A stretch of 23,818 bases of DNA from NCBI GenBank assembly GCA_043732485.1, contig JAYTHP010000220.1, positions 1 to 23,818 of the forward strand, read 5' to 3'. Shown here one piece after another: positions 1-23,818 of the stretch. Source of the stretch: Oligoflexia bacterium. Lineage in GTDB: Bacteria; Bdellovibrionota; UBA1018. How positions within the stretch are numbered: the first letter of the stretch is position 1; every line of letters begins with the position of its first letter. The notes beneath the pieces are model-generated. The model was not told where the DNA came from. It worked only from the letters and a program-made list of their open reading frames with translations, and ran no database searches. The translations under genes and the position numbers were made by a program.

Positions 1-219
1 CCTCCCCGGGTGATCGTCTGCTGCCTAATGTGGTGAGGTGACGAAGCCGGCCTCGCTGAGACCCTTTTGGGTTATTTCACAACTTTATGAGCGGATACCT
101 ATCCCGCAGCTCGTCCACTACAGCACAGTCAAAGGCGTGGGTAGAATTTTTTTTTGACTCGGAAAAAACGACCACCAGTAGCTTGCGCTTGATGCCAAGA
201 CGCTCAGCCTTAGCGGCAC

Positions 220-561
220 TTAAGACGATGGGGATGGGGACGGAGATTTGGACTCAGATTGAAGCGGGGTTTGGGATTGCTCCATAGTTTCAATTTGGCG
301 ATAAACCGCCACCCAGGCTTCGCCATCTTCTTGCAGCTGGGCTAAAGCACGCTCCGCACTTAAAAAAAGAGCGGCCACCTGTTGATCTTGCTTCACTTCC
401 GGGATCAGGGACAAAATGCGCAGCAACCCCCCCAACATCCCTAAACTTGAGCGCAATTGATGCACTTTTCCTTCAGGCGGGAAAAACCCTGCAGGTGCGG
501 TAAACTCGACGGGATAGACGGACTCTTGCAGGGCTGTTTTATAAGGATTACGAGAAATCAA
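220..561 (-). CDS. Small protein resembling a stand-alone HisKA (DHp) domain
   Basis: 113-aa ORF with TTG start, overlapping the upstream regulator by 14 nt. KVHQLRSSLGMLGGLLRIL resembles the H-box helix (aHElRtPLt.i.G..elL) and is followed by a second helix, AALFLSAERALAQLQE. No HATPase domain. Confidence 0.5.
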   Translation of the reverse strand: MISRNPYKTALQESVYPVEFTAPAGFFPPEGKVHQLRSSLGMLGGLLRILSLIPEVKQDQQVAALFLSAERALAQLQEDGEAWVAVYRQIETMEQSQTPLQSESKSPSPSPSS

Positions 562-2074
562 GAATAAACTCTCTTTGGTTGACTTTCTTTAGCCTGGCAC
601 GCGAGCGAATCTTCTTCACTTCCTTCAAGTTAATCTTGAGTTGCGCCAACTTATGATACAGCCCGGTGATCGAAAAACCCATCAGCTCAGAGACTTTCTT
701 CAAGTCACCGTCGCACAAATTCACCGCCGAGACGATATAATGGCGATCAATGTTCGTCATGCAAGCGTCATAGCTTTCGCGACTAATTTTGGTAATCTTT
801 TTTGGAAACGGAAGCTCGACGGGACAACTGGGCGCCACAGTGTGAGTGACGTTGGCTTGCACAAAATCGAGCATATCCAACTGACAGAGCAGCGGAAACC
901 CCCGCATGGCAAGCGTGGCATCAATCACCCCCCGCACTTGCTGAAAATTTCCCGGCCACACTTGATCTTGCATAAAATGAGCGGCATCAGCACTCAAAGT
1001 ATAGCGCTTTCCCTCAAACTGGCGCTCTAAATAGTAATCGACAATCTGGGCAATATCCCTACTTCTTTGCCGCAAAGGCGGGAGTAAAACCTTATTTTCT
1101 GAGAGTAACGCATACAAATCCGGATCCCAAGCCCGTGACTCCAAGCCCGAATCCACCGAGGACGGCAACAACGCCGGCGCCGAGAACATCCCTGCTACTG
1201 CGACCTCACCGACATTCAGCAATTCGATGCCAATGAGTCGCACGTCGATGGCCACGGAGTAATCGGCTTCCGGCAACACCACCACTCCCGCCCGCAAACA
1301 CTCAGCCAATCGTTTTTGCAAATCAAGCGGTAGGCTCGTCAGATCATGAATCACCAGATCGCCACGAAAACACATTTGCAGAAATCCGCGAACCACCGAG
1401 CGCTCACCCTTTGCGTTAACGCTTGCCTTGCCAAAGAGCAGTGCCTCGACATCGTGAGGCGCGACTTTTAAAAGATCCAGCACCTGAAAGGGGCGGTAAC
1501 AATCCTTCCTCGCCTCCCACATTTTCCTGGCAAGCGTCAGGGCGCCGGATTTTTGCTCAGCAACCAACAGCGCCGGGAGCGAAGGTTTTTTTTCCATCTC
1601 TTCCACCCGCTTTAAAGCATTCATTAAGGCCGCAGACTGCCCTAACAGCGGACAATCTTGAAACTCATCTTGGGTTTGTTGTAAATCCAAATAATGAGTC
1701 GAGCGAATGCGCCTTAAAGCCTCAGGAATGCGGATCTGGAGATGGGCAATCATGCTGGAGGACTTTAAGATAAAATCATCTGCGCCGTAAGCATAAGCCT
1801 TTTTGATCCCACTAAAGTCGTCGTCGTAACTCAAAATGATGATGGCCATCCAGGGGAACTGATTTTTTAGCATCGGGATCAAATCAATTCCAGAAATCCC
1901 CTCCAGCTTGAGATGCTTATCCAACAAGATTACATCAAAATTACTGTTTTTTAGTCTTTGCAGCGCTTCTGTCGATTCTTTGCAAATCTCGATGTCCATC
2001 GAAGAGCTCAAATAACGTGTTAACTCGACCTGCAACACTGGATCATCATCTAAAGAGAGCACTTTGGTTAACAT
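548..2074 (-). CDS. NtrC/Fis-family response regulator (REC + degenerate AAA+ + HTH)
   Basis: Receiver motifs LDDD, ILLD, IILS and GADDFILK. bEBP-like segments LLGQSAAL, LQKRL, IDVRLI, LPPLRQR and WPGN. C-terminal Fis-type HTH (GDLKKVSELMGFSITGLYHKL). Confidence 0.9.
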   Translation of the reverse strand: MLTKVLSLDDDPVLQVELTRYLSSSMDIEICKESTEALQRLKNSNFDVILLDKHLKLEGISGIDLIPMLKNQFPWMAIIILSYDDDFSGIKKAYAYGADDFILKSSSMIAHLQIRIPEALRRIRSTHYLDLQQTQDEFQDCPLLGQSAALMNALKRVEEMEKKPSLPALLVAEQKSGALTLARKMWEARKDCYRPFQVLDLLKVAPHDVEALLFGKASVNAKGERSVVRGFLQMCFRGDLVIHDLTSLPLDLQKRLAECLRAGVVVLPEADYSVAIDVRLIGIELLNVGEVAVAGMFSAPALLPSSVDSGLESRAWDPDLYALLSENKVLLPPLRQRSRDIAQIVDYYLERQFEGKRYTLSADAAHFMQDQVWPGNFQQVRGVIDATLAMRGFPLLCQLDMLDFVQANVTHTVAPSCPVELPFPKKITKISRESYDACMTNIDRHYIVSAVNLCDGDLKKVSELMGFSITGLYHKLAQLKINLKEVKKIRSRARLKKVNQREFILDFS

Positions 2075-2325
2075 GGGACTGTATTGATAGCTGAAAATGG
2101 CAAAATCAACAATAAAAATAAAAAGAAACCGGAAAAAAAATTGAAGTTTTTCAGAAATTAGGATTTATAGGTTTTAGCTATTTTCTTAAGTATCTAATAA
2201 CAATAGTTTTTTTTATTTTTTTACTAAAAACTGTAAATTTTTTTAAAAAAAATTTAAATTTTATTTTTTATCTTTTTTTTTCAAAAAATCACTAGACAAA
2301 GCTCGTGAAAATCGATAACCGTAGT
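2075..2325. promoter_or_regulatory. Very AT-rich divergent promoter region
   Basis: Long A/T tracts between the regulator start and the structured segment. Weak + strand promoter candidates are TAGACA (2293-2298) and a sigma-28-like -10, ATCGATAA (2311-2318). Confidence 0.5.
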
Positions 2326-2776
2326 TAAGCAAATCAATTCACTTGAGGCGCGAAAAGGCTGATCCATTAAGGTTTTTTCAAAAAAAAGCCTGAAGCAGAA
2401 GTTCAAAAGAGCGAAAAAAAAGGTAGACCTGAAAACTCAAAAACTTGCAAAAGTTTGACTGAGTCACACGAAAACCTCAAGTCGCTCATGAGCTATTGGG
2501 AGGTGGAAAAGAGAATGCCCGTGAAAACGAGCGATTAAAGGAGTGCTTTAAGTGATGAGATGAAAAGAGCCTACGTCTTGAAACTTTTTTGGGTGCTGAA
2601 ACATTCAAAAAAGTTTTTTGGGTCAAGGAGTAAGCCCCTCCCTGTAAAGAGGACTTCAACCCTAACTCGAAATCTCAAGCCGCGCAAGCTCAAAGTGAAC
2701 CACATTGGGTCTTTTAATTTTGATCCTGCCGGAGATAGTGCTCCTCAGGATCGTTTGGCTGCTTCAAGGAGGAGTT

Positions 2777-2884
2777 ATGGCTGTTTTATGTTTATGTATC
2801 CTGCTCGCAAAGAATGGATTCTCAACGATCGTTTCGCGCTTTTCCGAGCAAAAAATTGACCTCACCCACCGAGCTCGTCCCTAA
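2777..2884 (+). CDS. Putative 35-aa small protein MAVLCLCILLAKNGFSTIVSRFSEQKIDLTHRARP
   Basis: AAGGAGG SD at 2766-2772, ATG at 2777, TAA at 2882-2884. Hydrophobic N-terminus. Below the ORF-track length cutoff. Confidence 0.4.
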   Translation: MAVLCLCILLAKNGFSTIVSRFSEQKIDLTHRARP

Positions 2885-3089
2885 TTCCACAATAAGCCCG
2901 AATTTCGGCTCACTCAGGTCGCAGAAAAAGGTGGCGCTGCGCCAGCCCTTCTTCTGAAGTTTGATGGCAGTTCGGGAGAGTAGGTCCGGCAGAGATGATA
3001 GCGGAAAACCATCAAAGAGCAGAAGATCGGTGCGGTGACTGATTGATCGCCCCCACCCCGTAGACTGACGCTGCGTCTCTCAGACAAAC

Positions 3090-3139
3090 AAAAAAGACAG
3101 GCGGACGGCAAAATCTTGCAGCCCGCCTGTCTTTTTTTT
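3090..3139 (+). terminator. Intrinsic terminator, potentially bidirectional
   Basis: A6-GACAGGCGG (3090-3104) pairs with CCGCCTGTC-T8 (3123-3139). Confidence 0.85.
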
Positions 3140-3155
3140 CCCAAAAAAGCCCGCG

Positions 3156-3254
3156 CCCACCCACCTATCTATCCATTCATTCATTCATCCATCACCCCCC
3201 CTCCCCCTTACCCTCCCCCTCGTCCCAAAAAAACGAGCCTCTCCCCCCCCCCCC
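3156..3254. repeat. Low-complexity tract: CCAC/CTAT/TCAT/CCAT tetramers, C-runs and a C12 homopolymer
   Basis: ccacctatctatccattcattcattcatccatc, then five C-runs at 3195-3226 and C12 at 3243-3254. Confidence 0.8.
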
Positions 3255-3386
3255 GCGCTCGACTCTCGGTCCTGGCAGATGATCGGAAAAAACCAAACTC
3301 AAATTGGCGATTTTTTAACCCCTCACTGTGACAAAATGAGGAAATTGCTCTCTAAAAATTCAAACAATAACTAAAAATAACAATTT

Positions 3387-3416
3387 TTGATTATAATTTC
3401 ATTCTCTAAATATTTT
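3387..3416 (+). promoter_or_regulatory. Candidate sigma-70 promoter
   Basis: TTGATT (3387-3392)-N18-TATTTT (3411-3416) in an AT-rich patch just 5' of the structured leader. An alternative -10 is TATGCT at 3416-3421. Confidence 0.3.
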
Positions 3417-3430
3417 ATGCTACTTCTTTT

Positions 3431-3590
3431 AGGGGAGTCCCTTAAGAGAGTCAGATCTCAAGGGAGAGAAAAGCCAAGCCACCTCCCGGCACCCTCCAGC
3501 AAAAGTTTGCTTGGAATGATCGCGAGAAGAAGGACCAGAGAACGGACAAGGGACTCGTCAAAAAAATGACGAAAGACAAAAGAGTCCTCA
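3431..3590 (+). promoter_or_regulatory. Structured leader or sRNA upstream of the porin gene, with mutually exclusive helices
   Basis: GAGTCCCTT 3435-3443 pairs perfectly with AAGGGACTC 3548-3556, or locally with 3460-3465. GGACTC also pairs with GAGTCC 3582-3587. Hairpins at 3495-3515 and 3555-3572. Confidence 0.4.
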
Positions 3591-3708
3591 CGTTTAGCTT
3601 TGAAATTTAAAGGTTAACCACAAAACATAATGAGTAAAAGTTTTTTTCATTTTACTCAAAACCCTATTCCAGCTACTGACGCTAAACCACTCCAAGGGAG
3701 CACAATCG

Positions 3709-5139
3709 ATGAACACCACGAACAGCAAGCCGACGACGACAGCAACTACCACTCTTTCCGCAACTCATCTCACAGGGTTACAACCTGATCGAAGCTTCTT
3801 GCCACTTGGCGGCAAGCGTGCACAAGACTCTTCACTGCTTCATCCCCTGCTGAGCTCTATCTCTTGCTCCTCCCTGATCTTAAGCATCATGCTGCTGTCT
3901 GGCCTTTCTGATCTTGCCGGCCAGTCCGCTTCCCTGGCTTACGCCTTTTCTGAGCCCATGGCGCCGGTGGAAGAGGCCTTCGTCGAGAGCGGCTTGCCGA
4001 TTAAGATCTATGGCTTCATTTTACCCACCTTCATTCAAACCTCAGGCGCGGTGGAGTCGCTCAGCCAGCCGAACTCCAGCGCTTTTACCGCCGCAGGCAA
4101 CCCCGTACTCACAGGGTCCTATGAACCCAGCGATAGCCGACTGAGCTTTCAGGTGCAGCAATCAAGATTTGGCTTTAATATTGGCAAAGACAAGATTCGT
4201 GGGACCTTTGAGTTTGATTTCTTTAATGCCCAGAACCCTACCCCCACTGCCGGCTCACTTTTACGGCTGCGCCGGGCGTTTGGTCAGTTTTTCTTCTCAG
4301 AAACCGACTCCGTGGTGGCCGGACAAGATTGGGACGTTTTTGCGCCCTTGATCCCACATACCTATAACTTGATTGGCCACTTTTATATGTCAGGCGATTT
4401 GGGTTTTATGCGACAGCAACTAGTCTGGGTCCACGCGACTCCCTCGTTTGAATCGCGCGTCGGGATTGGCATGCAAATGCCGCACAATGCCAGCACCAGC
4501 GGTGGTTTGAACGCCGACAGCTTAATGGAAGTCTCCAACACCCCGACGCTGGCAGTGCGCCTGACCCTGAAAGAAGGACTGAGCCAACTGGGGATTTCAG
4601 GCATTGCCACTCGTTTGCTCACCAACCCGAAAAGTTTCTGGACCACACCGGTTCCTGCCTACGGCGCCACCTTGTTTGCTGAGTGGGTCGGCACGGACGT
4701 GGCCGTTAACATCCGCAGCGAGTTTTACATTGGCCGCAATCTCGCTAACTTAGGGACCTTCAGCTTAGGCTTTTTCTCACCCGGCAGTGATATGAGTGAG
4801 GCCGGCGGCTGGTTCACGGTGAAAAAACCGATTGGCAATCATGCCATTTATGGCGGCGTGGGCTATTCTGCCATCTTGAATCAAGCGGACTTGAAGCCCA
4901 GTTACTTAAACACCTCCAAAGGTCCGACGCTGATGAATGCCGCCTATGGCCCTGGCATCAACTGGAACGGCACGGCCCGCTTAGGTTACGCCTATGAACC
5001 CGTGGCGCATGTCAGCTTCTTTACCGAGCTCGCTTACTTGCAATCCTCGTTTGCCTTGTTTGCCTCTGACATTGCAAGCGGCATCAACTCTGATCCCTCG
5101 GTGTTTGTCTCCTACTCAGGCATGATGCTGACCTTCTAA
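3709..5139 (+). CDS. Outer-membrane beta-barrel porin, DcaP-like
   Basis: SD AAGGGAG and a hydrophobic signal-like segment. Motifs IKIYGFI, QSRFGF, FEFDF, LRLRRAF and GQDWDVF. Amphipathic beta strands and a C-terminal Phe. Confidence 0.75.
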   Translation: MNTTNSKPTTTATTTLSATHLTGLQPDRSFLPLGGKRAQDSSLLHPLLSSISCSSLILSIMLLSGLSDLAGQSASLAYAFSEPMAPVEEAFVESGLPIKIYGFILPTFIQTSGAVESLSQPNSSAFTAAGNPVLTGSYEPSDSRLSFQVQQSRFGFNIGKDKIRGTFEFDFFNAQNPTPTAGSLLRLRRAFGQFFFSETDSVVAGQDWDVFAPLIPHTYNLIGHFYMSGDLGFMRQQLVWVHATPSFESRVGIGMQMPHNASTSGGLNADSLMEVSNTPTLAVRLTLKEGLSQLGISGIATRLLTNPKSFWTTPVPAYGATLFAEWVGTDVAVNIRSEFYIGRNLANLGTFSLGFFSPGSDMSEAGGWFTVKKPIGNHAIYGGVGYSAILNQADLKPSYLNTSKGPTLMNAAYGPGINWNGTARLGYAYEPVAHVSFFTELAYLQSSFALFASDIASGINSDPSVFVSYSGMMLTF

Positions 5140-5208
5140 GGCCCGCTCAAGCAACCGCCTCGACCTCGATCTTTTAGTACCATCCGTCACTGGCGTAACG
5201 CACTTCGC

Positions 5209-6081
5209 TCACTCGAGAAGACTTGCCAGCCCGACTTGAAAACCCTGTAACCCCAGCACGGACCTGAGCGCCAACGCCACTCCGTGCTGGTAAGCAGCCC
5301 GGTCACTGACGCGGTGCTCAAGCGTGAGCGTTTCTCCGAAGCCCCCGAAAAGAATTTTTTGCTCAGCTACGATCCCCGGCAACCGCACGGAATGGACCGG
5401 GATCGGCCGCGACTTGGCACCAGCACTGTGTAGCAAGCTGCGTGCGGTCACCAAAGCGGTTGCCGAGGGTGCGTCTTTTTTCTCTTGATGGTGCGACTCG
5501 ATGATTTCAATGGCGGGAAAATAGCGTGCCGCCGCTTGCGCCAGCTTCAGTTGGAGTGCGGCGCCGAGTGAGAAATTAGGCACCCAAAGCGCTGGCACCG
5601 CTGCGCGGAGGCTTTCCGCTTGCAGGCCTGCTTGTTGATCAAGCGTCAGGCCGCTTGCGCCTAGCACCGGTGCCACGCCGCACTGAAGCGCCAGAGAGCC
5701 ATGCTGAAACCCGGCTTCAGGCGAAGTTAAATCGAGTAACACCGTGGCGCCGCTTGCCTGCAGTGCCGCTTGCAGATCAAAACTTAAGGGTAAGTCGCCC
5801 GCAGGCCACTGACTGGCAGCCGGTAACAGCTCTTTGAGGAGCGGCAGCGACTGAGACTGAAGACCATCATCGGGTTGAGATTGCCGTTTGCGCGCCACCA
5901 CCGCCACCAGCTCTAAATCAGGCCACTGCTGAAACCAGCCGACCGCCTGAGACCCCATTTTGCCAAGCGGCCCGACCAAACAAACCCGCACCGGACTAAC
6001 AGCCGCCTTCTCCTGCTTCTCCGTCTCTCTCATGGCTGCAACCCCGCGCACCTTTTTGTGCTCACCTGGAATCTCACTCAT
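5209..6081 (-). CDS. dapB: 4-hydroxy-tetrahydrodipicolinate reductase
   Basis: GPLGKMG Rossmann motif, PNFSLG, EIIESHHQEKKDAPSATA, HSVRLPG and GETLTLEH. Start set at ATG 6081 (GAGG SD); the open frame extends to 6177. Confidence 0.95.
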   Translation of the reverse strand: MSEIPGEHKKVRGVAAMRETEKQEKAAVSPVRVCLVGPLGKMGSQAVGWFQQWPDLELVAVVARKRQSQPDDGLQSQSLPLLKELLPAASQWPAGDLPLSFDLQAALQASGATVLLDLTSPEAGFQHGSLALQCGVAPVLGASGLTLDQQAGLQAESLRAAVPALWVPNFSLGAALQLKLAQAAARYFPAIEIIESHHQEKKDAPSATALVTARSLLHSAGAKSRPIPVHSVRLPGIVAEQKILFGGFGETLTLEHRVSDRAAYQHGVALALRSVLGLQGFQVGLASLLE

Positions 6082-6376
6082 CGCTGACCTCGCTTTCTTT
6101 TGCTTGACGCTTCGCCGGGTTTGGTTTTTCTGTGGGTTCTCACGCGGGGGTTCTTGGCAAAAACCCGCGCTTGCCAACCTGCCCGCCCCACCCTGCGCAC
6201 TCTTTTGCGCCTGATGAGCATTTTTTTTTCACTCGTTATAGGCTCTCGCTTCTTTCGCCTCTCGCCTATTTGTAAAAATCACGCACTCGCGATACACTCT
6301 CGGCAAATACCAGCGCGTGCCCACTTTTTTTTGAAATTTTTGGCTAGTGTTCCAGGCTTGTAACAAAGGTGACTTC

Positions 6377-8098
6377 ATGACTCAACCCTCTCATCCGCTC
6401 CCGCTCCCACCGGCTCAGCCCTCGGCTAGCGCCAAAAAATGCCTCCTCATCATCCTCGATGGCTTTGGCATTGCCAAGCCTTCGCCTTTTAACGCCGTTT
6501 TGAACGGCGCTATGCCCTATTACCGTAGCCTGCTTGCGCAATTTCCGCACTCGCAATTACTCACCCACGGCCCAAGCGTCGGTCTTCCGGAAGGCGTGAT
6601 GGGCAATTCCGAAGTCGGACACATGACGCTCGGGGCAGGCAGAGTGTTGCACCAGGATTTAACCCGCATTCAGCAAGCCATTGAAGATCAGCAGTTTTTC
6701 AAAAATCAGGCTTTTTTAAGCACCTTCGCAGCCGCACGCCAGCACACCGGGCGGGTGCATCTCCTCGGCCTCCTGTCTGACGCAGGCGTTCACAGTCATC
6801 TGGATCACCTGCTCGCCCTCCTGGATCTTGCCGTGCTTGAAAAAATCCCGGCCATCTGGGTGCATGCCATCTTAGACGGGCGCGACACCCCGCCAGGATC
6901 AGCCTCGCTTTTTTTAACCCGCCTGCTGCAACACCCAAGCTTTCACTCGGGACAAGCCAAGTTAGCCTCCTTGATGGGGCGATACTGGGCCATGGACCGC
7001 GATCAACGCTGGGAGCGCACCGAAGCGGCCTACGACGTCCTCACCGGAGGCCGCAGCCGCAAATCCCCATCCTTCCCCCACGACTTATCGCCTTTTGAGA
7101 CCCTCCGCAATACCAGCGGCGCCAGCCATCCCGTGACGCTGCAAACTTCCGCCCCAGATCCCCAGCAAGTGCCGCCACCTCCTTTTTCTTCTGCTCCTTC
7201 TGAGGAGTTTCTTGAGCCCGTCTTGCTTGCAGCCGAAGGGGCAATGCGCACGGGCGATGGTTTGATCTTTTTTAATTTTCGCTCCGATCGCGCCCGCCAG
7301 ATCTCCCAAGCGCTGACCGACCCAAAGTTTTTAGGCTTTAAGCGCAAGGTCACGGTTCTTCTCAGCCAGGCTTGCGGCATGACTCAGTACGATCGCACCT
7401 TCCAGCACCTGGAGGTAGCATTCTTGCCCTCCGCCCGTGGTGGGCTTTTAGGAGAATGGCTCTCGCAGCACGGCCTCACCCAGCTCAGGCTGGCGGAGAC
7501 CGAAAAATATGCCCATGTCACTTTTTTCTTCAACGGCGGACAAGAAACACCCTTCCCTGGCGAAGACCGCCTCCTCATCCCCTCCGTGAAAGCGGTGGCC
7601 ACCTACGACCAAGCCCCTGAGATGAGTGCAAAAGGGGTCGCCACCCAAGCCGTGCGAGCCTTACAGCAGGGGCAGTATGCGTTTATTTTAATCAATTTTG
7701 CCAACGCCGACATGCTAGGCCATACCGGCAATTATCCTGCCACCTGCTTGAGTCTGGCCACCTTGGATCAATGCCTCAAGCAAGTCATTGAAACGGCAAG
7801 AGATTCAGGCTATGCCACCCTCCTGACTGCCGATCACGGCAACGCCGAAGAAATGCAAGACGCCCAAGGCCGCGCTCATACGCAACACACCTTAAATCCC
7901 GTGCCCATCGTCTTTGTTCCCCCTGCAGTTTCCCCAGCCCCCAGTCCGTATCCCGCTGAGCTGGCCGCAGGCAGCCTGATTGATGTCATGCCGACCGTCT
8001 GCCACCTGCTGGGCCTTACCCCGCCCAGCTCGGTGACGGGCCAAAACCTCTTACGGGAGAGGGTCCCTGCACTTTCCCGCTTCTCACCTGAGCGCTAA
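6377..8098 (+). CDS. gpmI: 2,3-bisphosphoglycerate-independent phosphoglycerate mutase
   Basis: LIILDGFG, MGNSEVGH, DGRD, GRYWAMDRD, NFRSDR, AETEKYAHVTFFFNGG, NADMLGHTG and TADHGNAE. ATG 6377 follows AAAGGTG. Confidence 0.97.
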   Translation: MTQPSHPLPLPPAQPSASAKKCLLIILDGFGIAKPSPFNAVLNGAMPYYRSLLAQFPHSQLLTHGPSVGLPEGVMGNSEVGHMTLGAGRVLHQDLTRIQQAIEDQQFFKNQAFLSTFAAARQHTGRVHLLGLLSDAGVHSHLDHLLALLDLAVLEKIPAIWVHAILDGRDTPPGSASLFLTRLLQHPSFHSGQAKLASLMGRYWAMDRDQRWERTEAAYDVLTGGRSRKSPSFPHDLSPFETLRNTSGASHPVTLQTSAPDPQQVPPPPFSSAPSEEFLEPVLLAAEGAMRTGDGLIFFNFRSDRARQISQALTDPKFLGFKRKVTVLLSQACGMTQYDRTFQHLEVAFLPSARGGLLGEWLSQHGLTQLRLAETEKYAHVTFFFNGGQETPFPGEDRLLIPSVKAVATYDQAPEMSAKGVATQAVRALQQGQYAFILINFANADMLGHTGNYPATCLSLATLDQCLKQVIETARDSGYATLLTADHGNAEEMQDAQGRAHTQHTLNPVPIVFVPPAVSPAPSPYPAELAAGSLIDVMPTVCHLLGLTPPSSVTGQNLLRERVPALSRFSPER

Positions 8099-8101
8099 GT
8101 C

Positions 8102-9106
8102 ATGCCCGAACAACCCAGTCACTGGTCACCCCCAACAACAACACCGCCCGCTCCCCTGCTGCCTACGTGGGCAAGACTGACCACCGCTGCCTTCTTACGC
8201 CCGCTGTTGCACCTCACCTGTTGCATCCACTGTTCCCAAAGTCTCGTCCCCTCTGCTGATGAGACCCCAACAAGCCACTTCCCCAGCCCGTCGTTCCCGC
8301 TTTGCTCGCGGTGCGTGCGCAAATTGTGCGCGTGCCCACCGCTGTGCCCCCGCTGCGCAAGTCCCTTGTGCTTAAGCCAACCTGTCACGTCGCAGCCGTT
8401 TGATCCCCGCGGCTTAAGCGAAGCGGCTCACCCCTGCTTGCGCCCCTGGATCGAATACCCCGATCTGGCCTCCTTCACCGCGCTTTACCTGATGAGCGAG
8501 CACGGCTACCCGATCTTGCGGCAGTGGAAGAAAAAAGCAGGCACGCTTTTTACCCGCCAAATCTTGCAGCCCCACCAGCACGCCTCATTAAACTCCTCAA
8601 GTTCCCCAGGCTCCCTGCAGGCGTTGATCCAAAAACTACCCACCCTCAACCCGCAGGTAGCAGGCATCGTCCCGCTCCCGCAAGATTACTTTCGCGCGTG
8701 GCAGATGCAAGGCAGCAGAGCCGCCCAGCTCGCCCACTGGCTCTCGGGCTTAACCCAGCTACCCGTGCTCCCGCTGCTAGAAACCACCCTCCCACCCTCC
8801 AGCCAGGCCTCACCACTCAGGCAAGCCGAACGCAAAGGCGAGAGCAGGCGCAGCCATGCCTTTGCACTCCGCTACCGCGCGCCGCAGCCAGCACGAGGGC
8901 TCACCTTAGCACTCAAGCGCACCGTCTTGGGCCGGGGCATCACCGCGACCGCCATCACCGCTCCACAGCGCGTGATCCTGGTGGACGATTTCCTCACCAC
9001 CGGCACCACCGCTAGGCGGGCAGCCCAGCTGCTCAGGCAACAAGGCGGAATCGCCCAAGTCGATTTTTTCTGCTTGGGTATCAAAATGCCCAAGCTCGAG
9101 GCCTAA
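8102..9106 (+). CDS. comF: ComF-family protein (double zinc ribbon + phosphoribosyltransferase domain)
   Basis: CIHC, CSRC and CPRC...C motifs; IVPLP; PRPP loop VILVDDFLTTGTTA. Confidence 0.85.
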   Translation: MPEQPSHWSPPTTTPPAPLLPTWARLTTAAFLRPLLHLTCCIHCSQSLVPSADETPTSHFPSPSFPLCSRCVRKLCACPPLCPRCASPLCLSQPVTSQPFDPRGLSEAAHPCLRPWIEYPDLASFTALYLMSEHGYPILRQWKKKAGTLFTRQILQPHQHASLNSSSSPGSLQALIQKLPTLNPQVAGIVPLPQDYFRAWQMQGSRAAQLAHWLSGLTQLPVLPLLETTLPPSSQASPLRQAERKGESRRSHAFALRYRAPQPARGLTLALKRTVLGRGITATAITAPQRVILVDDFLTTGTTARRAAQLLRQQGGIAQVDFFCLGIKMPKLEA

Positions 9107-10366
9107 CGCGCTCACCACTTGCGCAAAGGCCTGCGCCGGACCAAAACCATCGGTGAGAAAACACACCTCAGGCCATTCCTCAAGACGCGCCGCCTGATCG
9201 CCTGCCTCACCCCAAGGGTTTTTCAGTCCGCCAAGACGTCTGGTTTTTTTCATCCCTGCGCCAAACAGCAACTCCTGGACAAAACGCACCTGCTCTTGCG
9301 CCAGGGTCTCAGTAAAGAGCGGCGGCGGCAGAGCGTGGCCAGAACCCCGAACAGCGGCTTCCTCACCGCCGCTCTCAGCACGCTGCCCGCTTTCACCGTA
9401 AGGGGTGAGGTCCTCAAAAACCTTATTCAAAGTGCTTTTCATCCGTCTGAGCCGTTTGGCAATCTGGTGATTGTCTTCAATCTCAGCGGCCGAGAGATAG
9501 ACCGTCCAGATGCTGTACCAGCCGCACTGGGTAAAGTAACCCCAGAGGTGGCGATTCTCACCCTGATCGCCTGCCGTTTTGGCAATTTCACTGCAAAAAC
9601 TATCTAACCCCCCCAAGCCTAAATCCCTCTGGTGCTTAAACACCGCTTGTAACGCCCCCATCGGCTCGCGTTGCACCTGAAGCGTTAAGGCTTGCGGTAA
9701 ACCCTCTAAACCTGCCAGCAAACCCAACTGATCGGCGTAAAACACCTGTGTGCCCCAAAAAGTCTCGCCTGATCCTAGCTCTAAGCCCCAAACGCGACCA
9801 CTACCAACACCCCCTTGAGCCCCCTCATTTTTTTTCAAAGCCATGAGCGGGTTATCCTCCACCACCCGCAATCGCTCACCAGACCTGAGTAACACCGCCC
9901 GCATAGCCTCTTCCAACTCATAAGCCGTCAAGTCATAGCGCTCACTCTCCAAACCTAACACCGTGGCTTCCGGACCCCATAACCCCTGTTGCATCAAGGC
10001 TTGCTGCTCCTCGCGCGTGTCGCCTCTGAGCCAGTGCGGCTCACGAAAGGCCTTACCGCGTCGCACCTTCAGTAGCGTCCCGATTTGTAAGTCTCCTAAG
10101 GTGATCCCTAAGCGCTCCGCTAAAACCGCGAAGGCCCGCGCGCCGATGCCCCGCGTGAGACTAGCAAGCGGCGGCGACAGTCTGGCGCCGCTGCCTTGCA
10201 CCCAAAGCACCATCTTGGATTGCAAACTTAAATAACCCACCAGCCCGAGTGCCGCCCAGCCATTGCCCACCACCATGCAATCATAGACCGTCTCAGCAGG
10301 CGATCCTACAACAGCAGCCGCCTGGCGTTTACCGGTGATGGTCCCTGAGGCTTGCGCTTTCCTCAT
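8906..10366 (-). CDS. Hypothetical protein with an N-terminal FAD/NAD(P)-binding-like motif
   Basis: YDCMVVGNGWAALG resembles GxGxxG/A. ATGA overlap with the aspartate kinase stop. The last 201 nt overlap comF antisense. Confidence 0.7.
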   Translation of the reverse strand: MRKAQASGTITGKRQAAAVVGSPAETVYDCMVVGNGWAALGLVGYLSLQSKMVLWVQGSGARLSPPLASLTRGIGARAFAVLAERLGITLGDLQIGTLLKVRRGKAFREPHWLRGDTREEQQALMQQGLWGPEATVLGLESERYDLTAYELEEAMRAVLLRSGERLRVVEDNPLMALKKNEGAQGGVGSGRVWGLELGSGETFWGTQVFYADQLGLLAGLEGLPQALTLQVQREPMGALQAVFKHQRDLGLGGLDSFCSEIAKTAGDQGENRHLWGYFTQCGWYSIWTVYLSAAEIEDNHQIAKRLRRMKSTLNKVFEDLTPYGESGQRAESGGEEAAVRGSGHALPPPLFTETLAQEQVRFVQELLFGAGMKKTRRLGGLKNPWGEAGDQAARLEEWPEVCFLTDGFGPAQAFAQVVSALGLELGHFDTQAEKIDLGDSALLPEQLGCPPSGGAGGEEIVHQDHALWSGDGGRGDAPAQDGALEC

Positions 10367-11712
10367 GACGCCGCTCCTTGCCTCTCAAGCCAGGCTTGGT
10401 GCAAGGCCTGCACCCCAGCTTCAGCTTGCGAAGCTGCCACCCCCACCGTCATCGCAAGCGGTGAGGCGACTCCGCTTGTAACGTTGATGTGCGCTCCCGC
10501 AAGCGTTTCCATCAGCTCCGCTAACGCCCTACCGTCTTGACTTAAGCGATGCCCCAAAACGGAAAGCGGTACTAAGCCCAATTCAATCAGGTACTCGGTG
10601 ACAAAACCCTCGCGTACCAGCTCACTTAAGTGCTGCCGCCACTCCCCTTCGGCTTCCCGCTCGGAAAAAAAGCGCACCACGCCGTCTGCAAAACTTAAGG
10701 CAATTAAACTCAAATGGCTCCGACCGGCTCGCTCCCACAGCGCAGCCAGCGCCGTGGGCCTGGCAAGCGTCACTTTCAAGAACATCTTACTGGCATCGGC
10801 GGTCACGGCCGTGACCTGCCAGTCTTCCATGCCACTGGACGACGACGTCCCTGCTGCACCCATCTCCCACGACCTCTCACTCGACATAAGACCCGCCTTT
10901 CGCGCTTCAAACCCTGATTCCATCCCCCCGCAGCCTCCCCCCTCCTGACCACTCCTGCCTTGCAACACCCAGTCCCTGACACTCTCAAAAAGAATCTCCG
11001 TGCCTGGGCCCGCACTCAAACTGCTGCGCACGTGCAAGGGCACCTGAAAGCGCTTGGCCATCTCGACACTACGGGGATGCAACACGCCTGCCCCCAGAGT
11101 GGCCATTTCGATCATCAAATCCACCGGCAGGGCGGCAATTTTTTGTGCCGCGCCCACCCAGCGGGGATCGCCTGAGAAGACCCCCTCGACATCGGTATAG
11201 ATCTCACACACTTGAGCCCGCAAGGCCGCAGCAAGCGCCACCGCCGTGGTATCCGAGCCGCCACGCCCTAAGGTGGTGATTTCCTTTTGTTCACTCACCC
11301 CTTGAAAGCCTGCCACAATCACCACTTTGTTTTCCGTAAGCGCTAAACGAATGCGATCGCCCAGAATCCGTAAAATCCTGGCCCGTTGATGACTCTGATC
11401 GGTGATAATTCCACTTTGCGAGCCCGTAAACGAGCAAGCAGGCACCTGACACGCGGCAAGCGCCATACTGAGCAGGGCCATCGAAATGCGCTCGCCTGCC
11501 GACAGCAGCATGTCCATTTCCCGGTGCGAGGGATGATCTGCCACCTGATAGGCTAAACGAATCAACTCGTCGGTGGTTTCCCCCACTGCCGAGACCACCA
11601 CCACCAGCTGATGACCTTGCGCGTAAGCTTGAGCAATCTTCCGGGCTACTTGAGTGATTCGCTCAGGTGAACCGACCGAAGTGCCGCCATATTTTTGGAC
11701 TAAAAGCGCCAT
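10363..11712 (-). CDS. lysC: Aspartate kinase
   Basis: MALLVQKYGGTSVG, DMLLSAGE, VAGFQG, TTLGRGGSDTTAVALA, YTDVEGV and GAGVLHPRSV; C-terminal ACT-like region. Start at ATG 11712. Confidence 0.95.
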   Translation of the reverse strand: MALLVQKYGGTSVGSPERITQVARKIAQAYAQGHQLVVVVSAVGETTDELIRLAYQVADHPSHREMDMLLSAGERISMALLSMALAACQVPACSFTGSQSGIITDQSHQRARILRILGDRIRLALTENKVVIVAGFQGVSEQKEITTLGRGGSDTTAVALAAALRAQVCEIYTDVEGVFSGDPRWVGAAQKIAALPVDLMIEMATLGAGVLHPRSVEMAKRFQVPLHVRSSLSAGPGTEILFESVRDWVLQGRSGQEGGGCGGMESGFEARKAGLMSSERSWEMGAAGTSSSSGMEDWQVTAVTADASKMFLKVTLARPTALAALWERAGRSHLSLIALSFADGVVRFFSEREAEGEWRQHLSELVREGFVTEYLIELGLVPLSVLGHRLSQDGRALAELMETLAGAHINVTSGVASPLAMTVGVAASQAEAGVQALHQAWLERQGAAS

Positions 11713-11997
11713 ATCAAGCGTTATGGCACATCGCCTGGTCCTTGGCCAACCCTTGCCCAAGCTAGAACACGAAAATTTTCTCCCCCACCTTTGCCCGTGC
11801 CACCCTGACCGTGACTCCACTGACGCCCCTCAACCTTTTTACGCGAGGGCTTCAACGCCCCTCCACACCCCAAGGGGGCCGCAAAATAAAAAAAATAATT
11901 GCCCCCCCTCTTAAATCGACGTTAATCTGAGAGCCTCAAAGTCACGCCCTCTCTCGTGATCTTGCCCAGAAAATGAGACACAAAGAACCTGACGCCA

Positions 11998-12997
11998 ATG
12001 ACCAACAATGACAATGACAATGACACAAAAAAAAAGAAAAACTCGCACTTTCCTGCAGAGACCGTACGACTGAGTTTCCTGCCAGGCCTCAAACTCCTTC
12101 TACTCCTGCTCCTGCCCATTCGCCTTAGCTTAACCCACGGCTCCGCACCTCTCTCCCCTTGCCAGCCACCCCGGAAGCCATGGAGCACTTCAAAGGCTAA
12201 TGGCGTCATCTGACGGACGTGCGCGTGTCAGAGTGAAACTTCAGCGTGAGCTTTTACTGTTAAAGTCGCCGACCGAACAGCTGCTCTTCCGAAACTCAGT
12301 TTTTGCAGCCTTAGGCTTTGAATTTGCCAACCCCTGGATCAAGTCCTACTTCAGCTCACGCCCGTGGTATAAGCCCGGCGGATCGCCCAAACCTTGCAAA
12401 GATCCTCCCTTTTGAGAGATTACAGCACACCGACTCACCTTTTTTCGACTTCATCCTCATGGACAAGCCCAGCATGCAGATGCTACCTGATTTAAGAGTC
12501 CTCCCCGGTGAAATTTACAACAAACTCTACCTACCAGGAAAAACCCTGATTAAATTGCAAAGTCTCAAACAATCGATCTGTTCGCAATACGGTAAGCGCG
12601 TGGAGAAACAACTGCTGCAAGACTCTTTCGAGACTCGCCCCTGGTAAAAGCCGCAAGTCAACTACTCCGATCAAAGCCTGACACCGACTGACTGGGCAAA
12701 CCTGGCGCTGCTTGAGCATTATGAAAAATTTGACTTAGACGCTGACATGCATCGCACCTTGCTTAGCTTCGAGTGTGAGCTTGCTGAGACAAAGGCGGAC
12801 GAAGAATGCGCGCCTCTCATCTATTGACCTTTACCCAGGGCGCCGTCACACTCACCGATTATTTCTTGTGCGAAGGCGGCGTTTTACAAGTCAGCTTAAA
12901 AAAACCCTCTTTGCAGCAACCCTGGCAGTCGCTGCAATACAATCTGGCAAAGAGACTGACTGCCCCCTTTGCGGTAAAGAGTGGTATTAAGAATTAA
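11998..12997 (+). pseudogene. Fragmented secreted protein with two YARHG-like domains
   Basis: Signal-like KLLLLLLLP in frame 11998-12213. LLFRNSVFAALGFEFANPWIKSYFSSRPWYKP at 12281-12376. A second copy, SICSQYGK...SFETRPW*KPQVNYSDQSLTPTDWANLALLEHYEK, is split by TAA at 12645-12647. Frame changes lie between the pieces. Confidence 0.7.
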
Positions 12998-13566
12998 AAT
13001 AAGGACCGTGCCAGCTTAAATTTTACCGCAACTCTTGCAAAAAGGGAAAAATCATTTTGGGTATCACCGATCCCCCACGACCGCCTTGCGCTTGCAAAAC
13101 CTTACGATCAACATTTTCCTGTCAAAATCTCGCTTTAAGCACCTCCTGGACGAGCCTCATCTCGCCTCGCCTCACAACAAAAATATGATTCTACTCTAAA
13201 GTTAAAAAAGATCAGCGCCTGATGAACGGTCGTGGCAGATACGTCGGCTGCAGGGCGTCTGACTCCAGGCGTGGCTCTAGTAGAAGTAGTAGGGGGCTAA
13301 AGATGCAATCTTTTAAGCTGACCGCGGTTTTGGCAGATTCCGTAGTTTTGCACTCCGCGGTGAATTCTTCGTCGCCAGAGGGAGGTGGGTCCAGCAACGC
13401 TCGCACCGACCACGGCTCAGTCGTGGCAGCACACACCAGTCTCTCCACCCCCACGATTTTGAACAAGAAGCCTGAACTCACGCTGAGGCTGGACAAAGTG
13501 TGACGCTGGGTTCAGTTCCTGCGGGGTGATCTCGCGCTTGAAAGGCTTTCCGCAGATCACAAGCGC

Positions 13567-13884
13567 CTAGTCTGCGGGATCTTGGAAATCAAAACTAAGC
13601 AGGAACCTTGCGTGACAAGCCGCGGCGATTCGAGCCAATACTGCCAACTGAGCGCTACGAGAAGCCGTCCCTAATTCAATCCAACGCACCATTGAGGGTA
13701 TCGACTGGAGCCGCTTGGCAAGCTCAACTCGATTCAATTCAGCACAAATTCGGGCCGCTTTAACTAACCTTGCCATCTCAGTGGTCACGTGCTCTTGTTC
13801 GAATGCAATCCTGATTTCTGGATCTTTCAGCAAGGCCTCAAGAAAGGGCCTGGCAGGACGTTAGGCTTTTTTTTTCTTAGTCAC
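13567..13884 (-). pseudogene. XRE-family HTH protein (HigA-like antitoxin), probably with an N-terminal nonsense codon
   Basis: LLKDPEIRIAFEQE...VKAARICAELNRVELAKRL...IELG...LARIAAA. GTG 13884 reads MTKKKKA*RPARPFLEALLKDPE in one frame (TAA at 13861-13863). It could instead be expressed from TTG 13833. Confidence 0.65.
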
Positions 13885-13990
13885 TGCCAAAAGTCTCTCT
13901 TCCGACTTTGGACAGTGCACGTCGGGGCAAGGTGCACGCAGGCACCCCTCAACTTTCAGCCCGTCCTCCAGCCCAAAAACCCGGCTCTTG

Positions 13991-15661
13991 TTAACTCTCC
14001 GAAGGCCTCGCACTCGGTCGCACCGCGCTGACTCGTGCGACATGCCGCCTGGAGCGACCCCGTCTACGCTTGTGGGAGCGGCGGCGGGGATGATCCAGCT
14101 CCCGCACTTCTAAGGAAGCCAAGGTACGGGTGCGATCATTAGGCATCGGCAGTAAAATCGTACGCCCAGACGACAGTTTGGCGTGGGCAGGCAAGCCATT
14201 TAACTGACTTAAGGGATCGACTTGGATACCAAAGTGCCTGGCAATCCAATGTAAAGTGGTACCTTGCTGCGCCTTATAACTCATGAACTCCACCTTCCGC
14301 GGGAACGTGACATGGTTGTAAGTCGCCAGAAAGCGTTCTTTCACCGAGATCGGCAGTTTGACGATATAGTTCTTCTGGGTCGGAGGCGTGCACCAGCGTA
14401 AAATCTCAGGATTTAAGGCTTTCACCGTTTGATACGACAAACCAGCTGCCGTAGCAATTTTCAGTAAATCGGCCGGACTTTGAATCTCAAACTCCGCTAA
14501 CTCCTCACCCCCCACTTCGCCAGCCTTGGTGACATGCGGCACTTGAATCGGCTTGGCAGGAACCCCACCTTCGGGTAGGTCGGTTTGTGGGGCAATGGCT
14601 GCCACCTCAGCGGCGCCTGCGATTTCTGCAGACAAATCATCACTCCTCGCCTCACCATTTAACTCCCCACTGAGCGGATCGAGCGGATCTTCCGCCTCAT
14701 CCTCCGCGCGCCTGACCACCGACGCAAGGTCACCCAGCGGCTTTTCCGTCTTAATCACCTTCACCACTTCACCGTCGCTTGCCACCGCTTCGTCTCGGCC
14801 TGCCCGCGGCTCAACTTCGGGGAAACCAAACTGCCCACGATTTTTGGAAATAATCGCCGCTGCCATGATCTTAGGCACGTAATCGCGGGTCTCCGGTCGT
14901 AAAAATCGCTGCTTGGAGATCATCCAAAAGTCGCGGGTGCCAAAGCGACGCACGGCGCGCGCGAGCTTCGCTTCACCTGCGTTGTAAGCCGCAGCAGCCA
15001 ACTCCCAGCTTTGAAAAATACGATATAAATCCCCTAAGTACCCAGCTGCAGCCAGCGTGGATTTCTCAATACTGCGACGATCATCCGACCACCAGTTGAC
15101 CTTCAAGCCATAGCGCCGTCCGGTTTCTGCAATAAACTGCCACGGACCCACCGCCCTAGCGCGTGAGCGTGCCAGATTGTTAAAACCACTTTCAATCATC
15201 GCTAAGTAGACGAGATCGCCTGGTAAATTGTTTTTCTTCAGGATCGGCACAATATACGGCACAAAAAACTCGGAGCGCTCCAAATAGCGGGTGAAATAGA
15301 CCCTGCCCCTGGTACAAAAGTAATTAATCCAGTAATCCACCCGCGAATTAAGATTAATCGGGATATCAAACTGGGTGTTCCTGAGCTTAATCCCCTGGAC
15401 GATCAAATCACCGTTACTCGCTTGCGAGAGCGTGGTCTTGTCGGAGGACTTTGGTAATTCGCCGGTCAGCTCGATTTCCTCTTGTAAGATATCCGTCAAT
15501 TTTTTAGGCGCCGGGGGCTCCAATAAATCCCCGCCTGCGGCCGCAAGCTCGGCTTCAGTTAAATGCCGCGTGGTGTGTGCACAGCTTGCAAGGGTCAACG
15601 CCAGGCAGGTCACAGGAAGGAGCTGAGATTTTGCGGCAGTTTTTGCGAACCAGGGTAACAT
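13991..15661 (-). CDS. mltD: MltD-like lytic murein transglycosylase lipoprotein (SLT + LysM)
   Basis: Lipobox LASC. LAMIESGF, AVGPWQF, AAYNAGE and ETRDYVPK. LysM-like segments (TLHWIARHFGI...LSQLNGL). Start at ATG 15661 or TTG 15685. Confidence 0.9.
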   Translation of the reverse strand: MLPWFAKTAAKSQLLPVTCLALTLASCAHTTRHLTEAELAAAGGDLLEPPAPKKLTDILQEEIELTGELPKSSDKTTLSQASNGDLIVQGIKLRNTQFDIPINLNSRVDYWINYFCTRGRVYFTRYLERSEFFVPYIVPILKKNNLPGDLVYLAMIESGFNNLARSRARAVGPWQFIAETGRRYGLKVNWWSDDRRSIEKSTLAAAGYLGDLYRIFQSWELAAAAYNAGEAKLARAVRRFGTRDFWMISKQRFLRPETRDYVPKIMAAAIISKNRGQFGFPEVEPRAGRDEAVASDGEVVKVIKTEKPLGDLASVVRRAEDEAEDPLDPLSGELNGEARSDDLSAEIAGAAEVAAIAPQTDLPEGGVPAKPIQVPHVTKAGEVGGEELAEFEIQSPADLLKIATAAGLSYQTVKALNPEILRWCTPPTQKNYIVKLPISVKERFLATYNHVTFPRKVEFMSYKAQQGTTLHWIARHFGIQVDPLSQLNGLPAHAKLSSGRTILLPMPNDRTRTLASLEVRELDHPRRRSHKRRRGRSRRHVARVSAVRPSARPSES

Positions 15662-15852
15662 AGGGCAATCTTTCTTTGGAATCAAGAAGGGTCATTTAAG
15701 GACACACTAGGCAAGGGCAAATCAGGCAAGACATCGCAGGCTGAGCTTACGCCCTCAAGCAAAAATCTGAGTTGCAGCAAGAGGAGGAGGACCGCAAAAA
15801 CCTGCGCGCGCCACCTTGATAAAAAAAATTACAAAAACACTCGCTCGTCGTA

Positions 15853-15886
15853 AGCGTCAAAACTAGTGTCAAAACTAGCGTCAAAA
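15853..15886. repeat. 12-bp tandem direct repeat, about 3 copies
   Basis: AGCGTCAAAACT / AGTGTCAAAACT / AGCGTCAAAA upstream of mltD. Confidence 0.85.
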
Positions 15887-16039
15887 GAGAGTCGGATTTT
15901 CTCGGCAAAAAATAAAATCAATCTCCGAAAAACTCAAACTCCTCAGCCTCTGCGACGCTTGGCTTTTTCCTCTGCTTCCAGCGCTGCCCCAGTCCAAACC
16001 CGGAAATACCCCTCCCCCAAAGGAGAGTGCGCGAAGGGT

Positions 16040-16483
16040 TTAGGCAGCAGCATCCTTAAAGTTTTTAATAATATCGACGACTTGCATCTCAAGGTCTTCA
16101 TCCGTCTCGTAGACCTCATCGATGTGCGAAGAGCGCATCAAATACTGCAAGATACTGAGGGCAATCATTTTAGGCGGTTTTTGGAAGTAAAAACCATTGA
16201 GCTCATCTATGCCAAAACTGCTGCGAACCACTGCTTTGGCGGCTCGAAATTGGTCACTTTCGGTAAACGTGCTCTCTTGCAGCATTTCGGCTTTGGCGCC
16301 CATCTTGGCCAAGGTGCGCTCGCGTAATTCCTCATCGGTCAGCACAAAGGGACTGATCAATCCAAAGATCTCATCCTCGACGACTTGTCTTAAGCGCGCT
16401 GGAAAAGTGATCGATTTCTGACTGACTAAGCGACTCAGCATGCTTTTGCATAAAAATCGCAGGGTTTCTCGGTTGGTTGCCAC
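16040..16483 (-). CDS. DUF507-family protein
   Basis: GTG start with GAGGAG SD. Helical protein ending IDEVYETDEDLEMQV, resembling DUF507. Confidence 0.7.
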   Translation of the reverse strand: MATNRETLRFLCKSMLSRLVSQKSITFPARLRQVVEDEIFGLISPFVLTDEELRERTLAKMGAKAEMLQESTFTESDQFRAAKAVVRSSFGIDELNGFYFQKPPKMIALSILQYLMRSSHIDEVYETDEDLEMQVVDIIKNFKDAAA

Positions 16484-16671
16484 TCTTCACTCCTCAACTT
16501 TTTTCTTCGATGATTTAGGTTTGCACTATAAACCAAGAAGGACTTTTAAGCCGTCTTTTTTTCTTCTCTTTTTCGTTTCTCAAGGCAACGCGCTGCTCTC
16601 ACGTCTGTTTCTTCGTCCCCCGGACCGTTTCACCGCGGACACGCACGCGGCCGCCCTCTCCCCCCTTGCCC

Positions 16672-16690
16672 GCCTGCCTGCCTGCCTGCC
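16672..16690. repeat. (GCCT)4-GCC microsatellite
   Basis: gcctgcctgcctgcctgcc in the intergenic region upstream of the DUF507 gene. Confidence 0.8.
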
Positions 16691-16865
16691 GACCACTTCC
16701 TTTAGTGTAACTCAGGTCGGCGCGCGCTCCGCAGCTTTTTTTTTGCTTTTGTAAAATATTTTCTGCAAGTCCAAGGCGAGTCGTCTCAAAATACCTCGCC
16801 AAAAGCGATCCTCAAGACCCATTTTAAGACGCATCCCTAGACTCGCCTCAAACCGGACGTTAGCG

Positions 16866-18533
16866 TCAGAGGGTTTTATGACGGCTTTTTTGTCGTTTCT
16901 CTCGCACTAAGCGCACGACCTCAAGCCACTCCTCCGCTTGCATCACGCTTGCCACTCCCCCTAACACCCCAGCGCCTACCACCATCAGCAGCGCCAAGCG
17001 CATCAGCCTGAAAAACAACCCTTCGCCTGGCAAAACCCCACCCACCCACGGCTGACTGAGCGTAATCGCTCCAGTCATCACAAGCGACAGCAAGCTTGCG
17101 CGAAAAAAAGACCCCAAAAGCGGCTTTAAATCCCAAAACCACCCTTGGCGGGCTAAAGCCCGCTTGAGCGCCCACAACAACCACACCAGGTTAAACCCGG
17201 CAGCCACCGACGTCCCTAACGCCAAACTCCAAAACCCCAGCCGCTCCACCCACCAGCTGTTCAAGCTCAAGGTCACCGCCACCGTTAAAAATGTGGCCGC
17301 AACCGGCAGACGCGTGTTGCCCATGGCATAACACACCGGCACTAGGACCTTGACCGCCGAGTAGGCCGGTAACCCGAAAGCGTACATGACAAGCGCCCGA
17401 CTGGTGGCCAGCATGTCGTGCTCACCAAACCTCCCGTACTGAAACAATAACGCCACAATCGGTTGCGCCAAAACCGCAAGACCTGCTGCCGCAGGCACGT
17501 TCAGCGCAAAGGCCATCTTGAGCGATTTCGTCAAGACTTTGACACCTTCTCCTTGCTGCTGCTTTGCCCACAGCAAGGACACCTGCGGCAGGGTCGCTTG
17601 CGCCAGCGACACCCCAAACAGGCCAATCGGAAACTGCATCAAGCGAAAGGCGTAATTGAGATAGGAAACCGATCCCACCGGCTGCGAGGTGGCAAGCACG
17701 GTGTTGACTAAGACATTGAGCGACGTGGCGGCTAACCCCAGGGTGCCTGGCACCATGAGCAGCAGCATTTTTCCCAACGCGGGCTCTTGCCACCAAGGAG
17801 GGTCAGTGGCTAATTTTTTTGGCCACCGGTACTGAATCTGGTAAAGGGCCGGCAACTGCACCAAGGCTTGCACCATCCCCCCGATAATCACTCCCCAGGC
17901 CATGCCGTAAATCGGTTCGTCCCAGCCAAAACGACCGCCAAAACGACTGATGACAGCCGCAAGCAGCACGCCCACGGTGATCGAAACGCCGTTAAAAAAG
18001 GCGGAAGCGAGGCTGGGTAAAAAAAACACCCCTGAGGCATTCAAGACGCCCATGAAGGCAGCAGCCAGCGCCACCCAAGGGAAAAAAGGGAAAAGCACGC
18101 GCGTTAACCCCACGGTCAACTCAAACTTCCCCGGCACCGCCTTAAACCCCGCCGCATAAAGCGCCACCCACTGCTCGGCAAACAGCTGACTGAAAGCCGT
18201 AAACAGCGACACCCCGATAAACAATACCCGAAACACCAAACCTGCGAGCCGCCACGCCCTCAACTGCCCTTGCGCTTCCCGCACCTGGGTGAACACCGGC
18301 ACCAAGGCCGCACTCATAGCCCCTTCGGCAAACAGATCGCGAAAAAGATTAGGGATCCGAAACGCCACCTGAAAAGCGTCGGTGGCCTGACCGGCGCCAA
18401 ACAGGTAGGCAAACACCTGCTCGCGGACCAAACCCAGCAGGCGACTGATCAACGTGGCAAGCCCCATTAAGCCTGCAGCCCGCAAAAAACCAGACGACGG
18501 GGCCGGCAGAGAAGGCGGCACGAGTACGCTCAA
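16866..18533 (-). CDS. murJ: Lipid II flippase MurJ (MviN)
   Basis: SRLLGLVRE, DAFQVAFRIPNLFRDLFAEGA, YAFRLMQFPIGLFG and LFQYGRF; many transmembrane helices. The TTG start overlaps the upstream stop. Confidence 0.97.
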   Translation of the reverse strand: MSVLVPPSLPAPSSGFLRAAGLMGLATLISRLLGLVREQVFAYLFGAGQATDAFQVAFRIPNLFRDLFAEGAMSAALVPVFTQVREAQGQLRAWRLAGLVFRVLFIGVSLFTAFSQLFAEQWVALYAAGFKAVPGKFELTVGLTRVLFPFFPWVALAAAFMGVLNASGVFFLPSLASAFFNGVSITVGVLLAAVISRFGGRFGWDEPIYGMAWGVIIGGMVQALVQLPALYQIQYRWPKKLATDPPWWQEPALGKMLLLMVPGTLGLAATSLNVLVNTVLATSQPVGSVSYLNYAFRLMQFPIGLFGVSLAQATLPQVSLLWAKQQQGEGVKVLTKSLKMAFALNVPAAAGLAVLAQPIVALLFQYGRFGEHDMLATSRALVMYAFGLPAYSAVKVLVPVCYAMGNTRLPVAATFLTVAVTLSLNSWWVERLGFWSLALGTSVAAGFNLVWLLWALKRALARQGWFWDLKPLLGSFFRASLLSLVMTGAITLSQPWVGGVLPGEGLFFRLMRLALLMVVGAGVLGGVASVMQAEEWLEVVRLVREKRQKSRHKTL

Positions 18534-18874
18534 GCCTTTTTCATCGCTTTCTCAAGCCAGTCGTGAAAGCCCGCTTCAATTTGCTTCTTAAAAGGCTCAG
18601 CCATCCAAGTCAGCTGTAAGTGTAGATCCAGGATCGCACCTGCGGGACTGGCACCCCCCCCGTCTGCTGGCAGCCGCACGTCAGGAAGGCATTGCAACTC
18701 GGCTTGAAAAAAACGACTTTCCGCCGCAATCTTAAGCTGTTGCGGGTCACGAGTCAGCTTGCAACTGCCCCAGGGATTTTTGGCTAAAAAACCATCAAGC
18801 TCTAACCCTAAAAACTGATACAAGGCGTCAGGAGTCTTCCCCGCCCATTGCACTTTTCGTGAAAACTTAGCCAT
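18530..18874 (-). CDS. Small protein, likely polyhydroxyalkanoic-acid-system family
   Basis: AAGGAG SD. MAKFS... start and MAEPFKKQIE C-terminal helix resemble that family (recalled, not searched). Confidence 0.55.
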   Translation of the reverse strand: MAKFSRKVQWAGKTPDALYQFLGLELDGFLAKNPWGSCKLTRDPQQLKIAAESRFFQAELQCLPDVRLPADGGGASPAGAILDLHLQLTWMAEPFKKQIEAGFHDWLEKAMKKA

Positions 18875-18919
18875 TTTCTCGTCGTCTCCTTTATTTTTAA
18901 GTTTACCGCAAACCGCCGG

Positions 18920-20353
18920 CTAATCAAGCGGAGTCGCAAGCATCTTGCCTCGTAAGATTCGTGTCGACTGGGCATCCCCCTTAAAACTCACGTCCGTTAA
19001 AATATCCCCCCGCTCGGGTGACGGTTGCTCGCCACTTTCTTGCGCAGCAGTGGCTCGCCACCTTGCTCTTTTTTTACCGTCTTGACCGCACAAGAAAAAC
19101 TCAAAATCCCGGCCTTCCGTGTGAGCAGGACTGACTAAGCGATGCAACGACTGGCCTTGCAACTGCGGCAAGATCTCGTTGCGCGGCCTACGACTCTTCA
19201 CCACCACCAGGTAACTAAACGGCAGCGACTTCCGGTCCAGACCCGCCAACTGATCAATCAGCTTAAAATAAGGCGGGCGCCACCACGAGACCTCCTCATG
19301 ACACCAATCCTCAGGCTGCGCTAAGGCCCCACACGCCTGATGACCCAAACACGGCAGTAAGATCTGCCACTCCGGATCCGCTTCCTTCGCGCGCAAGGCC
19401 AGCAAGGCTTGCCTGAGCAGTAAAAGTTTACGAGATTGGAGCTTCAAGGCGGGCTCCATCAAGATCACCACCCCCTCTTGCGCCAAATGATGCTCCCACG
19501 CTTGCACCAGCGCAAGTGCCAGCTCTTCGGCCGGGAGCTCAAGCTCATTCAAATAATAACTCATCACCCACAAGTGAAACTGCGGGGCGTTTTTCGGCAA
19601 AAAACCGACCCTAGGATCAAGAGTGCGGTGAAACGGCCTGACCCCCCAAGGCTGGCCCAGGGACTTAAAATAGTGCTGCGACCACAACACCCCGCGCTCC
19701 AGCATCTTGCGATCTTGCTCAATGAGCGCCCAATTCTTCTCAAGCGGCAACCCCACCGGAGCGAATTTCTCTCCCAAGGCCACCCCGCAAGCTCCAGAAC
19801 CAGGCCCAGCACCAAACTCAATGGCACGAAAGGCTCCAACGCCTGAGTGCTGCACGCGAAAGCCCAAGCGCGCCAGCTCCGACCAGATCGCAGCCATCCG
19901 GTACACGTGGGTCGGCATATAATACAACAAGTACGCCAAGCGCAAATGCTCAGGGTGCGCACTCTTCTTCCAATAAGGCGCCAGTCCCTGGCTAGCCTCT
20001 CGTTTAGCCTCCCGCTTAGCCTCTTGCGACAACGCTTGACCACCGCCTACGGGCTGCAACCGATTAAAAAGATCGGATAATTTTAGCACATGCGGGACCA
20101 CCGAGCGCGCCAAAAAGCGCACCGAGCTTAACGCCTCGGGCTCAGGAATCCACCCCTGCTCAAAGGCCAGTTGACTGAGGCAGGCTTGGAATTCTACCCC
20201 TAAACTTTTTTCAAAAGCATCAGAAACTCGCATCTTACCCTGGCTCTTTCTCTGAGCACGCGCGTGCGTGCTCTTAGTCTCTCCGTCCCCCCCCCCCTCA
20301 GGGACCTTCACTCCCCGTGATCGCTTGCCGCCCTCAAAAGAGAGCTGACCCAT
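18920..20353 (-). CDS. Rsm22/METTL17-family SAM-dependent methyltransferase-like protein
   Basis: LAYLLYYMP, IEFGAGPG, SYYLNE, ILMEP, Cys cluster PCLGHQAC...WCH, FSYL and a late LC. Start uncertain (ATG 20353 or 20233). Confidence 0.85.
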   Translation of the reverse strand: MGQLSFEGGKRSRGVKVPEGGGDGETKSTHARAQRKSQGKMRVSDAFEKSLGVEFQACLSQLAFEQGWIPEPEALSSVRFLARSVVPHVLKLSDLFNRLQPVGGGQALSQEAKREAKREASQGLAPYWKKSAHPEHLRLAYLLYYMPTHVYRMAAIWSELARLGFRVQHSGVGAFRAIEFGAGPGSGACGVALGEKFAPVGLPLEKNWALIEQDRKMLERGVLWSQHYFKSLGQPWGVRPFHRTLDPRVGFLPKNAPQFHLWVMSYYLNELELPAEELALALVQAWEHHLAQEGVVILMEPALKLQSRKLLLLRQALLALRAKEADPEWQILLPCLGHQACGALAQPEDWCHEEVSWWRPPYFKLIDQLAGLDRKSLPFSYLVVVKSRRPRNEILPQLQGQSLHRLVSPAHTEGRDFEFFLCGQDGKKRARWRATAAQESGEQPSPERGDILTDVSFKGDAQSTRILRGKMLATPLD

Positions 20354-20505
20354 CAAACTAGCAGTTCGATCGCTCGAAGTGAAGGGAAAATACCCCCCCT
20401 CCACCCCCCCTTCAATCCCAAGCAAAAAAAAATTACACTTTTAAAAAACTTATACCGAGCAAAGAATTAACAGACGAGAATTGAAGGTCGAGAATTGAAT
20501 TGCTT

Positions 20506-21525
20506 ATGAATTTTACATCGCTCCTTGGCTTAGGCCTCTTCATTTTAGTTATTGCTCAAGGCATCTTGCCCTCCCTCAAACCCCACCCCCTGCTGTTGCT
20601 CCATCCCGCAGCGCTGGTGCTGGTCGTGGGCGGCACGCTTGCCGCAGCCCTCCTGATGTTTCCCCTCAAAAACTTAGCCAGACTTGCCCGCGACTGCTGC
20701 AAGCGCTTGTTTGCCTCCTCCACCCACACGCCCGCGCACCAGCGCCTCCTGGTGTGTGAGTTCGTGGAAGCGGCCTTAACCTTAGACCATGACCCCTCCC
20801 AGCTGCTGCTTCGCAACCCCCCGCATCCTTTTTTGCAAGAAAGCTACCCCCTGCTCACCAATCCGGGTCTGAGCGACACTGACTTGCTGGATTTACTGGA
20901 GCGACGGGCACAATTTTTCCAGCAAGTGCGCATGGCGCAAGTCGAGATGCTCGCTCAACTCATCCCGCTGCCCTCTGCTTTTGGTTTACTCGGGGTCACC
21001 GTCGGCTTGATCCAACTGCTCAGTGATGCCGCAAGCGGCGAAGCGACTGCCGCAGTGGCGGCATTCTGGGGGCTCGCACTCAGCACCTTTGTCCTACAAC
21101 CCCTGCACGCCCAAGCGCTCAAGGCTGCAAAAGAAGACTTCACGACCCGCGCCTTGATCATTGATGGATTGATGCTACTCAAACAAGCCAACTTCAGCGT
21201 CACCTTGCTTGCTGACAAACTCAACTGCTACTTGCCACCAGAACTCTGGATTGAGCTCACGGCAGAAGACCAAGCAGCCACAAGCGAGGCCGACCCTGCC
21301 GCGCCCGCTGCACGCGGCAAAACCTCCTCCTCCAACAAACTCCAAGCCTTCAATCCATTAGCCAGCCTGCCACCCGCACAAGAACACAACGAGCCTGCCG
21401 CAGAAGTGCATGATCTGGCAGACGAGGAAGCCTTCGAAGAAGACTTTGCGGAAGAAACCCCGCAAAAAGCCACCTCTGCAAGCAGCAACGCTGCGACGAC
21501 GACACTGCCTCGGAAAGCTTCATGA
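20506..21525 (+). CDS. MotA/PomA-like stator-family membrane protein with an acidic disordered tail
   Basis: MNFTSLLG, ALVLVVGGTLAA, HPFL, PSAFGLLGVTVGLIQLL, FWG...FVLQPL and LIIDG...KLNCYL match the MotA layout. Confidence 0.85.
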   Translation: MNFTSLLGLGLFILVIAQGILPSLKPHPLLLLHPAALVLVVGGTLAAALLMFPLKNLARLARDCCKRLFASSTHTPAHQRLLVCEFVEAALTLDHDPSQLLLRNPPHPFLQESYPLLTNPGLSDTDLLDLLERRAQFFQQVRMAQVEMLAQLIPLPSAFGLLGVTVGLIQLLSDAASGEATAAVAAFWGLALSTFVLQPLHAQALKAAKEDFTTRALIIDGLMLLKQANFSVTLLADKLNCYLPPELWIELTAEDQAATSEADPAAPAARGKTSSSNKLQAFNPLASLPPAQEHNEPAAEVHDLADEEAFEEDFAEETPQKATSASSNAATTTLPRKAS

Positions 21526-22667
21526 CCAACACCTCGCAAGCGCAAGTCCCCAAGCACCCGCACCCCTCAGGCCAACCCAGGTCGCGTCGCCTGAAAGTTT
21601 TTCCAGCCCCCTGCGAACAGCGCCCCCCTGCCCCCCTCAACTCCTTCCAGGCAAACCTACTTGCAGTGCTGCTTGCCTTTTTCAGTGTGCTCTCAGCCTC
21701 CCCGCCCGGGAGCTTGAACTTGCAGCCAAAAGCCACAAACCATCTGCAGTCGTTAACACCCGCAGCCACAGAGCCCCTCGCGCTGCCCACTGACCTCAAG
21801 CTTGCGCCAGTGCCGGTTGCGGTCCTCAACACTCGCTTGCCAGTACCTCCCCCCAACCCAGCCGACACGATGACCCGCCTCACGCTGCCAAGCCCTTCCC
21901 AAAGTGCGCTCAGCGATCTTCAGCCACAACAGCCGCTGGCGCAACAGCTCCTCCTCACCCAGAATGAGCTTGCCGCCCTGAAAAGACAATTTCAAGCCCT
22001 CCAAAACGCGCCAACCCTCCCAACGCTGCCTCCACCAACAACACCCCCCTTCCTGGCGATTGTCATCCACTGGCCAACCCTTAACCACAGCATCGATCTC
22101 ACCGTGCAAGATCCAGCAGGTTACCCTTTTAACGGCAAACATCCGACCTACGCTCATCACCCAGGGGAAGTGATCTCGAAAAGCCCTCACGGGCCAGGAT
22201 CAGAAATCTGGCAAAGCCACCACCCCGTCCCTGGAACTTACCAACTGGATTTTCGCTTTGCCAAGACCTACGGGAACTTCAAACCCACCCAAGTCTCAGG
22301 GACGCTGTACACCAACCACGGGATCGTCAATCTCCCCCTCCTCACGCTCGACTTCAAAAAGAAAAATCACCAGCAAGTGCACTTCTCGATGGATGAGCAA
22401 GGAGCCGTTGCCCTTGAAACGCCCCGCAGCCTCCTCCCGCCCCCGCTCCACCTGCCTCCTCAGCCAAAGCGCTCGCGACTGCGCCCGCACCTGAGCAAGA
22501 AGGTCAAGAACAAGGTTCAGCAACCCGTGAAAGCGAAGCCCAAAAAGAAGCTGCAGGCCAAGACAAAACTTCGGGTAAAAGTCCTGCCGCACCGGCAACC
22601 CGCTGCCACAAACGCACTCAGGCGTAAGCGGCCCCGTAAGGACCCCCAGGCGTTTAAAAGCCTTTAG
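21522..22667 (+). CDS. MotB-like N-terminal TM helix + coiled coil + YfaP/DUF2135-like domain + basic tail
   Basis: ATGA overlap with the motA-like gene. FQANLLAVLLAFFSVL resembles MotB YADLMTLLLAFFVLL. LAIVIHW...IDLTVQDPAG...GPGSEIW...PGTYQL resembles YfaP/DUF2135. No OmpA motif seen. Confidence 0.6.
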   Translation: MTNTSQAQVPKHPHPSGQPRSRRLKVFPAPCEQRPPAPLNSFQANLLAVLLAFFSVLSASPPGSLNLQPKATNHLQSLTPAATEPLALPTDLKLAPVPVAVLNTRLPVPPPNPADTMTRLTLPSPSQSALSDLQPQQPLAQQLLLTQNELAALKRQFQALQNAPTLPTLPPPTTPPFLAIVIHWPTLNHSIDLTVQDPAGYPFNGKHPTYAHHPGEVISKSPHGPGSEIWQSHHPVPGTYQLDFRFAKTYGNFKPTQVSGTLYTNHGIVNLPLLTLDFKKKNHQQVHFSMDEQGAVALETPRSLLPPPLHLPPQPKRSRLRPHLSKKVKNKVQQPVKAKPKKKLQAKTKLRVKVLPHRQPAATNALRRKRPRKDPQAFKSL

Positions 22668-22897
22668 AAAATGCGGCATTAGCGCGCGTGATTGGTCCGA
22701 TCCAATCCGTAGGGTATCCCGCGCCACCTCAGACTCAAGTGGAAGCTGTGAAGCACGAGACGTGAGGCGCCAGGATTGGCGCTGTTTTGTTTTCGAACTC
22801 AGGCTTCACTGAGGCTTTACGGTCGCTTACGCTCGGGCCCCAACCAGCAACTCAGCTTCTAAGCTAAAAGCACCCCTGGAAGACACTTGCTTGCTTA

Positions 22898-23731
22898 CTA
22901 ATCCGTGCCACCCAAAGACACCTGATTGAGCTCGCAGCCACTGGTACCTGACGACCGGAAGAAGGCCTTAAAGGAGAATTTACCTAACGACGCGACGTTG
23001 GTATTCGCCAACGTTGCCGCATTGCCAGTCGCCGTCGTGCCGCCCGCTGTGGCCCAAGCGAAGCCGTTCCAGTACATCTAAGGGCTCGAGCTGCTCGTGC
23101 CGACATTATACAAGAACCCACTTGCGCAGCCGCCGGACCCCAGCGTCTGGAGGACTGCACTTAGGGTGTAAAACGACAGCCCCTGATTGCTGATCAAAGT
23201 AGGTGAGGTGCCGTCATAGTGGCTGGGTCCCCCTGAGAATGACTTTAATTCAGGTGAAAAAGGAAAACCGCCTCCTGCGCTACGGTTGCACAAACCCACC
23301 GTTTCGTTTGATTCAAAAATCGTCCAGTTCAGAAAATAGCAGTTAGTCGGAACCACCGAAGCAGCGAATGCCGGAAAACTTGAGAAGGTCATGGTCGGTA
23401 ATCTAGTGCTCACGGAGTCAAGAAAAGTCAAGTCCGCCCCGTCGTTGGGCACCAAGTTATCGTTAAGTTCAGAGAAGTAAGTCTGGTTGGTGCCATCTGT
23501 CCCCACCCACGAAGGCGACTAGGTGGTGCAGGTTGAGTCTGAGCAAGAGCGGACTGGGTATTTCAAGCAGTTGATTCACCGCCGGTAAAGCTCATAAATT
23601 TCATTAGACGAGCAAATATTGATTCCGTGACAAAGCGTGCGGCTCCACACTGCCACCGCATCGATCAAGCCAGTAACAATGCTACCAAAAACAGTTCCGA
23701 AACCAATCGATAAAGTGCCAGAAAAAACCAT
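22898..23731 (-). pseudogene. C-terminal relic of a LamG-domain secreted/fibre protein with three in-frame stops
   Basis: A single 278-codon frame: LSIG...GLIDAVAVWSRTL...EIYELYRR*INCLKYPVRSCSDSTCTT*SPSWVGTDGT...SSSP*MYWNGFAW...FKAFFRSSGTSGCELNQV. Stops at 23576-23578, 23519-23521 and 23078-23080. Confidence 0.75.
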
Positions 23732-23818
23732 ACCTCAAGAAGCCTTAACAGAGCTACCTTGAAAAATTTATTTAAAATAGACTCCAGAGAAGGTTACATA
23801 GAAATTTTCTACTTAGAG

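Follow-up and report, generated by a model that had tools for sequence, protein, structure and literature searches.

Hok, tisB, aapA and ldr are families of type I toxins. The mRNAs of type I toxins are described as combining sequestration of the Shine-Dalgarno (SD) sequence, 5′ stem-loops and a terminator (T1TAdb, PMC8594479), and in ryfA, long regarded as a 300-nt non-coding RNA, the coding sequence of TimP, a membrane protein of 38 aa, starts at nucleotide +145 (PMC7667032). The locus described here lies in a window of 23,818 nt (the whole stretch of DNA that was analysed, contig C220) from a 2.58 Mb, 89% complete genome that alone represents its genus among the genomes compared. The original prediction had read it as a single large structured RNA of about 810 nt, possibly of a new class and of no family that it could recognise. 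Searches of the window and of both halves of the unit at E up to 10 indeed gave no meaningful Rfam match, and the description as a structured RNA is supported for the first ~375 nt, but that as a single 810-nt ornate non-coding RNA is not. On one strand, and in the order expected of an mRNA, the unit presents a folded domain, a hydrophobic open reading frame (ORF), a 3′ stretch and a terminator (Table 1). It is a real, partly folded orphan, likely consisting of a leader and a hidden small membrane gene, and it remains a lead, being one sequence with no homologue. We rank the mRNA reading first, a stand-alone 375-nt RNA as its main rival and an 810-nt ornate RNA third.

Comparison with timP (ryfA, RF00126)/TimR reveals a similar arrangement, in which a presumed structured non-coding RNA conceals a short hydrophobic ORF after a long leader, with the difference that the leader here would span ~380-450 nt, against 144 in timP as far as that system is described in PMC7667032. 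The locus also has no sequence match to RF00126, and no divergent sRNA was identified beside it. With type I toxin mRNAs it shares a small (<60 aa) hydrophobic ORF for a predicted membrane product (59 or 35 codons), an SD that has a complementary anti-SD close by (at 2740-2746 here), 5′ stem-loops and a 3′ terminator (PMC8594479), whereas the unit is single copy, has no family match and showed no antisense RNA, and its 5′-3′ long-distance pairing, between start region and 3′ end, does not rise above shuffled sequence (182/1000). Since no antitoxin, family match or above-chance start/3′-end pairing was found, we do not file it as a type I system. The unit further recalls GOLLD (RF02032), ROOL (RF03087) and OLE in its size and in the multi-helix junctions and A-rich linkers of its 5′ half, going by the features given for these RNAs in PMC12286853, but it differs from them in having no Rfam match, in being not unusually folded over half its length and in containing a small ORF, and it lies neither near tRNAs nor in a recognisable prophage and has no phage matches. 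Finally, merRNA and APsRNA1-7 of Bdellovibrio bacteriovorus are long intergenic RNA units in a probable relative, in which FliA promoters carry a CGATAA element similarly placed before the start (PMC3627812). Here a sigma28-like CGATAA element lies 8-9 nt upstream of the predicted start at 2326-2327 and FliA is present in the genome, but the -35 part fits poorly and there is no c-di-GMP riboswitch (merRNA) model match; the comparison with the APsRNAs is by their published description.

Table 1. Predicted features of the transcript unit and its upstream region (window coordinates)
Feature	Position	Strand	Basis
AT-rich upstream tract, putatively UP-element-like	2160-2290	+	sequence; GC 0.30 in 2001-2500
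Promoter-like stretch, TAGACA (-35-like) and TCGATAA (sigma28 -10-like)	2291-2321	+	motifs by sequence
Predicted leader: compactly folded 5′ domain, rich in purines, with linkers rich in A	2327-2700	+	folding z, composition
Switching strand; paired with 2543-2555 over 13 bp in state A, with 2681-2699 over 15 bp in state B	2338-2352	+	pair probabilities
Subdomain I: helix 2363-2368/2502-2507; hairpin of U and A runs at 2370-2391; long arm at 2396-2498, its tip capped by GCAA; hairpin with GAAA at 2516-2533	2363-2533	+	pair probabilities 0.74-0.99
Subdomain II, closing helix TGAGAT/ATCTCA: 15-bp U/A-run stem 2581-2616; hairpin 2637-2652	2556-2677	+	predicted fold
59-codon hydrophobic ORF from TTG (putative start); two hydrophobic segments and charged tail	2705-2884	+	
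Stable hairpin within the long ORF, with anti-SD-like GCTCCTC 2740-2746	2722-2752	+	p 1.00; z -3.78, 0/200
AAGGAGG Shine-Dalgarno and in-frame ATG 2777, 35-codon short form	2766-2884	+	
3′ untranslated stretch; local hairpins, no excess folding	2885-3089	+	
Hairpin resembling an intrinsic terminator, preceded by A6 and followed by T8	3090-3139	+	sequence

Folding in excess of shuffled sequence was found only in 2334-2700, in the hairpin at 2720-2755 and in the terminator. The first of these segments reached a z-score of -3.81, with none of 80 shuffles as stable, compared to +0.66 for 2700-3085, which 59 of 80 shuffles folded equally well; the values were -1.99 for 2326-3085 (1/25 shuffles) and -2.58 for the whole unit including its terminator (0/20). 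The folding check proposed with the original prediction thus comes out better than shuffles for the 5′ part, and the structure envisaged over ~810 nt is not confirmed for the 3′ half. Because 4 of 200 intergenic windows, sampled from 953, also reached a z-score of -3.8, the 5′ domain belongs to the top 2% without being unique, and its score rests partly on the U/A-run hairpins. Other intergenic windows of this genome with z below -4 lie at C198:22791, C175:59853 and C126:5312.

Strand evidence in favour of the plus strand is modest. The minus strand of 2334-2700 folds equally well (z -4.39); 2334-2560 favours the plus strand (-3.80 vs -1.62). The supposed bias of G-U pairs towards the plus strand was not borne out, as 2334-2700 forms 10 such pairs on the plus strand and 12 on the minus strand. 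On the plus strand A accounts for 77 of the 135 unpaired bases of the 5′ part, a signature absent in the 3′ half. The purine fraction of the domain is 0.594, a value reached in 36 of 1118 intergenic windows.

The strand at 2338-2352 can pair with either of two partners, and in 2326-2705 the resulting states A and B are nearly equally populated (p 0.48 vs 0.46). They lie 1.2-5.7 kcal/mol apart, depending on transcript length, with state A becoming dominant once the chain extends beyond 2720 (p 0.92-0.99 in longer transcripts). State B, which comes close to the outer helix originally proposed, zips the domain, 360 nt in length, together at its two ends. As state A dominates longer transcripts and the TTG region is fully open in neither state, the switch cannot be called clean.

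All of the complementary segments named in the original prediction are present, including the enclosing stem (2338-2344/2693-2699, 7 bp), the stem of its first domain (2341-2348/2475-2482, 8 bp), the pairs 2482-2487/2529-2534 and 2540-2544/2653-2657, the hairpins at 2370-2391, 2401-2412 and 2441-2456, the 15-bp apical stem (2581-2595/2602-2616, p 0.95) and the complementarity of 2498-2503 with 2637-2642. The layout that it assembled from them is disfavoured. Two of its helices overlap at 2341-2344 and 2482, and imposing four of them yields -79.9 kcal/mol, against an optimum of -105.2 kcal/mol, for 2327-2712 and -223.4 vs -253.2 kcal/mol for the whole unit, in calculations with pseudoknots outside the model. 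Moreover, the model pairs 2482-2487 with 2409-2414 instead of 2529-2534, and the complementary segments 2556-2561 and 2672-2677, originally put forward as a possible pseudoknot, form a nested helix.

The original prediction also saw no convincing long ORF. This holds for a 99-aa frame, which scores as non-coding, but it overlooked a short hydrophobic one. The plus-strand frame at 2699-2884 is open across 61 codons, and its opening coincides exactly with the end of the folded domain. Its best 35-residue Kyte-Doolittle mean, 2.40, was reached in none of 2000 whole-region, 2000 block and 5000 local dinucleotide shuffles. Using block shuffles with windows of 30, 35 and 40 residues, comparable hydrophobicity was likewise absent (0/3000), compared to 228/3000 at window 15 and 67/3000 at window 19; this statistic was selected after the frame had been seen. 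The 35-residue hydropathy ranks second among 365 crude intergenic pieces, the corresponding values for the RNase P, tmRNA and 6S RNAs of the genome are 0.20-0.79, and 23 of the first 35 codons have T in their second position. When 1006 intergenic ATG ORFs with lengths of 25-50 aa were compared, the 35-codon form alone combined AGGAGG with a 19-residue mean of at least 1.9, thresholds that are the candidate's own values, set post hoc. An AAGGAGG-ATG site by itself means little, since 39 of the 60 such sites in the genome head open frames of fewer than 60 aa.

Coding statistics are less favourable to the frame. In its choice of synonymous codons, the 59-codon frame is non-coding-like, with a log-likelihood ratio (LLR) of -4.26 that is as low in 3% of 399 real pieces and equals the median of 1535 intergenic frames. 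Codon usage of the 35-codon form is neutral, and its Markov coding score of -0.058 falls in the lowest 5-8% of real pieces. The ribosome site at TTG 2705 is weak (-3.9 kcal/mol). As to sequestration of the SD, the anti-SD-like segment at 2740-2746 sits in its own hairpin, and the opening energy is 7.5-11.8 kcal/mol. On balance, we infer that translation of the frame at 2705-2884 has a somewhat better than even chance.

The explanation that we tentatively prefer, at slightly below an even chance, is that of a ~810-nt transcript in which a folded leader precedes the frame for a small membrane protein and likely gates its translation, in the manner of timP or a type I toxin mRNA. Transcription would begin at about 2327 and produce one stand-alone 814-base transcript, in which the ~375-nt folded leader would precede a hydrophobic frame of 59 codons from TTG 2705, and an in-frame restart at ATG 2777 would provide the 35-codon product. 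The leader would likely set the output of this product, which is predicted to be translated and inserted as a small inner-membrane protein. More speculatively, the strand at 2338-2352 may toggle between its two partners of near-equal energy; because the state B partner (2681-2699) would cover the ribosome-loading region of the TTG, translation might be off by default and be switched either by a ligand, protein or antisense RNA or through a cut within the U-rich linker at 2710-2721. A stronger claim, that the 375-nt leader is a large bistable sensor RNA of a new class, found in a lineage of predatory bacteria, we consider rather unlikely; such an RNA would have its two folded subdomains clamped by a single switching helix and would gate a dual-start (59/35 residue) membrane peptide, or act in trans as well. 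If the preferred reading is true, the locus would constitute a gene for a small membrane protein whose folded leader is unusually long and offers a testable switch, and a limited full-text search found no Bdellovibrionota paper joining a small protein and a noncoding RNA. As with ryfA/timP, some candidates for giant non-coding RNAs may be mRNAs carrying hidden short ORFs.

The main rival explanation, unlikely but with an appreciable share of the probability, is that 2327-2700 closed in state B is a stand-alone structured RNA of ~375 nt, acting in trans as a protein-binding scaffold or sponge. It would be freed by cleavage in the U-rich linker, with the small ORF either co-transcribed (a dual-function RNA) or incidental. 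The joining of both domain ends in state B, which encloses both subdomains, speaks for such an RNA, as do the A-rich linkers and the U-run/A-run hairpins, which resemble those in the RNase P RNA of this genome. GNRA hairpins are also in excess (6 on the plus strand, with 3.2 expected, and 1 on the minus strand), and this twofold excess equals that of RNase P RNA, but it is not significant (P 0.09). Attack-phase sRNAs reported for B. bacteriovorus span 98-655 nt (PMC3627812). However, no terminator was found after 2700, where the 5′ domain ends, 4 of the 200 intergenic windows sampled match the best subdomain in folding, and the searches gave no homologue.

Distinctly unlikely, in our assessment, is a single ornate non-coding RNA of ~810 nt, a new GOLLD/ROOL-like class with RNA-only assembly in which the hydrophobic frame would be coincidental. 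One promoter-like-to-terminator unit without a long ORF, folding of the whole unit with its terminator that none of 20 shuffles reached, nested helices with p >0.9 in 2800-3060, the non-coding codon usage of the frame and the lack of an Rfam family are all consistent with it. On the other hand, the 3′ half shows neither excess folding nor the A-rich unpaired signature, the hydrophobic frame exceeds all 3000 block shuffles, and no relatives were found in phages or plasmids. Moreover, no tRNA was found in the window, whereas ROOL often lies near tRNA islands in the examples described in PMC12286853.

It is improbable that the region is lineage-specific intergenic DNA, with a terminator and stable hairpins but no functional long RNA or protein. 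The genome contains 307 crude intergenic stretches of at least 400 nt, U/A-run hairpins account for part of the z-score, no conservation was found and the promoter is not clearly identifiable, all of which favour this explanation. Against it, the fold, the hydrophobic frame, the SD-ATG and the terminator share one strand in mRNA order, and the absence of homologues fits an orphan lineage, since the neighbouring proteins are also poorly related to known ones.

It is very improbable that 2723-2994 represents a 5S mimic or an expanded 5S rRNA. A loop-E-like GATGGCAG...GAGAGTAGG that is unique in the genome, a helix-I-like CTGCCGGA/TCCGGCAG, the lack of any assembled rRNA and the existence of expanded 5S rRNAs (PMC7812874) point towards it, but a 5S profile that tolerates insertions gives the segment 18.6 bits, a score that 183 of 5000 genome windows also reach and that compares with 111 bits for a true 5S. 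By eye, the register of helix I does not fit and there is no helix II, and the 5S of the family belongs to another type, 117 nt long and differing in loop E. With the profile test failed and no colinear core with helices I-V, a 5S identity is largely refuted. In the 5S rRNAs of the family (loci L023-L042), loop E departs strongly from the canonical form seen elsewhere in the phylum, and one 5S at G024:C63:881-996 (L043) is unlike the family type (36.6 bits) and possibly on a foreign contig.

Other RNA identities were rejected as well. The genome's own copies of RNase P, tmRNA and 6S RNA are on other contigs; its RNase P RNA (C230, ~26012-25410, minus strand) is ~600 nt in length and carries long insertions as well as hairpins of U-runs and A-runs, and the Rfam match to it ends ~100 nt before the true 3′ end. 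A lysine riboswitch (RF00168), suggested by the end motifs GAGGCGCG and GGAGTGCT, had no match at the site at E up to 10. No SRP RNA model matched the unit. SRP RNA was not found in the source genome (G000) or in any of five near-complete relatives (G004, G005, G009, G089 and G091), and the M domain of Ffh was found in 0 of 5 genomes; with no trace of SRP RNA or of the RNA-binding domain of Ffh in the genomes searched, SRP may have been lost in this family.

Homologue collection for covariation, as proposed with the original prediction, yielded no RNA homologue in any search. DNA searches returned one 44-nt match in 60 relatives (E 0.004) and four short matches in 400 phylum genomes, all at chance level, and nothing in phages and plasmids, and nhmmer found nothing in 165 other loci and the source genome. 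Among single-sequence covariance models, R1 had no match in 74 family genomes and six in 150 phylum genomes (E 0.002-0.07; A-rich, with broken pairs), R2 none in 126 class genomes, and R3 one in 126 genomes (E 0.004), an unrelated palindromic stretch. Pattern searches gave 0, 56 (chance) and 0 loci in viral contigs and 0 in genome contigs. The open frames as queries had no homologue among metagenome, genome and viral sequences, phmmer with the 35-mer found only two matches, both in repeats of unrelated proteins, and the peptides matched no toxin family in Pfam, PHROGs or NCBIfam. At 0.59 bit per position, the single-sequence models may overlook distant homologues; given these weak models and the orphan lineage, the empty searches say little on whether the element is real.

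The T8 terminator noted in the original prediction follows a perfect 15-bp hairpin (3090-3104/3123-3137). At the other end of the unit, a sigma70 scan made no call in 2291-2321. A sigma28 promoter is doubtful: the motif at spacer 16 is not enriched, and the stretch is unlike the genome's own CTCAAG-N15-CCGAT pattern upstream of flagellin, from which its -35 part differs. Loose copies of CTCAAG-YCGC...AGCT...ATTGGG, resembling the sequence upstream of flagellin on contig C226, occur at 2474-2500 and 2672-2709, and are not significant by blastn. No antisense gene was identified, the scan found no minus-strand promoter, and terminator-like sites on the minus strand (three within the unit; 4 in the region vs 2.6 expected) are at chance level. 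No tandem or direct repeat origin of the unit was found.

An independent contig from one sediment run matches 2000-3147 without difference, indicating that the region is correctly assembled. Three glacier runs contain identical fragments, and no strain variants were seen among the DNA contigs of these and two further runs. The neighbouring genes are housekeeping genes. The divergent NtrC-like regulator (548-2074, minus strand) has a best identity of 26% among 5.8 billion proteins, and the porin-like protein 3′ of the unit one of 50%; as the neighbours too lack close relatives, the missing homologues reflect an orphan lineage. Relatives of this regulator share 23-35% identity with it, the best in family genomes reaching 35%, and it is probably sigma54-independent, judging by an AAA domain that by eye has an odd Walker A and no recognisable GAFTGA loop.

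None of 10 porin homologue loci in relatives has a large gene-free stretch upstream, and the unit is thus not a conserved leader of the porin gene. Eleven dapB loci have neighbours that differ from those here. A second folded stretch at ~3420-3680, before the porin gene (3437-3663, z -2.41 on the plus and -3.98 on the minus strand), has no Rfam match and is absent upstream of the porin homologues. Elsewhere in the window, 11821-13990 forms 2.2 kb without an ORF of at least 120 aa, among the longest such stretches of the genome, with only a short HTH-like frame at 13567-13833. The porin-like protein itself is unnamed (3889-5139, plus strand), and the 60 codons preceding 3889 have a non-coding score. 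In three relatives its homologue lies between genes that we take, from their translations, to be SulP-type transporter-like and DabA-like, which hints at a role in inorganic-carbon uptake.
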